NCBI GenBank assembly: GCA_903958625.1
Contig: CAJBTU010000425.1
Location: 1-49,347 of the forward strand
DNA: 49,347 nt
Source: an uncultured Ignavibacteriota bacterium
GTDB taxonomy: Bacteria; Bacteroidota; Ignavibacteria; UBA10030; UBA8401
Direction of reading: 5' to 3'
In this document: one piece after another, positions 1-49,347 of the stretch
How the letters are laid out: the number at the start of each line of letters is the position of its first letter
Numbering within the stretch: position 1 is the first letter of the stretch
Notes under the pieces: generated by a model
The model's input: only the letters and a program-made list of their open reading frames with translations
Databases searched by the model: none
Told to the model about the DNA's origin: nothing
Position numbers and translations under genes: made by a program

Positions 1-1900
1 CCGATCTGGTGCTTCCTTTTCCTGTCTCCGATTCGACCTCGATAAATCCGCGATGATTTTCAACGATACCTTTCACCATCGCCAATCCCAGTCCGGAACC
101 GGTCCCCTCGCTTTTCGTAGAAAAGAATGGTTCATAAATTCTCTTCAGCACTTCCGGTTCCATTCCGACACCGTCATCAGACACCGAAATACAGATATAC
201 TCCCCTTGCTTTTCGCCATTTCCGCCAAAACTTATTCTTTTGGTACTCGTGGTCTCAATTACGATCGTTCCTTTTCCCTGAATGGCATCACGTGCATTCA
301 AGCAGAGGTTTAGCAATGCCTGATGCAGTTGATTATTGTCGGCACGAATGAGAGGAAGCTGTTCCGCCAAATGAGCATTGATGACGATCGAGGCAGGGAA
401 TGTCTGCTGAATAACATTGACAATCTCTGAAACCGGAACGTTCACCTGAGTGACGTCAAAATTCAATTCGGTTTTTTTCGCGAAGGTCAGCAGTTGTTTC
501 ACCAATGCTTTGCCCCGGTCGGTTGCTTTGGAAATCTGTTCGGCACTTTCCATCAATGATTTTTCATCAATATTTTTGAGAAAGAGCAGTTTGTTGATCG
601 CCGTTCCGATGATCCCGAGTATGTTCAGAATATCGTGTGCTATTCCGCTGGCCAGGGTACTGATGATCTCCTTTTTCTGGATATGAAGAATCTGCTGCTC
701 CAATTCCAGACGCTGCCGTTCATTTTTGACCCATGCCGAGATATCGCGAATAACAATCTGCACGGAATTTTTCTCCCGGTAAACCAACCGCGTGATGGTG
801 ATGTTGGCAATGAATTCACCAATGTCATGCCGATGAAATATAAAATCCGTCTGGACATTCAAAACAGATCCTGCAGAGACCTGTTCGATCATCTCTTTGA
901 ACTGTTTCGCTCGCTCTGGGATCATAAATTCATACAGGGCGCTGTTATGTATTGTCTCTTGTGCCTCCGCATGGAACATCTTCACCGCAGCGGGATTGAT
1001 GTAATAAAATATTCCATCCGAAAATACAATAATGGCATCCGGTGAAAGTTCAACAAGTGCTTTGTAGCGCTCTTCACTTTCACGCAGTGCCGATTCAGTC
1101 TTTTTGCGATGCAGTATCTCATCCTGAAGATCACGCGTGCGCTCATTCACTCTTTCTTCTAACGTGCGGTTCACAGATTGTATTTCCGTTTGCGCAGAGG
1201 CAAGTTCATCCACCATGGTGTTGAACGCCCGGCCCAGCCTATCGATCTCATAATAACCGGTCGGTTTCATATATAACGTGTAGTTGCGTTGAGAGATCTG
1301 TTGTACGGTGCTCACCATCTTGTCAATCGGTTTTGTCAGGATCACCGAAAGTATGTACACAAGAAATATTCCTGCTGCAAATACCATAAGACTGATCAGC
1401 GCAATGTTGTTCTTTGTCTCCTTCACCTCTGTGAATAAAGGATCAAGGGAATATCCAACATATATAAACCCCAACGTCGTCCCGTCAGATTCGATTGGTA
1501 CTTTTACCATCAAGGTTGAATAGTTGTCTGATACCGTACCTTTTTCCGTCGCATCCAAATATTTACACGTGACCGCAGAATCAATTTGATACGCGGCCAC
1601 TAACCGCTGTTCAGCATTACGAATGACAATGTAACGGATCTCCGGTACATGTTTGATTGGCTCAAATATTCTCGCAAATCCGTTTGAATCATTGCTATTC
1701 AGCAGCGACGATGCACTGACGGCAGAAACTTCCGCTATCGCAAAAGTTTTTTTTGTGACTGAAGAAAGTCTCTGTTCATAATACTTTTCGGGGAAATAGA
1801 GATAGATGAAGAGAGAAAGCGCAAACACACCCCCTGAGAAGAATACATACAAACGGAACCGAAGTGACGTTTGAAAATTAATGTGAAATCCTTTTTCCAT
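1..1900 (-). CDS. Membrane sensor histidine kinase (TM-HAMP-PAS-HisKA-HATPase), 3' end cut by the window edge
   Basis: Not in the ORF track; translated by hand. ATG at 1900 (MEKGFHINF...), in-frame stop immediately upstream. H-box LASGIAHDILNIL, N-box NLCLNARDA, G1 SDDGVGM, F-box EPFFSTK, G2 GTGSGLGL. Reading frame checked at both ends. Confidence 0.9.
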   Translation of the reverse strand, partial: MEKGFHINFQTSLRFRLYVFFSGGVFALSLFIYLYFPEKYYEQRLSSVTKKTFAIAEVSAVSASSLLNSNDSNGFARIFEPIKHVPEIRYIVIRNAEQRLVAAYQIDSAVTCKYLDATEKGTVSDNYSTLMVKVPIESDGTTLGFIYVGYSLDPLFTEVKETKNNIALISLMVFAAGIFLVYILSVILTKPIDKMVSTVQQISQRNYTLYMKPTGYYEIDRLGRAFNTMVDELASAQTEIQSVNRTLEERVNERTRDLQDEILHRKKTESALRESEERYKALVELSPDAIIVFSDGIFYYINPAAVKMFHAEAQETIHNSALYEFMIPERAKQFKEMIEQVSAGSVLNVQTDFIFHRHDIGEFIANITITRLVYREKNSVQIVIRDISAWVKNERQRLELEQQILHIQKKEIISTLASGIAHDILNILGIIGTAINKLLFLKNIDEKSLMESAEQISKATDRGKALVKQLLTFAKKTELNFDVTQVNVPVSEIVNVIQQTFPASIVINAHLAEQLPLIRADNNQLHQALLNLCLNARDAIQGKGTIVIETTSTKRISFGGNGEKQGEYICISVSDDGVGMEPEVLKRIYEPFFSTKSEGTGSGLGLAMVKGIVENHRGFIEVESETGKGSTRS

Positions 1901-1935
1901 TCAATAGTTCTCTCTACACGAAGCTGCATGAACTA

Positions 1936-1953
1936 GAAATGACCGGTAATTTC
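1936..1953. promoter_or_regulatory. Imperfect 18-bp palindrome, candidate operator between divergent kinase and GH9 genes
   Basis: GAAATGACCGGTAATTTC versus its reverse complement GAAATTACCGGTCATTTC (16/18 symmetric). Confidence 0.3.
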
Positions 1954-2019
1954 ATTTTGCTTTTGGTGAATTGATTCTCCATTTTCTTGTAAGTTCTCAA
2001 ATATTTTCAGGTCAAACAA

Positions 2020-4479
2020 ATGAAAAATGCGATCTTTCTTTTATTATTCCTTTCCGGAACTCTTCCCGCGCAACAATGGATCCGGGTCAACCAGCTGGGA
2101 TATTCTCTCCATACGCATAAAACTGCCGTTTTGATCTCCAAAGAGTCTCTTTTCACTCCCCTCTCATTCGAAATCCGGGATGCCTTGACCGACCAGGTGC
2201 TCGAACAGTCGAACAAGATAACAAGTTATGGTCCTTATGGTCCGTTTCTCTCCACGTTCCGGCTGGATTTTTCTCATTTCACCCGATCAGGCTCGTTTTA
2301 TCTGTCCGCAGGAAATATTCTCTCCCCGGTCTTCAGGATCTCCAATACTCCATACAACGGCACTTCAGATTTTCTCCTTAAATACATGCGCCAGCAGAGA
2401 AGCAGATACAATCCGTATTTAATGGATTCGTGTCATACCAGCGACGGATTCATCATTTATCACCCCGTTCTGGACTCCACACACATTGATGCTTCTGGAG
2501 GATGGCACGATGCGTCTGATTATCTTCAATACGTCACCACATCGGCAACAGCCGTCTATCAGATGCTGTTCGCCTATCAGCAGAATCCGGATGCGTTCAG
2601 AGATGAATATGAGGCAAACGGCCTGAAAGGGAAAAATGGAATTCCCGACATCCTTGATGAAGCAAAGTGGGGACTTGATTGGCTGTTAAAGATGAATCCT
2701 CAGCCGGAGATGTACTTCAATCAGATCGCCGACGACAGAGACCACCGCGGATTTCGTTTGCCAACGGAAGACACTGTCAATTACGGCAAAGGAAAAGAAC
2801 GCCCTGTTTATTTCATTAATGGACTGCCGCAGGGAATTTACCAATATAAGAACAGAACAACCGGTGCTTCTTCTACTGTGGCAAAATTTTCTTCATCATT
2901 TTCTCTTGGTGCAGATCTTCTGAAACATTACTATCCCGCCTTTGCATTAGAGCTTCGTCGTAGATCCGTTGATGCTTATGACTTCGCTAAGAAATATCCC
3001 GGCGTTTCCCAAACAGCCCCCTGCCGCGCACCATATTTTTACGAAGAGGATAATTGGGTTGATGATATGGAACTGGCAGCAGCACAGTTATTTATCCGAT
3101 CTGGAGACAAAAAATATTTGAACGATGCCGTAACGTTCGGAGCCATGGAACCGGTGACACCATGGCTTGGTGCCGACACAGCCCGGCACTATCAATGGTA
3201 TCCATTTGTCAACCTTGGACATTTTTTGATCGCGCGAGATTCAAAGGAACACTCACGTCAATTTATAACACATATGCGCGAAGGGATTGAAAAGATCTAT
3301 CAAAAAGGAAAAACCAATGCTTTCAATTTCGGCGTTCCGTTTATTTGGTGTTCCAATAATCTTGTCAGTTCGTTGTTAACGCAAATGTATCTTTACCGGA
3401 CGTTGACGAAAGATGAATCCTATATCGAGATGGAATCATCACTGCGCGATTGGCTGTTCGGGTGCAATCCATGGGGAACAAGCATGGTCGTCGGTCTGCC
3501 TGCATACGGTGATACGCCGTCGGATCCCCACTCGGCATTTACGCACGTTTACAATTTTCCGATCAGCGGCGGACTTGTTGACGGTCCGGTGCGAGCAACA
3601 ATTTTTGATCAGCATAAAAAATATATCCGTCTCACGAAAGCCGATCCGTACGCTGAGTTTCAGTCCGCACTTGCCGTCTATCATGACGATTGGGGCGACT
3701 ATACGAACAACGAACCGACAATGGACGGAACCGCCGGTTTGACGATGTATCTCTCTTCGCTGGAGAAGAAAGAACAAAAGAGTGAACAGCCGTCAGTGGT
3801 CCGGTTTGGCGGCATCATACGATTCGATACAACCAAGAAGAATATATACCTTCTCTTTACCGGACATGAATTTGCAGATGGCGGTCCGACGATCCTGAGA
3901 ACACTTCGCAAACACAATATTAAAGGTTCATTCTTTTTTACCGGAGATTTTTACCGTAACAAGAATTTTACTCCGATCATAAAACAATTGAAGAAGGAAG
4001 ATCATTATCTCGGCGCGCATTCCGGGAAGCATTTGCTCTATGCACCGTGGGTAAAACGCGATTCATTGCTTGTGGATAAGAATACGTTCGTTGACGATTT
4101 GAAGGATAATTATAAGGAAATGAACAAATTTGGGATACGTTCAACGGATGCAAAATATTTTCTTCCGCCGTATGAGTGGTACAACCAGACAATTTCAGAC
4201 TGGACGAATTACTATGGCCTGGAGCTTGTAAATTTTTCTTCTGGAACTTCTTCGAATGCGGATTATACAACGCCTGACATGGCGAATTATATACCGTCGG
4301 ATTCCATTGTTACGCGGATTCTGCGGTATGAGTCAGCATCAACAACCGGCTTAAATGGTTTCCTGCTTTTGTCTCACATTGGCACAAGTGAACTACGGAC
4401 AAAAAAGTTCTACAATAGATTGGATGAAGTGATTGTTGAGCTGAAAAGACGGGGATATTCGTTCAAGAAATTACAATAA
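2020..4479 (+). CDS. Secreted glycoside hydrolase family 9 fused to a C-terminal polysaccharide deacetylase (CE4/NodB-like) domain
   Basis: Signal peptide; GH9 motifs DASGGWHDASDY and C-terminal DYTNNEPTMDG; CE4-like motifs FTGHEFADG, HSGKH, FLPPYE, LSHIG. Confidence 0.85.
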   Translation: MKNAIFLLLFLSGTLPAQQWIRVNQLGYSLHTHKTAVLISKESLFTPLSFEIRDALTDQVLEQSNKITSYGPYGPFLSTFRLDFSHFTRSGSFYLSAGNILSPVFRISNTPYNGTSDFLLKYMRQQRSRYNPYLMDSCHTSDGFIIYHPVLDSTHIDASGGWHDASDYLQYVTTSATAVYQMLFAYQQNPDAFRDEYEANGLKGKNGIPDILDEAKWGLDWLLKMNPQPEMYFNQIADDRDHRGFRLPTEDTVNYGKGKERPVYFINGLPQGIYQYKNRTTGASSTVAKFSSSFSLGADLLKHYYPAFALELRRRSVDAYDFAKKYPGVSQTAPCRAPYFYEEDNWVDDMELAAAQLFIRSGDKKYLNDAVTFGAMEPVTPWLGADTARHYQWYPFVNLGHFLIARDSKEHSRQFITHMREGIEKIYQKGKTNAFNFGVPFIWCSNNLVSSLLTQMYLYRTLTKDESYIEMESSLRDWLFGCNPWGTSMVVGLPAYGDTPSDPHSAFTHVYNFPISGGLVDGPVRATIFDQHKKYIRLTKADPYAEFQSALAVYHDDWGDYTNNEPTMDGTAGLTMYLSSLEKKEQKSEQPSVVRFGGIIRFDTTKKNIYLLFTGHEFADGGPTILRTLRKHNIKGSFFFTGDFYRNKNFTPIIKQLKKEDHYLGAHSGKHLLYAPWVKRDSLLVDKNTFVDDLKDNYKEMNKFGIRSTDAKYFLPPYEWYNQTISDWTNYYGLELVNFSSGTSSNADYTTPDMANYIPSDSIVTRILRYESASTTGLNGFLLLSHIGTSELRTKKFYNRLDEVIVELKRRGYSFKKLQ

Positions 4480-4562
4480 GTAGCAACTGCCGGCAATCTT
4501 CCGCGGGGAATTATTTTACTGAATTACTGATGTTACGCAAAAAGTACGAGAGTAGTAAAGAA

Positions 4563-4676
4563 TGGTTCGACGCGGCACAACAACCATGTTCATCCTGAGC
4601 AAATGCCGATGTTGTTTATCGGCATGCGCCGAAGGATGAACTAAGATATTAATGTTGCGCCTTGCTCACCATGAAC
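4563..4676. repeat. Nested REP-like palindromic element
   Basis: Outer TGGTTCGAC-GC-[GGCACAACA...TGTTGCGCC]-TT-GCTCACCATGAAC. Inner (4588-4641, opposite orientation) GTTCATCCTGAGC-AA-[ATGCCGAT-7nt-ATCGGCAT]-GC-GCCGAAGGATGAAC. Lies between convergent genes. Confidence 0.75.
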
Positions 4677-4681
4677 AGTAT

Positions 4682-5026
4682 TTATGATTTGTGTAACATT
4701 ACTGAATAATCCATTTCCCGTAATTTTTTCGATACATTGGCGCGCTGGTCCCCCTGGATCTCGATCATTCCGTTCTTCACCGTCCCTCCTGCTCCGCAAT
4801 GCTGTTTTAAAATGCGGGCGATCTCTTCGAGCGTGTCCGGATTATGCTGGAGTCCTGATACAACGGTAACGCTCTTTCCTTTCCTGCCGGCAGTTTCCAG
4901 CGAAACGCGGACAGCATTTCCCTTTCCGGAGTGCGTTTTTTTCACTTCCGTCTTCTCTTCGCGGTGTTTTACCCGTTCGGATTCGGAGAGCAATTGTTCA
5001 AGATCCGATAATGACTGGAATTTCAT
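4682..5026 (-). CDS. yciH: Translation initiation factor SUI1/YciH family protein (114 aa)
   Basis: VRVSLETAGRKGKSVTVVSG and CGAGGTVKNGMIEIQGD SUI1 motifs. Start reassigned to ATG 5026, which overlaps the hrpB stop (ATGA). Confidence 0.88.
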   Translation of the reverse strand: MKFQSLSDLEQLLSESERVKHREEKTEVKKTHSGKGNAVRVSLETAGRKGKSVTVVSGLQHNPDTLEEIARILKQHCGAGGTVKNGMIEIQGDQRANVSKKLREMDYSVMLHKS

Positions 5027-7512
5027 TTCGCTTTTCCTTCCATTGCTCTTTTTGTTCTTCTCGTTGGTTCCGCTTCTAGCGGATTTTCCGGCCAAAAATG
5101 TTTAGGATATTGTCCCCGCATATCTTTTCGAACTTCAACATACGCATTCTTCCAAAAACTTGGAAGATCCTGCGTTACGGCAATCGGTCTGCGCGCTGGT
5201 GACAGGAGATGCAGGAGGACTTTTACTCGCCCTCCGCCTACGGTCGGTGTTTTCGTCTCTCCGAACATTTCCTGCAGGCGGACAGCAAGCACCGGCTGAT
5301 CTGTGCTATAGTCTATCGGTATGGACGATCCGGTAGGAACGGTAAGATGTGCCGGTGCCAGACGGTCAAGTTCTTGTAATTGTCCATAACTGAACATAGA
5401 GCGGACAATGTCATTCATATTTAATTTTGCAAGTTGAGAACGGCGGTAAATACCGTCGAGAAAAGGAGCAAGCCAATTCTCCAACGTTAAGGTCAAATGC
5501 TCGTCGGACAGATCGATCCAGTTGCTGACAATACTATTTCTCCGCAGCCACTCACTCCGTGTGCGTAATAAGAGTGATTCGCTGTTCCACGGTAATGCGG
5601 AACAACCGTAGCGTTGTATGGCACTCAGCATTATTTTTTTTGTTTCCACTATTCCCGGTAAGAATATTTTTTCCGCGATCTCCAGTGAGCCGAAAGTCGT
5701 AACACTTCGCGCAACAACGGATTCATCCTTTTCATCCCACACGATCTCTTTCTTCGTTTCAATTTGATCGGCAAAGAGTTCCAGGATATCTTTTTTCGAA
5801 ATCGATTCAGCAAGAAAGATCTTAATATCGCTTCCCGCGCCGTCAACCTCCCCGACGGCAAGATATTCCTCTTTTGAAAGCATGCTTCCTTTGGGAAGCG
5901 AAGCTGCCATATTTCCGGCAAGCTGATACCGTTCGCCCGATTTTCTTTTTGCTACTCTTTCCGGATAGGCCAAAGCAAGGAGTAGACCGAGAGACTCATA
6001 CTGCGCTTTTACCGTACGTTTCTTCAGTCCCATAAATTGCATCAATCGTTTGGATTGTTCACGCATCCTCTGCAAAGAATACCCGTCGGATACTTTTCCC
6101 TCATTCATTGCAGCGTAACGGGAATACAGATCGATATCGGCATCATTCTTACCGCGAAGAATATCCCGTTCATCAAGCAACGCCGCCACGTCGCAAGCAA
6201 GTTCGCCGAGCATCCGTTCATTTCCTTTGATCAGCATATGAGCAAACCGCGGGTGGACGGGAATGGCACTCATCATTTTCCCGTGTCCGGTCAGAATTCC
6301 GTTTTTATCCAAAGCACCAAGGTACCGCAGCAATTCCCGCGCTTGTGCAAGATGCGATGACGGCGGCCGGTCAAGAAATTTCAGCGTACGTCCGTCGCCG
6401 TCCCCCCACCGTGCAAGTTCCATGGCGAGCGGCGCAAGATCGGCCGCAACTATTTCCGGCGGAGAATATTTTGCAAGATTCACCTGCCGGGATTCCATCC
6501 AAAGGCGATAGCATACGCCGGGTTGCTGTCTGCCGGCGCGCCCTTTGCGCTGATCGGCTGATGCCTGAGAGACAGGAACCGTTACAAGACCGGACATTCC
6601 CCGGCGCGCATCAAAGATGGCGCTTCTCGACAATCCCGAATCGATGACGACGCGGACACCTTCAATGGTCAGACTGGTTTCTGCGATATTGGTGGAAAGA
6701 ATGATCTTTCGTTTTCCGTACGGAGCAGGATTGAGTGCCGAACGCTGTTTTTCGGGTGATGCTTCTCCAAAGAGTAAATGGATGAGCACATTTGGGGGAA
6801 GTTCTTTTTTGAGAAGAAGTGTTTCTACTTTTCGAATCTCGCGCTGACCGGGGAGAAAAACAAGGAGATCACCTTCGTCCTCCCGTAATGACCGTGCGAT
6901 AATATTGACAACAAGCGGTTCAATTGCGCCGTCGTGTGTTTGTGACAGATAGTGAACACTGACAGGAAAACTTCTTCCTTCGCTTTTGATGACCGGACAA
7001 TCACCCATTAATGTTGAAACAGCCGTACCGTCGATGGTTGCCGACATCACAAGAATCTTCAGATCATTTCGAAGTTGTTCCTGAACATCAAGGGTCAGTG
7101 CAAGACCAAGATCGGCATGGATGCTCCGTTCATGAAATTCGTCAAAGATCACCATCCCAACGTCTGTCAGCGAAGCATCTTCCTGGAGCATTCTTGTCAG
7201 GATCCCTTCCGTCACGACTTCCAGTCTGGTATTTTCCCCTACCCTGCTTTCTCCCCGAATTCGGTATCCTATCGTTCCGCCGGATTGTTCTCCACGCTGT
7301 TCAGCCATATATTCTGCAGACCGGATGGCCGCAAGTCTGCGCGGTTCAAGCATGATAATTTTTTTACCGCCAAGCCATTGTTCATCCATCAATGAGACCG
7401 GAACGCGCGTTGTCTTTCCCCCACCCGGTTCTGCCGAAAGAACCACATTGGTGTTCTGTTCAACAGCGGATAGCAATTGCGGCAGGACGATATCTATTGG
7501 AAGTGGTTTCAC
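5023..7512 (-). CDS. hrpB: ATP-dependent RNA helicase HrpB
   Basis: Walker A AEPGGGKTT, DEFHER (DExH), SAT, TNIAETSLTI, QRKGRAGR, HrpB-type C-terminus LLSPARRP...YPKHFWP. Confidence 0.95.
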   Translation of the reverse strand: MKPLPIDIVLPQLLSAVEQNTNVVLSAEPGGGKTTRVPVSLMDEQWLGGKKIIMLEPRRLAAIRSAEYMAEQRGEQSGGTIGYRIRGESRVGENTRLEVVTEGILTRMLQEDASLTDVGMVIFDEFHERSIHADLGLALTLDVQEQLRNDLKILVMSATIDGTAVSTLMGDCPVIKSEGRSFPVSVHYLSQTHDGAIEPLVVNIIARSLREDEGDLLVFLPGQREIRKVETLLLKKELPPNVLIHLLFGEASPEKQRSALNPAPYGKRKIILSTNIAETSLTIEGVRVVIDSGLSRSAIFDARRGMSGLVTVPVSQASADQRKGRAGRQQPGVCYRLWMESRQVNLAKYSPPEIVAADLAPLAMELARWGDGDGRTLKFLDRPPSSHLAQARELLRYLGALDKNGILTGHGKMMSAIPVHPRFAHMLIKGNERMLGELACDVAALLDERDILRGKNDADIDLYSRYAAMNEGKVSDGYSLQRMREQSKRLMQFMGLKKRTVKAQYESLGLLLALAYPERVAKRKSGERYQLAGNMAASLPKGSMLSKEEYLAVGEVDGAGSDIKIFLAESISKKDILELFADQIETKKEIVWDEKDESVVARSVTTFGSLEIAEKIFLPGIVETKKIMLSAIQRYGCSALPWNSESLLLRTRSEWLRRNSIVSNWIDLSDEHLTLTLENWLAPFLDGIYRRSQLAKLNMNDIVRSMFSYGQLQELDRLAPAHLTVPTGSSIPIDYSTDQPVLAVRLQEMFGETKTPTVGGGRVKVLLHLLSPARRPIAVTQDLPSFWKNAYVEVRKDMRGQYPKHFWPENPLEAEPTRRTKRAMEGKAK

Positions 7513-7570
7513 GGATAAAAGATAGGGATTTTTTTAGAATCAAAACAAATGGTATGCTTGCCGGAGGAAC

Positions 7571-7596
7571 AAAAAAAATCCTGCCAAAGGCAGGAT
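7571..7596 (-). terminator. Intrinsic terminator downstream of the RRM gene
   Basis: ATCCTGCC-TTT-GGCAGGAT followed by a T-run on the minus strand. Confidence 0.8.
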
Positions 7597-7622
7597 CGTT
7601 GTTTCGTATTTTTCCGGATCGG

Positions 7623-7934
7623 TTAGTACCGACGATTTCCACCGCCGCCGCCGCTGCGTCCACCGCCAAAACCACCGCGTGACGAATTTTCCGTCTTCGG
7701 GCGCGCTTCATTCACATCCATCGTACGGCCCATGAATTCTTTTCCGTGCAAAGCAGCAATAGCAGCTTCACCATCCTGTTTTTTCATGAACTCTACGAAA
7801 CCAAAACCTTTGGAAACATTGTTCGAACGATCACGAATGACCGTTACTTCACCCAGGTCACCATACGATTGAAATGCTTCCTGTAAATTTTCTTTTGTTA
7901 CTTCCCGATCCAAATTGCCAACGTAAAGTTTCAC
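7623..7934 (-). CDS. Single-RRM RNA-binding protein with Gly/Arg-rich tail
   Basis: RNP2 KLYVGNL, RNP1 KGFGFVEF, GGRSGGGGG tail; GTG start with AGGAG upstream. Confidence 0.93.
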   Translation of the reverse strand: MKLYVGNLDREVTKENLQEAFQSYGDLGEVTVIRDRSNNVSKGFGFVEFMKKQDGEAAIAALHGKEFMGRTMDVNEARPKTENSSRGGFGGGRSGGGGGNRRY

Positions 7935-8058
7935 TCTGAACTCCTAATGATATTGAATAAAAGAACATCTTCTTACTGTAACAAAGTACTATTAATAACT
8001 ACAGTAACCTATAACTCTTTTTACGGTAATTGCTCAGCATATTTCAACAAACAAAATT

Positions 8059-9981
8059 TCAGTCCATCCGTTTGATGATATTTTTGTTCTGATGGTTCAA
8101 AATGTCTTTCCCTTCACCCGTGTATAAGAAATCGATCCTTTCTTTATAATACTCGGTGATCTTCCCCCGGACCATTTTTAGCGTGCTGTTGAGGAAATGG
8201 TTCTGCTCCGTAAATCCTTCCCCGAGCACTCCAACGGCCGACGGAAGCCATCGTTCAGGAAATTCACCGGCATATCTTCCTCCCGTGCGGTATTCTTTGA
8301 TCTCCGATTCAAGCAGCGAAAGCACTTCACGTTGTCCCTGCTCGGTATGCGTCGTAAGACCTTTTTGCTGAAGAAAGCTCAAGATCCTTTCCTTATTTGG
8401 AACGATCAAAGCCGCAGTATACATGGATTGATTATTGTATAACATCACCTGATCGATATACACCGAATTTCCTACCAGCGCTTCCTCTATTCCTTCCGGA
8501 CTGTATTTCTCACCGTCATGACTGATCAGCAGGCTCTTTTCACGCCCTAATACAAATAAAAAATTATCCGCATCCAGATATCCGAGATCACCGGTAAATA
8601 ACCATCCTTCGCGGATTGTCTGGTTTGTTGCTTTTTCATTCTTCCAATATCCTGCCATAACATTCTCGCCGCGGATAACGATCTCACCGTGCTGACCAAC
8701 CGGAAGCACATTCCCTTTATCATCACAGATCTTCACCTCAAGATTCGGAACAATGCTTCCGGAAGAACCAAGTTTATGTTTGGCCGGAACATTGGCAGAA
8801 ATGATCGGTGACGCTTCGGTCAGTCCGTATCCTTGATACATGGGAATACCGATCGCATAGAAAAAGCGCTGCAGTTCTATATCGAGCAAAGCACCGCCGC
8901 CGATGAAAAATTGCAGCCTCCCACCGAATCCATCACGTATTTTTTTAAAGAGCAGGAAATCGATCATTTTATACTGCACTTTTTCCCACATTGTTCCGTT
9001 AGCCCCCTTATCCCATCCGATTCCGTTGATCTTGTAACCAAGGTTCAATCCTTTATTGAACAACGATTCTATCTTCGCTCCTTTTTCTTTAATTCCCTTT
9101 TCAATATTTTTCTTGAAATTTTTTGCAAGGGCCGGAACGCTTAAGAGAAATGTCGGTTTTGATTCCCGGATATTTACCGGCACGTTCTTGAGGGTCTCAA
9201 ATGGTGTTTTCCCCACCTGAACCGAAGCCATGCTTGCACCGTTCAGCATCAGCGTATAAATTCCTGCGGTATGAGCAAAACAATGATCCCAGGGAAGGAT
9301 CAGCAGTGAACAATACTCCGGCGGAATATGGAGAAGTCCTGATGCCTGTTCAACATTGGCAGTATAATTTCTATGCGTAAGGATGATCCCTTTCGGATCA
9401 GCTGTCGTACCGGATGTATAGCAGATATTTGCCGGATCATGTTCCGCAATGGAATGCCACCGTTCTGAAAATTTTTCCGGATATAACTTGAGATATTCCG
9501 TTCCGATGTTCAACAAATGCGTAAAAGATAATTCTTCGTCATTCACCGGTTGTCCGTCGAGCACAATCACCTTTTCAAGATCGGGAAGATCGTTCTCGAT
9601 GGAGCGTATCTTGTGCACGTGGCCGCCGGAGACGATCACCATCCGTGCGCCGGAATGCAGCAGGCGGAACTTCAGGTCAGCCAGCTCGTCAAGTTTCACA
9701 GAAAGAGGAACATTAACAGCGCCGGCATACAGCATTCCCACCTCCGCGATCACCCAGTCATTTCTCCCTTCGGAGACCAACGCAATACGGTCCCCTTTTT
9801 GTATACCGATGCTCATCAATCCGGCAGCGCAAGCATATACTTTTTCCCTCGCTTGAGCATAGGTGAGACCTTCATACGCAGTTGATTTCTTTTCCCAAAG
9901 GAGAATGTTGGCGGAAAATTTTTCACAGCTCTTTTCGAGCAGATTCGGGATGGTCCGTTGTGTTGAGTTATTCATAGTCAA
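8059..9981 (-). CDS. Long-chain fatty acid-CoA ligase (AMP-dependent synthetase)
   Basis: YTSGTTADPKG, QGYGLTE, TGDLG, GREKSLL adenylate-forming motifs. Confidence 0.9.
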   Translation of the reverse strand: MTMNNSTQRTIPNLLEKSCEKFSANILLWEKKSTAYEGLTYAQAREKVYACAAGLMSIGIQKGDRIALVSEGRNDWVIAEVGMLYAGAVNVPLSVKLDELADLKFRLLHSGARMVIVSGGHVHKIRSIENDLPDLEKVIVLDGQPVNDEELSFTHLLNIGTEYLKLYPEKFSERWHSIAEHDPANICYTSGTTADPKGIILTHRNYTANVEQASGLLHIPPEYCSLLILPWDHCFAHTAGIYTLMLNGASMASVQVGKTPFETLKNVPVNIRESKPTFLLSVPALAKNFKKNIEKGIKEKGAKIESLFNKGLNLGYKINGIGWDKGANGTMWEKVQYKMIDFLLFKKIRDGFGGRLQFFIGGGALLDIELQRFFYAIGIPMYQGYGLTEASPIISANVPAKHKLGSSGSIVPNLEVKICDDKGNVLPVGQHGEIVIRGENVMAGYWKNEKATNQTIREGWLFTGDLGYLDADNFLFVLGREKSLLISHDGEKYSPEGIEEALVGNSVYIDQVMLYNNQSMYTAALIVPNKERILSFLQQKGLTTHTEQGQREVLSLLESEIKEYRTGGRYAGEFPERWLPSAVGVLGEGFTEQNHFLNSTLKMVRGKITEYYKERIDFLYTGEGKDILNHQNKNIIKRMD

Positions 9982-10150
9982 ATGGAGATTTTTGAGTAAT
10001 ATTTTAACTTTATGTACCGAGAATTCTCAGGAAAAGCAATCGGTAAAAAAAGTGCGAAACAGAATCAAGATTCAAAACCGGACTTGCATATAGCGCAGGA
10101 TCTCTCTACCATAGAGTTCACAGTAATCTCAAACATAAAGGAAACGTGCA

Positions 10151-10585
10151 ATGGAAAATCAAAATTATTCAAACCATCGTCGATATGTTCCTCTGTATCA
10201 TGGACTTCTCTTTTTCTTGCTTACTATCACCTTCATCGGTTCGCTGGTAAACATCTATGAGTCGTGCTGCAGCAATCAATCCATCTACAGCGCGTCATTG
10301 ATCACTGTTCTTACCTTTTGCGGACTTATCCAATTCTGGTACAGCAGAGCATTTGCCGTTGGGGTGCAGGATCGCGCAATTCGTGCGGAAGAAAATCTGC
10401 GTCATTTTGCAATGACGGGCAAACAGTTTGATCCGAACCTGAAGATGGGACAGATCATCGCTTTGCGATTTGCCTCGGACGAAGAATTTTTACCCCTGGC
10501 AAAACGGGCTGTTGAAGAAAAATTATCACGGGACGATATTAAGAAGGAAATTAAAAACTGGCGGGCAGACCATAATCGTATTTGA
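10151..10585 (+). CDS. Small membrane protein, DUF6526-like
   Basis: QNYSNHRR...YH start, two hydrophobic helices, QDRAIRAEENLRH and ALRFASDEE; family name from recall. Confidence 0.7.
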   Translation: MENQNYSNHRRYVPLYHGLLFFLLTITFIGSLVNIYESCCSNQSIYSASLITVLTFCGLIQFWYSRAFAVGVQDRAIRAEENLRHFAMTGKQFDPNLKMGQIIALRFASDEEFLPLAKRAVEEKLSRDDIKKEIKNWRADHNRI

Positions 10586-10668
10586 ACGATAAAACAAATG
10601 AAACACAAATTCAAAAGTCCGCGATGCAGACCTATCTATGTGCTACACAACTTTGAAAGGCATAACAT

Positions 10669-10845
10669 ATGGATGTAAAGATCGAAAACGGAAAACTCCT
10701 CATCAGCATTGAACTGCAGGAGCCGACACCAAGTGCATCGGGAAAAACACTGGTCGTCGCAACCACGCACGGCAATATGCCGACACAATGTATCATCAAC
10801 GGCAAACCTGTCGTGATCGGGCTGAATGCGTATATAAAGAAGTGA
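10669..10845 (+). CDS. 58-aa conserved hypothetical protein (PSASGKT...GLNAY type), below the ORF-track cutoff
   Basis: MDVKIENGKLLISIELQEPTPSASGKTLVVATTHGNMPTQCIINGKPVVIGLNAYIKK*; GAAAGG 8 nt upstream; followed by a hairpin. Confidence 0.8.
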   Translation: MDVKIENGKLLISIELQEPTPSASGKTLVVATTHGNMPTQCIINGKPVVIGLNAYIKK

Positions 10846-10863
10846 TCTGTTTCCTTTTCAACG

Positions 10864-10908
10864 AGTCTCTTCCGGAATTTTAATAAGAGTAAACCTCCGG
10901 AAGAGACT
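10864..10908. terminator. 13-bp inverted repeat between convergent genes
   Basis: AGTCTCTTCCGGA-19nt-TCCGGAAGAGACT. Confidence 0.55.
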
Positions 10909-10944
10909 TGTTTGAGCAATATTTCCCCGCTTTGCGGAAGGTGC

Positions 10945-12399
10945 TTACTTCATTAACAGCAATTTTCGTATCTGCGTTTTCCCTGATGATGATAACCGTG
11001 CGAAATACATTCCGCTGGAAAGATTTGCAGCGTTGAATTGCGCAGAGTGTGTTCCGGCATCATTCGTTTCGTTCACTAATGCTGCTACTTCTTTCCCAAG
11101 CATATCAAACACCTTCAGTGATACGTGATCGCTCACCGATAACTGATAACTGATCGTCGTCGTTGGATTAAATGGATTCGGATAATTTTGGTACAGCATA
11201 AATTCCGAAGGTAAAGAAATGTCGTCAACCTTGGTCACCGGAGTTGCCGGGATCGTCATCTTCCGGTAGAATATTTCGTCGCCGCCCGTACGAGTATCGA
11301 TCCAGGCCACACCAATTGTATTATCATCAATCAAGGTAACGGTATGTTTAAACGCTTTTTGCGGTACCGTATTAATTCTTATAGTGTCCGACCATGTGAT
11401 ACCGTTCTTACTCGAAAGAATATAGATGTTATTTTGCCTCTGTTTAATACAGGCAATCGTTCCGGTATTAGTTAATAATAGTTTGGGATTCACATAACCC
11501 AAAGTATCTATTGTTCCGCCGGTGCTCCAATCCACGCCATAATTATTTGAACTTCTGATGAATGCTTTCGATCTGTTCAGCATTGGTATTGCCTGTCCGA
11601 ACTGATCGCATACGAGATAGATTTTTCCTGCAGACGAGAGTGCAGCCGAAAGAGAATAGAAATTTCCAAAGTCAGCATTATCCAGGGAGCCGACTTTTGC
11701 GGGAGATGAAAATGAAATCCCTTCATTAATCGAACGCGTCATATAAATGTTGGCGCCGACCGAATAAAAAACAAAAACATTGTCCGTCCCGCCAACCGCA
11801 ACCACCTGCATTTCAAGGGTCATTTTCTCTACAAGATTTGTGTCAAGCGGAGCTATTCTTGTTTTAACATTAAAACTATTCCCTCCACCGGATGATCGAA
11901 CCAGAAATATTTTATTGGTGTCGGAATAATTCAAATACAAACAATACACATTCCCTTTTGCACTTGTCCGAAGTATGGGATTATCGGGACGTAATGAAAT
12001 ACTGTTCGACTTCTGGATCGTTTCCAATATCATCGGACTTGACCAGAGAAGACCATTGGAGCTATTCTGAAAAAGAAGGTCGTAGCGTTGAAGAGAAACA
12101 TTTCTATCAATGTACGTTAAATACCTATTGTCTCCGTTTGCACGCATACTTACGGTATATGGACCGTAGCTGAGCGGATCAGGTTTTACCGGTGTTGTTA
12201 TTGGTGTTGGTGGTCCATCCACTCCAAATGAATAATAGAACAAGTTTGTGCCATACGCTAAATGAATAAGATTATTTGAGAAATCAATTGATGGTGCGGC
12301 AACACTGCTGGGGGCCTGTTTTGTTACCTGATAATCTTGAGAAAAAAGAGTTAGTGCACAACAGAACGCAAGTAGAATTGTTCTTAAATAGTTTTTCAT
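10945..12399 (-). CDS. Secreted BNR/Asp-box (sialidase-like propeller) protein with T9SS C-terminal sorting domain
   Basis: Signal peptide; Asp-box-like repeats SSNGLLWS, RSINEGISFS, SSNNYGVDWS, SKNGITWS; C-terminal LYQNYPNPFNPTTTI...GMYFARL. Confidence 0.8.
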   Translation of the reverse strand: MKNYLRTILLAFCCALTLFSQDYQVTKQAPSSVAAPSIDFSNNLIHLAYGTNLFYYSFGVDGPPTPITTPVKPDPLSYGPYTVSMRANGDNRYLTYIDRNVSLQRYDLLFQNSSNGLLWSSPMILETIQKSNSISLRPDNPILRTSAKGNVYCLYLNYSDTNKIFLVRSSGGGNSFNVKTRIAPLDTNLVEKMTLEMQVVAVGGTDNVFVFYSVGANIYMTRSINEGISFSSPAKVGSLDNADFGNFYSLSAALSSAGKIYLVCDQFGQAIPMLNRSKAFIRSSNNYGVDWSTGGTIDTLGYVNPKLLLTNTGTIACIKQRQNNIYILSSKNGITWSDTIRINTVPQKAFKHTVTLIDDNTIGVAWIDTRTGGDEIFYRKMTIPATPVTKVDDISLPSEFMLYQNYPNPFNPTTTISYQLSVSDHVSLKVFDMLGKEVAALVNETNDAGTHSAQFNAANLSSGMYFARLSSSGKTQIRKLLLMK

Positions 12400-12529
12400 A
12401 GTTTCCCCTTTGCGATAAGAATTGTCTTAATATCTTGAGTTATTTTAATGAATAACCGAATGGCATCGTTTTCGTATGTAGATCGACACTACCAAACGTA
12501 AAAAATGAAATACTGACAGAATTGGAAGC

Positions 12530-12780
12530 TCCCTTTTTTGATGAGTACAATTTCCACACAACAATTCTATATTTCTTTCTGTAATACTTCCCCCTTTTAA
12601 AACAGGAATGATAATGTCATGCACTCATTTATCCCTGCTGCCACATTTCACACATTTCATTTCTTTGCCAAACATAAATTCTACACTCTTCTGGTATTTA
12701 ACCCTTTTATACTCTTCTCCATTAAATATTTTATTGACGTGATTCCTTTTTTGAATACGTCTGAGGGTAATGTAACCACT
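12530..12780 (-). pseudogene. Degraded HNH endonuclease
   Basis: Piecewise translation ...EEYKRVK / IPEECRIYVWQRN / KCVKCGSRDK*VHDIIIPVLKGGSITERNIELLCGNCTHQK. In-frame TGA at 12625-12627 plus two apparent frameshifts. Boundaries approximate. Confidence 0.65.
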
Positions 12781-13042
12781 TCAACAGCCCAAATCAACAA
12801 TTCGGGGTCATATACAACCGGAACACAAAGCAGTAAGGAATGTTTCCTTCCATTCTTCCCATCGCATTCCCTTTTTCGGTTTTTCTTCGGAGAGATATCG
12901 GAGAGCGTCTTGCCGGGAACGCTGATGTTGAACGCCAAATCATAAGTTCGTTTTACCAACGTCAGGTGCACCAGAACCCGTAGTGGCATCTGAAGAGGTG
13001 CATGTTGTTAGCAGCCATTCACCAGCGGTCCCTTTAAAATAC

Positions 13043-13068
13043 AATAGCCCTGTATTATCAGGGCTATT
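13043..13068 (-). terminator. Hairpin downstream of tRNA-Lys
   Basis: AATAGCCCTG-6nt-CAGGGCTATT, then GTATTTT on the minus strand. Confidence 0.7.
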
Positions 13069-13071
13069 AAG

Positions 13072-13143
13072 TGATCGCGGATGGTCTCGAACCATCGACC
13101 CTCTGCTTAAAAGGCAGATGCTCTACCGCTGAGCTACGCGATC
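13072..13143 (-). tRNA. tRNA-Lys(UUU)
   Basis: GATCGCG acceptor stem, TAGCTCAG D-arm, anticodon arm TCTGC-CTTTTAA-GCAGA, GGTTCGAGACC T-arm; CCA not encoded. Confidence 0.95.
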
Positions 13144-13163
13144 ATCATTTTTAAAGTGCTATA

Positions 13164-13192
13164 AATATAAGAAATTTAATCGCGTTTTGCAA
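13164..13192 (-). promoter_or_regulatory. Sigma70-type promoter of tRNA-Lys
   Basis: TTGCAA-N17-TATATT. Confidence 0.55.
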
Positions 13193-13218
13193 CGATTGAA
13201 CAATGAAATTAACGTAAT

Positions 13219-13506
13219 TTACTGCTGTTCAACCAACTGCTGTTCGACCATTTCATCTTCAGTTTTTTTCTTGCGGAATATTATTCCTATGGGAATAATA
13301 ACACAATACCCGAGCACGAGAAGCACGGGAGCAATGGTCAGTGCAATCGAGTTGTCCCAGGGTTTCGTGCTTAGCGCAATATATCCTGCAAGAATAACAA
13401 CAATGCCCGAAAGGATGATCAGATAATTGATTTTTTCTAAACTGAGCGATTCAATCCGTTTAGTTTTTTTCTTTGTGATTTTCTCTTTTTGGATCAGTTT
13501 TGCCAT
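13219..13506 (-). CDS. Two-TM small membrane protein, DUF3098-like
   Basis: Basic N-terminus, NYLIILSGIVVILAGY...IAPVLLVLGYCVIIP; AAGGAG upstream. Confidence 0.7.
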   Translation of the reverse strand: MAKLIQKEKITKKKTKRIESLSLEKINYLIILSGIVVILAGYIALSTKPWDNSIALTIAPVLLVLGYCVIIPIGIIFRKKKTEDEMVEQQLVEQQ

Positions 13507-13531
13507 GATTTCTTCTCCTTCCCCGGTTCAT

Positions 13532-13613
13532 AAAAAAAGCCAGACGTTGGGGGACCGTCTGGCTCGACCTGTAATTTGCAACACTCAGGGGAATAAATAT
13601 TGCAAAGGTCGAG
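13532..13613 (-). ncRNA. Candidate small RNA (long hairpin plus intrinsic terminator)
   Basis: Promoter TTGATT-N16-TATATT (13644-13617); stem CTCGACCT/AGGTCGAG with inner TTGCAA/TTGCAA; terminator AGCCAGACG-GTCCCCCAA-CGTCTGGCT plus T-run; no ORF. Confidence 0.55.
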
Positions 13614-13680
13614 TATAATATAATTAGAATATTCTTAAAATCAATGTATCATTACACCGGTTCTCCGTTTTCAGCTGAAG

Positions 13681-16600
13681 TCATGTTTTTTTCGGCCGTT
13701 TCTTTTCCCCGGATGTTGCCGGTCTCTTTTTCGGCTGCTTCGGCGTAGTGTCCCCCTTCTTTGTAATTATTTTTGGTGCTTTTTTTTCTTTCACCGCCGT
13801 TAGAAGCAATTCTTTCAATCGTTCTATTTTATATTCGGATCGAGTTGAGGCGTCACGTATCTTTTCAGCCATGCGCTCCAGCAGTTTCAGATCACCTTTC
13901 TCTTTTACCGGACTCCGCGGTATATAGAAAAACCGCAGCAGCAGAACCCACTGCATCAGCGTATCAAACTGTTCTTTGTTGTAATACCAAATATCGTTGT
14001 GCTGATTTACCGCAAGAAAATTTGCCGTATCGAAATCGTTGAACAACTGCTCCACGATCGACGAGAGTTCCATCGCCGGATCCATAAGAACGGTATGTTG
14101 TTTTACAATGGTCTTAAAGATCGCAACGGTATTCTCCGCATCGGAATGTTTACTTCCGTTTTCAGCAATAATCTTTTTCAATATCTCATCCAAATGCAGC
14201 TGCTGGAATACATCATACGGCCTTTGCTGGGCCGAACCATTCTTGGCAGCTTTTCTGCATTCATAGACGAGATTGTACAGCAAAATATGGACCGGTAAAG
14301 GAACGTTAGGCGGCACCGGCCGTGCGCTTTTGTTCTTTGACGTATCAGGTAATAGTTTTTGTTCCGCGGCGGAAGCGGAAAAATACCGCTGCACGGTCTT
14401 CAAAAACTCGGAATGCCTCTGCCGGCCCGCTTCAAGGTCTGCCGGAAGATGTGTATGGCTGGCAAGTTCTGTGAAGATATGATCATAGCTGTTCGAGAGA
14501 GTATCATAATTGAATTTTTTGAATCCTTCTACTACCGCACGGTGGAACGGCTGCATCTGGATCTCTTTCAGGAACGAATCGAGTGTTCCTGTCCCTTTCC
14601 CGTTTAACCGCTGAGCGACGGAAGCATACGCACCTGTTTCGTCGGCGATCTCCTGGAAATCCGTCAGCACGGCATACTCAAAGGCCCGAAGTTCAACGTG
14701 AATTCCCTGATCGAAAAGTTTCTTTCCGGAAATGAGATACTCCAAATTCGATTTCCGGTCACGGAAACGATAAAATATTTTTTCGGAATGCTGGAACCGC
14801 AGCGATTCTGCCAGGGTGATGGAGCGGATTTTCCCCTGTTCATTCACTGCTTTGGGAAGCGAATGTTTTATGTATCCCCGGCATTCCGAGAATTTATTAT
14901 GGAAGAAAATAACGGCCCGTTCATTCCCGGAACTGTTCGAATAGGCGATCACATCCTCGTTAACGAAGCCGCGGTCATCAAGAAAATCATAGAATTCAAA
15001 ATGATGCACCTGGCTGAAGAGAAATCGTTTTTTCGTCAGCGGAAAAATTTCGTGTTCGTGCCTCCGAATCAGCCATTCATCCGGTGTTTCGTTGTAATAG
15101 GCGCGCTGGTATTCCATTCCGTACTTCTCGGTAAATCCTTCAATTTGTCCGTGGGCGAACATCGGTAATCCGGGAAGCGTGATCATTAATGTTGCAACAC
15201 CGAAATATTTATCATCCTTCCCGAACTGTTCCACGGCCGTCTGCTCGTCCGGATTGCTCATGAAATTGACATACCGTTTCAGTATCTCCGGATTGAATTC
15301 AAGCGTATTCTTGATCATCGCACGGAACTTCTGGTTCTCTTCCTTCATCAGCATATGCATGAACGCGCTGTTATAAACCCGATGCATACCAAGCGTGCGA
15401 ACGAAATACCCTTCCATCAGCCAGAATGCTTCGGCAAGGAGAAGGGTTTGAGGCATTTCCGCGTTGAAGCGGTCAACAACTTCGCGCCAGAATTCGTTCG
15501 GGAACATTGCTTCGAATTCCGAACGGGACAAACTATGATCCTGCCGCGACGGAACACCCGATGTTCCCGGCATAGGATACCACAACCGCTGGAAATGCTT
15601 CTTGGCAAGCGTCATAGCCGCATCAAAACGAATAACGGAGAATTTCCTTGCAACGTGAAAGATGTTCTGAATAACCGCTTCACGCACATCCGCTCTGAGC
15701 AGATTCAGCTGAGCGGTATCATTCCACGGCATACTTGTTCCGTCGTTCCCGTGATAGAAATACCGGACCTCCCCATTCCTCTTATCGATCCGCTGAAAGA
15801 CAACGGCGGCATCGCTTCTGCTCCAATATCCGTCTTCGATCCGCAGTTCAATGGATGATTCGTGCGAGAGATCTTCGCCGGTGAATCGGTAGTTCGGATA
15901 CGGCGGGTGTTCGGATTGAATAAAATATTCCGGGTGCTCTACCACCCATTTCGAGAACAATCCCATATGATTCGGCACCATGTCGCCGGCCAGACGGATC
16001 CCTCTTTGCCAGCACCGGCTGTTCAAATTCTGAAACGAATCTTCTCCGCCAAGATCGCGGGCGATCTCATAATCGTACAGCGAATAAGCGGATGAAACGG
16101 CGTCAAGATTTCCCGTAATTTGTTTTATCCGCTTCGATGCCGCACTTCGTTCCCACACACCGATAAGCCATAGGCTGGTGAAATTCCACCGTGCAAGCTG
16201 ATCCAGTTCTTCGTCGGGGATTTGGTCGAGGCGTTTTATCTCCCGCTGATATTTTTTGGAAAGCTGATCGAGCCAGACATAAATATTCTTTGCGATCAGC
16301 ACAACATTCGGCATCCAGTCGATATCCGGAGTGAATTGTTCCGGTTCGGCATAGACATAATCTTCCGGCTTTATCAAACCCTTGCGGATCAGATCTTTCT
16401 GCTCTTCGGGAGTGAGAGTCTTTTCCTTTTTATACTCGGGAACGAATGTTTCAACATTCGGCTTGCCGCGGAACGGATTGAAGGCGTTCCAAATGAACTT
16501 CTCTTCCTCTTTTGAATATTCGAAACTGCCGATGATGCGGTCGATAAATTTTGAAGAAAGAACGATGCCCCACCGCTCTTTCAGGAATCCTAATTGCGCT

Positions 16601-17325
16601 TCAATATTATCGGGGTGCTCAAGAATCGGCCGTTTCAAAGCTTCGAGCAGCGACTTTTTATCGGGACCGAACGGTTTTTCCTTTGCAAAAAACCGTTCCA
16701 GTTCTTTTAAAAGGGCGGTATATTTTGTCTGTTTTACGAGATTGGTATCATCGAACAGTTCTTTCACCTTTTTATTTGCAGGGTTGAGATTGGAAAGATA
16801 TAACATGACCAACTCTTCTAACGCAATCTCTTTATGAGGTCTGTTCGATGTGACCGAATTGAAGTACGCTTTTTCCGTCTGCTGTTCCTTGAAGACGGAT
16901 TTCGGCGGAAACTCTTTGAGAAATTGCAGCAATGTTTTCTCAACAACGTCTTTCCCAAGCGCAGAATCGAGATGTTTATACGCCCGTTTCATTGCTCCGG
17001 GATTTTCTTTCTCGTCATAGATCCGTATCAAATAATGACTGATCTCGTCGAACAGACCAACGGCATTCAGAAAGCCAGCGCGTATCTCTTTTTCCGGGTT
17101 TCCCGCAGTGCCGCGGATCGTGTTGATGGAATAGGCAAGTTCACGCACAACACGGAAGTTCGGGAAAATGACATTCCCCGACGATTCAAGCAGCGCTTCT
17201 GTTACCTGATATTTTATTCTGGAATATTTACTGATATGGAATTCGAAGCACGGGGTATATGAAAGCACCGCCGATAAGGATGGATTCGCTGATGAGAGTA
17301 TAATGACCGGAACGTAACGCTGCAT
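13681..17325 (-). CDS. Very large alpha-amylase family (GH13) protein
   Basis: Conserved regions DMVPNH, RFDAAM (nucleophile D), LAEAFW (acid/base E), SNPDEQ. No signal peptide; start codon uncertain. Confidence 0.85.
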   Translation of the reverse strand: MQRYVPVIILSSANPSLSAVLSYTPCFEFHISKYSRIKYQVTEALLESSGNVIFPNFRVVRELAYSINTIRGTAGNPEKEIRAGFLNAVGLFDEISHYLIRIYDEKENPGAMKRAYKHLDSALGKDVVEKTLLQFLKEFPPKSVFKEQQTEKAYFNSVTSNRPHKEIALEELVMLYLSNLNPANKKVKELFDDTNLVKQTKYTALLKELERFFAKEKPFGPDKKSLLEALKRPILEHPDNIEAQLGFLKERWGIVLSSKFIDRIIGSFEYSKEEEKFIWNAFNPFRGKPNVETFVPEYKKEKTLTPEEQKDLIRKGLIKPEDYVYAEPEQFTPDIDWMPNVVLIAKNIYVWLDQLSKKYQREIKRLDQIPDEELDQLARWNFTSLWLIGVWERSAASKRIKQITGNLDAVSSAYSLYDYEIARDLGGEDSFQNLNSRCWQRGIRLAGDMVPNHMGLFSKWVVEHPEYFIQSEHPPYPNYRFTGEDLSHESSIELRIEDGYWSRSDAAVVFQRIDKRNGEVRYFYHGNDGTSMPWNDTAQLNLLRADVREAVIQNIFHVARKFSVIRFDAAMTLAKKHFQRLWYPMPGTSGVPSRQDHSLSRSEFEAMFPNEFWREVVDRFNAEMPQTLLLAEAFWLMEGYFVRTLGMHRVYNSAFMHMLMKEENQKFRAMIKNTLEFNPEILKRYVNFMSNPDEQTAVEQFGKDDKYFGVATLMITLPGLPMFAHGQIEGFTEKYGMEYQRAYYNETPDEWLIRRHEHEIFPLTKKRFLFSQVHHFEFYDFLDDRGFVNEDVIAYSNSSGNERAVIFFHNKFSECRGYIKHSLPKAVNEQGKIRSITLAESLRFQHSEKIFYRFRDRKSNLEYLISGKKLFDQGIHVELRAFEYAVLTDFQEIADETGAYASVAQRLNGKGTGTLDSFLKEIQMQPFHRAVVEGFKKFNYDTLSNSYDHIFTELASHTHLPADLEAGRQRHSEFLKTVQRYFSASAAEQKLLPDTSKNKSARPVPPNVPLPVHILLYNLVYECRKAAKNGSAQQRPYDVFQQLHLDEILKKIIAENGSKHSDAENTVAIFKTIVKQHTVLMDPAMELSSIVEQLFNDFDTANFLAVNQHNDIWYYNKEQFDTLMQWVLLLRFFYIPRSPVKEKGDLKLLERMAEKIRDASTRSEYKIERLKELLLTAVKEKKAPKIITKKGDTTPKQPKKRPATSGEKKRPKKT

Positions 17326-17406
17326 TGCAACCCCAAATAGTTACAATAGTATAAAGAAATTATTTTCTTTGTTCAATTTCTTTCCTATATTTAGTTAATT
17401 CATTTA

Positions 17407-17479
<73 letters not shown>

Positions 17480-17483
17480 CAAG

Positions 17484-17729
17484 ATGTGTTTCGTATATAT
17501 TCTTCAAAGCATTAAATCCGGCAAATTCTATGTTGGTCATGCCTTGGATCTTCCAAAGAGGCTCAACCATCATAATAGCGGATATTCCAAGTCGACAAAA
17601 TCAGGTGTTCCGTGGGAAATCGTTCATACCGAAGAATACCAAACTCGATCTGATGCGATGAAGAGAGAATATGAAATTAAGGCAATGAAAAGCAGAACAT
17701 ACATCCTTCATCTGATAAAAAAGAATTAA
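17484..17729 (+). CDS. Small stand-alone GIY-YIG nuclease (81 aa)
   Basis: FVYILQS...FYVG, KRLNHHNSG, TKSGVPW, AMKREYEIK; starts 4 nt after the tRNA. Confidence 0.88.
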   Translation: MCFVYILQSIKSGKFYVGHALDLPKRLNHHNSGYSKSTKSGVPWEIVHTEEYQTRSDAMKREYEIKAMKSRTYILHLIKKN

Positions 17730-17730
17730 T

Positions 17731-17841
17731 AGCTGGGAGACCTTCCCGATGTCCCGGCAACGGGACATCGGGAAGGTCAGCGGTTGAATGTTTTTTTGTG
17801 AAATCCCGCTCTGCGGGGTTCGATCCCGCTACGGTCCACAA
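17731..17841 (+). repeat. Degenerate tRNA-Ala copy with palindrome insertions, ending in a 25-bp direct repeat of the tRNA 3' end
   Basis: AGCTGGGAGA + 18-bp GCAA-capped hairpin (17739-17778) + AGCGGTT + insert containing CCCGC-TCT-GCGGG + GGTTCGATCCCGCTACGGTCCACAA (17817-17841, identical to 17458-17482). Confidence 0.85.
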
Positions 17842-17871
17842 CGTTTTGATCATCAAATAAGAACTATTGTT

Positions 17872-17953
17872 AAGGTCAGCGGGTCCCTGCCCGTCCGGCC
17901 TGTAAGGAAATTTAAGGTTTACTTAACCAGGCAGGGATTCCTCATCGGTCGAC
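17872..17953 (+). repeat. Second degenerate tRNA 3'-half copy with an inverted-repeat insertion in the T-loop
   Basis: AGGTCAGCGG-GTC-[CCTGCC...GGCAGG]-GATTCCTCATCGGTCGAC versus tRNA AGGTCAGCGG-TTC-GATCCCGCTACGGTCCAC. Confidence 0.55.
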
Positions 17954-17958
17954 CTTCT

Positions 17959-19119
17959 ATGAGAGTACTTTCGATATCTGCTGCATTTTTTCTTCTTATT
18001 TCTTCGCTCCATTCTCAGGCAATTTCGTACGACACTGTTTCAAGCGAATCCATTGCCAAAGGCGTGACCTATACTTTTTATAAGAGTGCACTCCCGCAGG
18101 AAATTCATGTTGCTGAGATCGACCTCCGAAATCCGCAATTATCCATTGAAAGTGTGCGTCATAACGGATTGGTGACAACATCGGAGGAGGTCCGGAAGAA
18201 TTCGTCGGAGAGAAAAAACGCACTGGTCGCGATCAACGGAGATTTCTTTAGCTTCAAGGATAGCAGCCCGGTGAACAATCAGATAACAGGCTACGTTTCT
18301 GTCACAGGTTACTCATCTCCGCAAAAATCACAATTAGCAATTACTGCCGAAAAAAAACTGCTCATCGACGGATTTACATTTTCGGGAACGGTTCTCACAA
18401 AATCGAAATCGGTATTCACATTTGAACGGCTAAACAGTACGCGAACTCTCTCCGAGATCACATTCTATACCCGGTACCGCGGAACAACGACAAAAACGGA
18501 TTCTGGAGGAGTTGAAATAATTTTAAGACCGGTCAGCAAAAAAATTACTGCGCAAGATACGCTACGTTTTGTCGTTGCATCAGTTTCTACAATATCCGGA
18601 AATTCCCTCATCCCCGAAGGAGGCGGCGTACTATCCTTTGGGAGGTCGGACACTTCATTAAAATTCCTTTCGGCCTTTTCCCGCGGAGATACCGTCAGGA
18701 TCTACATGGATTACAAGCCAAAGACACATCCGGTTGCAACAAAAATTGCGCAGTTGATCGGCGGCTGGGGCAGGTTATTGGATAATGGAAAGAATCTTAC
18801 TGCGATAGCGGACACGAATGAAGGACTGACGGGAAAATTCACGGCTGTTCGGCACCCCAGAACATTTTTAGGAATCAACGCCGACACAACCAAGCTATAT
18901 CTTTGCATCGTCGACGGCCGTCAGGAAAAAAGTGTCGGAATGACATTTCCCGAAATGGCGCACTTCCTTCACTTCATTAATGTCACCAATGCCTTCAACT
19001 TTGATGGGGGCGGATCTTCAACAATGGTCATCCACGGAAAAGTGGTCAATTCACCTTCCGATGCTTCCGGCGAAAGGCCTGTTGCAAATTCTCTGCAGGT
19101 AGTGCAAGTCAATAATTGA
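17959..19119 (+). CDS. Secreted phosphodiester glycosidase (NAGPA-like) family protein
   Basis: AINGDFF, RHPRTFLG, NFDGGGSSTM, ERPVANSL. Start reassigned to ATG 17959, which gives a signal peptide; the track's extension runs through tRNA-derived repeats. Confidence 0.85.
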   Translation: MRVLSISAAFFLLISSLHSQAISYDTVSSESIAKGVTYTFYKSALPQEIHVAEIDLRNPQLSIESVRHNGLVTTSEEVRKNSSERKNALVAINGDFFSFKDSSPVNNQITGYVSVTGYSSPQKSQLAITAEKKLLIDGFTFSGTVLTKSKSVFTFERLNSTRTLSEITFYTRYRGTTTKTDSGGVEIILRPVSKKITAQDTLRFVVASVSTISGNSLIPEGGGVLSFGRSDTSLKFLSAFSRGDTVRIYMDYKPKTHPVATKIAQLIGGWGRLLDNGKNLTAIADTNEGLTGKFTAVRHPRTFLGINADTTKLYLCIVDGRQEKSVGMTFPEMAHFLHFINVTNAFNFDGGGSSTMVIHGKVVNSPSDASGERPVANSLQVVQVNN

Positions 19120-19122
19120 ATC

Positions 19123-21408
19123 TTATCTTAAGAGCAGGGCAAGTTGTGCCGGCCTTTTCTTTTTAGCCGCTTTCCTTTTCTCCGTAACGGACTGCAGATC
19201 GAGTTCTTCCTTCAATACCTCCATTGAGTATCCCAGGGGCTGCAGCAGTGTCTCCGCCGCTTCCAGCACCATCTCGGAGTATTTCTCCGCATCGTAGCCG
19301 TCATCCAACGCATACAACGCCAGCGGTTTCGCTTTCATCGGGTCTTTCTTTCCGGTTGAATCCGTAATGATATACTGAATGCTTTCCCCCGCCATCAATT
19401 GAACGCCCGCTTCCGCAAGAGTCTGCGACACGATGGCGCTGACGCTGTTGTTCTCATATTCAAACGGATCTTTCGAAATGCGGCGCCGGATCACCAGTTC
19501 AAACGGTGAAACATTCCCTTGTTTCAGATCATTGATGTATTGTTTCGTCACTTTCAGCACTTCCGGCACCAGCATGTTCACGCCGGCAATATCATCCGCG
19601 CCGGACAGCACTTTCAGCATCGCTTGCTGCGCTTTCTGAACGTACTTCGGCACATCTTTTCTCCGCACCTCAATTCCCCGTACCTTGAATTCATTGGTAT
19701 CATATTGACCAACATAGCGTGTTGCCGTCGGAATTTCTTCGTCCATTTTTGAGACGGGAAACAATATCCACTTATATATTCCTTCAACGGATATTTTGAT
19801 GCCTGTTCCCTCTTCGATCTTTTTGGCAAGCAAAGCATACTCTTCGTGTGTGGCACCCTGCTTCTTCAGCCAGACACAATCAATGATCGCGTGGATTAGT
19901 TCAAAACCATCCTGCTCGGCGATCTCCTTGGCGCGAAGCAGCGTATCACGTGCAAACGCGTTCACCGATTCATGCGCTTCTATCCTGCCGAGGCGCGATT
20001 TTTTAAAGCCGAGATAACCGAAGCAGGTTACCAGTATCCATTTCAACGCGGATTGTTTATTGTCGTACCTCTTCCGCACTTCTTCCGTTGGCGCATCCGC
20101 TCTCAGTTCCTTATACCGCGCCCGTTTTTTGATGATCGGATCCAATGTTGCCGGGACCAATCCTCTCCGTTTTTCGCAGATGCGGAAACCTATCTCGGGG
20201 ACAAGATGCCGGGAATCAGGACAGCAGGGACAATCCAGCGTTTCGGTGGAGATATTATTGTTTCTCATGATCGTCGGATACATCGAAGCAAAATCCAGTT
20301 CCGCCACCTGTTCGTGATATCCGATCTCCGGCATAAAGTGAAGTCCGCCCCTGTCCGACTTCAACAATGTTGTCAGCGATTTGAACGCCTCCTTGATCGG
20401 ACGCTTGTACGGAACAAGAACATTGTTCCTGTACGTCCACGATATCTGCATGGATGACAATGCTGAACCGATGCTCGTGCGCGCCTGCTGCTGCACACCT
20501 ATCTGCGACATTCGTGCAAGGTCATACAATCCGTCAAGATCCCCCTCATTGATAATGAATGAATTCTCCTTGTCCAGATGCCAGCGGCCGGAGAGGGCGA
20601 ACGTGCCGTCCCTCTGCTTTACTTGTCCATAGGAAAAATAGGTGATCGCTTTTGAGAACATGAATCCTGCACCCGCATCACGGTTAAGATAGAGCGGCAT
20701 GTTCAGTTCCGATGCGGTCTGCTGCAGCATCGGCAGCAATGTTGCATCGCCATACTCGGTCAGAATTACGTCCGGATCGTATTTGTAAAGGTAATAGTTT
20801 ATCTGATTGATCAGTTCCCGCGGCGATTCCTGCTGCAGTACGCTCTTTCTTCCCTCCACTTCTATTTCGATCTCCAGATAACGCTGATACTTCGGCGCCA
20901 GAAGTTTTGCCGAAGGAGAAAGTGTCATAACCGTCAGAGGCGGAACATTATACGTTTCCGCCTCCATTCTTTCAAGCAGATTCCACGACTTCAGAAGACC
21001 GTTCTCTATCGTATATTCTCCGTACGCCAGCGGAAATAACTGTGTCGTATAGTAGAACATCTGCACCGCTTTGATGTCGGCATTGTAGAATTGATAGAAC
21101 TTAAATTGTTTGGAAAGCGTCCTTACAGTCTTTTGAAGCAGGTTGGGATTGTGAACATGTACGGCATAAACGTCAACATCGTTATTGGAGAGCAGATCCA
21201 TCTTCGCCGTCTTTGTCATCGTCACTTGATACGGAAGACGAAGAAGGACTTCGCGAAGCGTGACCGCTTCCTGCTCCGAAATGTGCAGATAGAAGCAGGG
21301 GGCAAAAGGAAATGCTGTCTTATGCCGTTTCCCGTCGGCATCGATGATCCAGACCGTCATCCCGGTATCGTTCACATACGCGTCAAACAGCCATCCTTGC
21401 AGTGTCAT
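19123..21408 (-). CDS. Family B DNA polymerase, archaeal PolB2/Dpo2-like
   Basis: Motif A LDFASMYP, motif B KQSALKWILVTCFGYLG, variant motif C HAIIDCVW, KVRGIEVRRKD, CPCC...C insertion. ATGA overlap with the upstream gene. Confidence 0.88.
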   Translation of the reverse strand: MTLQGWLFDAYVNDTGMTVWIIDADGKRHKTAFPFAPCFYLHISEQEAVTLREVLLRLPYQVTMTKTAKMDLLSNNDVDVYAVHVHNPNLLQKTVRTLSKQFKFYQFYNADIKAVQMFYYTTQLFPLAYGEYTIENGLLKSWNLLERMEAETYNVPPLTVMTLSPSAKLLAPKYQRYLEIEIEVEGRKSVLQQESPRELINQINYYLYKYDPDVILTEYGDATLLPMLQQTASELNMPLYLNRDAGAGFMFSKAITYFSYGQVKQRDGTFALSGRWHLDKENSFIINEGDLDGLYDLARMSQIGVQQQARTSIGSALSSMQISWTYRNNVLVPYKRPIKEAFKSLTTLLKSDRGGLHFMPEIGYHEQVAELDFASMYPTIMRNNNISTETLDCPCCPDSRHLVPEIGFRICEKRRGLVPATLDPIIKKRARYKELRADAPTEEVRKRYDNKQSALKWILVTCFGYLGFKKSRLGRIEAHESVNAFARDTLLRAKEIAEQDGFELIHAIIDCVWLKKQGATHEEYALLAKKIEEGTGIKISVEGIYKWILFPVSKMDEEIPTATRYVGQYDTNEFKVRGIEVRRKDVPKYVQKAQQAMLKVLSGADDIAGVNMLVPEVLKVTKQYINDLKQGNVSPFELVIRRRISKDPFEYENNSVSAIVSQTLAEAGVQLMAGESIQYIITDSTGKKDPMKAKPLALYALDDGYDAEKYSEMVLEAAETLLQPLGYSMEVLKEELDLQSVTEKRKAAKKKRPAQLALLLR

Positions 21409-21665
21409 ATCTCCTCCCCGTAATTTCGTAAGCGTTCTTTCAGTTCGTGGAGTTCTCCAACGAGTTTGACCAGGACGGATAACGTGATCTTATCCATCGT
21501 GATCGGTGTCGTTTGGAACGCGATCGACGGAAGATTCCGTTTAGCAATGCGAAATATCTCATCGAAGTGCTCCTGCTGCTCTTTTCGGAGCGCCCGGCGG
21601 AAGTTTCCCCACCGTTCCCGTTCCTTGTCGATGAGCCTTGTTGCGGTCGCTATCAGTCTTCCCAT
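21405..21665 (-). CDS. 86-aa helical PolB2-associated protein (arCOG07300-like)
   Basis: MGRLIATATRLIDKERERWGNFRRALRKEQQEHFDEIF matches the recalled archaeal MGR...W..FRRALR..D...FD pattern; GAGG upstream of ATG 21665. Confidence 0.75.
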   Translation of the reverse strand: MGRLIATATRLIDKERERWGNFRRALRKEQQEHFDEIFRIAKRNLPSIAFQTTPITMDKITLSVLVKLVGELHELKERLRNYGEEI

Positions 21666-22254
21666 TTCTTCCTCGTCTGGCGGGTGAGTGGTGGTATTCT
21701 TTGTCGATCCTGTAAGTGACATCGCTGATCCCCTTGAATGCGTTGAAATACTCTTCCCGTTCTTTCAATTGAAAATGGAGCGGCGTTGAGACAAGCAGCG
21801 TGGAGATATTCTCCGTTTTCAGTTGATCGAATGTCTGTTTGATCCTTGCAAGGATGTCGTGAATATCCGGAATGGAAACTTGTTCATCGTCGATAAGGTC
21901 CAATAGTCCGAAGACCATCACTGTTTTTGCATTCGTCTTTTTCATGAATGCGGCCAAGCCGTCGGTGATTGCCACATCGACCTGATAGAATGTATAGCAC
22001 CGGCTGATGAATCCCCTCTGCATAAGTTCTTCCGGTTCAAGGCCTGCCGTCTTGAAGATGCCCGCAATAAAGAACGGATCGGTCGTATTCGCCGCATCAA
22101 CGATCACCACCGGTTCTTTCTTGCGCAGAAGTTCAGCGGCAACAAGCATAGCGGTATGATAGATGCCGTAATTGCCATGCAGAAAATTGATCGCCGGCGA
22201 CGATGTTTCCATTGCCAGTTGTATCGTTCTATATGATTGAATGACTGTTTCCAT
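21559..22254 (-). CDS. Inactivated RecA/RadA-superfamily ATPase (ImuA-like role)
   Basis: VVIVDAANTTDP, FISRCYTFYQ and strand-helix pattern of the RecA core; Walker A position reads HGNYGIYH with no GKT. Confidence 0.7.
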   Translation of the reverse strand: METVIQSYRTIQLAMETSSPAINFLHGNYGIYHTAMLVAAELLRKKEPVVIVDAANTTDPFFIAGIFKTAGLEPEELMQRGFISRCYTFYQVDVAITDGLAAFMKKTNAKTVMVFGLLDLIDDEQVSIPDIHDILARIKQTFDQLKTENISTLLVSTPLHFQLKEREEYFNAFKGISDVTYRIDKEYHHSPARRGRNGKTDSDRNKAHRQGTGTVGKLPPGAPKRAAGALR

Positions 22255-22307
22255 AAAGACAAAAGCCCGACAGCGCAGGACTTGTTCGTCCTTTCGCTAT
22301 CGGGCTT
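22254..22307 (-). terminator. Terminator-like hairpin between the leader ORF and the RecA-like gene
   Basis: AAGCCCGATAGCG-AA-AGGAC-GAACAA-GTCCT-G-CGCTGTCGGGCTT, then TTGTCTTT-ATG. Confidence 0.6.
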
Positions 22308-22330
22308 GAAGGTCTCAACACCCGTATACG

Positions 22331-22531
22331 TTAGATCACTTTTCTTAACTTATGCTTCGACCGAAATGAAACTTCTATATCCCCGACAACTTTTCCGGCC
22401 TCGCGCGGGAAATAAATCTGTATGCCGCCGTAATGGTCCTCCGGAGATCTCACGTTCAGGATGTCCAATATTTTATTGAGATACGAGTTGATCTTTTCCC
22501 GCTCTTCTATTGTATAATCACCGCTCGTCAT
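22331..22531 (-). CDS. 66-aa hypothetical leader protein
   Basis: ATG about 65 nt below the predicted promoter; purine-rich upstream sequence (GGAGAACAGGG); helix-then-strands pattern HYGGIQIYF...GKVVGDIEV. Confidence 0.55.
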   Translation of the reverse strand: MTSGDYTIEEREKINSYLNKILDILNVRSPEDHYGGIQIYFPREAGKVVGDIEVSFRSKHKLRKVI

Positions 22532-22581
22532 ATTCGCCCTGTTCTCCAGAATTTCACCGTAGTATTGCCGGTCAATTTTTG

Positions 22582-22632
22582 CTGTATAAATTTACACTGT
22601 ATAAATTTACAGTATTTTGAATAACTTGTCAA
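22582..22632 (-). promoter_or_regulatory. Sigma70 promoter overlapped by tandem SOS-box-like operators
   Basis: -35 TTGACA (22632-22627), N17, -10 TAAATT (22609-22604); 15-bp tandem repeat CTGTATAAATTTACA x2; box 22597-22612 is a perfect CTGT-N8-ACAG. Confidence 0.75.
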
Positions 22633-22750
22633 GTCTTTTTTTTACAAAATAATTTGTTTCAGTGACGATCCGACTGACTGAACAAGGAAAATGTTCGATG
22701 AAATATATTTCCTGAGAAATTTTATTTCATTTCATAGACGTAAAAACATC

Positions 22751-22781
22751 TTTGAAAATCACCGTTTCGTTCGTATATTTG
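22751..22781 (+). promoter_or_regulatory. Promoter of the tRNA-Ser/tRNA-Pro pair
   Basis: TTTG-N19-TATATTTG (Bacteroidota-like), also readable as TTGAAA-N16-TATATT. Confidence 0.5.
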
Positions 22782-22805
22782 GACTGCAATTAAGCAAAAA
22801 TCCAC

Positions 22806-22895
22806 GGAGAGGTGGGTGAGTGGCTTAAACCAGCGGTTTGCTAAACCGCCGTACGGGGTTAACCTGTACCGAGGGTTCAAATCCCTCCTTCTCCG
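22806..22895 (+). tRNA. tRNA-Ser(GCU)
   Basis: GGAGAGG acceptor, GCGGT-TTGCTAA-ACCGC anticodon arm, long variable arm, GGTTCAAATCC. Confidence 0.95.
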
Positions 22896-22906
22896 CAATA
22901 ATTGTT

Positions 22907-22981
22907 CGGGGTGTGGCTCAGCCCGGTTAGAGCGCGTGGTTCGGGACCACGAGGTCGGAGGTTCGAATCCTCTCACCCCGA
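22907..22981 (+). tRNA. tRNA-Pro(CGG)
   Basis: CGGGGTG/CACCCCG acceptor, CGTGG-TTCGGGA-CCACG anticodon arm, GGTTCGAATCC. Confidence 0.95.
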
Positions 22982-22994
22982 CAACTAAAAAAAG

Positions 22995-23020
22995 GGGACG
23001 TTCTTCAACGTCCCTTTTTT
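22995..23020 (+). terminator. Intrinsic terminator after the tRNA pair
   Basis: GGGACGTT-CTTC-AACGTCCC-TTTTTT, A-run on the other side. Confidence 0.85.
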
Positions 23021-23067
23021 ATTTCCCTTCCGGATTCGTATATTTGACACATTAGACAGAGGGCTCT

Positions 23068-24069
23068 ATGAAAAATCTCCGCGTTCTCGTACTCTTCATA
23101 CTTCCATTAATCCTCCCCGCCTGCGTTTCCATCGGTAAATTTGAAGAAATGCAGTCACACCGTGATGCGTTACAGATCTCCGTCGATTCACTGAAAAATG
23201 TCGTCGGATCCATGCAGTCACGGATGGAGAATTTAACGACGGATAATGCTCTTCTGAAAAATCAGAACAGCGAATATCAAAAACAAATCACTGACCTGCA
23301 GCATCAGACCGATACGCTGAAAGACCGCATCCGTACATTGGAGAACGATCTCACGATCGCAAATCAAAATTACGATCAGTCCAAAGCGAAGAATTCAGCC
23401 GAGATAAAAAAACTGCTGACAAATCTTGAGGCATTGCAAAAAGATGTCGCCACGCGCGAACAGAAATTAAAGGATTACGAGGAAGCGCTGGCAGTGCGTG
23501 ATTCCACCCTTGCCGCAATCCAGCGCGATCTGATCGGGCGCGAACAGCGGGTCGGCGACCTCGAGAAACGTCTGGCGGCACGTGATTCCGCATTGAATGC
23601 ATTGAAATCAAAATTGAACGATGCGTTGTTTGGATTTACGAACAGCGGACTGTCGATCACTATCGTAAATGGCCGCGTGTATGTATCGCTCTCCAACCAA
23701 CTGCTCTTTTCAACGGGAAAAACCGACATCGATAAGCACGGTAAAGATGCGCTGCTCGGCCTTGCACGCGTATTGAATACACAGGAAGACCTGAGCATCC
23801 TTGTTGAAGGCCATACGGACAAACAACCGGTCTCCAATCTTGGCGCGATAAAAGATAATTGGGATCTGAGCGTTATGCGTGCGACCGAAGTGGTCCGGTA
23901 TTTGGCGATAGAAGGAAAAGTTGAGCCAAAAAGGATTACGGCATCAGGACGTAGCGAATACTTCCCCATCGATCCCGCAAATTCGTCCGAAGCAAGAGCC
24001 AAGAACCGGCGTACGGAGATCATCCTGATCCCGAAGCTATCCGAGTTGTTTGAAATTTTGGAAAAATAA
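23068..24069 (+). CDS. Coiled-coil lipoprotein with C-terminal OmpA/MotB peptidoglycan-binding domain
   Basis: Lipobox LPAC, long heptad region, VEGHTD, NWDLSVMRA, RAKNRRTEI. Confidence 0.85.
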   Translation: MKNLRVLVLFILPLILPACVSIGKFEEMQSHRDALQISVDSLKNVVGSMQSRMENLTTDNALLKNQNSEYQKQITDLQHQTDTLKDRIRTLENDLTIANQNYDQSKAKNSAEIKKLLTNLEALQKDVATREQKLKDYEEALAVRDSTLAAIQRDLIGREQRVGDLEKRLAARDSALNALKSKLNDALFGFTNSGLSITIVNGRVYVSLSNQLLFSTGKTDIDKHGKDALLGLARVLNTQEDLSILVEGHTDKQPVSNLGAIKDNWDLSVMRATEVVRYLAIEGKVEPKRITASGRSEYFPIDPANSSEARAKNRRTEIILIPKLSELFEILEK

Positions 24070-24072
24070 TCG

Positions 24073-25047
24073 ATGAAACCGCTCATTGATGGAAAAAGCG
24101 TGACAGTTTTCTGTTGCGCTTTTTTATTTCTGTTCTATTCCTGTAGTGCGGTGAAAAATCTTGCCGCGAATGAAATGAATGTATTCTATTCTTTCGATCC
24201 CGAAATCCGCATCATGGTCAATTCGCCAAAAGAGATCGACCAGTCAAAACCTCCCCTGCTGATCGTATACGCCCTGCCGAACGGCAACACCATCGAAATG
24301 ACGGCAGGAAAAAAGATGAAGAGCGGCGACGATTGGCATTACGATATCCAGCATATTGCAGCGCAGACCCGGTTCCTGCGGAATACGCTGAAAGAGTATA
24401 CCATTCATATTGCATACCTGGAATCTGCTCAGAAAAGCTGGCCTTCGTGGAGAAAAAAATACAATGATGGTGAGATCGCTCGGATCGTAAAAAAGGTCCG
24501 GTCTCAGACCGGAAATCCCGTATCGGTCATTCTTTCGGGACACAGCGGAGGCGGAAGTTTCATCACAGGATTCATCAATGCCTATGATACGATTCCGGAT
24601 TATATTTCCCGCATTGCGTATCTTGATGCCAATTACAGTTACGATGACTCATTGGGCCATGGAATGAAACTGCTGCAATGGCTTCGTTCGGATTCAACTC
24701 ATCACTTATCCGTGCTCGCATACGATGACCGTGAAATATCATTGAATGGCAAAAAGGTCGTCTCACCGACCGGCGGAACATACCGCGCAACTCAACGAAT
24801 GGTCAAATATTTTCGTGAAGTGACGGATATTAAATCATTCCAGGATTCAATGATCATTGAATATGAATGCTGGCATCATCGGTCGCGTTTTCTTGTCCAT
24901 TCAAATCCGGATACTCTCATTCTCCACACGGTACTGGTCGAAAAAAACGGATTGATCCATTCTGTATTGTTCAACACGGTGTTCGAAGAGAGGGAATATA
25001 CATTCTTCGGCGATCGTGCATATACAAACTTTATCAGCGGGGAATAA
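24073..25047 (+). CDS. Putative lipoprotein with alpha/beta-hydrolase fold
   Basis: Lipobox-like FYSC; nucleophile elbow LSGHSGGG. Confidence 0.6.
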   Translation: MKPLIDGKSVTVFCCAFLFLFYSCSAVKNLAANEMNVFYSFDPEIRIMVNSPKEIDQSKPPLLIVYALPNGNTIEMTAGKKMKSGDDWHYDIQHIAAQTRFLRNTLKEYTIHIAYLESAQKSWPSWRKKYNDGEIARIVKKVRSQTGNPVSVILSGHSGGGSFITGFINAYDTIPDYISRIAYLDANYSYDDSLGHGMKLLQWLRSDSTHHLSVLAYDDREISLNGKKVVSPTGGTYRATQRMVKYFREVTDIKSFQDSMIIEYECWHHRSRFLVHSNPDTLILHTVLVEKNGLIHSVLFNTVFEEREYTFFGDRAYTNFISGE

Positions 25048-26399
25048 TGCAGCAGGAATCTCTAAAACGCGATCTCTCTTTCACCCAGGCCGTAGCGCTC
25101 AATATGATCGACATGGTCGGCATCGGTCCGTTCGTTGTGCTCCCGCTTGTCATCGGCATTATGGGAGGTCCTCAGCATATCGCCGCCTGGATTGCCGGAG
25201 CAATTCTGGCACTGATCGACGGATTCATCTGGGCGGAATTTGGTGCAGCAATGCCGAAGGCCGGCGGAAGTTATGTTTTTCTTCGTGAATCGTTCGGTCC
25301 GCGATGGGGAAAACTGATGTCCTTCCTCTTTATCTGGCAAACAATGATTCAGGCGCCGCTTGTGATTGCTTCCGGATCGATCGGTTTTGCTCAATATCTC
25401 TCCTATCTTCTCCCACTCGACGATGTCACACGGCGCGTTGCTTCCGGCACATTAGTTATCGTCTTAACATTTATTTTATACCGTAAGATCTCCACCATCG
25501 GAAAGATCTCCGTTGCATTGTGGATCGGCGTTATGGGAACAATGGCGTGGTTCATCATCGGCGGACTTTCTCATTTCGACCCGAAACTGGCATTTAGTTA
25601 TCCGGATGGAGCATGGGATTTCACGTGGGCATTTTGGGTTGCGCTTGGTCAAGGGACGGTAAAAACAATGTATTCATATCTCGGCTATTATAATGTGAAT
25701 CATCTTGGCGGCGAGATCAAGAATCCCGAAAAGAATATCCCCCGTGCAATTTTTATTTCGATTATCGGTATCGCATTTATTTATCTTGCAATGCAGTTTG
25801 CGGTCATCGGCGTCATACCATGGCAGGAAGCAAAAGATTCACAATTTATTGTCAGCACGCTCATCGAACGGCTGTACGGAACTGCAGCTGCGGCCGTTGC
25901 AACAGTGCTCGTTCTTTGGATCGCGTTTGCTTCGTTGTTCGCAGTGATGCTGGGATATTCAAGAATTCCATATGCAGCGGCATTGGACGGAAATTTCTTT
26001 TCCGTTATGGGAAAAATTCATCCGACCAAAAAATTTCCGCACATTTCTTTATTATGGCTTGGAGGTGCGGCTTTTGTCTTCAGTCTGTTGTTCCGGTTGA
26101 GTGATGTGATCAGCGCGATACTTGCAATGAGAATACTTGTTCAATTCATCGGCGGTGCGGTTGGGGTTATGATACTGAGGAATCGAATCGGCAAAGAGCA
26201 TCTCCCCTTCAAGATGTGGTTGTATCCACTTCCTGCATTGATCGCCATTGTTCTCTGGTTCTCCATTATGCTCTCAACGGGATGGAAATTTGCACTTTCA
26301 GGATTAGGGATGACGCTGCTGGGAATAATTGTCTATTTCATCAGAGAACAACTACAAAAAAAAATTGATTTCCCATCAGTGCTAAGAAAGAATTTATGA
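25047..26399 (+). CDS. APC-superfamily amino acid permease
   Basis: MIDMVGIGPF, AEFGAAMPKAGGSY, GEIKNPEKNIPRA, about 12 TMs; start at the TAATG overlap. Confidence 0.9.
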   Translation: MQQESLKRDLSFTQAVALNMIDMVGIGPFVVLPLVIGIMGGPQHIAAWIAGAILALIDGFIWAEFGAAMPKAGGSYVFLRESFGPRWGKLMSFLFIWQTMIQAPLVIASGSIGFAQYLSYLLPLDDVTRRVASGTLVIVLTFILYRKISTIGKISVALWIGVMGTMAWFIIGGLSHFDPKLAFSYPDGAWDFTWAFWVALGQGTVKTMYSYLGYYNVNHLGGEIKNPEKNIPRAIFISIIGIAFIYLAMQFAVIGVIPWQEAKDSQFIVSTLIERLYGTAAAAVATVLVLWIAFASLFAVMLGYSRIPYAAALDGNFFSVMGKIHPTKKFPHISLLWLGGAAFVFSLLFRLSDVISAILAMRILVQFIGGAVGVMILRNRIGKEHLPFKMWLYPLPALIAIVLWFSIMLSTGWKFALSGLGMTLLGIIVYFIREQLQKKIDFPSVLRKNL

Positions 26400-27956
26400 T
26401 TACTCCTCTGTAATCATAAATTCTTTCTCCTTCGGTCTCCGCTCATCATACATTCTGTTCAATGCGGTCAGCGCAGACTGGTTTCCCCGTTGTGCTGCTT
26501 TCCGATAGAAGTATACCGCCTGAGTATAATTGATGGGGACGAGAATTCCTTTTTCATAACAATATCCGAGTGCAGTCTGAGCAAGCACTGAACCCTGTTC
26601 GGAATATTTCTGAAGTTCTTCAAACGACCGCTTAGCATCGGTAATCGTTCCGTCAAATACTTCCGCTACGGCAGCGCGTATCTTTCCTTCTGTGTTACCG
26701 CGGTCAGCTGCATACTTCCAGAATTCCTTTGCCTTCTTTTTGTCCGCTTTCACCCATTGGCCCTGCGAATAACAATTTCCAAGATCTAGAACGGCCGGGA
26801 TGTAGGAAGTGGAAACAGCGATCTGCAGGAACTGAAGCGCCTGTTCATCGGTCAACGATCCGGACAATCCCAATGCATGCAATGACGAGATCACATACAA
26901 TGCATCAGGTACGTTTTTCCCCGCTTGCTGATTGAATACCGTCTGAATATTCTTTTCATTGATCAGCCTCCACAATAACGCCGGAGCACGACGAGAGTCA
27001 AGGCGAATTGCGCGGATATAATACACTGCCGCCTGTAGTTTGTCCTTCTTTACGCCGATGCCCCGCTCATAACATCTGGCAACAATGGTCATAGCTTCCG
27101 GATTACCGATGTCAGAGGCCTGTTTGATAAGAGAAAACCCGGTGGAATCCGTCTGCACACTGTCACTCAAAATCTTGGATACGCCAAGGGTGTTCCGCAG
27201 TTCTTCATTCCCTTCGTTGAAGAGTTCTTTCAAGAGGGTCAGATCGTCGACCTGCACTGTTTTGTCATCCTCAAATTCGAGCAGAATGGGTTGAATAATT
27301 TGCGGTGAAGGCTGTTGGGATTTACCTGATTTTGAAGCGACCGGTTTCGCTTTGACCGAATCTTTTTCCGGTACTTTCGCACCATTGAGTCCCCGTTTGT
27401 CAAGTTCAGCTAATACATCCTTAGCAGGATCATAATTCTGATCGGCAGATTTTTTTATCCATTCGTACGCTAAAGGATAATTTTTCGGTACAACAAGATT
27501 ATCCGTGTAAAAAAGCCCCAGCACATACTCTCCTTCACGCATCTCTTTGTCTGCTGCAAACTGAAAATACCGATACGCGGCAAACGGATTCCAGTCAACT
27601 CCCCAGCCGTTGTTCAAAAATATTCCGTAATTGAATTTTGCCAGAATATAGTCCTGATCGGCGGCTTTTTTCATCCATTGTGCCGCTTTCACTGTGTCAA
27701 ACGAGAATCCTTTTCCGGTAAGGTACCGCAGGCTGAGTTCATGTTGAGAAGGTGCGTCCCCTGCATTCGCATTCCGCATCAGTTGGAATCCTTCCCACAA
27801 TTGGTAGGTAACGTCGGATTGCCGTATCTCCAGAATCCTGAATGGAGAGCTTTTCGTTTTGAAGGCCTTGCTCTCTTTATTCTGGAATGAAAAAAGCGGC
27901 AGTGTTGCACAATATAACAGGATGATAATCGTTCTATAGACAGGTGATGGTATCAT
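26400..27956 (-). CDS. Exported Sel1-like repeat protein
   Basis: Repeated AQ...LG..Y..G.GV..D...A..W..KAA units; start reassigned to ATG 27956, which gives a signal peptide. Confidence 0.85.
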   Translation of the reverse strand: MIPSPVYRTIIILLYCATLPLFSFQNKESKAFKTKSSPFRILEIRQSDVTYQLWEGFQLMRNANAGDAPSQHELSLRYLTGKGFSFDTVKAAQWMKKAADQDYILAKFNYGIFLNNGWGVDWNPFAAYRYFQFAADKEMREGEYVLGLFYTDNLVVPKNYPLAYEWIKKSADQNYDPAKDVLAELDKRGLNGAKVPEKDSVKAKPVASKSGKSQQPSPQIIQPILLEFEDDKTVQVDDLTLLKELFNEGNEELRNTLGVSKILSDSVQTDSTGFSLIKQASDIGNPEAMTIVARCYERGIGVKKDKLQAAVYYIRAIRLDSRRAPALLWRLINEKNIQTVFNQQAGKNVPDALYVISSLHALGLSGSLTDEQALQFLQIAVSTSYIPAVLDLGNCYSQGQWVKADKKKAKEFWKYAADRGNTEGKIRAAVAEVFDGTITDAKRSFEELQKYSEQGSVLAQTALGYCYEKGILVPINYTQAVYFYRKAAQRGNQSALTALNRMYDERRPKEKEFMITEE

Positions 27957-28049
27957 GAATGAATTGTAAATGAATCTTTCCTCAATTACAACAACCTTTC
28001 GCATTTTACCCATAGTTTCGTTACTTTCTCGAACACAAAAGGATATTTT

Positions 28050-29843
28050 ATGAAACTGCTCTACTCATATCTCAAGAACTATTGGGAACTTGTACTTCTG
28101 GCATTGTTCCTTGCAACGGTCAACCAGACATTTTCACTGCTCGATCCGCTTGTCTTTCGCTATGTGATCGACAATTATGCAATGAAATTCAGTCACTATA
28201 CAACCGATCAATTCCTGCAAGGGGTGGTCGGCCTGCTGTTATTAGCCATGGGAGTTGCTTTCGTTTCACGCGTCGCTAAAAATTTTCAGGACTACTATAT
28301 CAACGTCATTGTTCAGCGTCTTGGGGCACAGATCTATTCTGACGGTCTTAAGCATTCTCTCGAACTGCCGTATTCTGTCTTTGAGGATCAACGGAGCGGC
28401 GAAACGCTCGGCAAGCTGCAAAAGGTCCGCTCCGATGTTGAGCGGCTCATCTCTGCGGCGATCAATATTCTCTTCACATCGCTGGTTGGAATTTTATTTG
28501 TAATGATCTATTCCCTTTCAGTCCACTGGTTTATTGCGCCGCTCTATTTCTCAACCGTACCTATTTTGGCATTCTTAAGTTCCACGCTCAGTAAAAAAAT
28601 TAAAAAGATCCAAAAAACGATCGTTGGTGAAACAACCGCGCTGGCTGGATCAACGACAGAATCATTGCGAAATATTGAACTGGTAAAAAGTCTTGGACTC
28701 GCACAACAGGAGATCGACCGTTTGAACACCACCACGCAGAAGATCCTTGCCCTGGAGCTCAAAAAAGTGAAGTACATCCGCGGACTGAGTTTCATTCAGG
28801 GAACATCCGTGAATTTCCTCCGTACGATGATTCTCTTCACCATGCTGTATTTGATCTTCACGCAGCAAATTTCCGTCGGACAGTTCTTCTCGCTGTGGAT
28901 CTATTCATTCTTCATTTTCGGACCGCTTCAGCAGCTCGGCGACATTATTAATATCTACCGTGAAGCAGAGGTTTCCCTAAACAATTTTGAGACAATACTC
29001 AATACTCCGAAAGAACCGAAACCGACCTCACCTGTTACGGTATCGAATGTGGAAACACTTGCCTTCAGCAAGGTTACCTTCCAGCATCAGTCCGCAAACA
29101 AATCAGCATTGAATGAAATTTCTTTCAAGACGAAGATCGGTGAAACGATTGCATTCGTCGGACCTTCCGGTGCCGGAAAAACAACGCTCGTAAAGTTACT
29201 GGTGGGATTATACCGCCCGCAATCGGGAAAGATACTTTATAACGGAAAGAATTTCGACGAGATCAATTTCGATGTGTTACGGGAACGGATCGGTTTCGTC
29301 ACACAGGATACGCAGTTATTTTCCGGATCGATCCGGGAAAACCTTCTCTTCGTCAATCCGAAAGCATCCGATCAGGATTGTCTTGACGTTTTGAATAAAG
29401 CAGCCTGTCAATCGTTACTGGCGCGAGCGGACAAAGGACTTGATACGATCATCGGTGAAGGGGGCGTGAAGGTCTCCGGCGGCGAAAAGCAGCGCTTATC
29501 AATTGCCCGTGCACTGCTGCGCAATCCGAATTTGCTGGTATTCGATGAAGCGACTTCATCCCTCGATTCTCTAACGGAAGAAGAGATCAGCGAAACGATT
29601 CGCGGTATCTCCGACCGGAAAAACATGATCACGATACTGATAGCTCACCGGCTTTCAACGGTAATGCATGCCGATACGATCTTTGTATTGGAAAAAGGAA
29701 GTGTCGTGGAGTCCGGTTCACATGCGAAACTTGTTAAAGCGAAAGGATTGTATTATGCTATGTGGCGTCAACAGGTTGGAGAACAGACCAGCGGTATAAT
29801 AAAAACTGCCGTTAAAGCACGCAAATTATTAGACAAAAACTAA
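28050..29843 (+). CDS. ABC exporter, fused permease/ATPase (type IV, MdlB/MsbA-like)
   Basis: N-terminal TMD; GPSGAGKTT, VSGGEKQR, VFDEATSSLD, AHRLST. Confidence 0.93.
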   Translation: MKLLYSYLKNYWELVLLALFLATVNQTFSLLDPLVFRYVIDNYAMKFSHYTTDQFLQGVVGLLLLAMGVAFVSRVAKNFQDYYINVIVQRLGAQIYSDGLKHSLELPYSVFEDQRSGETLGKLQKVRSDVERLISAAINILFTSLVGILFVMIYSLSVHWFIAPLYFSTVPILAFLSSTLSKKIKKIQKTIVGETTALAGSTTESLRNIELVKSLGLAQQEIDRLNTTTQKILALELKKVKYIRGLSFIQGTSVNFLRTMILFTMLYLIFTQQISVGQFFSLWIYSFFIFGPLQQLGDIINIYREAEVSLNNFETILNTPKEPKPTSPVTVSNVETLAFSKVTFQHQSANKSALNEISFKTKIGETIAFVGPSGAGKTTLVKLLVGLYRPQSGKILYNGKNFDEINFDVLRERIGFVTQDTQLFSGSIRENLLFVNPKASDQDCLDVLNKAACQSLLARADKGLDTIIGEGGVKVSGGEKQRLSIARALLRNPNLLVFDEATSSLDSLTEEEISETIRGISDRKNMITILIAHRLSTVMHADTIFVLEKGSVVESGSHAKLVKAKGLYYAMWRQQVGEQTSGIIKTAVKARKLLDKN

Positions 29844-29896
29844 TTCACAATTATCTCTCCCCTCCTGAGAAGGTACTTGTGCAAAGGTAACAGCCT

Positions 29897-30571
29897 ATGG
29901 TAAAAAAACAATCACAAAAATCCGGAAAAACATCTGTTCGGGAAGCAGCTATTGATTGGAATAAAGAACTGCTTCCTCTCTTCAAAAAATACAAAGGCAA
30001 AAAACACCCGCTCCAATTCCAAAATCCATATCAGTTGATGGTAATGATCGTTCTTTCCGCCCGCGCTTCCGATGTCATGGTCAACAATCTGGCGCCGGAA
30101 TTTTTCAAACGCTATCCGACATTCGGTCGCCTTGCAAAAGCTACGCCTGCGGAACTGTTTCCGTTACTGCGGGTTCCCGGATTCAGAAAAAAGGCTGAGT
30201 GGATCATCGATATAGCTCAATCGGTTGAGAAGTTACCGGCCATACCGGCAACAATTGGTGAACTGACAAAATTGAAAGGATTCGGCAGAAAGTCTGCAAA
30301 TGTGTATATGAGTCAGATCGGTTTGCCGGCAGAAGGAGTGATCGTCGACCTGCATACGCTTCGCGTTGCACCGCGTTTAGGGATTGCCGCAGGAACAGAT
30401 CCCAAAAAGATCGAGCAAATGCTGATGGATTGTGTGCACAAAAAGAACTGGCATATTCTGGGTATGTCGCTAACGTATCTAGGAAGAGAAACGTGTAGAC
30501 CGACAGATCCAAAGTGCGAAGAGTGTTTGGTAAAAATAGTTTGTCTGTTCAATCAGCAGAAGAAAAAGTAA
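29897..30571 (+). CDS. nth: Endonuclease III (HhH-GPD DNA glycosylase with 4Fe-4S motif)
   Basis: LKGFGRKSANV (catalytic K), VDLH, C-X6-C-X2-C-X5-C (CRPTDPKCEECLVKIVC). Confidence 0.85.
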   Translation: MVKKQSQKSGKTSVREAAIDWNKELLPLFKKYKGKKHPLQFQNPYQLMVMIVLSARASDVMVNNLAPEFFKRYPTFGRLAKATPAELFPLLRVPGFRKKAEWIIDIAQSVEKLPAIPATIGELTKLKGFGRKSANVYMSQIGLPAEGVIVDLHTLRVAPRLGIAAGTDPKKIEQMLMDCVHKKNWHILGMSLTYLGRETCRPTDPKCEECLVKIVCLFNQQKKK

Positions 30572-31432
30572 CTACTTCCTCTGAGTTAAAAGAACACCTG
30601 CTATCGTAATAGTCCCACCAATCAGAAATGCGGCCGTTATCGGTTGATTCAAGAATATCACCGCTAAGATCGTCGTCAATATCGGCTGCGCGTTGGCAAA
30701 GACCGCGACTTTCGTTGTATCCATCCGTGCAAGAGTGTAAAACCAAAGTATGTATGAAACAACGGATGTTCCCAGACTGAGATACAAAATACCCCACCAA
30801 TTTTGTGTGGTGATCGTTGGAATACCAACGGATGCCATATAGTAAATCCCAATCGGCAGGAACATGATAGCTCCGCCTATCATTGATAATGCAGTGATAT
30901 GAAATGCACCGTATTTTTTTACCAGTTGCTTCCCTTGAATTGCAAATAAAGCCCATGAGATGACGGCAAAAAAGATCATCACATTACCATAAAAATAATC
31001 CGATGAAAAATCGATCCCTTTTTCGAACACAACAATGGAAATACCGGTGAATGCAACCATGACTCCAAGGATTTTTTTACGGGTCAGTGTTTCTTTCAGT
31101 ATGAAATACGACATGATCAGAACCAATGCCGGGGTCATTGCATAAAGCAGTGCACCATTGGAAGCAAGTGTGAATTTGATTCCGTAGAGGTACAGGAACT
31201 GATTTATCGGAACGGCAAGGAATGAAAGCCACAACAAATGTTTTATGTCTTTTCTTTCAACTTTTACGCGCTTCTCTCTCATCAGGAACAGAAACAGCAT
31301 AGCAAATAACGAAAAAAGATTCCGCAATAAAGTCAGAACGACAGGATGCACCTCCTGTGTGACCGTCTTAGCCACAAGGTGTGTTCCGGCCGCAAGCAAT
31401 TGCTGAAAGATGATGACGAAGTATATATTCAT
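30572..31432 (-). CDS. DMT/EamA family transporter
   Basis: Two EamA repeats, about 10 TMs; start reassigned to ATG 31432. Confidence 0.88.
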   Translation of the reverse strand: MNIYFVIIFQQLLAAGTHLVAKTVTQEVHPVVLTLLRNLFSLFAMLFLFLMREKRVKVERKDIKHLLWLSFLAVPINQFLYLYGIKFTLASNGALLYAMTPALVLIMSYFILKETLTRKKILGVMVAFTGISIVVFEKGIDFSSDYFYGNVMIFFAVISWALFAIQGKQLVKKYGAFHITALSMIGGAIMFLPIGIYYMASVGIPTITTQNWWGILYLSLGTSVVSYILWFYTLARMDTTKVAVFANAQPILTTILAVIFLNQPITAAFLIGGTITIAGVLLTQRK

Positions 31433-31554
31433 GAGTTTTTTGACCGTTCGATCACAAAAATCCACAGGTTTGGTTTCATTTCTTTCGTTCAGTAACTTTT
31501 GGTATATTCAACTACGATAATTTTTGCCTCAATATACTTTAACTTTACTTCACT

Positions 31555-34344
31555 ATGAAACGTAAAGAGACTCTTTTCTTAATCGATTCAATGGGTATCG
31601 CGTACAGAAGTTATTTCGCGTTCATCCAGAATCCTCTCATAAATTCCAAAGGTGAAAATACCAGCGCAATCTATGGTTTCGTGAATTATCTTAACAAAAT
31701 TCTCGATGAACATAAACCGGATCATATCGCCGCTGTCTTTGATACGGACAAACCGACATTCCGGCACATTGCCTACAAAGAGTATAAAGCAACCCGCAAC
31801 AAGATGCCCGATGAACTGGCTGCATCGCTTGGATACTTGAAGGATGTTGTGAAAGCGTTCAATGTTCCCGTTCTTGAATTGGATGGCTTCGAAGCGGACG
31901 ATATCATGGGTACATTGGCAAAACAAGCGGAGAAGGAAAATATCAATACATACCTTGTCACCTCGGATAAGGATTTTTTGCAGCTTGTGTCGAACCGGGT
32001 GAAAATCTACAGACCGGGTAAATTTGGAAGTGACGATGAGATTGTCGGTGAAGAAGGGGTCATGGAAAAATTCGGCGTAACCCCGGAACATGTCATCGAT
32101 ATGCTTGGTTTGATCGGCGATTCATCGGATAATGTTCCCGGCGTTCCGGGTGTAGGTCCTAAAACAGCTCTTCCGCTCGTCCTTAAATATAAAACTATCG
32201 AAAAGATCCTCGATAATATTGATAATATTCCGCAAAAAGGATTGCAGGAGAAACTTCGTACGCATAGGGAACTTGCCCTTCTCTCCAAACGGCTTGTCAC
32301 GATCGATATCAATGTTCCGATCAAGGTCGACATCCATCAGTTAATGGCAAAAGAGAAAGATATACCGGCGCTCATTAAACTGTACGACCAGTTGGAGTTC
32401 AAAACATTTGCGAAACGATTGAGAGAAAAAGAGAGCATTTCTATCGTTAAGGAAGAAATTGCTGAAGATGTTGTGCCGCAGCCGGAAATGCAGAACATCA
32501 CAACGGCTAAACACGATTACCGGATCATTAAAAAAGATGCGGAATATCTGAAATTCCTCGCTGAATTGAAAAAAGCGAAAGCGTTTGTCTTTGATACGGA
32601 GACCACTTCAACGGATGCATTGCGTGCCGAACTGGTTGGAATCGCCTTCTGTTTTCAGAAAGACATTGCCTATTATCTCCCGGTTATTGACAATGCCGTT
32701 CAAGCGGAAACCGCCGACTTATTCAGTGGAAAATCAGAAACAGCGCGCGAAGGTTTCCCGATCGACCGGATTGTGAAGGATCTGAAACCCGTTTTGGGGA
32801 ATGAAAAAGTAAAAAAATACGGTCAGAATATTAAATACGATTCTCTTGTCCTTGCCGCAAAAGGTTTCTCCGTGTTGGGCGTTTCGTTTGACACGATGAT
32901 CGCCGCATATGTGCTCCGTTCGGACCGTCAGCATTCGCTTGATGCCCTCGCCGCAGAACACCTGAATTACAAAATGGTCTCATTCGATGAACTGACAAAC
33001 GATGGAAAGAGAGACATACGCGAGATACCGGTCGATGAAGTAGGTAAATATTCCGCAGAGGACGCCCACATAACGATGCAGTTAGTTGATATTCTCCACG
33101 ATAAAGTCTCAACGGACGGTCTGAAAACGCTCTGCAATGAGATTGAGTTTCCGCTTATTGAAGTCCTGACGGATATGGAGATCAGCGGCGTGAAGATCGA
33201 CGTTCCGTTCCTTTCGACAATGTCCGGTGAGATCGGATTGACACTGGATGAACTCATAAAGAATATTTATAAACTTGCCGACGAGAAATTCAACATTAAT
33301 TCAACGCAGCAGCTCGCAAAGATTCTTTTTGAGAAATTGAAATTGCGCTCCGTGAAAAAGACAAAAACAGGATTTTCAACCGATGTTGCAGTGCTCGAAA
33401 TGTTACGCAGAGAACATCCCATTGTTGAGCATTTATTGGAATACCGTCAATTGCAGAAATTAAAATCGACCTATGTTGACGCACTTCCGAAACTGATCCA
33501 TCCCCTGACAGGGAAACTGCACACCTCCTTCAATCAGACTGTTGCGGCAACCGGACGCCTTTCGAGCAGTGATCCCAATCTGCAGAACATACCGATTCGC
33601 ACGGAATTGGGAAGAAAGATGCGCAAAGCGTTCATCCCTTCGGACAAAAAATCCCTCATCCTTTCTGCCGACTATTCCCAAATTGAACTGCGGATCATGG
33701 CGCACGTTTCCGGCGATGCAGGATTGATCGATGCATTTAACAACCACGAAGATATCCACTCTTCTACGGCTGCAAAGGTTTTCGGCGTCGATCAAAAGGA
33801 TATTACAAGGGAGATGCGGCGCAAAGCAAAAGAGGTGAATTTCGGTATCATGTACGGCATCGGTCCGTTCGGCTTAGCTTCGCGACTCGATATCTCACAA
33901 AGCGAAGCTAAAGAGATCATCCAAAAATATTTCGAGCGTTTCCCGAAAGTGAACCAGTATATTTCAGACACGATCGCTTCGGCACATTCGAACGGATTCG
34001 TTGAGACGTTAAAAGGAAGACGGCGGTATTTTCCGGATATCAACAACAAGAACCAAAACATCCGTTCGAATGCAGAACGGCAGTCGATCAATATGCCGAT
34101 CCAGGGAACAGCGGCAGATATGATCAAAATTGCAATGATCAATATTCACCGCGAACTCAAAGCCAAAACGCTGAAGAGTAAAATGGTGCTTCAGGTACAC
34201 GACGAACTGGTTTTTGACATAGCACAGGAAGAGGAATCTACTATGAGAAAGATTGTAGAGAAAGAAATGTGCGAAGCTATGCCGTTAGTCGTTCCGGTAG
34301 AAGTTGAGATCGGCTGCGGAAAGAATTGGCTGGAAGCGCATTAG
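31555..34344 (+). CDS. polA: DNA polymerase I
   Basis: 5'-3' exonuclease (FEADD, PGVPGVGPKTA), 3'-5' exonuclease DTETT and YSAEDA, motif A DYSQIELR, motif B RRKAKEVNFGIMYG, motif C VHDELV. Confidence 0.97.
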   Translation: MKRKETLFLIDSMGIAYRSYFAFIQNPLINSKGENTSAIYGFVNYLNKILDEHKPDHIAAVFDTDKPTFRHIAYKEYKATRNKMPDELAASLGYLKDVVKAFNVPVLELDGFEADDIMGTLAKQAEKENINTYLVTSDKDFLQLVSNRVKIYRPGKFGSDDEIVGEEGVMEKFGVTPEHVIDMLGLIGDSSDNVPGVPGVGPKTALPLVLKYKTIEKILDNIDNIPQKGLQEKLRTHRELALLSKRLVTIDINVPIKVDIHQLMAKEKDIPALIKLYDQLEFKTFAKRLREKESISIVKEEIAEDVVPQPEMQNITTAKHDYRIIKKDAEYLKFLAELKKAKAFVFDTETTSTDALRAELVGIAFCFQKDIAYYLPVIDNAVQAETADLFSGKSETAREGFPIDRIVKDLKPVLGNEKVKKYGQNIKYDSLVLAAKGFSVLGVSFDTMIAAYVLRSDRQHSLDALAAEHLNYKMVSFDELTNDGKRDIREIPVDEVGKYSAEDAHITMQLVDILHDKVSTDGLKTLCNEIEFPLIEVLTDMEISGVKIDVPFLSTMSGEIGLTLDELIKNIYKLADEKFNINSTQQLAKILFEKLKLRSVKKTKTGFSTDVAVLEMLRREHPIVEHLLEYRQLQKLKSTYVDALPKLIHPLTGKLHTSFNQTVAATGRLSSSDPNLQNIPIRTELGRKMRKAFIPSDKKSLILSADYSQIELRIMAHVSGDAGLIDAFNNHEDIHSSTAAKVFGVDQKDITREMRRKAKEVNFGIMYGIGPFGLASRLDISQSEAKEIIQKYFERFPKVNQYISDTIASAHSNGFVETLKGRRRYFPDINNKNQNIRSNAERQSINMPIQGTAADMIKIAMINIHRELKAKTLKSKMVLQVHDELVFDIAQEEESTMRKIVEKEMCEAMPLVVPVEVEIGCGKNWLEAH

Positions 34345-34367
34345 CATTGAACCGACGATTGTACCAA

Positions 34368-34407
34368 AACTAAAAACCCAAATCTTCTGTGATTTGGGTT
34401 TTTAGTT
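34368..34407. terminator. Bidirectional terminator between convergent genes
   Basis: 17-bp stem AACTAAAAACCCAAATC-6nt-GATTTGGGTTTTTAGTT. Confidence 0.8.
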
Positions 34408-34408
34408 C

Positions 34409-34930
34409 TTAACTGATTCTTTTCTCTTTTCTCCGGAACAGCATCAGCACACCAAAGAGAATAATGGCAACAGGCCAATATTGACTGATCGCTTCTTTCA
34501 CATCGCTGGGATACAGATAGCCGATCTCCGTCATCATAAATGCTATTCCCAGACCAATGAAGATCACTGCGGGAAGAAGAAGATGAAAATCTTTGAAATT
34601 GTACAGGAACAGCATCACAAATGCAAGACCGAATGCCATAAGAAATCCCGGCACATAGATATATGCTGAATTTTCGATCAGTTCATACTTTCCCAATAAG
34701 AGCAGTATCCCTGAAAAAAAACACAAACTACCGAAAAACAATGACTGGCGAACATTCGTTAAAAATGAACGGATCACCATAGCAGCCCCATAGGCGATCA
34801 GACCGAAGAGCAAGAGTGACGGTCCATCAATTCGAACGATGTGCAATTGGCGCAATAGTAAACCTACTCCAACGACAACAAGAATGATCCCAAAAAATGG
34901 TATACGATTGAGTTGTTGTTTATCCATCAT
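34409..34930 (-). CDS. Multi-TM membrane protein, LiaI/LiaF-TM-like
   Basis: GIILVVVGVGLLL and QYWPVAIILFG patterns; coupled to the PspC gene. Confidence 0.65.
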   Translation of the reverse strand: MMDKQQLNRIPFFGIILVVVGVGLLLRQLHIVRIDGPSLLLFGLIAYGAAMVIRSFLTNVRQSLFFGSLCFFSGILLLLGKYELIENSAYIYVPGFLMAFGLAFVMLFLYNFKDFHLLLPAVIFIGLGIAFMMTEIGYLYPSDVKEAISQYWPVAIILFGVLMLFRRKEKRIS

Positions 34931-35625
34931 GATACCCTCGCATTGAAGATATGGTCATACGGAACAATGATAGCGATCAACACATAGAGAACCAATCCTG
35001 CGCCGAAGGATGCAAGGCACAAAACAACATATAACATCCTGATCAGGCTGGAATCAATGCCAAAGTACTGCGCAAGTCCGCCGCACACACCAAAGATCTT
35101 TTTATCGGATGACGACCGGCGATATTGCCGGTACGATCGTGCCTGAGATGAATAATCCGATGATGTTGCCGACGGTTCCCCTTCTGTCGTTTCATTTTTG
35201 GTTTGTGTCTGGGTCTGACGGTAATAAATTATAGCCATGCCAAGAATGATCAACAATACTGGAAAGACATACTCAAAGGCATCTTCAAAAAAATTGAACA
35301 CATGAAAAATCTGCATATTCGCAAGAAGCGTTAATACCCCTATGACCACGAGAGCAATGCCAAACCAATTCCGTACCGTTTCATTTTTAGGAGAAGCTGG
35401 TGACGTTTGCTGCTCGACAGGAATATCTTGAATCATCAGCGGTTTTTTGGGAACGATAAATATAGCCGCAAGGTAAAGAACTACACCTGTTCCGCCGAAG
35501 AGTACCATCAAGATGAATAAAATGCGGATCACAATCGGATCGACGTCAAAATATTCTGCAACGCCGCCGCAAACACCCGCAAATACTTTATTGGTGCGCG
35601 AACGGTACAATTTTTGGTTGTTCAT
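34927..35625 (-). CDS. Protein with two PspC domains
   Basis: KLYRSRTNKVFAGVCGGVAEYF and RRSSSDKKIFGVCGGLAQYF. Confidence 0.88.
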   Translation of the reverse strand: MNNQKLYRSRTNKVFAGVCGGVAEYFDVDPIVIRILFILMVLFGGTGVVLYLAAIFIVPKKPLMIQDIPVEQQTSPASPKNETVRNWFGIALVVIGVLTLLANMQIFHVFNFFEDAFEYVFPVLLIILGMAIIYYRQTQTQTKNETTEGEPSATSSDYSSQARSYRQYRRSSSDKKIFGVCGGLAQYFGIDSSLIRMLYVVLCLASFGAGLVLYVLIAIIVPYDHIFNARVS

Positions 35626-35670
35626 TTTTGCTCCTTTGTCTGACTAAGATTGTTACGGCATTCCGGACAA

Positions 35671-36237
35671 TTAGTTGCGACAACGAATAATCTCTTGTTC
35701 TGTAACAATAAATGATACAGGAATATCGGTTTTTTCGACGGGAACCTCATGAATAAGCTGAAAATCATAGGCCAATGCGATCGTGGGCAGATGGAGATCT
35801 TGAAGGAATCGGTCGTAGATACCCGCTCCAAATCCCAATCTGTTCCCTTTTCTGTCCACGGCAAGCGCAGGTACCACAATAACCTGCAGTTCAGAAACCG
35901 GAACGGGCCGGCACATTTTCGGTTCAAGTATGCCGTAAGCGCCTCCGACAAGTTCGCTCAACGAGAATAGTTCCGAATGCTTCATTGTCTTGGTCGCTTT
36001 GTCGGCGATGGGAACAACAACGCGCTTCCGTTGTTTCACCAGCACACGGATCAGTTCGTGGGTATCGACTTCATGGTTCTTCGACGAAATATAGGTGTGA
36101 ACAACATCGGCCCGGAAGAAATCCGGCAGTGACAGCAATTGCTCCACGATCTGTTTTGAACGCTGCCGCACTTCGTCTTTGGAAAGCGCCTGGCGTTGTA
36201 ATTTTAATTCCTCACGTAACGCTGTTTTACTTATCAT
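35671..36237 (-). CDS. 5-formyltetrahydrofolate cyclo-ligase
   Basis: KTALR, VVPALAVDRKGNRLGFGAGIYDRFL, VPVEKTDIPV. Confidence 0.9.
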   Translation of the reverse strand: MISKTALREELKLQRQALSKDEVRQRSKQIVEQLLSLPDFFRADVVHTYISSKNHEVDTHELIRVLVKQRKRVVVPIADKATKTMKHSELFSLSELVGGAYGILEPKMCRPVPVSELQVIVVPALAVDRKGNRLGFGAGIYDRFLQDLHLPTIALAYDFQLIHEVPVEKTDIPVSFIVTEQEIIRCRN

Positions 36238-36326
36238 AGAACACAGACAAAAATTCTTTCATAAATAAAAAGTCCCGCTCAACGAGTCATAGACCGCGGC
36301 GGGACGGACTGTACTTTTCAATCAAC

Positions 36327-36887
36327 CTACACTTCCATAATTTCTTTTTCTTTTATTGCCAGAAGATTATCGATTTCTTTAATGTATTTGTCGGTATACT
36401 TCTGAACTTCTTGTTCACCGCGTTTACGGTCGTCCTCCGAGAAATGTTCTTCTTTTTCGGATTTCTTCAATTGTTCATTCTCATCGCGGCGTACATTACG
36501 GACGGCGACCTTCCCTTCTTCTCCGAATTTTTTCACCAGTTTTACCAGTTCCCTGCGCCGTTCTTCATTCAGCATCGGAATCGGAACCCGGACGATCTTT
36601 CCGTCAACACTCGGATTCAATCCAAGATTCGAAGCGATGATTCCTTTTTCGATATGCTGCAGCATCCCCTGATCCCACGGTGTCACAGCAAGCATATGGG
36701 CGTCCACAACACTGACCGATCCGACTTGATTGATCGGCATCATTGTACCATACGCATCAACTTTTACCGTATCCAGCAGAGCGGTTGTCGCCTTGCCGGT
36801 CCGGATCTTTACCAACTCATGCCGTACGCTTTCCACAGCTTTTTGCATTCGCGTATCGCAATTTTTCAGTATCTCTTTTAACTGCAT
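36327..36887 (-). CDS. frr: Ribosome recycling factor
   Basis: IRTGKA, IPMLNEERRRELVK, VRNVRRD, KEKEIMEV. Confidence 0.97.
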   Translation of the reverse strand: MQLKEILKNCDTRMQKAVESVRHELVKIRTGKATTALLDTVKVDAYGTMMPINQVGSVSVVDAHMLAVTPWDQGMLQHIEKGIIASNLGLNPSVDGKIVRVPIPMLNEERRRELVKLVKKFGEEGKVAVRNVRRDENEQLKKSEKEEHFSEDDRKRGEQEVQKYTDKYIKEIDNLLAIKEKEIMEV

Positions 36888-36909
36888 AAAGCACCTCCGA
36901 TGTTTAATG

Positions 36910-37644
36910 TTATGACAACGATGGAGCAGATTCCATCACTTTTGTGCCTACGTTCTCTCCAATGATGAGTTTCAGGAGATTATCCGTGATGTTCATATTG
37001 AAAACTCCTATCGGCAATTTATTCTCTTTGCAGAGAGTAATTGCCGTCATATCCATCACTTTAAGATTCCTTTTGAACACATCATCGTAATTGATCAGTG
37101 TAAATTGCTTCGCCTGCGGATTCTTTTCCGGATCGGAATCATAGATGCCATCCACACGCGTCCCTTTGATGATGATATCCGCCTCTATTTCAATTCCACG
37201 AAGCACGGCGGCCGTATCGGTAGTAAAATACGGATTTCCTGTCCCTGCTGCAAAAATTACGATACGATTTTTTTCCAGGTGCCGAACGGCTTTACGTCGG
37301 ATATACGGCTCGGCAATTCGGGCCATATCTATGGCTGTCTGGCAGCGTGTGTACATACCATGGTGTTCCAGCGTGTTTTGCAGCGCCAGGGCATTGATCA
37401 CCGTTGCCAGCATACCCATATGATCGCCGGTCACTTTATCGATGCCGTCGGACGAGTTCTCGATTCCGCGGTAGATATTTCCCCCGCCGATCACAATGCC
37501 GATCTGCACTCCAAGGCTGTGGATCTTTTTAATTTCTTCCGCATACTGTCCCAGGATCTTGGAGTCGATGCCGAATTCCAGATCGCCCATTAATGCTTCA
37601 CCGCTCAACTTAAGAAGTATCCTTTTATATTTTGGCACTGCCAT
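36910..37644 (-). CDS. pyrH: UMP kinase
   Basis: [35 protein letters not shown]. Confidence 0.97.
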
Positions 37645-37692
37645 ATGTCTCCCCCAATAAAAAGAAAGGTCTCAAATGAGACCTTTCAGATA

Positions 37693-38535
37693 TTAATTCA
37701 TCGATTCGCCAAGTTGAAATCTCTTGAACTGTTTCACGGTGACATTCGGAGAAAGGAGGTCTTTTACCGCCTTTCCGGCGTCTTTAATGAAACTTTGTTC
37801 AAGAAGAACAACTTCCTGATAATATTTTTCCAGGCGTCCATTCGCAATCTTCTCAGCGATTTGTTCCGGTTTCCCCTCGTTCTTCGCTTGAGTGCGGTAG
37901 ATCTCAATTTCCTTCGCAATCAATTCTTTGGAGACATGCTCTCTGGAAACCACGATCGGACTCATCGCTGCAATTTGCATGGCTATATCGCGAGCCAGCG
38001 TTTTGTTCGCAGGATTCATCTCGGCACCAAGTTCAACGATGACACCTAATTTTGCTCCCATATGAATATATTGCTGCAGGAATCCGGCGTCGGTGTTCAG
38101 ATCGAAGATGCGTCGGATTTCCAATTTTTCGCCGACCTTGCCGATCAAATCTGAAAGTGCCACCGCAACGGTTTTTGCACCGGGATGCGGCATTGCGAGC
38201 AGCTCCTCAACCGTCTTCGGAGATTTTTCGAAAACGATCTGGGCAATGGATTGTGCAAACGACGTAAAATCTTCGCCGCGTGCAACAAAATCCGTTTCAC
38301 AATTCACTTCAACAAGAATTCCGTGTTTACCGTCTTCAGAAATTCTTGCAACGATCGTGCCCTCATTGGCTGCTTTATCGGCTCTTTTCGCCGCCGTTGC
38401 CGCACCCTTTTTACGAAGCACTTCTATCGCCGTTTCCAGATTTCCATTGGATTCATCGAGCGCTTTTTTACAATCCATCATCCCTGCGCCGGTCTTTTCG
38501 CGCAGTTGTTTTACCATTTCACTAGTGACTGCCAT
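37693..38535 (-). CDS. tsf: Elongation factor Ts
   Basis: LREKTGAGMMDCKKAL, VNCETDFVA, AMQIAAM. Confidence 0.97.
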   Translation of the reverse strand: MAVTSEMVKQLREKTGAGMMDCKKALDESNGNLETAIEVLRKKGAATAAKRADKAANEGTIVARISEDGKHGILVEVNCETDFVARGEDFTSFAQSIAQIVFEKSPKTVEELLAMPHPGAKTVAVALSDLIGKVGEKLEIRRIFDLNTDAGFLQQYIHMGAKLGVIVELGAEMNPANKTLARDIAMQIAAMSPIVVSREHVSKELIAKEIEIYRTQAKNEGKPEQIAEKIANGRLEKYYQEVVLLEQSFIKDAGKAVKDLLSPNVTVKQFKRFQLGESMN

Positions 38536-38537
38536 AA

Positions 38538-39332
38538 TTATGCTTTGTCCGTTTCTTGTTGTGGTCGTCGGGGTCGTCGTTCACGACGATCGTGTTTATC
38601 ATTCTTTTCTTGTTTTTCCGCTTCCTCTGATTCCGGTGCGGTCTCAACCTTACGTGCGTTTCCTTCTACGATCGCATCAGTGATCACGCGCGCGATCAAT
38701 TGGATCGATTTTAACGCATCGTCGTTCGCCGGAATGATATAATCAATTCCATCGGTATCGCAGTTTGTATCGACCATCGCAAACACCGGTATGCCAAGAC
38801 GATTGGCTTCCTGAACAGCGATCGTTTCTTTTTTCACGTCAACGATGAATAATGCGCCCGGAAGGCGTGTCATATCAACGATGCCGGAAAGTGATTTTTG
38901 CAGTTTTTCTTTTTCGCGTGAAAGGAACAGAGTTTCTTTTTTTGTGATCTTTTCAAACGTTCCGTCTGTCTCCATCTTTTCGATGTTCGTCAGCCGTTTT
39001 ACGCTCTTACGGATGGTTGTAAAATTCGTCAACATTCCGCCGAGCCAGCGATCGGTTGCATAGTACTGATGACCGCGTACTGCTTCCGCCTGAATAACTT
39101 CCTTGGCTTGTTTTTTTGTACCGACGAAAAGCACTTTCTTTCCTTCAGCAACGACATTGGAAATGGCAGTCGCCGCTTCTTCGAGAAGAGTCTGTGTTTT
39201 CTTAAGATCGAAAATGTGGATGCCGTTCCGCTCCATAAAAATATATGGACGCATTTTTGGATTCCAACGGCGGGTAAGGTGACCGAAGTGGGCACCGGCA
39301 GAGAGTAATTCCGCGAGTTCTACACGAGGCAT
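38538..39332 (-). CDS. rpsB: 30S ribosomal protein S2
   Basis: [36 protein letters not shown]; start reassigned to ATG 39332. Confidence 0.97.
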
Positions 39333-39362
39333 AGTGTTCCTTTTATTTGGTTTGTGTTCTTC

Positions 39363-39425
39363 TACTTCTTTCATCTTGATGCAGAGTTCCGCAGTGCGAA
39401 ACACCGCTGCATCAATCCGGAAGTA
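39363..39425 (-). promoter_or_regulatory. Structured rpsB 5' leader (candidate S2 autoregulatory RNA)
   Basis: Outer TACTTC/GAAGTA and inner TTGATGCAG/CTGCATCAA stems just upstream of rpsB. Confidence 0.5.
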
Positions 39426-39445
39426 TGTTTGATTTAGTGAAACTT

Positions 39446-39477
39446 AATCTCCCGGTATCGAAGAATATCGGGAGATT
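39446..39477 (-). terminator. Hairpin downstream of rpsI
   Basis: AATCTCCCG...CGGGAGATT; weak U-tract. Confidence 0.45.
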
Positions 39478-39488
39478 GGTACAACATT

Positions 39489-39878
39489 TTAACGTTTGGA
39501 GAACTGGAATCTCTTACGTGCTTTTTTCTGACCGTATTTTTTACGTTCGACCATACGGGGATCACGGGTCATAAGACCATTCTTGCGCAGCACCGGACGA
39601 TTCTCTTCGCTGATCTCTACCAATGCACGAGCAACACCGAGGATCACTGCGCCAGCCTGACCTGATGGTCCGCCCCCTTCTACATTCACATTCACATCAT
39701 ACTTCCCAAGCGTGTCCGTTATCGAGAACGCTTTGGTGATTGAGTTACGATGTGTTTCGAGCGGGAAATAATTTTCAAATTCACGGTCATTGACAGTGAT
39801 TTTTCCTGAGCCGTTCTTTAAGAACACACGGGCTACCGAAGTTTTGCGGCGACCGACTGCGTTGATCATTTGCTGCAT
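39489..39878 (-). CDS. rpsI: 30S ribosomal protein S9
   Basis: [39 protein letters not shown]. Confidence 0.98.
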
Positions 39879-39889
39879 GGAGGTCCTTC

Positions 39890-40336
39890 TTAATTGAATT
39901 CGATGATTTCTGGTTTTTGTGCGGCATGCGGATGTTCCGTGCCGGCATACACTTTTAATTTTTTGATGATCTGACGTCCGAGTTTCGTATGCGGTATCAT
40001 ACCTTTCACGGCATGTTCAATGATACGTTCCGGATGATTCTTCAGCACATCTTTAAACTGCTGGAACACTGCTCCGCCGGGATATCCTGTGTAATGGAAA
40101 TATTCTTTCAACTCTGTCCGTTTTCCAGTCACCTTCACTTTGTCAGCATTCACCACGATGACAAAATCGCCCATATCTGAATTGGGTGTGAACTGCGGTT
40201 TATGTTTTCCGCGCAGAATGTGTGCAACGCGTGAAGCGATCCGGCCCAATGTTTTTCCATTGGCGTCAACAACAAACCATTTTTGCGGAATATCGCCTTC
40301 TCTAAAAAATGTAGTACTCTTATCAACAAAAGCCAC
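39890..40336 (-). CDS. rplM: 50S ribosomal protein L13
   Basis: [38 protein letters not shown]. Confidence 0.98.
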
Positions 40337-40378
40337 GTTTATCTCTCCTAAAAAATTATGCCTGAATTATAGGGAATA

Positions 40379-40407
40379 AATATATGCTTTTTCCGAGGAA
40401 AAATCAA
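40379..40407 (-). promoter_or_regulatory. Sigma70-type promoter of rplM
   Basis: TTGATT-N17-TATATT. Confidence 0.55.
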
Positions 40408-40500
40408 TAGTTATCCAAAACAAAGTTCATCCCGGAGTATTGCTTGCATTTCATTGATCACATCGTTACTTTTTTGCAGATTAATAGAAATGGAGACCGT

Positions 40501-41958
40501 ATGAACGCAACAACATTATCGAATTATATTGCAGGAACATGGCAAAATGGCAAGGGCGGCAAGACATTACCCGTTGAAAACCCATCCACAGGCGAAGTTA
40601 TTGCCTATGTCCCTCTTTCGGGAGCACATGATGTTGATGCAGCCGTGAGCGCAGCGGATAAGGCCCTCTCCGGTTGGTCATCTACACCGATTAAAGAACG
40701 GGTTCAGATCTTCTTCCGGTACCGGACATTGCTGGAAAAACATTCTCAGGAACTGGCCGAACTCATTCATAAAGAAAATGGAAAAATTCTCGGTGAAGCA
40801 ATGGCAGAGATTGAAAAAAGTATTGAGTTGACGGAGTTTGCCTGTTCAATGCCGCAACTGGTATCCGGTGAGATTCTTGAAGTGAGCCGCGGTGTTGAGT
40901 GCCGCATCGACCGTTATCCTGTCGGAGTCGTTGCATGCATCACGCCGTTCAATTTCCCCGCGATGGTGCCGAATTGGACAATACCGAATGCGCTCGTTCT
41001 TGGAAATACAATGGTGCTGAAACCTTCCGAACTTGTTCCTTTGAGTTCGTGCAGATTAGCCGAACTGTTGAAAGAAGCAGGACTGCCGGACGGAGTATTC
41101 AATATTGTTCATGGCGGACAAGAAACTGTCGAAGCGCTTTGCGATCACCCGGGAATTCATGCCGTCACATTCGTCGGATCTACGAAAGTTGCCAAGATCG
41201 TTTATCAGCGCTCAACAAACAAATTGAAAAGAGCATTGTGTCTTGGCGGAGCAAAGAATCATCTTATCGTTATGCCGGACGCGCACGAAGAGATGACCGC
41301 ATCGAATGTTGCAGCGTCGATGAGCGGATGTGCAGGACAACGTTGCATGGCTGCGTCAGCTATGGTGGCTGTCGGATCCGTAGACCACATCATCGCAAAA
41401 CTGGTGGAAGAATCGAAGAAGATCATCCCCGGAAATAATCTTGGCGCAGTAATCTCAAAAGCTGCAAAAGAAAGAATCGAGCGTTATATCACAGAAGCTG
41501 AACAACAAGGAGCAACGATACTTCTTGACGGACGCGGAGTAAAAGTTGCGGGAAAAGAAAACGGATATTATGTTGGTCCTACGGTGATCGATAATGTAAC
41601 GCCGGAGATGAAAATTGCAAAGGAAGAAGTGTTCGGACCCGTGCTTTCCATTATGCGCGCGAATGACGTTGATGAAGCATTGAAAATTGAGAATGCAAAT
41701 CCGTACGGAAATGCCGCATCGGTCTTTACGCAAAGCGGCGGGATCGCGCGGTATGTTGCAGAGCATGCCAGTGCTGGAATGATCGGTGTGAATATCGGAG
41801 TTCCCGTTCCCCGTGAGCCGTTCTCATTCGGCGGATGGAATGAATCAAAATTCGGTTCCGGAGACATCACCGGAAAAAGTTCGATCGAGTTCTTTACTAA
41901 ACCGAAAAAAACTACGACCAAATGGAACGCCGAAGCGAGAAAGAACTGGATGAGTTGA
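40501..41958 (+). CDS. mmsA: CoA-acylating (methyl)malonate-semialdehyde dehydrogenase
   Basis: ITPFNFPAMVP, FVGST, GGAKNH, GCAGQRCMA (catalytic C), EEVFGP, GVNIGVPVP; start at ATG 40501. Confidence 0.92.
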   Translation: MNATTLSNYIAGTWQNGKGGKTLPVENPSTGEVIAYVPLSGAHDVDAAVSAADKALSGWSSTPIKERVQIFFRYRTLLEKHSQELAELIHKENGKILGEAMAEIEKSIELTEFACSMPQLVSGEILEVSRGVECRIDRYPVGVVACITPFNFPAMVPNWTIPNALVLGNTMVLKPSELVPLSSCRLAELLKEAGLPDGVFNIVHGGQETVEALCDHPGIHAVTFVGSTKVAKIVYQRSTNKLKRALCLGGAKNHLIVMPDAHEEMTASNVAASMSGCAGQRCMAASAMVAVGSVDHIIAKLVEESKKIIPGNNLGAVISKAAKERIERYITEAEQQGATILLDGRGVKVAGKENGYYVGPTVIDNVTPEMKIAKEEVFGPVLSIMRANDVDEALKIENANPYGNAASVFTQSGGIARYVAEHASAGMIGVNIGVPVPREPFSFGGWNESKFGSGDITGKSSIEFFTKPKKTTTKWNAEARKNWMS

Positions 41959-42035
41959 ATGAATAAGATAATCTAATTCTATCTCGATATCAGTTGGCGG
42001 CATCCAAACCGTACATCCGGAATGGTTATAGCTTC

Positions 42036-43547
42036 TTATCTCTGCACAGAGCTGTTGAACAATTTCACTTTCATCATTCCGACATAGACAAGAAACGCTG
42101 CAATAAATCCCACAAACCATGCATAGCTATAGAGATGCATGAAGAACGAACCAACCATTGCCGGATCGATCACAGAAATTGTTCCAAGAAAACCGGGAAT
42201 ATTTGGAATAACTCCTACGATGAGAGCAACAACTGCCGCGCTATTAAATCCCTTAGTATACGTATATTCACCGTTCGTACGGTAAAGATCCTGAACGTTC
42301 AGATTTGTCTTCCGGACAACAAAATAATCAGCGATCAATATTCCGCCTATCGGTCCGAGCAGCGCTGAATAACCGACAAGCCAGGTAAAGATGTAGCCGC
42401 TCGGATCAGCGACAAGTTTCCACGGCTGGATCAGGATACCAATTATGCCAGTGATCAATCCGCCGATCCGAAACGTGATCTTCGATGGCCAAATGTTGGA
42501 AAAATCGTTTGCCGGACTTACAACATTTGCAGCAAGATTCGTTGCTAATGTTGCGAGGCAGAGTGCGAACAAGGAAACTGCAAGGACGATGGGATTGGTG
42601 AACTTGGTTATCAAAATAACCGGATCCCATATCGGAAATCCGCCGAAGATAACGATGGTTGCCGATGTTACTGCAACACCGATAAATGCATACAATCCCA
42701 TTGTCAACGGCAAGCCAAGTAATTGTCCGAGCATTTGACTCCGTTGCGTCTTTGAATACCGTGTGAAGTCAGGAATATTGAGTGATAAAGTTGCCCAAAA
42801 ACCGATCATACCGGTAAGCGAAGGAAAAAATACCATCCAAAATTGTCCTTCTTTGATTCCGCCTGGTGCAAACTGCGACGGCTGCGAAAGCATCGGACCG
42901 AATCCGCCGGCCTGCTGATACGCCCACCCGAGCAATACTAATCCAAGAACAATTAATAGAGGTGCTTTGATATCCAAAAGAAAACGTATGGAATCGATTC
43001 CCTTATAAATAACAAACATGTTGATGCTCCAAAAAAAGATAAAGCATCCGAACTGTGCTATGTTGATTCCGGCAGACCAAACAGGTAATGCATCCCACGC
43101 AGGGATGGAAATTGTAATAATTTTGTAGATGGCCCAGCCGCCGATCCACGTTTGGATTCCGAACCAACCGCAGGCAACAAACGCTCGCAGAAGTGCAGGA
43201 ATATTCGCACCATGAACGCCGAACGATGCGCGGCAATAAACGGGAAATGGAATTCCATATTTTGTTCCGGCATGTGCGTTGAGGATCATCGGAACCAGGA
43301 CAATAAGATTTCCGAGAAATACCGTTATCACCGCTTGGTACCAATTCATTCCTTCAGCGATCAATCCAGACGCAAGCATATAGGTTGGAATACAGGCCGA
43401 CATTGATATCCACAGTGCGGCTATGTTATACGTCCCCCATTTCCGTTCTGCCTTCGTCGTCGGAGCCAGATCGTGATTGAGAAGCGGACTGTTCCCGACT
43501 GATATCAGATCAGTCTCGACGATTTCTGCTGAAAAAAGTGTTTTCAT
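42036..43547 (-). CDS. NCS1 nucleobase:cation symporter
   Basis: GTKYGIPFPV, CGWFGIQTWIGG, WATLSLNIPDFTRY, NLAANVVSPAND. Confidence 0.92.
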   Translation of the reverse strand: MKTLFSAEIVETDLISVGNSPLLNHDLAPTTKAERKWGTYNIAALWISMSACIPTYMLASGLIAEGMNWYQAVITVFLGNLIVLVPMILNAHAGTKYGIPFPVYCRASFGVHGANIPALLRAFVACGWFGIQTWIGGWAIYKIITISIPAWDALPVWSAGINIAQFGCFIFFWSINMFVIYKGIDSIRFLLDIKAPLLIVLGLVLLGWAYQQAGGFGPMLSQPSQFAPGGIKEGQFWMVFFPSLTGMIGFWATLSLNIPDFTRYSKTQRSQMLGQLLGLPLTMGLYAFIGVAVTSATIVIFGGFPIWDPVILITKFTNPIVLAVSLFALCLATLATNLAANVVSPANDFSNIWPSKITFRIGGLITGIIGILIQPWKLVADPSGYIFTWLVGYSALLGPIGGILIADYFVVRKTNLNVQDLYRTNGEYTYTKGFNSAAVVALIVGVIPNIPGFLGTISVIDPAMVGSFFMHLYSYAWFVGFIAAFLVYVGMMKVKLFNSSVQR

Positions 43548-43727
43548 AGATCCGTTTATATTGTGGCTGAAAAAATGATATTCGATGTCCTCGATTTTAT
43601 CGTTTGGTCAAAAATATTTCCCAGTGCTTTATTCGCGGCGAAATAAATATGCCGTGTATCGATGAAAAAGATATACACGGCACAAGTACAGTTTCAATTA
43701 ATTAAAGTTGTTGTTTCCCAAATATTG

Positions 43728-43779
43728 AGATGCTTCGACGCGTCCCGATTGTAAAACATCGGGACTTGCTCAGCATGAC
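43728..43779. repeat. REP-like palindromic element
   Basis: AGATGCTTCGAC-GC-[GTCCCGAT-8nt-ATCGGGAC]-TT-GCTCAGCATGAC. Confidence 0.75.
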
Positions 43780-43855
43780 TTATCTTATTTAATTTTAAAA
43801 TCTTATTATATTGAAACGGCACTAGTAATTAGCGGATAAAAATGACCCATGAAAC

Positions 43856-45238
43856 CTAAATCATTCCATTGACTTTGTTTCGTTTTACAAATTTTCCATA
43901 TCCGGGTTTCACGTTGATTTGGTTGTTCTCAACCGCAACCTGACCGCGCATCAATACTGATTTCACCTTTCCTTTTATCTTCCATCCTTCGTATCCGGAA
44001 TAGTCCACATTCATGTGATGCGTCTTGGCCGACAGCGTATGCTCTTCGTTCGGATCGACAATGATGATATCCGCGTCTGAACCAACAGTCACACATCCTT
44101 TTTTCGGGAACATACCGAAGATCTTGGCAGCATTGGTTGACGTAACCTCAACGAATTTATTGAGGGATATCCGTCCCTTATTTACACCTTCTGAAAAGAG
44201 CAATTCCATTCTGCTCTCAATACCGGGAGCACCGTTCGGGATCTTGGAGAAATCATCTTTGCCCATCAACTTTTGTTCCCATGTGAACGGACAATGATCC
44301 GTGGCGACGACCTGTACTGTTCCCTGATTGAGTGCACCCCATAATGCTTCCTGATCTTTTTTCTGGCGAAGCGGCGGAGACATCACCCATTTTGCTCCTT
44401 CAAAGTTCTGTTCGTAGAGCGATGCGTCGAGAATCAGATATTGGATGCAAGTTTCACCGTACACTTTTTGGTTTCGCTGCGCAACACGGCGCACCTGATT
44501 AATTGCACCTTCACACGTCATATGAACGATGTATGACGGAACTCCTGTGTAGTACGCCATATCGGAAAAGCGTCCGGATGCTTCTGATTCTGTAATCTCA
44601 GGCTGGGAAAGATAGTGATAGACCGGCGCTAATTTCCCTTCCGCACGATGCTTGGCGACAAGAAAATCGATCACATCTCCATTCGTGGCATGCACTGTAA
44701 CCATGCCACCCTGTTTCTTCACTTCCTGCATCAGTCCTACCATTTGGCGATCGTCGATCATCAAGGCACCTTTGTAAGCCATAAAAGTCTTAAAAGAGGT
44801 GATCCCTTCTTCGTTCACCATTTTGGCAATTTCCGCTTTTGTACTTTCATTGAAATCAGTCACCGCCATATGGAATGAATAGTCGCACGCGGCTTTTCCG
44901 TTCGATCTTCCCTGCCACGCTTCAAGCGCGTTGTATAACGATTTGCCCTGGGTCTGCAGAACAAAGTCGATCACCATTGTTGTTCCGCCGAACAGTGCTG
45001 CGCTTGTACCTGTAGCGTAATTATCGCATGAGAATGTACCCATGAACGGCATGTCGAGATGAACATGCGGATCGATACCGCCGGGCATGACAAGTTTCCC
45101 TGTCGCATCAATGGTCTTATCCGCTTTTACCTGAAGATTTTTTCCAATGAGGGAAACAGTCTCTCCTTCTACGAAAATATCGGCTATAAAATCTTCATCT
45201 GCAGTGATGATTCTTCCATTTTTGATTAATACTGACAT
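43856..45238 (-). CDS. hydA: Dihydropyrimidinase
   Basis: PGGIDPHVH, SFKTFMAYK, VHATNG, IVHMT, ATDHCPF; start reassigned to ATG 45238. Confidence 0.93.
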   Translation of the reverse strand: MSVLIKNGRIITADEDFIADIFVEGETVSLIGKNLQVKADKTIDATGKLVMPGGIDPHVHLDMPFMGTFSCDNYATGTSAALFGGTTMVIDFVLQTQGKSLYNALEAWQGRSNGKAACDYSFHMAVTDFNESTKAEIAKMVNEEGITSFKTFMAYKGALMIDDRQMVGLMQEVKKQGGMVTVHATNGDVIDFLVAKHRAEGKLAPVYHYLSQPEITESEASGRFSDMAYYTGVPSYIVHMTCEGAINQVRRVAQRNQKVYGETCIQYLILDASLYEQNFEGAKWVMSPPLRQKKDQEALWGALNQGTVQVVATDHCPFTWEQKLMGKDDFSKIPNGAPGIESRMELLFSEGVNKGRISLNKFVEVTSTNAAKIFGMFPKKGCVTVGSDADIIIVDPNEEHTLSAKTHHMNVDYSGYEGWKIKGKVKSVLMRGQVAVENNQINVKPGYGKFVKRNKVNGMI

Positions 45239-45255
45239 AATGTGCTCCTGATTTT

Positions 45256-46566
45256 TTAATGAACGTCTATTCCGTGTTTGTGTTGGAATTTGCGAAGATC
45301 TTCTATCGATAGAGGCTGAGGAAGTTCTTTCACCAATTCGTTCCATGTTTTTGACTGAGCGCCGTTATCCTTTTGAACCATCGTGATACAATGATCAACC
45401 GGGCAGACGATGTAACACAAGCGGCAGCCGACACAATCCGGCTCACGAACGGTCGGCTGTTTCTTCCCTTTCTTCTGATGTAGATCGATGCACTGATGAG
45501 CGGTATCTTCACAGGCGATATAACAAAGATTGCAGTGGATGCATTTTTGTTCGTCAATGTGTGCAACATGTTTGGAAAGAAGGTTCATATCGCCGAAGTT
45601 TGCAATATTCGTCAATGCTTTTCCGCGGATCTGGTCCAGAGACGTATATCCTTTTTCTTCCATCCAATTGGTCGTTCCGTCGATCATATCCTCAACGATA
45701 CGGAATCCATAATGCATCACTGCCGTGCATACCTGAACACTTGTTGCGCCAAGCAAAATAAATTCAAGTGCATCTTTCCAGTTTGATATTCCCCCCATTG
45801 CAGAAATGGGCAAATTGATCTCCGGATCCCGTGCAATTTCGGAGACCATATTGAGCGCGATCGGCTTAATTGCCGGACCGGCATAACCGCCGTGTCCTCC
45901 TTTTCCTCCGCGAGACGGTTCAATTTGGAACGTATCAAGATCCACGCCGATGATCGTATTGATCGTATTGATGAGCGAGATCCCATTTGCTTTCCCTTTC
46001 TTTGCCGCGCGACCGGGGAAACGAATGTCCGTTACATTTGGAGTGAGTTTAACAAGAACCGGTATGGTAGAAACTTCCGTTACCCATTCTGTGATCATTG
46101 TGCAATATTCCGGAACTTGGCCGACGGCGGAACCCATGCCGCGTTCGCTCATCCCGTGCGGACAACCGTAATTCAACTCGATACCGTCAGCACCCGCATC
46201 AATCGTCCGTTTGACAATATCATGCCATATTTTCCGATCGGATTCTACCATCAACGAAGCAACGATCGCTCTGTCCGGCCATAATCTTTTCGTCTCGGCG
46301 ATCTCTTTCAAATTGATTTCGATTGATCGATCACTGATGAGTTCAATATTGTTCAGACCGATGATCTTCTGTCCGTTGAAATCAACAGCAGCATAGCGGT
46401 TGACAACATTCATCACCGGTGCGCCGATCGTTTTCCATACGGCACCGCCCCAACCTGCTTCGAATGCTTTGCAGATCTGATATCCTGAATTCGTCGGCGG
46501 TGCTGAGGCAAGCCAAAACGGATTGGGTGATTTTATTCCTGCACAGTTAATGCGTAAATCGACCAT
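45256..46566 (-). CDS. preA: NAD-dependent dihydropyrimidine dehydrogenase subunit PreA
   Basis: NPFWLASAPPT, ELNYGCPHGM, SLINT; C-terminal CIHCNLCYIAC and CVGCRLCYIVC ferredoxin motifs. Confidence 0.93.
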   Translation of the reverse strand: MVDLRINCAGIKSPNPFWLASAPPTNSGYQICKAFEAGWGGAVWKTIGAPVMNVVNRYAAVDFNGQKIIGLNNIELISDRSIEINLKEIAETKRLWPDRAIVASLMVESDRKIWHDIVKRTIDAGADGIELNYGCPHGMSERGMGSAVGQVPEYCTMITEWVTEVSTIPVLVKLTPNVTDIRFPGRAAKKGKANGISLINTINTIIGVDLDTFQIEPSRGGKGGHGGYAGPAIKPIALNMVSEIARDPEINLPISAMGGISNWKDALEFILLGATSVQVCTAVMHYGFRIVEDMIDGTTNWMEEKGYTSLDQIRGKALTNIANFGDMNLLSKHVAHIDEQKCIHCNLCYIACEDTAHQCIDLHQKKGKKQPTVREPDCVGCRLCYIVCPVDHCITMVQKDNGAQSKTWNELVKELPQPLSIEDLRKFQHKHGIDVH

Positions 46567-46580
46567 AGGTTCCTCAAAAA

Positions 46581-47912
46581 TTATTTTTTCCTGAAAATGA
46601 AATTATGGATACCGTACGCCGCACGTTTTCCGTCAAACGCAGCATTCACAACTTCTTTTCCGCCGTTGATACAATCGCCTCCGGCAAAATATTTAGGATT
46701 CGATGTTTGGTACGATTTTGCATTAACAACCACCATGCCGTCTTTGATCTTCAGTTTTGGAATGGAGACAAGCAACGTCTCGTCGATATTTTGCCCCACC
46801 GCTTTAATCACCATATCGACAGGGATCTTGAATTCAGAACGGGGTATCGTCTTCAATTTTCCATTCACGATCCGTGTTTCAAGACATTCCAATGCCTGCA
46901 CTTTCTTTTTCCCGATGATCTTCTTCGGCTGTGCGTGGAAATAAAATGATATGCCGTCCCGTTTCGCCAGTTCGAATTCAAAGTCATAGGCGGACATCTG
47001 TTCACGGCCGCGTCGATAGACCATAAACACTTCTTCCGCCCCAAGGCGTTTTGCTTCTGTGGCAGCATCGATCGCCGTATTTCCGGCACCAATGACAGCA
47101 ACGCGCCTGCCGACATCAACGGATTTCCATTTCCGTTTCGTAACATTCTCGACAAAATCGAGAGCGTTAACGACACCATTCATTTCTTCTCCGGAAATCT
47201 GCAGTTCTGCCGGCATTGGGAGTCCCACACCGATAAAGATGGCATCATGCGTTTTTTCCAATTTCCCGAATGAAATATCTTTCCCAACCCGAACTCCGGT
47301 CTTTATCTTGACCCCGAGACGTTTGATCATCTTCACTTCATTCAAACTGTCCTGCTGCTGCATTTTGTATGGTGCTATACCATGTGTGTCCAATCCGCCG
47401 GCAAGTTTGCTGGCCTCATAGATCGTCACATCGAATCCAAGCAGAGTCAATTCAGCCGCACATGCCAAACCTGCCGGACCTGCGCCGATAATGCCGACTG
47501 TTTTACCATTCTTCTCAGCAGGAGAGAACAATTGTGGCATCTTTTTTTCAACATACCAGTCCATAACATGGCGCTGAAGCTTGCCGATCTGGATCGGTTT
47601 TTCACCTTTACCGTGATACACACAGGCGCCTTCGCAAAGCACGTCCACAGGACACGCTTTAGCGCAGGTTAATGCTACCCAATTTGAAGAAAGGATCGTC
47701 TTAGCGGATCCTTTCATATTCCCAGTGGAGATCTTTTTGATAAATGTCGATATATCAATATGCGTCGGGCAGGCGGTCATACAAGGGGAATCGTAACAAT
47801 AGAGACAGCGGTTTGCTTCCGCCAGCGCAGCAACATCGGTGAGAGCCGGTTTCAGTTCAGCAAAATTTGCTTCGTATTCCTTTGAAGTGAGTTTCGGAGC
47901 AACATTGTTCAT
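46581..47912 (-). CDS. preT: Dihydropyrimidine dehydrogenase subunit PreT (GltD-like flavoprotein)
   Basis: RCLYCYDSPCMTACPTH, IGAGPAGL, VIGAGNTAID, FAGGDC; adjacent to preA. Confidence 0.88.
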   Translation of the reverse strand: MNNVAPKLTSKEYEANFAELKPALTDVAALAEANRCLYCYDSPCMTACPTHIDISTFIKKISTGNMKGSAKTILSSNWVALTCAKACPVDVLCEGACVYHGKGEKPIQIGKLQRHVMDWYVEKKMPQLFSPAEKNGKTVGIIGAGPAGLACAAELTLLGFDVTIYEASKLAGGLDTHGIAPYKMQQQDSLNEVKMIKRLGVKIKTGVRVGKDISFGKLEKTHDAIFIGVGLPMPAELQISGEEMNGVVNALDFVENVTKRKWKSVDVGRRVAVIGAGNTAIDAATEAKRLGAEEVFMVYRRGREQMSAYDFEFELAKRDGISFYFHAQPKKIIGKKKVQALECLETRIVNGKLKTIPRSEFKIPVDMVIKAVGQNIDETLLVSIPKLKIKDGMVVVNAKSYQTSNPKYFAGGDCINGGKEVVNAAFDGKRAAYGIHNFIFRKK

Positions 47913-47939
47913 ACTGTTTTTCCTTCACGATTCAATACA

Positions 47940-49286
47940 TCATGCAGTTACTAGTGCGTCGGCAATCGCCAATGCAGAATCCAAAGCAGCAATGCCGATA
48001 TCGATCTCTTCCTTCGAAATGATCAGAGGCGGAGCGATGACAAAATGGCTCACCCATGCCTGAAGAAACACACCGTTCTTCATCATTTCCGCAGCAACTT
48101 TCTCCACAACAGACTGCACGCCGCTGACCTTATCCAGTTTCGTATTGAACGGTTCGCGGGTCTTCTGATTTTTGACAAGATCAACAGCCCAGAACAAACC
48201 GAGTCCGCGGACGTCACCGATGCATGGATGTTTTGTTTTCAGCGCATTCAGCTTTTCATTAAAATATCCTTCCAATTCTTTCGCTCTTACCACAAGATTC
48301 ATTCTTCTCATTTCCGCAATAGCAGCAATTGCCGGAGCCAGCGTAATCGGATGTGCTTCATAGGTATGGCCGTGTGAAAAGAAGTTTTCATCGAAGAATG
48401 ATGCGATCTTCATTGTTGTGGCACAGAGTCCAAGAGGAACATACGCTGCCGTGATCCCTTTTGCTGTTACGAGAATATCCGGTTTTACGTTCCAATGATC
48501 GACGGCAAACCACGTACCGGTGCGTCCCCAACCGCTCATCACTTCGTCGGCGATCAGCAAGACATTATGTGTATCGCAAATCTCACGGAGTCTCGGAAGA
48601 TATTCGTTCGGCGGAATCAGCACACCGTTCGTGCCGACGATCGGTTCAATAAGAACTGCGGCGACATCACCTTCATTCTCTATCATGTGATTGATATACT
48701 CTACGCAGGCTATTCCGCATCCCGGATAAGTGTGAAGAAGAGGGCATTTATAGCAATTCACTTCCGGAGCAAATATAACGCCGGGTATCTTCCCGGCCGG
48801 TTCCATTGCCCACCGCCTCGGATCTCCGGTTGCAGCAATTGAACCCATAGTTGATCCGTGATACGAGCGGTACCGTGAAATGATCTTCGTCTTGCCGGTA
48901 TACATCCGCGCAATTTTGAATGCCGCTTCATTTGCTTCGGTACCGGATGTTGTGAAAAAGAATTTTTCCAATCCTTCAGGAAGAACTTCCAAAAGCAGTT
49001 TACTGAGTTCAACGCGAACATCGGTCGCAAATCCCGGTGCGATGTATGCAAGTTTCTTTGCTTGCTCACCGATTGAGTCAATCACCGCCTGATTCTTATG
49101 TCCAAGCGTACAGCACATGAGCTGCGAAGAAAAATCGAGATAGCGTTTTCCGTTCGAGTCGATAAAATAACATCCTTCAGCATCGACAATATGAAGCGGT
49201 TTCCATCCTTTTTGTTTACGCCATGTTCCGTAGGTATATCGCGCCGTTAGTTCGACGATTTCCTGGGATGATAAAGTTGAGTTCAT
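47940..49286 (-). CDS. Class III aminotransferase, likely beta-alanine transaminase
   Basis: SGTEANE, YHGST, IADEVMSGWGRTG, TAKG (PLP lysine), HGHTY; lies in the pyrimidine catabolic cluster; ATG 49286 preferred over TTG 49292. Confidence 0.85.
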   Translation of the reverse strand: MNSTLSSQEIVELTARYTYGTWRKQKGWKPLHIVDAEGCYFIDSNGKRYLDFSSQLMCCTLGHKNQAVIDSIGEQAKKLAYIAPGFATDVRVELSKLLLEVLPEGLEKFFFTTSGTEANEAAFKIARMYTGKTKIISRYRSYHGSTMGSIAATGDPRRWAMEPAGKIPGVIFAPEVNCYKCPLLHTYPGCGIACVEYINHMIENEGDVAAVLIEPIVGTNGVLIPPNEYLPRLREICDTHNVLLIADEVMSGWGRTGTWFAVDHWNVKPDILVTAKGITAAYVPLGLCATTMKIASFFDENFFSHGHTYEAHPITLAPAIAAIAEMRRMNLVVRAKELEGYFNEKLNALKTKHPCIGDVRGLGLFWAVDLVKNQKTREPFNTKLDKVSGVQSVVEKVAAEMMKNGVFLQAWVSHFVIAPPLIISKEEIDIGIAALDSALAIADALVTA

Positions 49287-49347
49287 TAGCAAGGAACCTC
49301 TTTCCGATTTATATTCGACAACAAATCAATCCTTCAATTCTGTGATC

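Follow-up and report, generated by a model that had tools for sequence, protein, structure and literature searches.

The window analyzed here, a stretch of 49,347 nucleotides from an uncultured Ignavibacteriota bacterium, contains a small cassette in which tRNA-Ala(GGC), a gene for an 81-aa GIY-YIG protein, and a set of hairpin-marked pseudo-tRNAs follow one another in this order (Table 1). The right-hand part of the cassette, positions 17731-17953, consists of two dead partial tRNA-Ala(GGC) copies, one stacked behind the other, and is part of a selfish cassette lodged in the tRNA gene; the intact tRNA to its left is a functional copy that has been rebuilt. The conserved stretch ahead of this tRNA is probably its promoter, and we take TATATTTAG at 17386-17394 to resemble a Bacteroidota-type -7 box. 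The nuclease ATG lies only 4 nt past the end of the tRNA, and neither a sigma-70-type promoter nor an intrinsic terminator was predicted between the upstream region that begins at 17350 and the downstream NAGPA gene. The cassette unit measures ~360 bp, and the 246-bp nuclease ORF is the sole gene between the tRNA 3'-end repeats.

Table 1. Features of the cassette, its neighbors, and one dispersed hairpin in the window.
Feature	Position	Strand	Evidence or remarks
tRNA-Ala upstream region, conserved	17350..17406	+	2 differences vs G007; 82-96% conserved in the genus
tRNA-Ala(GGC), intact	17407..17480	+	ARAGORN; Rfam RF00005, 59.6 bits
GIY-YIG nuclease gene, 81 aa, single domain	17484..17729	+	Pfam PF01541; TAA stop at 17727-17729
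Pseudo-tRNA 2, D-loop/D-stem piece AGCTGGGAGA	17731..17740	+	Exact 10-mer of tRNA positions 14-23
Hairpin in the anticodon-arm slot	17739..17778	+	18-bp perfect stem, GCAA loop (folding)
Pseudo-tRNA 2, variable loop and 5' T-stem piece AGGTCAGCGGTT	17774..17785	+	Exact 12-mer of tRNA positions 44-55
T-loop filler of pseudo-tRNA 2	17786..17816	+	T7 run, second ATCCCGCT, CCCGC-TCT-GCGGG at 17805-17817
Direct repeat of the tRNA 3' end, 25 bp	17817..17841	+	T-arm and 3' acceptor strand; same as 17458-17482
Spacer, pseudo-tRNA 2 to pseudo-tRNA 3	17842..17871	+	3 changes vs G007, otherwise conserved
Pseudo-tRNA 3, AAGGTCAGCGG-GTC	17872..17885	+	tRNA positions 43-56 with T54 changed to G; identical in G007
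Palindrome-bounded 50-nt insert CCTGCC...GGCAGG	17886..17935	+	Exactly between C56 and G57 of pseudo-tRNA 3
Original 3' end of the resident tRNA-Ala, decayed	17936..17954	+	13/18 positions match; followed by TTCT and the NAGPA start codon
NAGPA-type phosphodiester glycosidase gene	17959..19119	+	Pfam PF09992, E 7.7e-34; synteny in empty sites
Solo hairpin core GTCCCGAT-loop-ATCGGGAC	43742..43765		REP-like frame

An earlier note, made from the letters of the window alone, had described a tRNA D-loop that resumes right after the nuclease stop, an anticodon arm replaced by a GCAA-looped stem of 18 perfectly paired bp, a continuation of the tRNA sequence behind it, a CCCGC-TCT-GCGGG insert ahead of a duplicated T-arm, and a further copy with CCTGCC...GGCAGG in its T-loop. 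All five were recovered here at the coordinates given, the last at 17872-17954. The first tRNA-derived piece begins two bases past the TAA, and the same junction, in which the stop codon abuts A14, recurs in the related genomes G003, G018, and G007. Alternatively, the CCCGC-TCT-GCGGG element may represent the 3' strand of one T-stem, with the 5' strand of another, partial T-arm behind it. The T-loop filler that carries it is missing from G007, and one allele in DNA run X8 skips 35 nt, from 17782 to 17816.

The resemblance to tRNA-Ala was evaluated as a chain of collinear exact matches compared with 2000 shuffles. Copy 2 reached a score of 33, against a shuffle maximum of 17 (0/2000 reached 33), and still scored 30 once the 25-bp repeat was taken out, against a maximum of 16 (0/2000); similarity outside the repeat, on which the earlier note had made its reading depend, thus exceeds the shuffled controls. 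Copy 3 is weak by itself, with a score of 10 that was reached in 29/2000 shuffles, but synteny supports it: its end and the following TTCT-ATG match the junction between the tRNA end and the NAGPA start at the empty sites of G010 and G012 (...CTACGGTCCAC-TT(C)TT-ATGAG at the empty sites; CATCGGTCGACC-TTCT-ATGAGA in the window). This junction shows that the 3' end of the resident tRNA-Ala has been displaced rightward and now ends copy 3, and the NAGPA gene is the ancestral immediate downstream neighbor of tRNA-Ala. In comparison with G007, the extended arms of the copy-3 insert (TCCCTGCC / GGCAGGGA) have 0/16 differences and its loop 10/38. Inserts of the same type were found at the same tRNA position in loci L103 and L030. 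A possible origin of the insert loop as an SRP RNA fragment (CCTGCC-GTCCGG) was discarded after its alignment score of 16 was reached by 176/2000 shuffles.

The hairpin that takes the place of the anticodon arm (tRNA positions 27-43) is conserved and has the core TCCCGAT...ATCGGGA. In the window, its outer core TCCCGATG/CATCGGGA, at 17744-17751 and 17766-17773, encloses a nested TCCCG-GCAA-CGGGA at 17752-17765. The full 18-bp stem is strain specific: positions 17741 and 17743 are polymorphic, and other strains, together with a metatranscriptome contig, have G at both (the canonical GAGCG), which leaves a 13-bp core. The arrangement GAGCG-TCCCGATG..CATCGGGA-AGGTCAGCGGTTC is present in all of G007, G018, G003, G015, and G002. 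The outer arms and the flanking tRNA-derived pieces are identical between G000 and G018/G003, while pS in the ORF amounts to 0.65-0.85; the hairpin is unchanged within the genus although saturation has been reached at synonymous sites in the adjacent ORF. Among 30 distinct anticodon-slot hairpins from 9 tRNA identities, positions 1-5 are near-invariant and the pairs at positions 6-7 covary. Their stems are always Watson-Crick (0 G-T among 210 pairs), and their loops occur in both orientations. The absence of G-T wobble and the two loop orientations together point to the DNA level. For the tRNA-derived pieces, gene conversion from the neighboring tRNA, rather than selection, could maintain identity.

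The protein encoded between the intact tRNA and the pseudo-tRNAs matches PF01541 with 61 bits (cut-off, 22.6; E 1.3e-16), and Y5, Y16, G18, R26, H30, N31, and E62 are invariant or nearly so across 22 family members. It consists of the GIY-YIG catalytic domain only, and a DNA-binding domain for a long duplex target is absent. With a dN/dS of 0.13-0.16, the ORF is under purifying selection. The closest solved structures, 1zg2 (E 1e-8) and 1ywl (E 2e-7), both belong to UPF0213; since identity is only ~32-37%, the family represents a sister group of UPF0213/YazA/YhbQ and not an orthologue. The collection was scanned with 5 close sequences, the 22-sequence alignment being too diverse. In a plasmid database, the search for the cassette returned YazA-like genes only, namely, Bacillus subtilis yazA and Listeria homologues. 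The single IMG/VR match, considered as a phage vehicle, is a longer UPF0213-like gene with no adjacent tRNA and hence something other than the cassette.

Within the genus, the same layout was found at tRNA-Ala(GGC) in six congeneric genomes, including G007, G018, G003, G015, and G002; the hairpin flanks the ORF on either side in G003 and surrounds it in G018. Four congeners (G019, G010, G014, and G012) have clean empty sites, in which the NAGPA gene lies close behind tRNA-Ala and no pseudo-copies were found at the tRNA. Additionally, pseudo-tRNA arrays without the gene are present in G004, G017, and G006, and the ORF is a pseudogene in G007 and G009. Intact, pseudogenized, gene-less, and empty states are therefore all represented at this one tRNA within a single genus. 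A 95-nt ARAGORN "tRNA-Lys" on contig C328, inspected as a possible tRNA with an insert, was judged by eye to be a false call.

The association also extends well beyond the genus. Across 80 loci from many phyla, 64 of which had enough flanking sequence, a tRNA on the same strand lies within 300 nt in 49/64 and a nearby tRNA on the opposite strand in 0/64; among the relatives' loci, a same-strand tRNA lies within ~400 nt in 29/32. The pseudo-tRNA fragments are collinear with the tRNA and have breakpoints fixed at 26|44 and 56|57: in 160 fragments from ~100 loci, the pieces tend to stop at 26/27 and 56 and to begin at 44 and 57/58. Hairpin-substituted pseudo-tRNAs always accompany the GIY-YIG nuclease family. 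The same layout occurs with 5' duplications as well (a mirror type) and at an SRP RNA gene, this last target being located in the same genome as the window. In the nuclease tree, the tRNA label changes 33 times, compared with 52.5 times when labels are shuffled, and some clades mix phyla. The earlier note had set a lack of comparable structures at other loci as a refutation test beforehand; they were found at many. Its proposal that palindromes enter tRNA loops repeatedly and at specific sites holds, given the fixed breakpoints, and its suggestion that they are scars left by the nuclease does not hold for random scars, given that the same TCCCG...CGGGA core is common to 9 or more tRNA identities and to many phyla.

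We consider it probable, with a likelihood of roughly 60%, that the hairpin is the single-stranded DNA docking site of the nuclease and that the tRNA-derived repeats are recombination arms. The nuclease gene, promoterless itself, would be expressed as part of the tRNA transcript. When extruded in single-stranded DNA, the hairpin would be the site at which the nuclease docks and cleaves, by analogy with Ssn enzymes and their NTS/SRM hairpins. Nicks beside the hairpin would then lead to recombination among the tRNA-derived direct repeats, resulting in tandem amplification and in precise loss. After DNA transfer, the cassette could enter a naive tRNA gene by using its intact tRNA and its pseudo-tRNA as portable homology arms. 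A functional tRNA would always be rebuilt on one side, and the displaced tRNA pieces would be free to decay and to gather further palindromes.

Ssn proteins are site-specific single-stranded DNA nucleases with NTS/SRM hairpin repeats, whose hairpin-gene-hairpin layout has been likened by their authors to an insertion sequence (Chenal et al., Nat Commun 2025, PMC11893778). Both they and the cassette proteins are minimal single-domain GIY-YIG proteins of ~80-95 aa (81 aa in the cassette), and both have their gene accompanied by a GC-rich hairpin repeat with further copies scattered over the genome. The cores are alike as well, NTS ATTCCCGCG..CGCGGGAAT resembling the cassette TCCCG(AT)..(AT)CGGGA, and GTCATCCCGCGAAGCGGGAT in the Gly-tRNA locus L027 is almost the NTS. 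However, the cassette hairpin takes up exactly the anticodon-arm position in a tRNA duplicate, whereas tRNA has 0 mentions in PMC11893778, and the cassette protein is closest to UPF0213/YazA, not demonstrably to cd10448. The published SRM pattern gave 11 random-looking matches genome-wide, none of them at cassette hairpins; only the TCCCG/CGGGA core is NTS-like. Some observations count against the docking reading: the nearest named relatives are of the UPF0213/YazA type and not demonstrably of the Ssn clade cd10448, the SRM pattern misses the cassette hairpins, gene conversion could account for the identity of the tRNA-derived pieces, and an intact tRNA lies beside the nuclease, which raises the question of how an element that cuts its target spares its own host copy.

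A cassette that is present in some congeners and cleanly missing from the same site in others is also what double-strand homing would produce. The nuclease would then cut the cassette-free duplex tRNA gene, as SegB does, and repair would copy the cassette in, the swapped arm and the T-loop inserts conferring immunity. Nuclease clades that are faithful to a tRNA type and yet cross phyla would fit this process, as would changes at two fixed tRNA positions, and SegB, whose gene lies in a tRNA gene cluster, is itself a GIY-YIG homing enzyme (PMC2330249). Nevertheless, we find this explanation unlikely. A protein reduced to its catalytic domain has no part with which to recognize a long duplex target, and the adjacent intact tRNA would stay cleavable. 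Moreover, any disruption suffices for immunity, so that one hairpin sequence common to 9 tRNA identities would not be needed, and the same hairpin also lies far from tRNA genes.

These distant copies bring in a further explanation, namely, that the pseudo-tRNAs are passive debris: tandem tRNA duplications colonized by REP-like palindromes through another enzyme, such as a Y1 transposase, with the nuclease a mere neighbor. The genome contains 18 copies of a REP-like (repetitive extragenic palindrome) frame, TTCGRYGC-hairpin-TTGCTCA(C/G)CAT, and 291 occurrences of TCCCG-N3-30-CGGGA, where ~110 would be expected; TCCCG is also the top non-A-rich 5-mer of hairpin stems. The hairpin was found in 37/41 relatives (a reversed control pattern gave 0 matches), at tens of copies per genome and not hundreds, and some copies are nested in other palindromes. 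Hairpin counts per genome do not correlate with GIY-YIG gene counts, a result that favors passive colonization and counts against the docking reading; presence and absence of the two are weakly associated (p ~0.04, hand-computed hypergeometric test). Y1 transposase genes are available in the genome, with two strong matches (C195 and C108) and a weak third. Their capacity to spread REP-like hairpins could likewise be held against docking. Linkage of the REP-like frames to a RAYT was rejected, as the Y1 genes have no complete frame nearby: within 1.5 kb of the three matches there is neither a complete REP-like frame nor a family hairpin, and the weak third match has just an isolated left-half motif in its vicinity. 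For C195 and C108, this separation speaks against debris. So does the exact fit of the hairpin to the 27-43 slot across unrelated phyla and tRNA types, always beside the nuclease family. Empty tRNA sites carry no pseudo-copies, and the hairpin arms have stayed conserved against a background of saturated neutral sites. Passive debris thus seems improbable as an account of the cassette.

The possibility of a working RNA has to be considered in view of transcription across the locus. A metatranscriptome contig spans 17502-17885, which demonstrates transcription through the ORF and the hairpin; in the RNA run, the 19-26 kb region is uncovered, whereas the DNA run of the same study covers it. The contig end at 17885 was not accepted as an RNA 3' end, as a DNA contig of the same study stops at 17892, which indicates an assembly break at the palindrome. 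A role of the hairpin as an intrinsic terminator was likewise rejected: no terminator-like site was predicted, and the RNA contig reads through. The earlier note had offered a tRNA-mimic guide, decoy, or antitoxin RNA, and a signal for processing or stability at the mRNA 3' end would be of the same kind. Cotranscription of the hairpin with the ORF, a very stable fold (-93.9 kcal/mol, z -4.8), the fixed position A14 at which the stop codon abuts the pseudo-tRNA, and a unit without a terminator agree with such a function. On the contrary, the pseudo-copies adjacent to the ORF lack a 5' acceptor strand, and hence an acceptor stem. Within 17731-17953, neither ARAGORN nor Rfam at E up to 10 gave a tRNA-like call, only 17407-17480 being called, and Rfam matches over the hairpin at that threshold were at chance level. 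The stems have not one G-U in 210 pairs, the loops run both ways round, and gene-less arrays and solo hairpins exist. Furthermore, Nm SsnA, the one characterized enzyme with such a hairpin partnership, does not bind RNA (PMC11893778). The mimic proposed earlier is not borne out, and we regard any working RNA here as very improbable. Finally, the idea that the 25-bp tRNA 3'-end repeats are attachment sites bounding a degraded integrative island, suggested by an insert flanked by direct repeats of the tRNA 3' end, is already contradicted and has next to no chance of being correct: the nuclease ORF is the sole gene between the repeats, no integrase is present, and att duplication leaves unexplained the D-arm and variable-loop pieces, the fixed hairpin slot, the mirror type with 5' duplications, and the SRP RNA gene case.

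The docking reading places the cassette next to several known systems. SegB, a GIY-YIG homing endonuclease of phages T4/T6, is free-standing and encoded within the tRNA gene cluster (PMC2330249; PMC13096335). Both genes are wedged among tRNA genes, and both combine selfish spread with a link to segmental amplification of tRNA regions; SegB comes from phage, whereas the cassette is chromosomal. SegB is a larger enzyme that has a DNA-binding part and cuts duplex DNA. To our knowledge, it has no hairpin partner and no hairpin-substituted pseudo-tRNAs. UPF0213/YazA/YhbQ proteins ("bacterial Slx1-like"; PMC1564403) provide the best sequence matches and have the same size and motif order, and the survey of Dunin-Horkawicz et al. 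(2006) describes no link to tRNA genes or hairpins. These genes differ from the cassette in being single copy and housekeeping-looking.

Integrase-borne genomic islands insert into tRNA genes and restore their 3' end. As in the cassette, a functional tRNA is rebuilt and a 3'-end repeat marks the far border, but the cassette, at ~360 bp, has neither a tyrosine nor a serine recombinase, and its duplication includes D-arm pieces and a hairpin in place of the anticodon arm. REP/BIME elements with RAYT Y1 transposases, and IS200/IS605, are systems in which a small enzyme recognizes extragenic palindromes as single-strand hairpins. Both are discussed in PMC11893778. They share with the cassette dispersed, nested extragenic palindromes and a small enzyme encoded nearby. 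In contrast, the cassette enzyme is a hydrolytic GIY-YIG nuclease, whereas a Y1 transposase can rejoin DNA, and the master copies of the cassette lie inside duplicated tRNA genes. No description of a nuclease-hairpin cassette nested in tRNA genes was found in the searchable literature, and the tRNA-nested layout appears to be undescribed.

More tentatively, and with rather less confidence than we give to docking, we suggest that the hairpin-tagged pseudo-tRNA, as a working partner and not debris, and the catalytic-domain-only GIY-YIG single-strand nuclease could be the two parts of a mobile element of a new class. The hairpin would be the handle of the enzyme, the tRNA flanks would be interchangeable arms that choose the structured-RNA gene, and the solo hairpins would be non-autonomous offspring, all of it spreading across phyla without a transposase, integrase, or intron.

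Small GIY-YIG genes adjacent to tRNAs are common in Bacteroidota, Ignavibacteriota, Cloacimonadota, the Candidate Phyla Radiation (CPR), and other phyla, and the broken tRNA copies beside them confuse tRNA annotation; for tRNA loci, the cassette is a feature previously unaccounted for. The biochemistry of Ssn-like minimal GIY-YIG nucleases with hairpin partners was described only in 2025. If the hairpin is indeed a single-stranded DNA site, minimal GIY-YIG nucleases would gain a context as parts of a selfish element able to reside in essential RNA genes and leave these intact. They would then offer a natural panel of small single-stranded DNA nucleases with varied hairpin specificities as tool enzymes, and the cassette would provide a testable route for the duplication, rearrangement, and exchange of tRNA genes between phyla.

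At the tRNA-Ala(GGC) locus of the window, the intact tRNA, a small GIY-YIG nuclease ORF, and two hairpin-bearing pseudo-tRNAs (copies 2 and 3) form a cassette upstream of a phosphodiester glycosidase (NAGPA) gene.

Cassette features and REP-like frame copies in the window
Feature	Position	Strand	Remarks
Intact tRNA-Ala(GGC)	17407-17480	+	ARAGORN; Rfam 59.6 bits
81-codon ORF, GIY-YIG catalytic domain alone	17484-17729	+	Pfam E 1.3e-16; start 4 bases past tRNA
Copy 2 D-arm piece AGCTGGGAGA, tRNA sequence from position 14	17731-17740	+	2 bases past ORF stop
Perfect 18-bp stem, GCAA loop, replacing anticodon arm in copy 2	17739-17778	+	
Copy 2 piece, tRNA 44-55	17774-17785	+	
Copy 2 filler with T-run and CCCGC-TCT-GCGGG	17786-17816	+	
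25-bp exact repeat of tRNA 3' end	17817-17841	+	identical to 17458-17482
Copy 3 start, tRNA 43-56	from 17872	+	30-nt spacer separates copies 2 and 3
50-nt insert with CCTGCC/GGCAGG at its ends	17886-17935	+	exactly between C56 and G57 of copy 3
Decayed tRNA 3' end closing copy 3	17936-17954	+	
NAGPA-type phosphodiester glycosidase gene	ATG at 17959	+	Pfam; TTCT precedes ATG
REP-like frame copies	43734-43778 and 4566-4665		

The earlier note had held that the resemblance to the tRNA reaches beyond the 25-bp repeat, and scoring collinear chains of exact matches to the tRNA against 2000 dinucleotide shuffles bears this out. Copy 2 scored 33 versus a shuffle maximum of 17, and 30 versus 16 once the repeat was removed; because these scores exceed the shuffle maxima, the first refuting condition set by that note, similarity outside the repeat at chance level, falls away. 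Copy 3 by itself was marginal, with a score of 10 equalled in 29 of the 2000 shuffles. The filler in the T-loop of copy 2 (17782-17816, 35 nt) is polymorphic: one contig of the DNA run X8 fuses 17781 to 17817, and the segment is missing in the relative G007 as well.

The closest homologues of the nuclease adjoin the same tRNA in five related genomes, at amino acid identities of 89% (G007), 75% (G018), 71% (G003), 60% (G015), and 57% (G002), all with a pseudo-tRNA downstream and, in G003 and G015, another upstream. In the four genomes that keep D-arm and anticodon slot (G007, G018, G003, and G002), the pseudo-tRNA consists of GAGCG, TCCCGATG, a variable inner part (CGAAG, CAAAG, TCCCATTGGGA, or TCCCGGCATCGGGA), CATCGGGA, AGGTCAGCGGTTC, an insert or none, and GATCCCGCTACGGTCCAC; the G015 copies start at position 43/44, without the anticodon-slot hairpin. 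The cassette is gained, decays, and is lost at this one site. Clean empty sites occur in G019, G010, G014, and G012, with the NAGPA gene 5-230 nt past the tRNA; G004 has three gene-less 3' pseudo-halves in tandem; G017 and G006 hold relics in decay; the ORF is a pseudogene in G009 and has a premature stop in G007; and in G008 the real tRNA is separated from the promoter by a 5' pseudo-copy that spans positions 1-58 and has TCCCGATGCTTCGCATCGGGA. The tRNA/NAGPA junction in G010 and G012 (CTACGGTCCAC-TT(C)TT-ATGAG) matches the terminus of copy 3 in the window (CATCGGTCGACC-TTCT-ATGAGA). Copy 3 therefore contains the resident tRNA's own original 3' end, displaced rightward, and the working tRNA on the left carries a replaced 3' part.

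Of 41 genomes in the order, 37 have nuclease homologues, 1-10 each and often in tandem with a period of 300-400 bp; at 29 of the 32 loci that were retrieved, a tRNA lies within about 400 nt. Scanning species genomes added 80 loci, spanning Ignavibacteriota, Bacteroidota, Cloacimonadota, Zixibacteria, Fidelibacterota, Thermodesulfobacteriota, CPR, and other phyla. Among the 64 loci with at least 300 nt of flank on each side, a tRNA stands within 300 nt on the same strand at 49 and on the opposite strand at none. Nearly all of these loci are flanked by collinear tRNA fragments, and the mirror arrangement (5' pseudo-copy, ORF, real tRNA) was also found. The breakpoints of 160 fragments, numbered relative to the anticodon, are fixed, with main ends at 26/27 (29), 49 (12), and 56 (11) and main starts at 44 (30) and 57/58 (22). 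Nuclease clades are biased by tRNA type yet cross phyla (33 label changes on the tree versus 52.5 with shuffled labels). In the window's genome, tRNA-Pro(GGG), which is often occupied at other loci, is empty and has no pseudo-copy.

The same pattern recurs at another structured-RNA gene of the window's genome. A paralogous small GIY-YIG gene (L002:1256-1900, the same as C64:3159-3815) lies ~15 nt past an SRP RNA gene (RF00169, 66.7 bits) that is preceded by tRNA-Ala(CGC), and behind the ORF is a mutated SRP RNA duplicate with its conserved GGAAGGAAGCA loop region rewritten and an additional GCCCTACGGGTCGTAGA insert. A third paralogue (L003:1700-2200, contig C422) lies ~400 nt downstream of tRNA-Asn, with two CGTCCCG..CGGGACG hairpins and GC-rich repeats between them; tRNA-Asn fragments were not detected at this locus. 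A fourth small GIY-YIG gene (L146:1440-1830, the same as C3:3060-3450), of a different subfamily and 32% identical to the window protein, sits among ABC-transporter-like genes with no tRNA nearby and has GC-rich hairpins on both sides, e.g., GTCCCAT-GGA-ATGGGAC.

The anticodon-slot hairpin, a palindrome with a TCCCG...CGGGA core, is conserved at the DNA level. Across 30 distinct hairpins representing 9 anticodon identities (Ala, Arg, Asp, Leu, Lys, Met, and Val tRNAs), pairs 1-5 are always T/C-CCCG : CGGG-A/G, pair 6 covaries (A-T 20, T-A 5, C-G 5), 26 hairpins have a Watson-Crick pair 7, and none of the 210 pairs at positions 1-7 is G-T; loops measure 3-7 nt. Copies at one locus (L077 and L112) or hairpins of different congeners (CGAAG/CTTCG) can be exact reverse complements of each other over the whole hairpin, and larger hairpins enclose small TCCC(G)..(C)GGGA hairpins in their loops, in the window included. 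At some Ser and Pro loci (L016, L129, and L138), the hairpin lies within the anticodon loop or substitutes only half the arm. Double hairpins of the form T-N5-loop-N5-A are frequent among T-loop inserts, and CCTGC..GCAGG-type inserts recur at the same position.

The nuclease ORF is under purifying selection (dN/dS 0.13-0.16). Between the window's genome and G018 or G003, the hairpin outer arms and flanking tRNA-derived pieces are identical despite saturated synonymous sites (pS 0.65-0.85), which argues for selection on the hairpin, as no functional template exists from which it could be converted. Compared with G007 (dS 0.31), the copy 3 palindrome shows 0/16 differences in its extended arms and 10/38 in its loop. 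Two substitutions found in this assembly only, G to C at 17741 and G to T at 17743 (GAGCG to GACCT), extend the perfect palindrome from 13 to 18 bp; runs X5, X6, X7, and X8 have G at both positions, and GAGCG is intact in other strains as well as in the RNA contig. Since both changes create complementarity, they hint that the DNA was corrected while extruded as a hairpin.

The best solved-structure relatives of the nuclease are the UPF0213 proteins BH0048 (E 1e-8) and EF2693 (E 2e-7); its SLX1 matches are weak, and its plasmid-database matches are YazA-like. A 2006 survey (PMC1564403) grouped stand-alone GIY-YIG domains of this kind as a 'bacterial Slx1-like' cluster, with no mention of a tRNA link, and full-text literature searches turned up no account of GIY-YIG cassettes nested in bacterial tRNA genes. 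The 94-aa single-domain GIY-YIG protein SsnA of N. meningitidis (cd10448) binds its hairpin repeat NTS (CGTCATTCCCGCGMAVGCGGGAATCYRG) solely as single-stranded DNA, cleaves a few nt to the 5' side of this hairpin, and leaves duplex DNA and RNA alone; NTS copies typically flank its gene (Chenal et al. 2025, PMC11893778). The core of the cassette hairpins resembles the NTS core in sequence, whereas they do not fit the published SRM pattern, and tRNAs are absent from that study. We lean slightly towards the hairpin being the site of the nuclease, and the overall explanation, a cassette with a hairpin-docking nuclease and recombination between repeats, has in our estimate a probability of about 0.6. 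Homing into duplex DNA, with the pseudo-tRNA alterations as immunity changes, is unlikely, the fixed breakpoints standing on one side and, on the other, a protein that is a catalytic domain alone.

Copies of the hairpin are also dispersed in the genome. TCCCG-N3-30-CGGGA occurs 291 times versus 104-123 in Markov simulations, and among perfect stems of 8 bp or longer, TCCCG is the most frequent 5-mer that is not A-rich (40/1153). A REP-like frame, TTCGRYGC-palindrome-TTGCTCA(C/G)CAT, is present at least 18 times; its commonest cargo is GTCCCGAT..ATCGGGAC (10/18), and the remainder are other palindromes, among them TGCCGAT..ATCGGCA, the first T-loop hairpin of Ala pseudo-tRNAs in G018, G015, and G004. 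The window copy at 4566-4665 is nested, its inner inverted frame carrying TGCCGAT..ATCGGCA; both cargo hairpins are found in Ala pseudo-tRNAs as well. Of 41 relatives, 37 contain the exact pattern TCCCGAT-N3-12-ATCGGGA, in 1-52 copies, and none contains the reversed control pattern. The same hairpin also marks a solo pseudo-tRNA relic (contig C392:13650-13740; GAGCG-TCCCGATGCGAAGCATCGGGA-AGGTGATAGGTTC-TGCCGAC...) that has no GIY-YIG gene near it; a REP-like frame lies ~230 nt away. Colonization of tRNA duplicates by an unrelated REP is quite improbable, set between these dispersed frames and the constant anticodon-arm slot of the hairpin beside this nuclease family; the palindromes are very probably a cassette-associated module, not random scars.

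The cassette is co-transcribed: a 384-nt metatranscriptome contig from the same lake system covers 17502-17885, that is, the ORF, hairpin, filler, and start of copy 3. Since no promoter or terminator was predicted inside the unit, the ORF is most likely transcribed on the tRNA transcript, and transcription probably continues towards NAGPA. In cassette-free relatives (L037 and L049), NAGPA starts 5-6 nt past the tRNA-Ala 3' end (window counterpart, 17955-17961), and because of this short gap the gene is probably expressed from the tRNA promoter. The cassette entered this tight junction without bringing a terminator. In the X5 metatranscriptome run, neighbouring genes are patchily covered and 19-26 kb is uncovered, whereas a DNA run of the same study covers 19-26 kb evenly; this is consistent with the PolB2 operon (19000-26000) being off in that sample. 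A functional RNA in the pseudo-tRNA region is very doubtful, its transcription being set beside stems free of G-T pairs, and an origin as integrase att remnants is all but excluded.

Under the preferred explanation of a hairpin-docking nuclease and repeat recombination, the enzyme would dock on the extruded hairpin and nick single-stranded DNA close by, and the breaks would drive recombination among the tRNA-derived direct repeats. Positions 14-26 and 44-73 are common to the intact tRNA and the pseudo-tRNA. Such recombination may generate tandem arrays, or excise the cassette precisely and restore the empty site, while each further event in the rebuilt tRNA would leave older remnants stacked to the right, as in copies 2 and 3. 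After DNA transfer, the cassette could enter a naive tRNA gene by homology.

Follow-up and report, generated by a model that had tools for sequence, protein, structure and literature searches.

A predicted LexA-controlled PolB2 operon with an additional conserved gene and a terminator-like RNA element in an Ignavibacteria-like bacterium

Introduction

Bacterial operons that combine PolB2, arCOG07300, an inactive radA and lexA were reported by Makarova et al. 2014 (PMC4104785). Timinskas, Timinskas and Venclovas 2025 (PMC11791011) describe bacterial iRadA-PPB2-PolB2 'mutasomes', with an enrichment of lexA and with beta-clamp motifs, and the tables of that paper include Ignavibacteriota and Bacteroidota entries. 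The related archaeal Dpo2 system is described there as damage-inducible and as needed for targeted mutagenesis (PMC11791011).

We analysed a stretch of 49,347 nucleotides (the window) from a lake-water Ignavibacteria-like bacterium. The PolB2 operon it carries is a clear yet not new example of a predicted damage-inducible error-prone polymerase system. The initial annotation had seen the novelty of the locus in its being a complete regulated system, a claim that cannot be kept because bacterial PolB2 operons with lexA are already in both publications (PMC4104785, PMC11791011).

The locus resembles the published group 1a operons (PMC11791011) in having the three protein families in the same order, a PPB2 with an MGR N terminus, a polymerase with the IID variant and a DK loop, a clamp motif on one subunit, and an association with lexA. 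It differs from them in that lexA is missing from this locus while the operator is kept, and in that a conserved 66-aa gene and a terminator-like element lie between the promoter and iRadA. In addition, iRadA and PPB2 overlap here by 107 nt out of frame, whereas in group 1a they are separate or fused. The loss of lexA with a kept operator, the extra gene with its terminator and the out-of-frame overlap were not found in the available parts of PMC11791011 and PMC4104785, and a search for the term 'overlap' in the 2025 supplements (PMC11791011) yielded nothing. The 66-aa gene, the terminator-like element, the overlap and the absence of lexA from the locus are also additions to the initial annotation.

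A conserved three-gene operon

ORF calling gives three ORFs on the minus strand, encoding iRadA (231 aa), PPB2 (86 aa) and PolB2 (761 aa).

21559-22254, minus strand: iRadA, with the RadA/Rad51 fold, a degenerate P-loop and, at aa 186-231, a C-terminal tail that is disordered; from homologs, an AF2 model, Foldseek and hhalign
21559-21665, minus strand: overlap of the iRadA 3' end and the PPB2 5' end, 107 nt, out of frame, PPB2 being in the +1 frame
21405-21665, minus strand: PPB2 (arCOG07300 / Pfam DUF8156), 86 aa from MGR; from homologs with PF26485, hhalign and BLASTP
19123-21408, minus strand: PolB2, a family B DNA polymerase; from Pfam, NCBIfam, alignments, PDB matches and motifs

The PPB2 and PolB2 ORFs are joined by an ATGA overlap at 21405-21408, which is preceded by GGGGAGGAG, and an SD-like GAGGAAG precedes the ATG of PPB2. 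The overlap between iRadA and PPB2 is 104-107 nt long in 14 of 15 related loci, with 173 nt in L013; in Leptospira it is 44 nt.

The trio is complete and in the order iRadA-PPB2-PolB2 in the window, where the genes are adjacent and co-oriented, and in 17 of 22 related loci. Of the remaining loci, three are cut off within the operon by the contig end, and two contain the polymerase gene alone. These results bear out both the minus-strand trio with an ATGA overlap that the initial annotation had placed here and the conservation of the trio across neighbourhoods. Upstream there is a canonical lexA in 14 loci; in 11 of these the arrangement is lexA-orf66-iRadA-PPB2-PolB2, orf66 being the 66-aa gene. 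No lexA was found at this locus or anywhere in the 49-kb window.

The order alpha-amylase, NAGPA, operon, OmpA, permease is common to the window and to L020 and L021. The GC content of the operon (0.48-0.50) is slightly higher than that of the neighbouring DNA (typically 0.42-0.48). There are tRNA genes on either side of the region, at 17407-17480 and 22806-22982, and some of the orthologous loci have GIY-YIG genes and a Y1 transposase close by.

The polymerase is of the archaeal PolB2 type

PolB2 is matched by Pfam DNA_pol_B at 2.9e-33. The archaeal-type 'type B polymerase' NCBIfam models NF004418 and NF004416 score 389 and 377 bits (E 1e-116 and 1e-112), and PolB1-type NCBIfam models score at most 173 bits. 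The Pol II equivalog models NF004421, NF004422 and NF004420 have cut-offs of 570-1435 and score 51, 38 and 30 bits here (Pol II E 7e-14), in keeping with the earlier view that this is not an ordinary bacterial Pol II. Residues 1-391 are 31% identical to a Nitrososphaerota PolB2 (E 9e-60), and the same N-terminal 391 aa are 45% identical to a published Ignavibacteriales PolB2 (E 4e-131). PDB structures of PolB3 and PolB1 align with the protein solely from residue 287 on. Placed by this HMM ranking and by pairwise and profile alignments, the polymerase is an archaeal-type PolB2 (Dpo2 group), closer to that group than to Pol II, PolB1 or PolB3.

20557-20583, minus strand: DK loop WHLDKENSF (aa 276-284), aligning with archaeal PolB2 IHIDTDNSF
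20275-20295, minus strand: motif A, DFASMYP
19867-19893, minus strand: motif C, HAIIDCVWL (aa 506-514), with Ile in place of the first Asp of DxD and the second Asp kept
19129-19146, minus strand: C-terminal QLALLL, a motif of the beta-clamp-binding type

An Ignavibacteriales PolB2 listed in the published table has exactly this HAIIDCVWL string (PMC11791011). The DK loop is preceded by an FxxA-like GTFALSG, from which an iRadA-binding beta-alpha motif is predicted. The exonuclease domain falls under the Pfam threshold (E 0.061) and the stretch equivalent to ExoII reads EYGDATLLPML; the exonuclease residues appear from the alignment to be lost, and PolB2 is probably exonuclease-dead. PolB2 orthologs end in QLDLLL or the canonical QLSLF, retaining a clamp-type motif, and QLSLF is also listed in a Bacteroidota PolB2 (Timinskas 2025, PMC11791011). 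Because the first Asp of motif C is Ile, the case for PolB2 activity is made by analogy with Sulfolobus Dpo2, which is also IID. Only for Sulfolobus Dpo2 is translesion or mutagenic activity known; by that analogy it would extend to the present enzyme.

The accessory proteins are an inactivated RadA core and an arCOG07300 relative

The P-loop position of iRadA reads HGNYGIYHT (aa 26-34; 22153-22179), with the Walker A lysine missing, and a GK[ST] motif is not among the invariant columns of the homolog alignment. AF2 models the core (residues 1-185) with high confidence. All 50 matches listed by Foldseek are RadA/Rad51/DMC1-family cores (probability 1.0, E about 1e-9), and hhalign aligns the iRadA profile with archaeal (Methanomassiliicoccus) iRadA at a probability of 98.2%. 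iRadA is a RadA/Rad51 ATPase core without the N-terminal helical domain and with an inactivated ATPase site.

PPB2, presumably a helical protein, begins with MGRLIATATR. Its ORF is open further upstream, to an ATG at 21722, and homology sets the start at MGR. PF26485 (DUF8156) is found in PPB2 homologs, and the PPB2 profile aligns from residue 1 with ten archaeal PPB2/arCOG07300 proteins (hhalign probability 98.6%, E 6e-16); BLASTP gives 30% identity to a Lokiarchaeota PPB2 (E 5e-12). Foldseek and hhalign thus agree with the initial annotation, which had described a RecA-like protein without Walker A and had related the 86-aa MGR- protein to arCOG07300. A PPB2 trimer in which one of the N-terminal arms reaches between PolB2 and iRadA is known from published models only (PMC11791011).

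The promoter carries an operator shared with lexA

The promoter of the operon lies upstream of orf66 and has the following elements.

22627-22632, minus strand: -35 hexamer TTGACA, from a promoter scan; kept in all homologous promoters
22604-22609, minus strand: -10 TAAATT, from a promoter scan; 17-nt spacer from the -35
22596-22614, minus strand: predicted SOS (LexA) box 1, TACTGTAAATTTATACAGT; core CTGT-N8-ACAG at 22597-22612, covering the -10
22582-22597, minus strand: predicted SOS box 2, GTGTAAATTTATACAG; one-base overlap with box 1, 15-nt offset

The double-box stretch at 22582-22614 reads TACTGTAAATTTATACAG TGTAAATTTATACAG. A lone exact CTGT-N8-ACAG is weak evidence, with 0.28 expected per window and at least one in 25 of 100 shuffles. 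The 15-nt operator unit is, however, tandemly duplicated and kept in all close loci, with three units in L012 and L021. Six homologous loci with unrelated flanks have almost the same promoter-operator block, and the box motif with its AT spacer is essentially restricted to these operators across the 254 kb of related DNA scanned. The TTGACA and boxes of the window promoter, or a close variant, are shared by nine lexA promoters; box 1 is identical before lexA in L012, L020 and L021, and close variants precede lexA in L015, L017, L019, L022 and L023. In L014 and L016 lexA is preceded by a different palindrome.

LexA from a sister locus best matches the top-scoring PDB LexA chains 1JHH/3JSO (E 2e-38), presumably those of E. 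coli LexA. In the recognition helix the sister-locus LexA has NAAKDHILTL, where the top PDB match has NAAEEHLKAL.

Because the same promoter and boxes head lexA in sister loci, the boxes of the window are very probably LexA operators, and because lexA is absent from the 49-kb window we assume that the repressor is encoded elsewhere in the genome. These comparisons support SOS control of the operon and predict LexA binding and induction by damage; among RNA runs, none was found to contain the sequence. The SOS-box-like repeats that had been noted over the promoter are accordingly two overlapping boxes of the CTGT-N8-ACAG type, and the suggestion that the PolB2 module is under bacterial repressor control is strengthened by the operator it shares with the lexA promoters of sister loci.

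A clade-specific gene and a conserved RNA element precede the trio

The region between the operator and iRadA holds a short gene and an RNA element.

22331-22531, minus strand: orf66, 66-aa protein, the first gene after the operator; gapless alignment
22255-22323, minus strand: conserved RNA element between orf66 and iRadA; from folding, covariation and a covariance model
22315-22323, minus strand: motif GGGTGTTGA of the RNA element
about 22263-22308, minus strand: long hairpin CAAGCCCG...CGGGCTT
22255-22264, minus strand: T-run

The orf66 alignment, with 11 distinct sequences from 17 loci, is gapless; 19 residues are invariant, and the identity is 38-88%. Besides these, only two other short 50%-identity clusters occur among 1.84 billion representatives, and orf66 has no Pfam, PDB or PADLOC match. 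Judged by these searches, it is conserved yet clade-restricted.

The RNA element of the window folds at -33 kcal/mol (z = -8), and 9 of 17 hairpin pairs have compensatory changes. Searched with a covariance model, 252 kb of DNA contain the element exactly once in every one of 17 loci and nowhere else; there is no match in Rfam. The element and orf66 always occur together, being both present in 17 loci and both missing from L007, L008 and L018. With its stable GC-rich hairpin, the U-run that follows and its conserved position, the element has the features of an intrinsic terminator or attenuator, and we read it as one that would cause partial termination between orf66 and iRadA. The energy of the hairpin and the T-run resemble those of an efficient terminator, and if termination were complete, the SOS promoter would no longer drive the trio. 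No sigma-70-like promoter was found by the promoter scan between 22604 and 22254.

The RNA may also adopt alternative folds: either a GGGUkGUUGA...UCAAGCCC hairpin or the terminator, which uses the same CAAGCCCG arm. A speculative reading, to which we give a low probability, is that the PolB2 mutasome of this clade has a second checkpoint after transcription initiation, in which orf66 and a two-state RNA form an antitermination or attenuation switch. The mutasome genes would then be transcribed only once the first SOS product has accumulated, and the maintained 104-107-nt overlap of iRadA and PPB2 could also set subunit ratios.

Predicted working of the operon and alternative explanations

The analysis established the gene identities, the family memberships, the conservation of the operon, the homology between its operator and lexA promoters, and the covarying hairpin. 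We consider it likely that this is one of the bacterial PolB2 operons published as type 1a, archaeal-derived and inherited within an Ignavibacteria/Bacteroidota clade, that works as a LexA-controlled mutasome. In undamaged cells, LexA from elsewhere in the genome would sit on the two overlapping boxes covering the -10, and DNA damage would free the promoter through RecA-stimulated self-cleavage of LexA. The transcript would contain first the clade-specific 66-aa protein and then the terminator-like hairpin. Because there is no further promoter-like site in between, iRadA, PPB2 and PolB2 would be reached by read-through transcripts alone. The three genes seem to be translationally coupled, through the 107-nt overlap with its internal SD-like site and through the ATGA overlap. 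Their products would assemble into a PolB2/iRadA/PPB2-trimer complex of the kind modelled by Timinskas et al. (PMC11791011). Held on the beta clamp by its C-terminal QLALLL, the exonuclease-dead polymerase would extend past lesions and give rise to damage-induced mutations.

The complex might instead be catalytically dead and have a role other than polymerization, for example a structural or regulatory one in repair or in the restart of replication. Inactivation of PolB2 was originally proposed by Makarova 2014 (PMC4104785), and the IID in place of DxD, the sub-threshold exonuclease domain and the missing Walker A lysine of iRadA would all fit. However, PolB2 of S. islandicus also has IID, and this subunit on its own performs translesion synthesis in vitro (PMC11791011). 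Motif A is kept here, as is the second Asp of motif C, and the C-terminal clamp motif is maintained across orthologs, so we think a dead complex improbable. We see a smaller chance still that a different repressor, not LexA, binds the operator, or that the boxes are mere promoter elements and the operon lies outside the SOS response. The lack of lexA in the locus and window, the non-significance of a single CTGT-N8-ACAG and the different palindrome before lexA in some relatives point that way. Against them stand the identical promoter-operator block at the head of canonical lexA in sister loci, a classic layout for autoregulation, the conservation of the block but not of its flanks, and a LexA recognition helix like that of the presumed E. 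coli LexA.

It is scarcely credible that the polymerase is an ordinary bacterial Pol II or that the cassette serves a mobile element or prophage as a replication or defence module. In favour of such readings, PolB2 belongs to family B, the region has tRNA genes on both sides, and GIY-YIG and transposase genes are near some orthologous loci, but the Pol II models score far under their cut-offs, PADLOC gives no relevant match, the chromosomal synteny is shared with L020 and L021, and the GC content is only slightly raised. We regard this explanation as effectively refuted.

Comparison with other mutagenesis systems

All three proteins have homologs in the Dpo2 system of Sulfolobus islandicus, with the IID variant and a dead exonuclease common to both. 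The gene order in Sulfolobales is PPB2-PolB2-iRadA rather than iRadA-PPB2-PolB2, regulation there is reportedly through an Orc1/Cdc6 homolog where LexA is predicted here, and the clamp is PCNA where the beta clamp is predicted here.

Like imuA-imuB-dnaE2, the operon is a multi-gene error-prone polymerase module with LexA control (predicted here), an inactive RecA-fold protein, and a lexA at the head of the cassette that is patchily lost. In some Proteobacteria, imuA-imuB-dnaE2 is headed by a second copy of lexA, which is often lost. That system has the Y-family ImuB and the C-family DnaE2, whereas the present one has a family B polymerase and the small subunit PPB2. Pfam and NCBIfam detect no IMS or DnaE domains in the operon, only DNA_pol_B, and the earlier description of the system as analogous to imuABC is apt as an analogy and not as membership.

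Pol V of E. coli (UmuD'2C-RecA) is an SOS-induced mutasome, as the present system is predicted to be, with a RecA-family protein and the clamp as binding partners, but its polymerase is of the Y family. E. coli Pol II is a family B enzyme with LexA regulation and a C-terminal clamp motif, as predicted here; it differs in consisting of one subunit and in proofreading actively, and the present PolB2 falls short of the NCBIfam models for Pol II. In colicin promoters, two LexA boxes with a one-base overlap and a 15-bp offset are associated with tight repression and late induction. The same double-box layout lies over the promoter described here, a likeness of sequence arrangement alone, the host and the regulated genes being different.

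Organization and conservation of the operon

The promoter, a small gene (orf66), a putative terminator and the trio of iRadA (an inactive RadA-like protein), PPB2 (arCOG07300/DUF8156) and PolB2 (a family B polymerase) all fit into 3.5 kb of the window. The three genes and the ATGA overlap described in the initial annotation are present on the minus strand within 19123-22632, and the features of the operon, in the order of transcription, are as follows. Two of them within those coordinates, orf66 and the hairpin with its T-run, do not figure in that annotation.

22627-22632, minus: promoter -35 element TTGACA, followed by a 17-nt spacer and the -10 element TAAATT
22582-22614, minus: putative operator, TACTGTAAATTTATACAG adjoining TGTAAATTTATACAG, over the -10 element
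22331-22531, minus: orf66, 66-aa ORF right behind the promoter
22255-22323, minus: RNA element, comprising a GGGTGTTGA motif, a covarying hairpin and a T-run
22255-22307, minus: strong hairpin with T-run within this element, ending 10 nt before the iRadA ATG
21559-22254, minus: iRadA, 231-aa ORF (ORF scan)
21405-21665, minus: PPB2, 86-aa ORF starting MGR, with the frame open upstream to an ATG at 21722
21559-21665, minus: 107-nt overlap of the iRadA 3' end with the PPB2 5' end, PPB2 lying in the +1 frame
19123-21408, minus: PolB2, 761-aa ORF with an ATGA overlap with the PPB2 ORF

We compared the operon with 22 related loci drawn from genome, metagenome and assembly collections, which comprise Ignavibacteria and Bacteroidota MAGs and one Leptospira contig. 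The window polymerase is 97% identical to that of one 'Ignavibacteriae' MAG. Window DNA was found in lake-water metagenomes; these DNA data sets were the only ones to contain the operon region, which was found in no RNA-seq run. The trio that the initial annotation treated as a unit is conserved: 17 of the 22 loci have all three genes in the same order, the contigs of three others break off within the operon, and two have the polymerase gene alone. The layout lexA-orf66-iRadA-PPB2-PolB2 occurs in 11 loci, and lexA directly precedes iRadA in three more.

PPB2 is miscalled in public annotation. Some public gene callers place its start at the upstream ATG, giving a 105-aa protein (window 21666-21722), and other gene calls leave it out altogether because of its overlap with iRadA (related loci L020-L023). 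This miscalling is an annotation artefact that could conceal PolB2 operons in surveys. Shine-Dalgarno (SD)-like sequences lie ahead of PPB2 (GAGGAAG; 21666-21680, minus) and PolB2 (GGGGAGGAG; 21409-21425, minus), in each case inside the upstream ORF, and none was found ahead of iRadA or orf66 in the window. The host group is mostly without SD sites, and the strong SD-like sequences ahead of PPB2 and PolB2 are thus unusual.

Identity of the three proteins

PolB2 contains a family B polymerase domain (Pfam, 2.9e-33). In NCBIfam, two 'type B DNA polymerase' models give it 389 and 377 bits, compared with at most 173 bits from archaeal Pol I-type models and at most 51 bits from bacterial Pol II equivalogs, for which the cut-offs are at least 570. 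Solved PolB3 and PolB1 structures align to the protein from residue 287 onward only. Residues 1-391 align end-to-end with a Nitrososphaerota PolB2 (31% identity, E 9e-60) and an Ignavibacteriales PolB2 (45% identity, E 4e-131), both listed by Timinskas et al. 2025 (PMC11791011) in their supplementary tables. Motif C reads HAIIDCVWL, a string identical in that published Ignavibacteriales PolB2 entry, and S. islandicus Dpo2 is reported to have the same IID variant (PMC11791011). The protein has motif A (DFASMYP) and the DK loop (WHLDKENSF), and its exonuclease domain falls under the Pfam threshold. It ends in QLALLL, which we assign as a beta-clamp-type motif because its counterpart in orthologs is QLDLLL or the canonical QLSLF.

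For iRadA, there are about 30 homologs of equal length, and a profile scan of metagenomes recovered nine loci. AlphaFold2 models its residues 1-185 with confidence and 186-231 as disordered. Among the 50 Foldseek matches listed against the PDB, all are RadA, Rad51, DMC1 or Rad51-paralogue cores (E ~1e-9, probability 1.0), and in hhalign the iRadA profile matches a Methanomassiliicoccus iRadA with a probability of 98.2% (E 3e-14). The Walker A lysine is missing from the P-loop position, which reads HGNYGIYHT.

PPB2 homologs bear Pfam PF26485 (DUF8156), a family name taken from their precomputed annotations. The protein aligns from Met1 with a Leptospira PPB2 and with one from Lokiarchaeota (30% identity and E 5e-12 for the latter), and its profile matches ten archaeal PPB2 proteins taken from the published supplement (probability 98.6%, E 6e-16). 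Together, the domain, profile and alignment matches therefore place all three proteins in the PolB2, iRadA and PPB2 families, bearing out the original identification of an archaeal-type PolB2, a RecA-like protein without Walker A and the small MGR- protein of PolB2 cassettes.

A lexA-type promoter and operator

At least one exact CTGT-N8-ACAG occurs in 25 of 100 shuffles, so that a lone match is not significant, and the significance of the putative operator boxes is drawn from comparison with the related loci. The lexA promoters of L012, L020 and L021 carry TTGACA and a TACTGTAAATTTATACAG-TGTAAATATATACAG block identical to that of the window, and those of L015, L017, L019, L022 and L023 carry close variants (for example, TACTGTATATTTTTACAGTATAAATATATACAG). 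The window and L001, L002, L003, L005 and L011 are without lexA, and in them the same promoter-operator block immediately precedes orf66. Its flanking sequences are unrelated from one locus to another, and the AT-spacer form [C/G]TGT-N8-ACA[G/C] is found essentially only at these operators in 254 kb of related DNA. The SOS-box-like repeats initially noted over the promoter thus correspond to a block shared with lexA promoters.

The lexA genes of the operons are canonical, encoding LexA_DNA_bind and Peptidase_S24 domains. Among solved structures, L020 LexA is most similar to the top-scoring PDB LexA chains (E 2e-38), presumed here to be E. coli LexA; the recognition helix is NAAKDHILTL in L020 LexA and NAAEEHLKAL in those chains. 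No lexA was found in the 49-kb window, and the 5' UTRs of the loci without lexA showed no remnants of the gene.

The simplest reading of these sequence comparisons is that the boxes are LexA operators of an autoregulated lexA promoter and that the operon-borne lexA was lost in some lineages. The gene is absent from the window locus (22532-22660), where the lexA-type promoter and operator are kept, and is still found in closer relatives such as L020, which implies that its loss was patchy and that LexA would act in trans. On this reading the regulator would be a LexA of the same specificity, encoded outside the 49-kb window.

The operator upstream of lexA is divergent in L014 (TGATAGTT-N10-AACTATCA), and L008 too has a divergent operator (GTGT-N8-ACAC; 1437-1470), suggesting that LexA specificity has drifted in this clade. 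The contig of L016 lacks the lexA start.

A small gene and an RNA element precede iRadA

Sequence conservation indicates that orf66, which comes first after the SOS operator in the window, is a real gene. Across 17 loci it has 11 distinct sequences, which can be aligned gap-free, share 38-88% identity and have 19 residues in common; in 11 sister loci the gene lies between lexA and iRadA. Clade-restricted and very narrow, the family has two other short clusters among 1.84 billion representatives, and nothing credible was found in Pfam, a PDB profile search or PADLOC. A single-sequence AlphaFold2 model, whose pLDDT of 62 is insufficient for a fold search, suggests, with low confidence, a helix and a beta-hairpin.

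The RNA element occurs as one copy between orf66 and iRadA in all 17 loci with orf66 and nowhere else in 252 kb; both are absent in L007, L008 and L018. Its parts are an invariant GGGTkGTTGA motif, a variable loop of short length, a long hairpin and a T-run. The hairpin base (CAAGCCCG/CGGGCTT) is invariant and the upper hairpin covaries, with compensatory changes at 9 of 17 pairs. The window copy has a predicted fold of -33 kcal/mol (z = -8), and a scan of 22150-22700 identified no Rfam family for it. The window promoter scan found no promoter-like site between the SOS promoter and iRadA, and in seven loci the iRadA ATG lies at most about 10 nt after the T-run; expression of the trio must therefore depend on read-through of the element, which we hypothesize to behave as a terminator.

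The invariant 5' motif is able to pair with the 5' arm of this putative terminator (-9.6 to -11.4 kcal/mol), a pairing that would explain the invariance of the stem base. The element may be a two-state attenuator. The alternative hairpin, a hypothetical antiterminator, has one covarying pair only, and its observed covariation score was reached in 40 of 500 shuffles.

The iRadA/PPB2 overlap

Of 15 related loci, 14 have an iRadA/PPB2 overlap of 104-107 nt; it is 173 nt in L013 and 44 nt in Leptospira. The overlapped iRadA tail is predicted to be disordered (AlphaFold2). Within the overlap, PPB2 third positions are iRadA first positions, and these vary more inside the overlap (19 of 35) than outside it (19 of 51). 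By this test for selection, the amino-acid sequence of the iRadA tail is therefore unconstrained. The tail frame is nevertheless open in every locus, the chance of which by synonymous resampling is 0.03-0.43 per locus in 8 of the 10 loci tested. Because the lineages are not independent, this excess of open frames over expectation is suggestive only.

A model for operon function and its relation to published systems

Starting from the observed gene identities, conservation, operator homology and RNA structure, the best-supported model combines LexA boxes, read-through and a PolB2 complex. LexA would bind the two overlapping boxes covering the -10 element, and DNA damage would induce the operon by triggering LexA cleavage, upon which orf66 would be transcribed. 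Attenuation at the terminator would be incomplete, partial read-through yielding an iRadA-PPB2-PolB2 mRNA. The three products would form the complex of PolB2, iRadA and a PPB2 trimer modelled by Timinskas et al. (PMC11791011), and the PolB2 C-terminus would recruit it to the beta clamp. By analogy with Sulfolobus Dpo2 as reported in PMC11791011, the complex may extend past lesions, giving rise to mutations.

The initial annotation saw novelty in the complete regulated system. However, the concept of a bacterial mutasome formed by an SOS-controlled archaeal PolB2 cassette is already in the literature. Makarova et al. 2014 (PMC4104785) linked PolB2, arCOG07300 and an inactivated radA in several bacterial genomes too, and noted lexA within the same predicted operon in some bacteria, implying a role in the damage response. 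Timinskas et al. 2025 (PMC11791011) analysed bacterial iRadA-PPB2-PolB2 operons, inferred a single archaea-to-bacteria transfer and reported lexA enrichment at these operons. The MGRT arm and 'shuttling' beta-clamp motifs also come from their analysis, in which they termed the complex a mutasome, comparable to Pol V. Their tables list Ignavibacteriota and Bacteroidota operons with IID and QLSLF; IID is common to these and the window, whereas QLSLF is found in the published operons and in some orthologs and the window itself has QLALLL. The idea being published, the locus opens no new question.

We did not find orf66, the terminator element, an out-of-frame iRadA/PPB2 overlap or the lexA-less variant in the parts of PMC4104785 and PMC11791011 consulted, nor any mention of 'overlap' in the supplements of the latter. 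Minor clues to what keeps the expression of an error-prone polymerase in check come from the maintained overlap, the conserved terminator element and the 66-aa gene specific to the clade. No experimental study of a PolB2 mutasome in bacteria was found in the literature searched. The locus is a clean, well-delimited bacterial example of this system, and its readable, E. coli-like operator and minimal layout make it convenient for heterologous tests.

imuA-imuB-dnaE2 cassettes can likewise be headed by a dispensable lexA copy. The analogy with imuABC drawn at the outset is a fair one, but it does not extend to membership, because the Y-family and C-family polymerases of imuA-imuB-dnaE2 are absent from the window operon.

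Neighbourhood of the operon

A defence or mobile-element reading of the operon was rejected. Small GIY-YIG genes and hairpin-rich MITE-like repeats flank the terminator element in several loci (L002 4293-5154, L020 9293-10066, L012/L021 and L015/L023), and a Y1 transposase follows PolB2 in L020. In the window, an 81-aa GIY-YIG ORF adjoins tRNA-Ala (17484-17729). A HhH-GPD base-excision glycosylase gene, whose link to the operon is not obvious, lies 7 kb away (29897-30571, plus) and keeps its syntenic position in L021.

Follow-up and report, generated by a model that had tools for sequence, protein, structure and literature searches.

LexA motifs are generally regarded as class- or phylum-specific. 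The gamma- and betaproteobacterial SOS box, TACTG(TA)5CAGTA in E. coli, is a 16-bp CTGT-N8-ACAG palindrome with an AT-rich spacer, and in colicin operons two such boxes are combined at the promoter of a product whose leaky expression is dangerous. In the cea promoter of ColE1 (CTGTATATAAAACCAGTGGTTATATGTACAG, ColE1 5063-5093), two 16-bp boxes share 1 bp and lie at a 15-bp offset within 31 bp; colicin double boxes bind two LexA dimers, giving very tight repression and expression in few cells (PMC2994835). SOS repressors of the FCB group, which regulate themselves as well as translesion polymerases, have been described with other motifs: the non-canonical LexA of Bacteroidetes reads GGA-N5-TCC or CTAA-N5-TTAG (PMC8565304), and the LexA of Balneolaeota, a related FCB phylum, reads an experimentally validated direct repeat, TTACACATATTTTWTACATA (PMC7739468). 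No LexA motif described for Ignavibacteria was found in a literature search.

On the polymerase side, Timinskas, Timinskas & Venclovas 2025 (PMC11791011) described the iRadA-PPB2-PolB2 operon, or "PolB2 mutasome". Its polymerase falls into the G2 group of Kazlauskas et al. 2020 (PMC7544198), a translesion polymerase module that bacteria received from archaea. lexA was found to be enriched in bacterial polB2 neighbourhoods, and the operator and promoter were not described there (PMC11791011). The cassette resembles imuA-imuB-dnaE2 and umuDC in that LexA controls an error-prone polymerase together with an accessory subunit and a recombinase-like subunit that is inactive, and that lexA is in some cases part of the operon; it differs in having a polymerase of family B rather than C or Y and unrelated accessory proteins.

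The locus reported here lies in a 49-kb window (the whole stretch of DNA analysed, 49,347 nucleotides). Judged from its sequence, it carries a standard SOS operator: its sequence type and geometry are known, as is the cassette behind it, and it had not been described for the lineage of the host, an uncultured lake bacterium related to Ignavibacteria; the operon and its regulatory logic are ordinary. The boxes share with the E. coli SOS box the 16-bp palindrome, the AT-rich spacer and the position over the -10, and they share with the ColE1 promoter the 1-bp overlap and the 15-bp offset. The system differs from that of E. coli in its host, an Ignavibacteria-like FCB lineage with an isolated LexA family, and from the colicin double boxes in being chromosomal, in controlling (as predicted) lexA and/or a translesion polymerase operon, and in reaching three units in relatives. 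None of the Bacteroidetes or Balneolaeota motifs matches the window boxes. At a probability of about 0.8, the boxes would represent a LexA autoregulatory double operator on the PolB2 operon, which has been kept after loss of the cassette's own lexA, with repression provided in trans.

A candidate double SOS box on the cassette promoter

Direct reading of the window showed that 22582-22611 is an exact tandem duplication of the 15-mer CTGTATAAATTTACA (Tandem Repeats Finder: period 15, 2.0 copies, 100% matches). The promoter-proximal copy together with the next G forms a perfect CTGT-N8-ACAG palindrome (box 1; Table 1), bp 22597 is common to this box and to box 2, and the two boxes together span 31 bp. 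A hand count of the 20-mer CACTGTATAAATTTACAGTA against the E. coli consensus TACTGTATATATATACAGTA gave identity at 17 of 20 positions. In the minus strand, a promoter scan detected TTGACA from 22632, a 17-nt spacer and TAAATT down to 22604 (10/12 matches), which places the predicted -10 (22609-22604) inside the perfect box 1; box 2 would cover the start-site region, about +1 to +16 of the predicted promoter. The exact 15-bp double repeat, the 17/20 match and a -10 located within the perfect box at 17 nt from TTGACA had all been proposed in the original prediction, and all are borne out by these analyses.

Table 1. Positions in the window of the predicted promoter elements, the candidate operators and the genes behind them
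Feature	Position	Strand	Evidence and remarks
-35 hexamer TTGACA, predicted cassette promoter	22627..22632	-	Promoter scan; (A)CTTGACA kept in 38 related promoters
-10 hexamer TAAATT, predicted, within box 1	22604..22609	-	Promoter scan; TATATT/TAAATT at same place in orthologous promoters
Candidate SOS box 1, perfect palindrome CTGTAAATTTATACAG (gene orientation), promoter-proximal, over -10	22597..22612	.	PSSM score 29.9
Candidate SOS box 2, GTGTAAATTTATACAG (gene orientation), 15-bp offset, 1 mismatch	22582..22597	.	PSSM score 26.0
p66, 66 aa, first gene behind the operators in the window	22331..22531	-	After cassette-linked lexA in nearly every relative locus encoding p66
iRadA, inactivated RadA/Rad51-like subunit, 231 aa	21559..22254	-	Weak RadA matches; family in PMC11791011
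PPB2, small helical partner protein, ~86-105 aa	21405..21722	-	Conserved start MGR..T at ~21665; family in PMC11791011
PolB2, family-B DNA polymerase, 761 aa, archaeal-derived bacterial G2/PolB2 group	19123..21408	-	Pfam DNA_pol_B E = 2.9e-33

A PSSM scan of the whole window revealed no further good SOS box, the best match elsewhere (7987) scoring 12.7 versus 26-30 for the two boxes, in agreement with the earlier remark that the motif was not seen upstream of polA, nth or hrpB. CTGT-N8-ACAG itself occurs only once in the 49-kb window (22597-22612), and by itself this lone occurrence is not significant, as 0.28 are expected per window and at least one was found in 25 of 100 shuffles. The boxes are placed beyond chance by their conservation in related promoters, and not by the palindrome count in a single window.

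Two other sequences of the window deserve mention. The stretch TTACTGTAGTTATTAATAGTACTTTGTTACAGTAAG (7975-8006, minus strand), about 50 nt upstream of a gene for a glycine-rich RRM RNA-binding protein (GTG start at 7933), has CTGTA and TACAG halves; it was rejected as an SOS box because of the wrong half-site spacing and the lack of a -35 at the conserved distance, and is probably due to chance. On the plus strand, a sigma-70-like promoter (TTGAAA, 16 nt, TATATT; 22752-22779) diverges from the cassette promoter just upstream of tRNA-Ser (22806-22896) and tRNA-Pro (22907-22982).

The operon behind the boxes

The four minus-strand genes behind the boxes (p66, iRadA, PPB2 and PolB2, taken from the window ORFs) can be assigned to the known PolB2 mutasome cassette iRadA-PPB2-PolB2, here headed by a 66-aa gene. 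The likeness to the published operon (PMC11791011) includes the gene order, the degenerate exonuclease domain, the single Asp of motif C and the presence of lexA near the cassettes of relatives; it differs from the published one by the 66-aa gene before iRadA and by the loss of the cassette's own lexA. The order iRadA-PPB2-PolB2 on one strand is kept in almost all loci of sufficient length among 80 related PolB loci.

In the polymerase of the window, the exonuclease domain match falls below the Pfam cut-off, the best NCBIfam matches are archaeal-type PRK05761 subfamilies, and motif C reads IIDC, with a single Asp and an invariant Asp-Cys. Degenerate exonuclease motifs and one Asp in motif C place this polymerase, as far as its sequence tells, in the B2/G2 group. 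The PolB2 C-terminus (19123-19160, minus strand) ends in RPAQLALLLR, in which QLALLL resembles a beta-clamp-binding motif (QLxLF type); this end fits the report of a clamp motif on either PolB2 or iRadA (PMC11791011).

For iRadA, the start was placed at 22212 by gene callers. The GK[ST] P-loop is absent from the 231-aa protein of the window, and aligned relatives read GKL or GKV. Within 21559-21722 (minus strand), the iRadA ORF overruns the conserved PPB2 start (~21665) by about 105 nt (35 codons) in a different frame, as also observed in L001, L003 and L007. The apparent conservation of this out-of-frame tail among close relatives is due only to its mirroring the PPB2 N-terminus, and the overlap is absent from loci at greater distance. 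The iRadA-PPB2 fusions described in the literature keep the reading frame, unlike the overlap in the window.

The 66-aa protein p66 gave no Pfam match above the cut-off (DUF4844 was sub-threshold only), 8 close homologues in a word-indexed search, and an AlphaFold model of low confidence (pLDDT 62) with a predicted helix and beta-hairpin. Besides the window, p66 was located at 4797-5000 of L007, at 4651-4851 of L117 and in many other loci. It remains with lexA where the lexA-p66 pair lies about 4 kb from iRadA (L022, L044, L047, L074) and is absent behind stand-alone lexA genes. p66 could be a LexA partner or modulator, or a part of the mutasome. LexA modulators available for comparison include GIL01 gp7 and Acinetobacter DdrR.

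Conservation of the promoter in related loci

An alignment-based scan of species-representative genomes with PolB yielded 80 loci, mostly in MAGs labelled Ignavibacteria or Bacteroidota, and a similar scan of metagenomes with LexA yielded 54 further loci. The original prediction had proposed to look for the motif in orthologous cassette promoters and upstream of lexA, and it was found in both places: the same architecture recurs in 38 related promoters, and the motif precedes the cassette lexA as well as the stand-alone lexA of relatives. The window and the related loci retrieved contain no recA, uvrA, recN or dinB. The layout common to the 38 promoters is TTGACA, 14 nt, box 1, box 2 and sometimes box 3, in strict 15-bp phase. 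Members of the clade with 62% or more PolB identity to the window have an upstream region that reads ACTTGACA, 14 nt, CTGTAwATTTwTACAG and then TrTAAATwwwTACAG. Box 1 begins 14 nt behind the -35 in every case and, in nearly all 38 promoters, matches CTGTA-N6-TACAG with one mismatch at most. Box 2 keeps its 15-bp offset, and its two halves differ in conservation, the right one (TACAG, or in some cases AACAG or TACAC) being better conserved than the left one (GTGTA, GTATA, GCATA or GTGAT in various promoters); because the left half is degenerate in many relatives, box 2 may be a weak or auxiliary site.

The number of boxes varies as well. L115 (3912-3990) and L116 (3927-3990) are otherwise near-identical and differ by one 15-bp unit, having 3 and 2 boxes, respectively, and three boxes were also found at L010, L084, L095 and L099. 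The operator array seems to expand and contract by slippage in 15-bp units. Variable unit number and the strong conservation of TACAG, the best conserved part of every unit next to the loose left halves of boxes 2 and 3, would also be expected if LexA recognised not separate palindromes but a direct repeat, with TACAG recurring at 15-bp intervals in 2-3 units, in a manner similar to the direct-repeat motifs of Balneolaeota and Alphaproteobacteria. Such a mode of recognition appears unlikely, as box 1 is a palindrome with no more than one mismatch in nearly all 38 promoters, the conserved site of a sister group is also a 16-bp palindrome (GTAwA-N6-TATAC), the spacing is 15 bp here versus about 13 bp in the Balneolaeota repeat (our own count on the published consensus), and the same 15-bp offset works in the ColE1 double box for the palindrome-reading LexA of E. 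coli.

A search for a relaxed form of the motif (CTGTA and TACAG around an AT-rich N6, one mismatch allowed), run over 1.315 Mb made up of the related loci and the window, returned 44 matches versus a mean of 1.7 in dinucleotide shuffles, and all inspected matches lay at lexA or cassette promoters. This enrichment and its restriction to such promoters argue against the repeat being a mere by-product of an AT-rich promoter (a slipped -10 duplication) or a tRNA-adjacent attachment site, with no repressor function. Exact duplication and variable unit number do point to replication slippage, a single CTGT-N8-ACAG is not rare at the chance level given above, and tRNA-Ser and tRNA-Pro lie about 200 bp from the repeat; however, the G/C bases of CTGT and ACAG, which a promoter can dispense with, are conserved even where PolB is only 62-66% identical to that of the window and the upstream neighbours are different. 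A by-product of this kind is extremely improbable, and the attachment-site and terminator readings of the repeat were rejected, no terminator-like or tRNA-matching sequence having been found there.

Several further features were observed among the related loci. One subclade (L010, and also L004, L088, L094-L097, L099, L100 and L125) has an insertion between the operator array and lexA, a Cys-rich DUF3795 gene (L010 3708-4004; Pfam E = 4.5e-8), which by its position behind the array is predicted to be SOS-regulated. The most similar PolB in the genome collection (84% identical) is that of L001 (CALRIY020000064.1), filed under a 'Synechococcus sp. UW140' MAG; its contig is clearly of the Ignavibacteria-like lineage and hence probably mis-binned.

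lexA behind the boxes and its loss in the window's population

In most loci of the clade with at least 62% PolB identity, the first gene behind the promoter encodes a canonical LexA (LexA_DNA_bind + Peptidase_S24), followed by p66, and a canonical lexA likewise comes first at most of the 38 related promoters. Such a LexA lies directly behind the boxes in L007, L009, L011, L033, L081-L090 and L115-L117. The closest relatives of the window are among them (L115, L116 and L117, with identities of 84-86% for PolB, 93-96% for PPB2 and 86-89% for p66), lexA following immediately after the same promoter and boxes. A second group of lexA genes stands alone, without p66 and without cassette (L083-L087, L113, L118, L121, L140-L146), in a context of conserved glycosyltransferase and CTP-transferase neighbours; their promoters share the TTGACA-N14-box1-box2 design, and the encoded LexA is 87-100% conserved across many contigs. 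Since stand-alone lexA genes carry the same double operator, the operator tracks lexA rather than p66 or PolB2. According to the alignment, these LexAs retain the Ala-Gly site of cleavage as well as the catalytic residues Ser and Lys. One genome holds both paralogues: a single 2.89-Mb contig (Ga0265292_1000001) carries the cassette-linked lexA of L117 as well as the stand-alone one of L121, both with CTGT-type double operators. In several contigs (L140-L144), a hicB-hicA antitoxin-toxin pair was observed directly 3' of the stand-alone lexA.

Of the two readers considered in the original prediction, the first, a LexA of the lineage itself reading the proteobacterial motif, gains support from the same boxes before canonical lexA in relatives, and the second, a cassette-specific repressor, finds its explanation in the LexA paralogue which in relatives lies right behind the same promoter and boxes. 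A Bacteroidetes non-canonical LexA regulon (CI-like HTH + S24) was rejected, the boxes being CTGTA-N6-TACAG and the linked repressors having LexA_DNA_bind; the rule that Bacteroidetes use a different motif is not applicable here because the Ignavibacteria-like lineage has a canonical LexA. Among distant PolB2 cassettes (PolB ~48-52% identical), a divergently transcribed HTH_XRE + Peptidase_S24 gene, the 'non-canonical LexA' architecture, was observed in place of canonical lexA (L013, L016, L018, L025, L027, L034, L038, L043, L046).

In the 49-kb window itself, no lexA was detected by tblastn. Four lake-water runs contain the window at 98-100%, and alignment of their contigs to the lexA-bearing L117 revealed that window-type contigs skip L117 positions 3981 to 4643/4651, that is, exactly the lexA ORF (661-669 bp), with a 38-46-nt filler joining box 2 to the p66 start; in the window, the operators lie about 50 nt upstream of p66. 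The cassette lexA has been lost in the window's population and the operators have been kept intact, which implies a trans-acting repressor. In addition, lexA-minus cassettes (those of the window, L001 and L002 and, separately, that of L003) are scattered among lexA-plus ones (L116, L117; L090, L009) in the PolB identity matrix, pointing to at least two independent losses.

In each of the four lake runs, one contig aligned to the L121 lexA and covered the operator region, with TTGACA just upstream in the contig. The depths of this stand-alone-type lexA contig over the four runs (13.6/10.4/9.9/10.3) are close to those of the cassette (15-17/11.3/10-11/9-14), and cassette-type lexA at 80% identity or more was not detectable in the same runs. 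Co-presence and similar depth in four samples of one study amount to co-occurrence, not proof, of a stand-alone lexA in the same genome as the window. Exact-protein look-ups (P0127, P0133, P0136, P0144, P0148) for the stand-alone lexA contig of the window's population returned other samples only.

Recognition helix and operator sequence

Like E. coli LexA, the LexAs of this lineage are canonical winged-HTH + S24 proteins, and in the cassette LexA the recognition helix opens with Asn-Ala as in E. coli (NVNAAK(E/D)H in the window's relatives, NVNAAKDH in L117, SPNAAEEH in E. coli), whereas the Glu44-Glu45 acidic pair of E. coli LexA is not kept in the stand-alone paralogue (NLNAVRSH). Asn at the position equivalent to E. 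coli Asn41 (xxNA(V/A)(R/K)xH) is associated with CTGTA boxes, and Ser at this position in sister LexAs (QPSAxR) with GTAwA-N6-TATAC boxes (L008, L044, L047, L074, L098, L101-L112, L120). L118 (QPNAVR, CTGTA) and L008 (QPSAVR, GTATA) differ essentially in one residue, that at the Asn41 position. Altered-specificity mutants of E. coli LexA include N41S. The correlation between helix and operator may reflect a single evolutionary event. Other motifs were also noted among related MAGs: L091 and L092 (helix SGNGVRGH) have GATAGTT-N10-AACTATC, L053 and L064 have GTATACATTTGTATAC, and L065 has the related CCATACATTTGTATGG, which illustrates LexA motif drift.

It is very unlikely that the cassette has a dedicated regulator distinct from LexA that reads the boxes, such as p66 autoregulating its operon. 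p66 is the first gene behind the boxes in the window, where there is no lexA, and it is tightly linked to the cassette promoter region in many loci; but the same double operator is found at stand-alone lexA genes having neither p66 nor cassette (L083-L087, L121, L140-L146), operator sequence changes follow the changes in the LexA helix, and p66 has no recognisable DNA-binding domain in Pfam and only a low-confidence model.

The LexA clade is isolated: among representatives of 50%-identity clusters the nearest is 48% identical to it and the rest at most 43%, and its few organism-named neighbours are Acidobacteria. Recent horizontal transfer of lexA from Proteobacteria is not supported by these distances and names, and the shared E. 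coli-like motif is more likely convergent or anciently retained than recently transferred.

A model for control of the PolB2 operon

Taken as LexA operators, the two 16-bp boxes would bind the SOS repressor on a sigma-70-type promoter, box 1 over the -10 and box 2 over the presumed start site, and the promoter would drive p66-iRadA-PPB2-PolB2 as a damage-inducible operon for a translesion ('mutasome') polymerase. The ancestral state would be an autoregulated promoter with its own lexA as first gene of the operon (lexA-p66-iRadA-PPB2-PolB2). A deletion has removed precisely this ORF from the window's population, and repression would probably come in trans from the second, stand-alone LexA paralogue, whose own promoter appears to bear the same double operator. 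By analogy with the colicin promoters, two LexA dimers on boxes sharing 1 bp may act cooperatively, resulting in tight repression and late induction; upon DNA damage, RecA-stimulated self-cleavage of LexA would free the promoter. Tight repression with late induction, which we infer from this analogy, would suit both an autoregulated lexA and a mutagenic polymerase.

A broader and more tentative scenario, to which slightly less than even odds are given, would be that an FCB-group (Ignavibacteria-like) lineage independently reached or anciently kept the exact LexA specificity of E. coli, and that one helix position (Asn versus Ser, E. coli Asn41) switches the half-site between CTGTA and GTAwA in sister clades. 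The same operator would be read by two LexA paralogues, a chromosomal one and one at the head of the PolB2 mutasome operon, so that the cassette copy could be lost repeatedly without losing control, and the array would vary in 15-bp units between 2 and 3 boxes. The redundancy of paralogues, which lets the cassette lose lexA, and the variable number of boxes are both moderately interesting.

The double box supplies a candidate for the missing cis-element of the reported lexA-polB2 association in bacteria, and SOS control of an archaeal-derived PolB2 mutasome becomes directly testable; the combination of a sigma-70-consensus promoter with E. coli-type boxes makes a reporter in E. coli an easy first test. 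In addition, these findings would add a LexA motif for the lineage, one that coincides with the proteobacterial motif outside Proteobacteria, and the natural minimal pair of QPN and QPS helices, matched to CTGTA and GTAwA, may provide a handle on the evolution of LexA specificity.

Follow-up and report, generated by a model that had tools for sequence, protein, structure and literature searches.

The Correia/nemis elements of Neisseria are bacterial MITEs, and the small dispersed repeats (SDR) of heterocyst-forming cyanobacteria, on which Elhai and colleagues wrote in 2008, are reportedly tiny repeats whose outer parts are conserved around a variable palindromic center and which nest in one another. 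To our knowledge, no enzyme partner has been proposed for SDR, which differ from the elements described here in both sequence and phyla. We likewise know of no established function for the mini GIY-YIG proteins of the UPF0213/YhbQ type, whose structures have been solved. The hairpins analyzed here come from a 49,347-nucleotide contig of an uncultured Ignavibacteriota bacterium (CAJBTU010000425.1, assembly GCA_903958625.1), referred to as the window; the genome analyzed comprises 426 contigs and 3.99 Mb at 46% GC. The three hairpins of the window are genuine members of a repeat family that is mobile, carries no genes, and is present in many bacterial phyla.

The closest described system is that of the Ssn nucleases. 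SsnA, a 94-aa GIY-YIG protein of Neisseria meningitidis, binds NTS, a hairpin repeat, only when this is single-stranded DNA, and has its cut site a few nucleotides upstream of NTS, the orientation of which is set by a conserved flank (Chenal et al., Nat Commun 2025, PMC11893778). In many phyla, homologues of ssnA (CDD cd10448) have related hairpins, termed SRM, on their flanks (PMC11893778). The present elements resemble that system in being short intergenic hairpin repeats found in tens to hundreds of copies and in many phyla (PMC11893778), in having a flank on one side only (CGTCAT... for NTS, GKTCAT... on the reverse strand here), and in lying, in relatives and other phyla, on both sides of a single-domain GIY-YIG gene of ~95–110 aa. 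The order reversed hairpin–gene–forward hairpin resembles both NTS–ssnA–NTS and an insertion sequence. The differences lie in the design of the hairpin and in its partners: the conserved letters here occupy a large internal loop between stems of free sequence, whereas those of SRM are in the stem; the present elements nest and swap cargo; and their partners look mostly UPF0213-like (1ZG2, 1YWL), whereas Ssn is defined by cd10448. One Ssn-like “FTKRY” protein (Rhodothermales, L036), however, is also flanked by the present core.

A search with the SRM motif HGTCWYN(0-2)YYVSBRHN(0-5)WNVSBRGN(0-2)RNCYNB gave 11 matches in the genome and 13 in the reversed genome, and overlapped with 0 of 55 elements. 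Given this result and the differences in loop, nesting, and partner, we regard the family as a variant of the Ssn logic and not as a member of SRM. The system is probably a sister of the Ssn nuclease/hairpin system. The literature searched offered one relevant paper, that on Ssn, and nothing that describes the core or connects UPF0213/YhbQ/COG2827 proteins with hairpins.

The core hairpin and its copies

All three elements reported in the initial annotation are present where it had placed them. The core hairpin at 43730..43779 (plus strand) begins with an outer stem arm P1, ATGC (43730–43733), followed by the box TTCGACGC (43734–43741), the inner stem arm P2, GTCCCGAT (43742–43749), the loop tgtaaaac (43750–43757), P2' ATCGGGAC (43758–43765), the second box TTGCTCA (43766–43772), P1' GCAT (43773–43776), and a conserved GAC (43777–43779). 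The outer hairpin of the other locus (4562..4676, plus strand) has P1 ATGG (4562–4565), the box TTCGACGC (4566–4573), P2 GGCACAAC (4574–4581), P2' GTTGCGCC (4654–4661), TTGCTCA (4662–4668), P1' CCAT (4669–4672), and GAAC (4673–4676). Nested in its loop in the opposite orientation is an inner core hairpin (4589..4640, minus strand), which reads on the minus strand as TTCATCC TTCGGCGC ATGCCGAT aaacaac ATCGGCAT TTGCTCA GGATGAA. Copies of this inner unit, either on their own or within other carriers, are found in the host genome, G003, G007, G008, and G016.

The family follows one grammar: P1 (4–8 bp), TTCGRC-GC, a variable inner hairpin P2, TT-GCTCA, P1', and TGAMC. Its short pattern matches the window twice against 0.01 expected, and folding as single-stranded DNA recovers both stems of the expected hairpin (z = −2.9 to −6.1). 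The initial annotation had claimed that the three elements carry different stems and cargo but the same junctions, and this holds both in the window and in a set of 39 likely-true copies from the genome, where the GC..TT junctions are found in 33 of the 36 copies that bear an inner hairpin. Pairing of P1 and P2 exceeds that of all 500 arm shuffles and the outer stem shows CG/GC and TA/CG switches, which is covariation; the loop is conserved and the stems are free in sequence. Downstream of GCTCA, the likely-true copies have T at +4 (38/38), G at +5 (36/38), and A at +6 (34/38), and the bases on the 5' side that would pair with these positions vary. Because the TGA flank is conserved on one side only, the element has polarity. 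Minimal cores without P2 also occur in the genome (TTCGAC-NNN-GCTCA).

A genome-wide search with the exact pattern proposed in the initial annotation returned 39 sites. Searching for TTCGRC...GCTCA with a P1 of at least 4 bp gave 55 hits, against 5 for a reversed-box and 4 for a scrambled-box control. Overall, the grammar occurs ~50 times in the genome, almost always between genes. Forty of the 55 hits are intergenic, though 90% of the genome is called coding by what is a crude gene caller, and most of the 15 “genic” hits reflect chance or spurious read-through ORFs. Predicted proteins contain many spurious read-through peptides that stem from the TTCGAC-NN-GCTCA core.

Elements between genes, often directly after stop codons, with two covarying stems and a conserved internal loop, would suit a structured RNA acting after transcription (a protein-binding k-turn-like motif, a terminator or stabilizer, or an sRNA family), and our own reading of the reverse-strand loop permits a k-turn-like U-GA/GYC-GA arrangement. 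Their orientation relative to co-directional neighboring genes, however, is without preference (9 same, 11 opposite), and this, together with the inverted nested copies, is better accounted for by an element acting at the DNA level than by an RNA tied to one strand. Presence or absence at orthologous sites and the replacement of whole cargo between near-identical arms, both described below, also speak against an RNA, as does the search of Rfam 15, which gave no match in the window at the gathering score and chance-level hits at E up to 10 for 43500–43900; the sequencing runs that contain the locus are DNA metagenomes only. An RNA function is accordingly very improbable, and the k-turn reading of the reverse strand was set aside as unsupported by the orientation data. 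The elements behave as DNA-level units, without strand bias relative to transcription.

Among 41 relatives, the exact short pattern occurs in 0 to 26 copies per genome, with the highest numbers in genomes of the same genus (26 in G000, 21 in G016, 20 in G007, and 18 in G011) and chance-level numbers (0–3) in other families of the order. A scan across phyla with TTCGRCGC-N10-40-TTGCTCA-SSRTGA, using one genome per species, found at least 120 loci. Both stems are present in ~40 of the 127 matches listed, and the matches listed come from Alphaproteobacteria (Stellaceae, many copies), Acidobacteriota, Bacteroidota/Chitinophagaceae, Ignavibacteria, Planctomycetota, Omnitrophota, Verrucomicrobiota, Clostridia, and Fibrobacter. 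The public Ignavibacteriae record L056 and the contig G016:C592 appear to be one and the same contig.

Carriers and insertion polymorphism

Both loci of the window are embedded in larger units. The nested pair lies in a 176-bp type-1 carrier (4527..4702, plus strand) with 13-bp terminal inverted repeats (TIRs), CTGATGTTACGCA at 4527–4539 and TGTGTAACATTAC at 4690–4702, and is flanked by a 7-bp target-site duplication, TGAATTA on the left (4520..4526) and TGAATAA on the right (4703..4709, both plus strand). The ATGG sub-family as a whole sits within such carriers: the genome has 17 CTGATGTTACGCA TIR pairs, 107–214 bp apart, and the 17 units are flanked by 7-bp AT-rich direct repeats, of which 5 are perfect (e.g. 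CTTGTAA, TTAGTAA, TTGGTAA, and TTATTTA) and 8 agree at 6/7. The window copy of this carrier is missing between the same two genes (GH9 cellulase and SUI1) in G007, G003, and G011, and the empty sites in G003 and G007 have one 7-mer each (GACATAA and GGTATAA, respectively); G009 has a different composite at this site.

The hairpin at 43730..43779 is contained in a carrier of a second type, 142 bp long (43684..43825, plus strand). In a six-copy alignment its ends are a diverged left TIR, AAGTACAGTTTCAAT (43684..43698), and a right TIR, ATTGAAACGGCACTAG (43810..43825), both on the plus strand, and the ends CYAGTGCYGTTTCAAT...ATTGAAAYGGCACYAG are common to the copies on contigs C109, C169, C240, and C64. 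The orthologous contig G007:C11 aligns to 43300–43683 and 43840–44100 of the window with flanks that are 88–92% identical, and has 15 bp in place of the 142-bp carrier. A terminator-like hairpin, TGCCGTGTAT...ATACACGGCA (43650..43683, plus strand), is present in the window and in the empty site of G007, and the insertion point is the 3' foot of this older hairpin. A target duplication was sought for the type-2 carriers and none was recognizable. As both carriers of the window are absent at orthologous sites within the genus, they are insertions. Among lake-water metagenome contigs (runs X1, X5, X6, and X8), no joints of the empty-site alleles were found. These contigs break within repeats, and their depth there is raised 5–50-fold.

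Like Correia/nemis-type MITEs, these units are 107–214 bp long, have TIRs (types 1 and 2) and a target duplication (7 bp, type 1), lie at AT-rich targets, and differ between close relatives in whether they occupy an orthologous site. They differ in that two types of carrier with unrelated ends share a central module, with contig C153 holding a chimera of both, and in that no autonomous, transposase-coding element with the same ends was found in the host genome or in seven relatives. In the host genome, a search with the type-1 ends turned up nothing beyond pairs due to chance and copies that are truncated, and the seven relatives, one of them a 7-contig genome, have TIR pairs 130–290 bp apart and no longer element.

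An alternative is that a DDE transposase acting in trans mobilizes the units, which would then be ordinary MITEs, with the hairpin as a passenger or a structural part and an incidental linkage to GIY-YIG genes. TIRs with a 7-bp duplication are a DDE signature and not that of a GIY-YIG or single-strand mechanism, and the single 7-mers at the empty sites and the insertion polymorphism among congeners agree with such a transposase. Indeed, the 7-bp duplications show that at least part of the type-1 spread uses a staggered-cut, transposase-like step. As an account of the whole family this reading is nevertheless unlikely. Besides the missing longer element and the type-2 carriers without target duplication, the core grammar is common to carriers with unrelated ends, to carrier-less copies, and to copies in many phyla, which makes the core the selected part; cargo is exchanged at the core and not at the ends; and the oriented bracketing of GIY-YIG genes would be left unexplained.

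Exchange of cargo at the loop center

Type-1 carriers whose arms are 94–98% identical contain a cargo of either 23 nt (GTCCCGAT...ATCGGGAC) or 88 nt (GGCGCAAC, the inner element, and GTTGCGCC). One such pair is that of contigs C84 and C360, with arms that are 96% and 98% identical around cargo that is ~22% identical (88 nt vs. 23 nt). The cargo boundaries fall exactly after TTCGGCGC and before TTGCTCA. Unrelated cargo between near-identical arms means cassette exchange and not drift, and the exchange at the loop center is exact. The chimera on C153 follows the same line, as its type-1 left arm is joined to the type-2 right arm at the core. Further palindromes are found inside the loop of the 23-nt cargo on C191 and C383. 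In G016 and some metagenome contigs, a CCTGCCGGCAGG-type micro-palindrome is inserted into the inner element where its stem meets the loop. These copies bear out the proposal that the grammar is fixed and that palindromic cargo can be exchanged at a single position, and “cargo at a defined position” fairly describes events that are real and discrete.

The initial annotation had also noted that the cargo at 43742–43765 resembles the CCCGAT/ATCGGG core of a hairpin in a pseudo-tRNA of the window. The palindrome is indeed the same in both. The hairpin in question is a perfect 18-bp stem, GACCTTCCCGATGTCCCG gcaa CGGGACATCGGGAAGGTC (17739..17778, plus strand), that replaces the anticodon arm of a partial second copy of tRNA-Ala, and a GIY-YIG gene (17484..17729) lies between this partial copy and an intact tRNA-Ala (17407..17479, 59.6 bits). 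Palindromes of the form (T)CCCGAY...RTCGGG(A) number 79 in the genome against 5 in the control, and TCCCGAY...RTCGGGA is set in several frames: the present core, an NTS-like GTCATTYCGAG...CTCGRAATC, and tRNA-like sequences including 17745–17772 of the window. Of the proposal that one mechanism inserts palindromes into both repeats and tRNA copies, the recurrence of the palindrome in the core, in other frames, and in a broken tRNA stands, while a single mechanism can at most be inferred; since the 7-bp duplication of type 1 is DDE-like, more than one mechanism may operate. The tRNA-lodged cassette with the GIY-YIG gene lacks the TTCGRC/GCTCA core. As part of this different cassette, the gene of the window was rejected as the driver of the family.

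Small GIY-YIG genes and a candidate nuclease partner

In at least 10 related genomes, an ORF for a GIY-YIG protein of 99–115 aa lies between two hairpins (G023, G013, G004, G015, G008, G016, G006, G011, G021, and G024). The bracketing is oriented, with a reversed element upstream (TCATCC-TGAGYAA-hairpin-GCRYCGAA-GGATGA) and a forward element downstream (TCATCC-TTCGAC-GC-hairpin-TT-GCTCA-GGATGA), and the encoded proteins share the consensus AWVYIV.CSDGSYY.GST..LEQRI.DHN..RYEGYTSSRLP ... WSRAKKEALM. When loci were picked by GIY-YIG score alone, hairpins were found at 4 of 4. In G004 and G015, the GIY-YIG ORF reads into the downstream element (...SSFDSA...).

The association extends to other phyla. 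A small GIY-YIG ORF was found at 5 of the 120 cross-phylum loci listed, always within ~250 bp of a core hairpin, where a rough estimate of the chance expectation is <0.1. These five loci belong to Rhodothermales, Ignavibacteriae, Planctomycetes, Rubricoccaceae, and Fibrobacter; in the Rhodothermales contig two copies of the core bracket the gene, and in the Planctomycetes contig a hairpin lies between the end of a tRNA and the gene. The best PDB hits of the bracketed proteins are the UPF0213 structures 1ZG2 and 1YWL (~1e-9 to 1e-11), whereas the “FTKRY”-type protein of Rhodothermales hits these two only at 1e-3. Pfam assigns the small proteins to GIY-YIG only, and NCBIfam has no specific family for them. 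The pattern of PDB hits suggests that the bracketed proteins form a sister clade to Ssn. In the host assembly, canonical copies bracket no GIY-YIG gene; the closest homologue of the clade there (C422:2843-3055, 39–46% identity) has core-like hairpins upstream only, which abut the 3' end of a tRNA.

The initial annotation had suggested comparing element abundance with both GIY-YIG and RAYT genes across genomes. Across the 41 genomes, total GIY-YIG genes do not track the number of elements (G040 and G032 have 12 genes and 0 elements). This comparison is uninformative; the Pfam counts take in UvrC-type proteins and further clades, and hairpins of other kinds go with other clades. Adjacency could in part also reflect a common preference for intergenic “dumping grounds.” There are good grounds for a small GIY-YIG protein, which the annotation had put forward as a candidate driver, as the candidate partner, given the genes of this kind that the hairpins bracket in relatives and other phyla; the window gene at 17484–17729 is not that partner.

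The RAYT side of the comparison concerns a further reading, in which the hairpins are a REP/REPIN family mobilized by a Y1 tyrosine transposase. The likeness is considerable: REP/REPINs are intergenic imperfect palindromes or hairpins with a conserved flank, they fall into several sub-families per genome, they are presumed to act as folded single-stranded DNA, and a single-copy enzyme gene is flanked by inverted repeats. The window contains no RAYT, as had been stated; in the genome as a whole, Y1_Tnp matches number four, of which two are strong (C195:19240-19581 and C108:2329-2667, proteins of ~150–190 aa). No complete core, i.e. paired TTCGRCGC and TTGCTCA, lies within 1.2 kb of any of these matches, however, the sole nearby box being one stray reverse half-box beside the weak Y1 match on C171. 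The Y1 genes are neither flanked by elements nor correlated with them in number across the 41 genomes: G007 has 20 elements and no credible Y1 gene, its match being at only 6.9e-5, and the elements number 13 against 1 Y1 match in G001, 1 against 11 in G003, 2 against 10 in G004, and 3 against 12 in G015. The enzyme class differs, and REPs are without a fixed internal loop carrying an exchangeable cassette. A RAYT as the full explanation of the family, an outcome the initial annotation had allowed for, fails on both adjacency and co-occurrence, and Y1/RAYT was rejected as the driver on these two grounds; we give this reading hardly any credence.

Since the hairpins bracket a tiny GIY-YIG gene in related genomes, they are probably that enzyme's DNA sites. 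It is fairly likely, in our judgment, that the conserved and largely unpaired core together with TGAMC is the recognition site of single-domain GIY-YIG nucleases of the UPF0213/YhbQ type (~100 residues), and we hold it about equally likely that the boxes are presented to the nuclease on folded single-stranded DNA, where they would be bound and cleaved. The full unit, as it appears in relatives, would be a reversed hairpin, the GIY-YIG gene, and a forward hairpin. The element would fold when DNA is single-stranded (during replication, repair, or uptake), and the protein would read the conserved boxes and cut there or close by. On this proposal the stems need only pair, which would explain both their covariation and their free sequence. 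Repair of the cut would then copy or swap the sequence between the boxes, giving rise to cargo swaps, chimeras, and hairpins nested in the loops of other hairpins. In the host genome, core modules also travel in the two kinds of MITE-like carrier, which take them to new intergenic sites.

A larger role is conceivable but doubtful: that GIY-YIG cutting in the folded loop drives the copying, nesting, and exchange, so that mini UPF0213/YhbQ proteins mobilize their own repeats. Such a role would be the GIY-YIG counterpart of IS200/IS605 and REP/RAYT, and would account for the nested palindromes, the cassette swaps, the insertion at the foot of a terminator, and the palindromes in broken tRNA copies.

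Knowledge of the family has a use in annotation, where it avoids the miscalling of these hairpins as terminators, sRNAs, or ORFs. If the linkage to the small GIY-YIG genes is functional, an enzyme partner would be assigned to a very large class of intergenic hairpins in bacteria that lacks annotation, and a substrate to the widespread orphan family of UPF0213-like GIY-YIG proteins. The scope of the 2025 discovery of Ssn would then widen to a second hairpin design, one whose center is modular and exchangeable; this bears on the spread of small repeats without a classical transposase and on programmable tools for cutting single-stranded DNA.

Chimeric and nested forms of the core hairpin

A chimeric element in the window's own genome (contig C153, 10880–11020) takes its left arm from the CTGATGTTACGCA carrier and its right arm from the ATTGAAAYGGCACYAG carrier; the two arms meet at the core hairpin.

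Variants of the inner element carry additional micro-palindromes, which were found at positions corresponding to 4618 and 4630–4631 of the window in contigs from two lake-water metagenome runs (X5 and X8) and also in the same-genus relative G016 (contigs C471, C496, and C528). Among these variants a CCTGCC(T)GCCGGCAGG micro-palindrome is located at the stem-loop junction, and the GCG|CCGAA box is interrupted by inserts of the TCCCGAAGGGA type. Three-level nests are present in the window's genome at C286:1228–1265, C288:3092–3129, and C48:6656–6693: outermost is a frame like that of NTS, the hairpin repeat of the Neisseria Ssn GIY-YIG nuclease system (GAGATTCCTCG...CTCGGAATGAC), which surrounds a TCCCGAT/ATCGGGA palindrome, and inside this palindrome lies a minimal reversed core, CACCC-TGAGC-GAA-GTCGAA-GGGTC.

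A mini-cassette lodged at tRNA-Ala

The window also contains a tRNA-lodged mini-cassette (17407–17842) composed of an intact tRNA-Ala(GGC), a GIY-YIG ORF, and a partial tRNA copy; it is separate from the TTCGRC/GCTCA hairpin family studied here. The intact tRNA (17407–17479) was identified by ARAGORN and by a local E-value scan (59.6 bits). When the entire window was scanned with Rfam at the gathering threshold, three other tRNAs were reported and this one was missed, probably through loss at the speed filter. The ORF (81 aa, 17484–17729) starts 4 nt past the intact tRNA, and on its 3′ side the tRNA is copied again, incompletely, from the D-loop (AGCTGGGAGA) through the 3′ end, with an 18-bp palindrome in place of the anticodon arm and a 31-nt insert preceding the T-arm.

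Adjoining the cassette is a family-B DNA polymerase gene (19123–21408, minus strand; 761 aa, PF00136). Bacterial chromosomes seldom carry polymerases of this family.

Other small GIY-YIG genes of the genome

A third small GIY-YIG gene (L007, C64:3200–3900) lies ~150 bp past a tRNA and has direct repeats in its flanks (CAATCCTGCCAGGTCCGG...ATTGACGAGTGTGATAC...TAAGCTTGGCATTTTTATTTTA); the stretch GGTCCGGAAGGAAGCA at this locus appears similar to the conserved part of SRP (4.5S) RNA.

The second kind, an 84-aa gene of the “GFTKRY” type (L008, C3:3050–3450), has a hairpin on either side, both with an outer frame resembling that of NTS: upstream the order is CATTCC-GAGCGAAG-hairpin-CGAAGCGA-GGAATC, and downstream it is GATTCC-TCG-hairpin-CTC-GGAATGAC. 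Counting this gene and its hairpins, at least three pairings of a mini-GIY-YIG gene with a hairpin thus occur in the genome.
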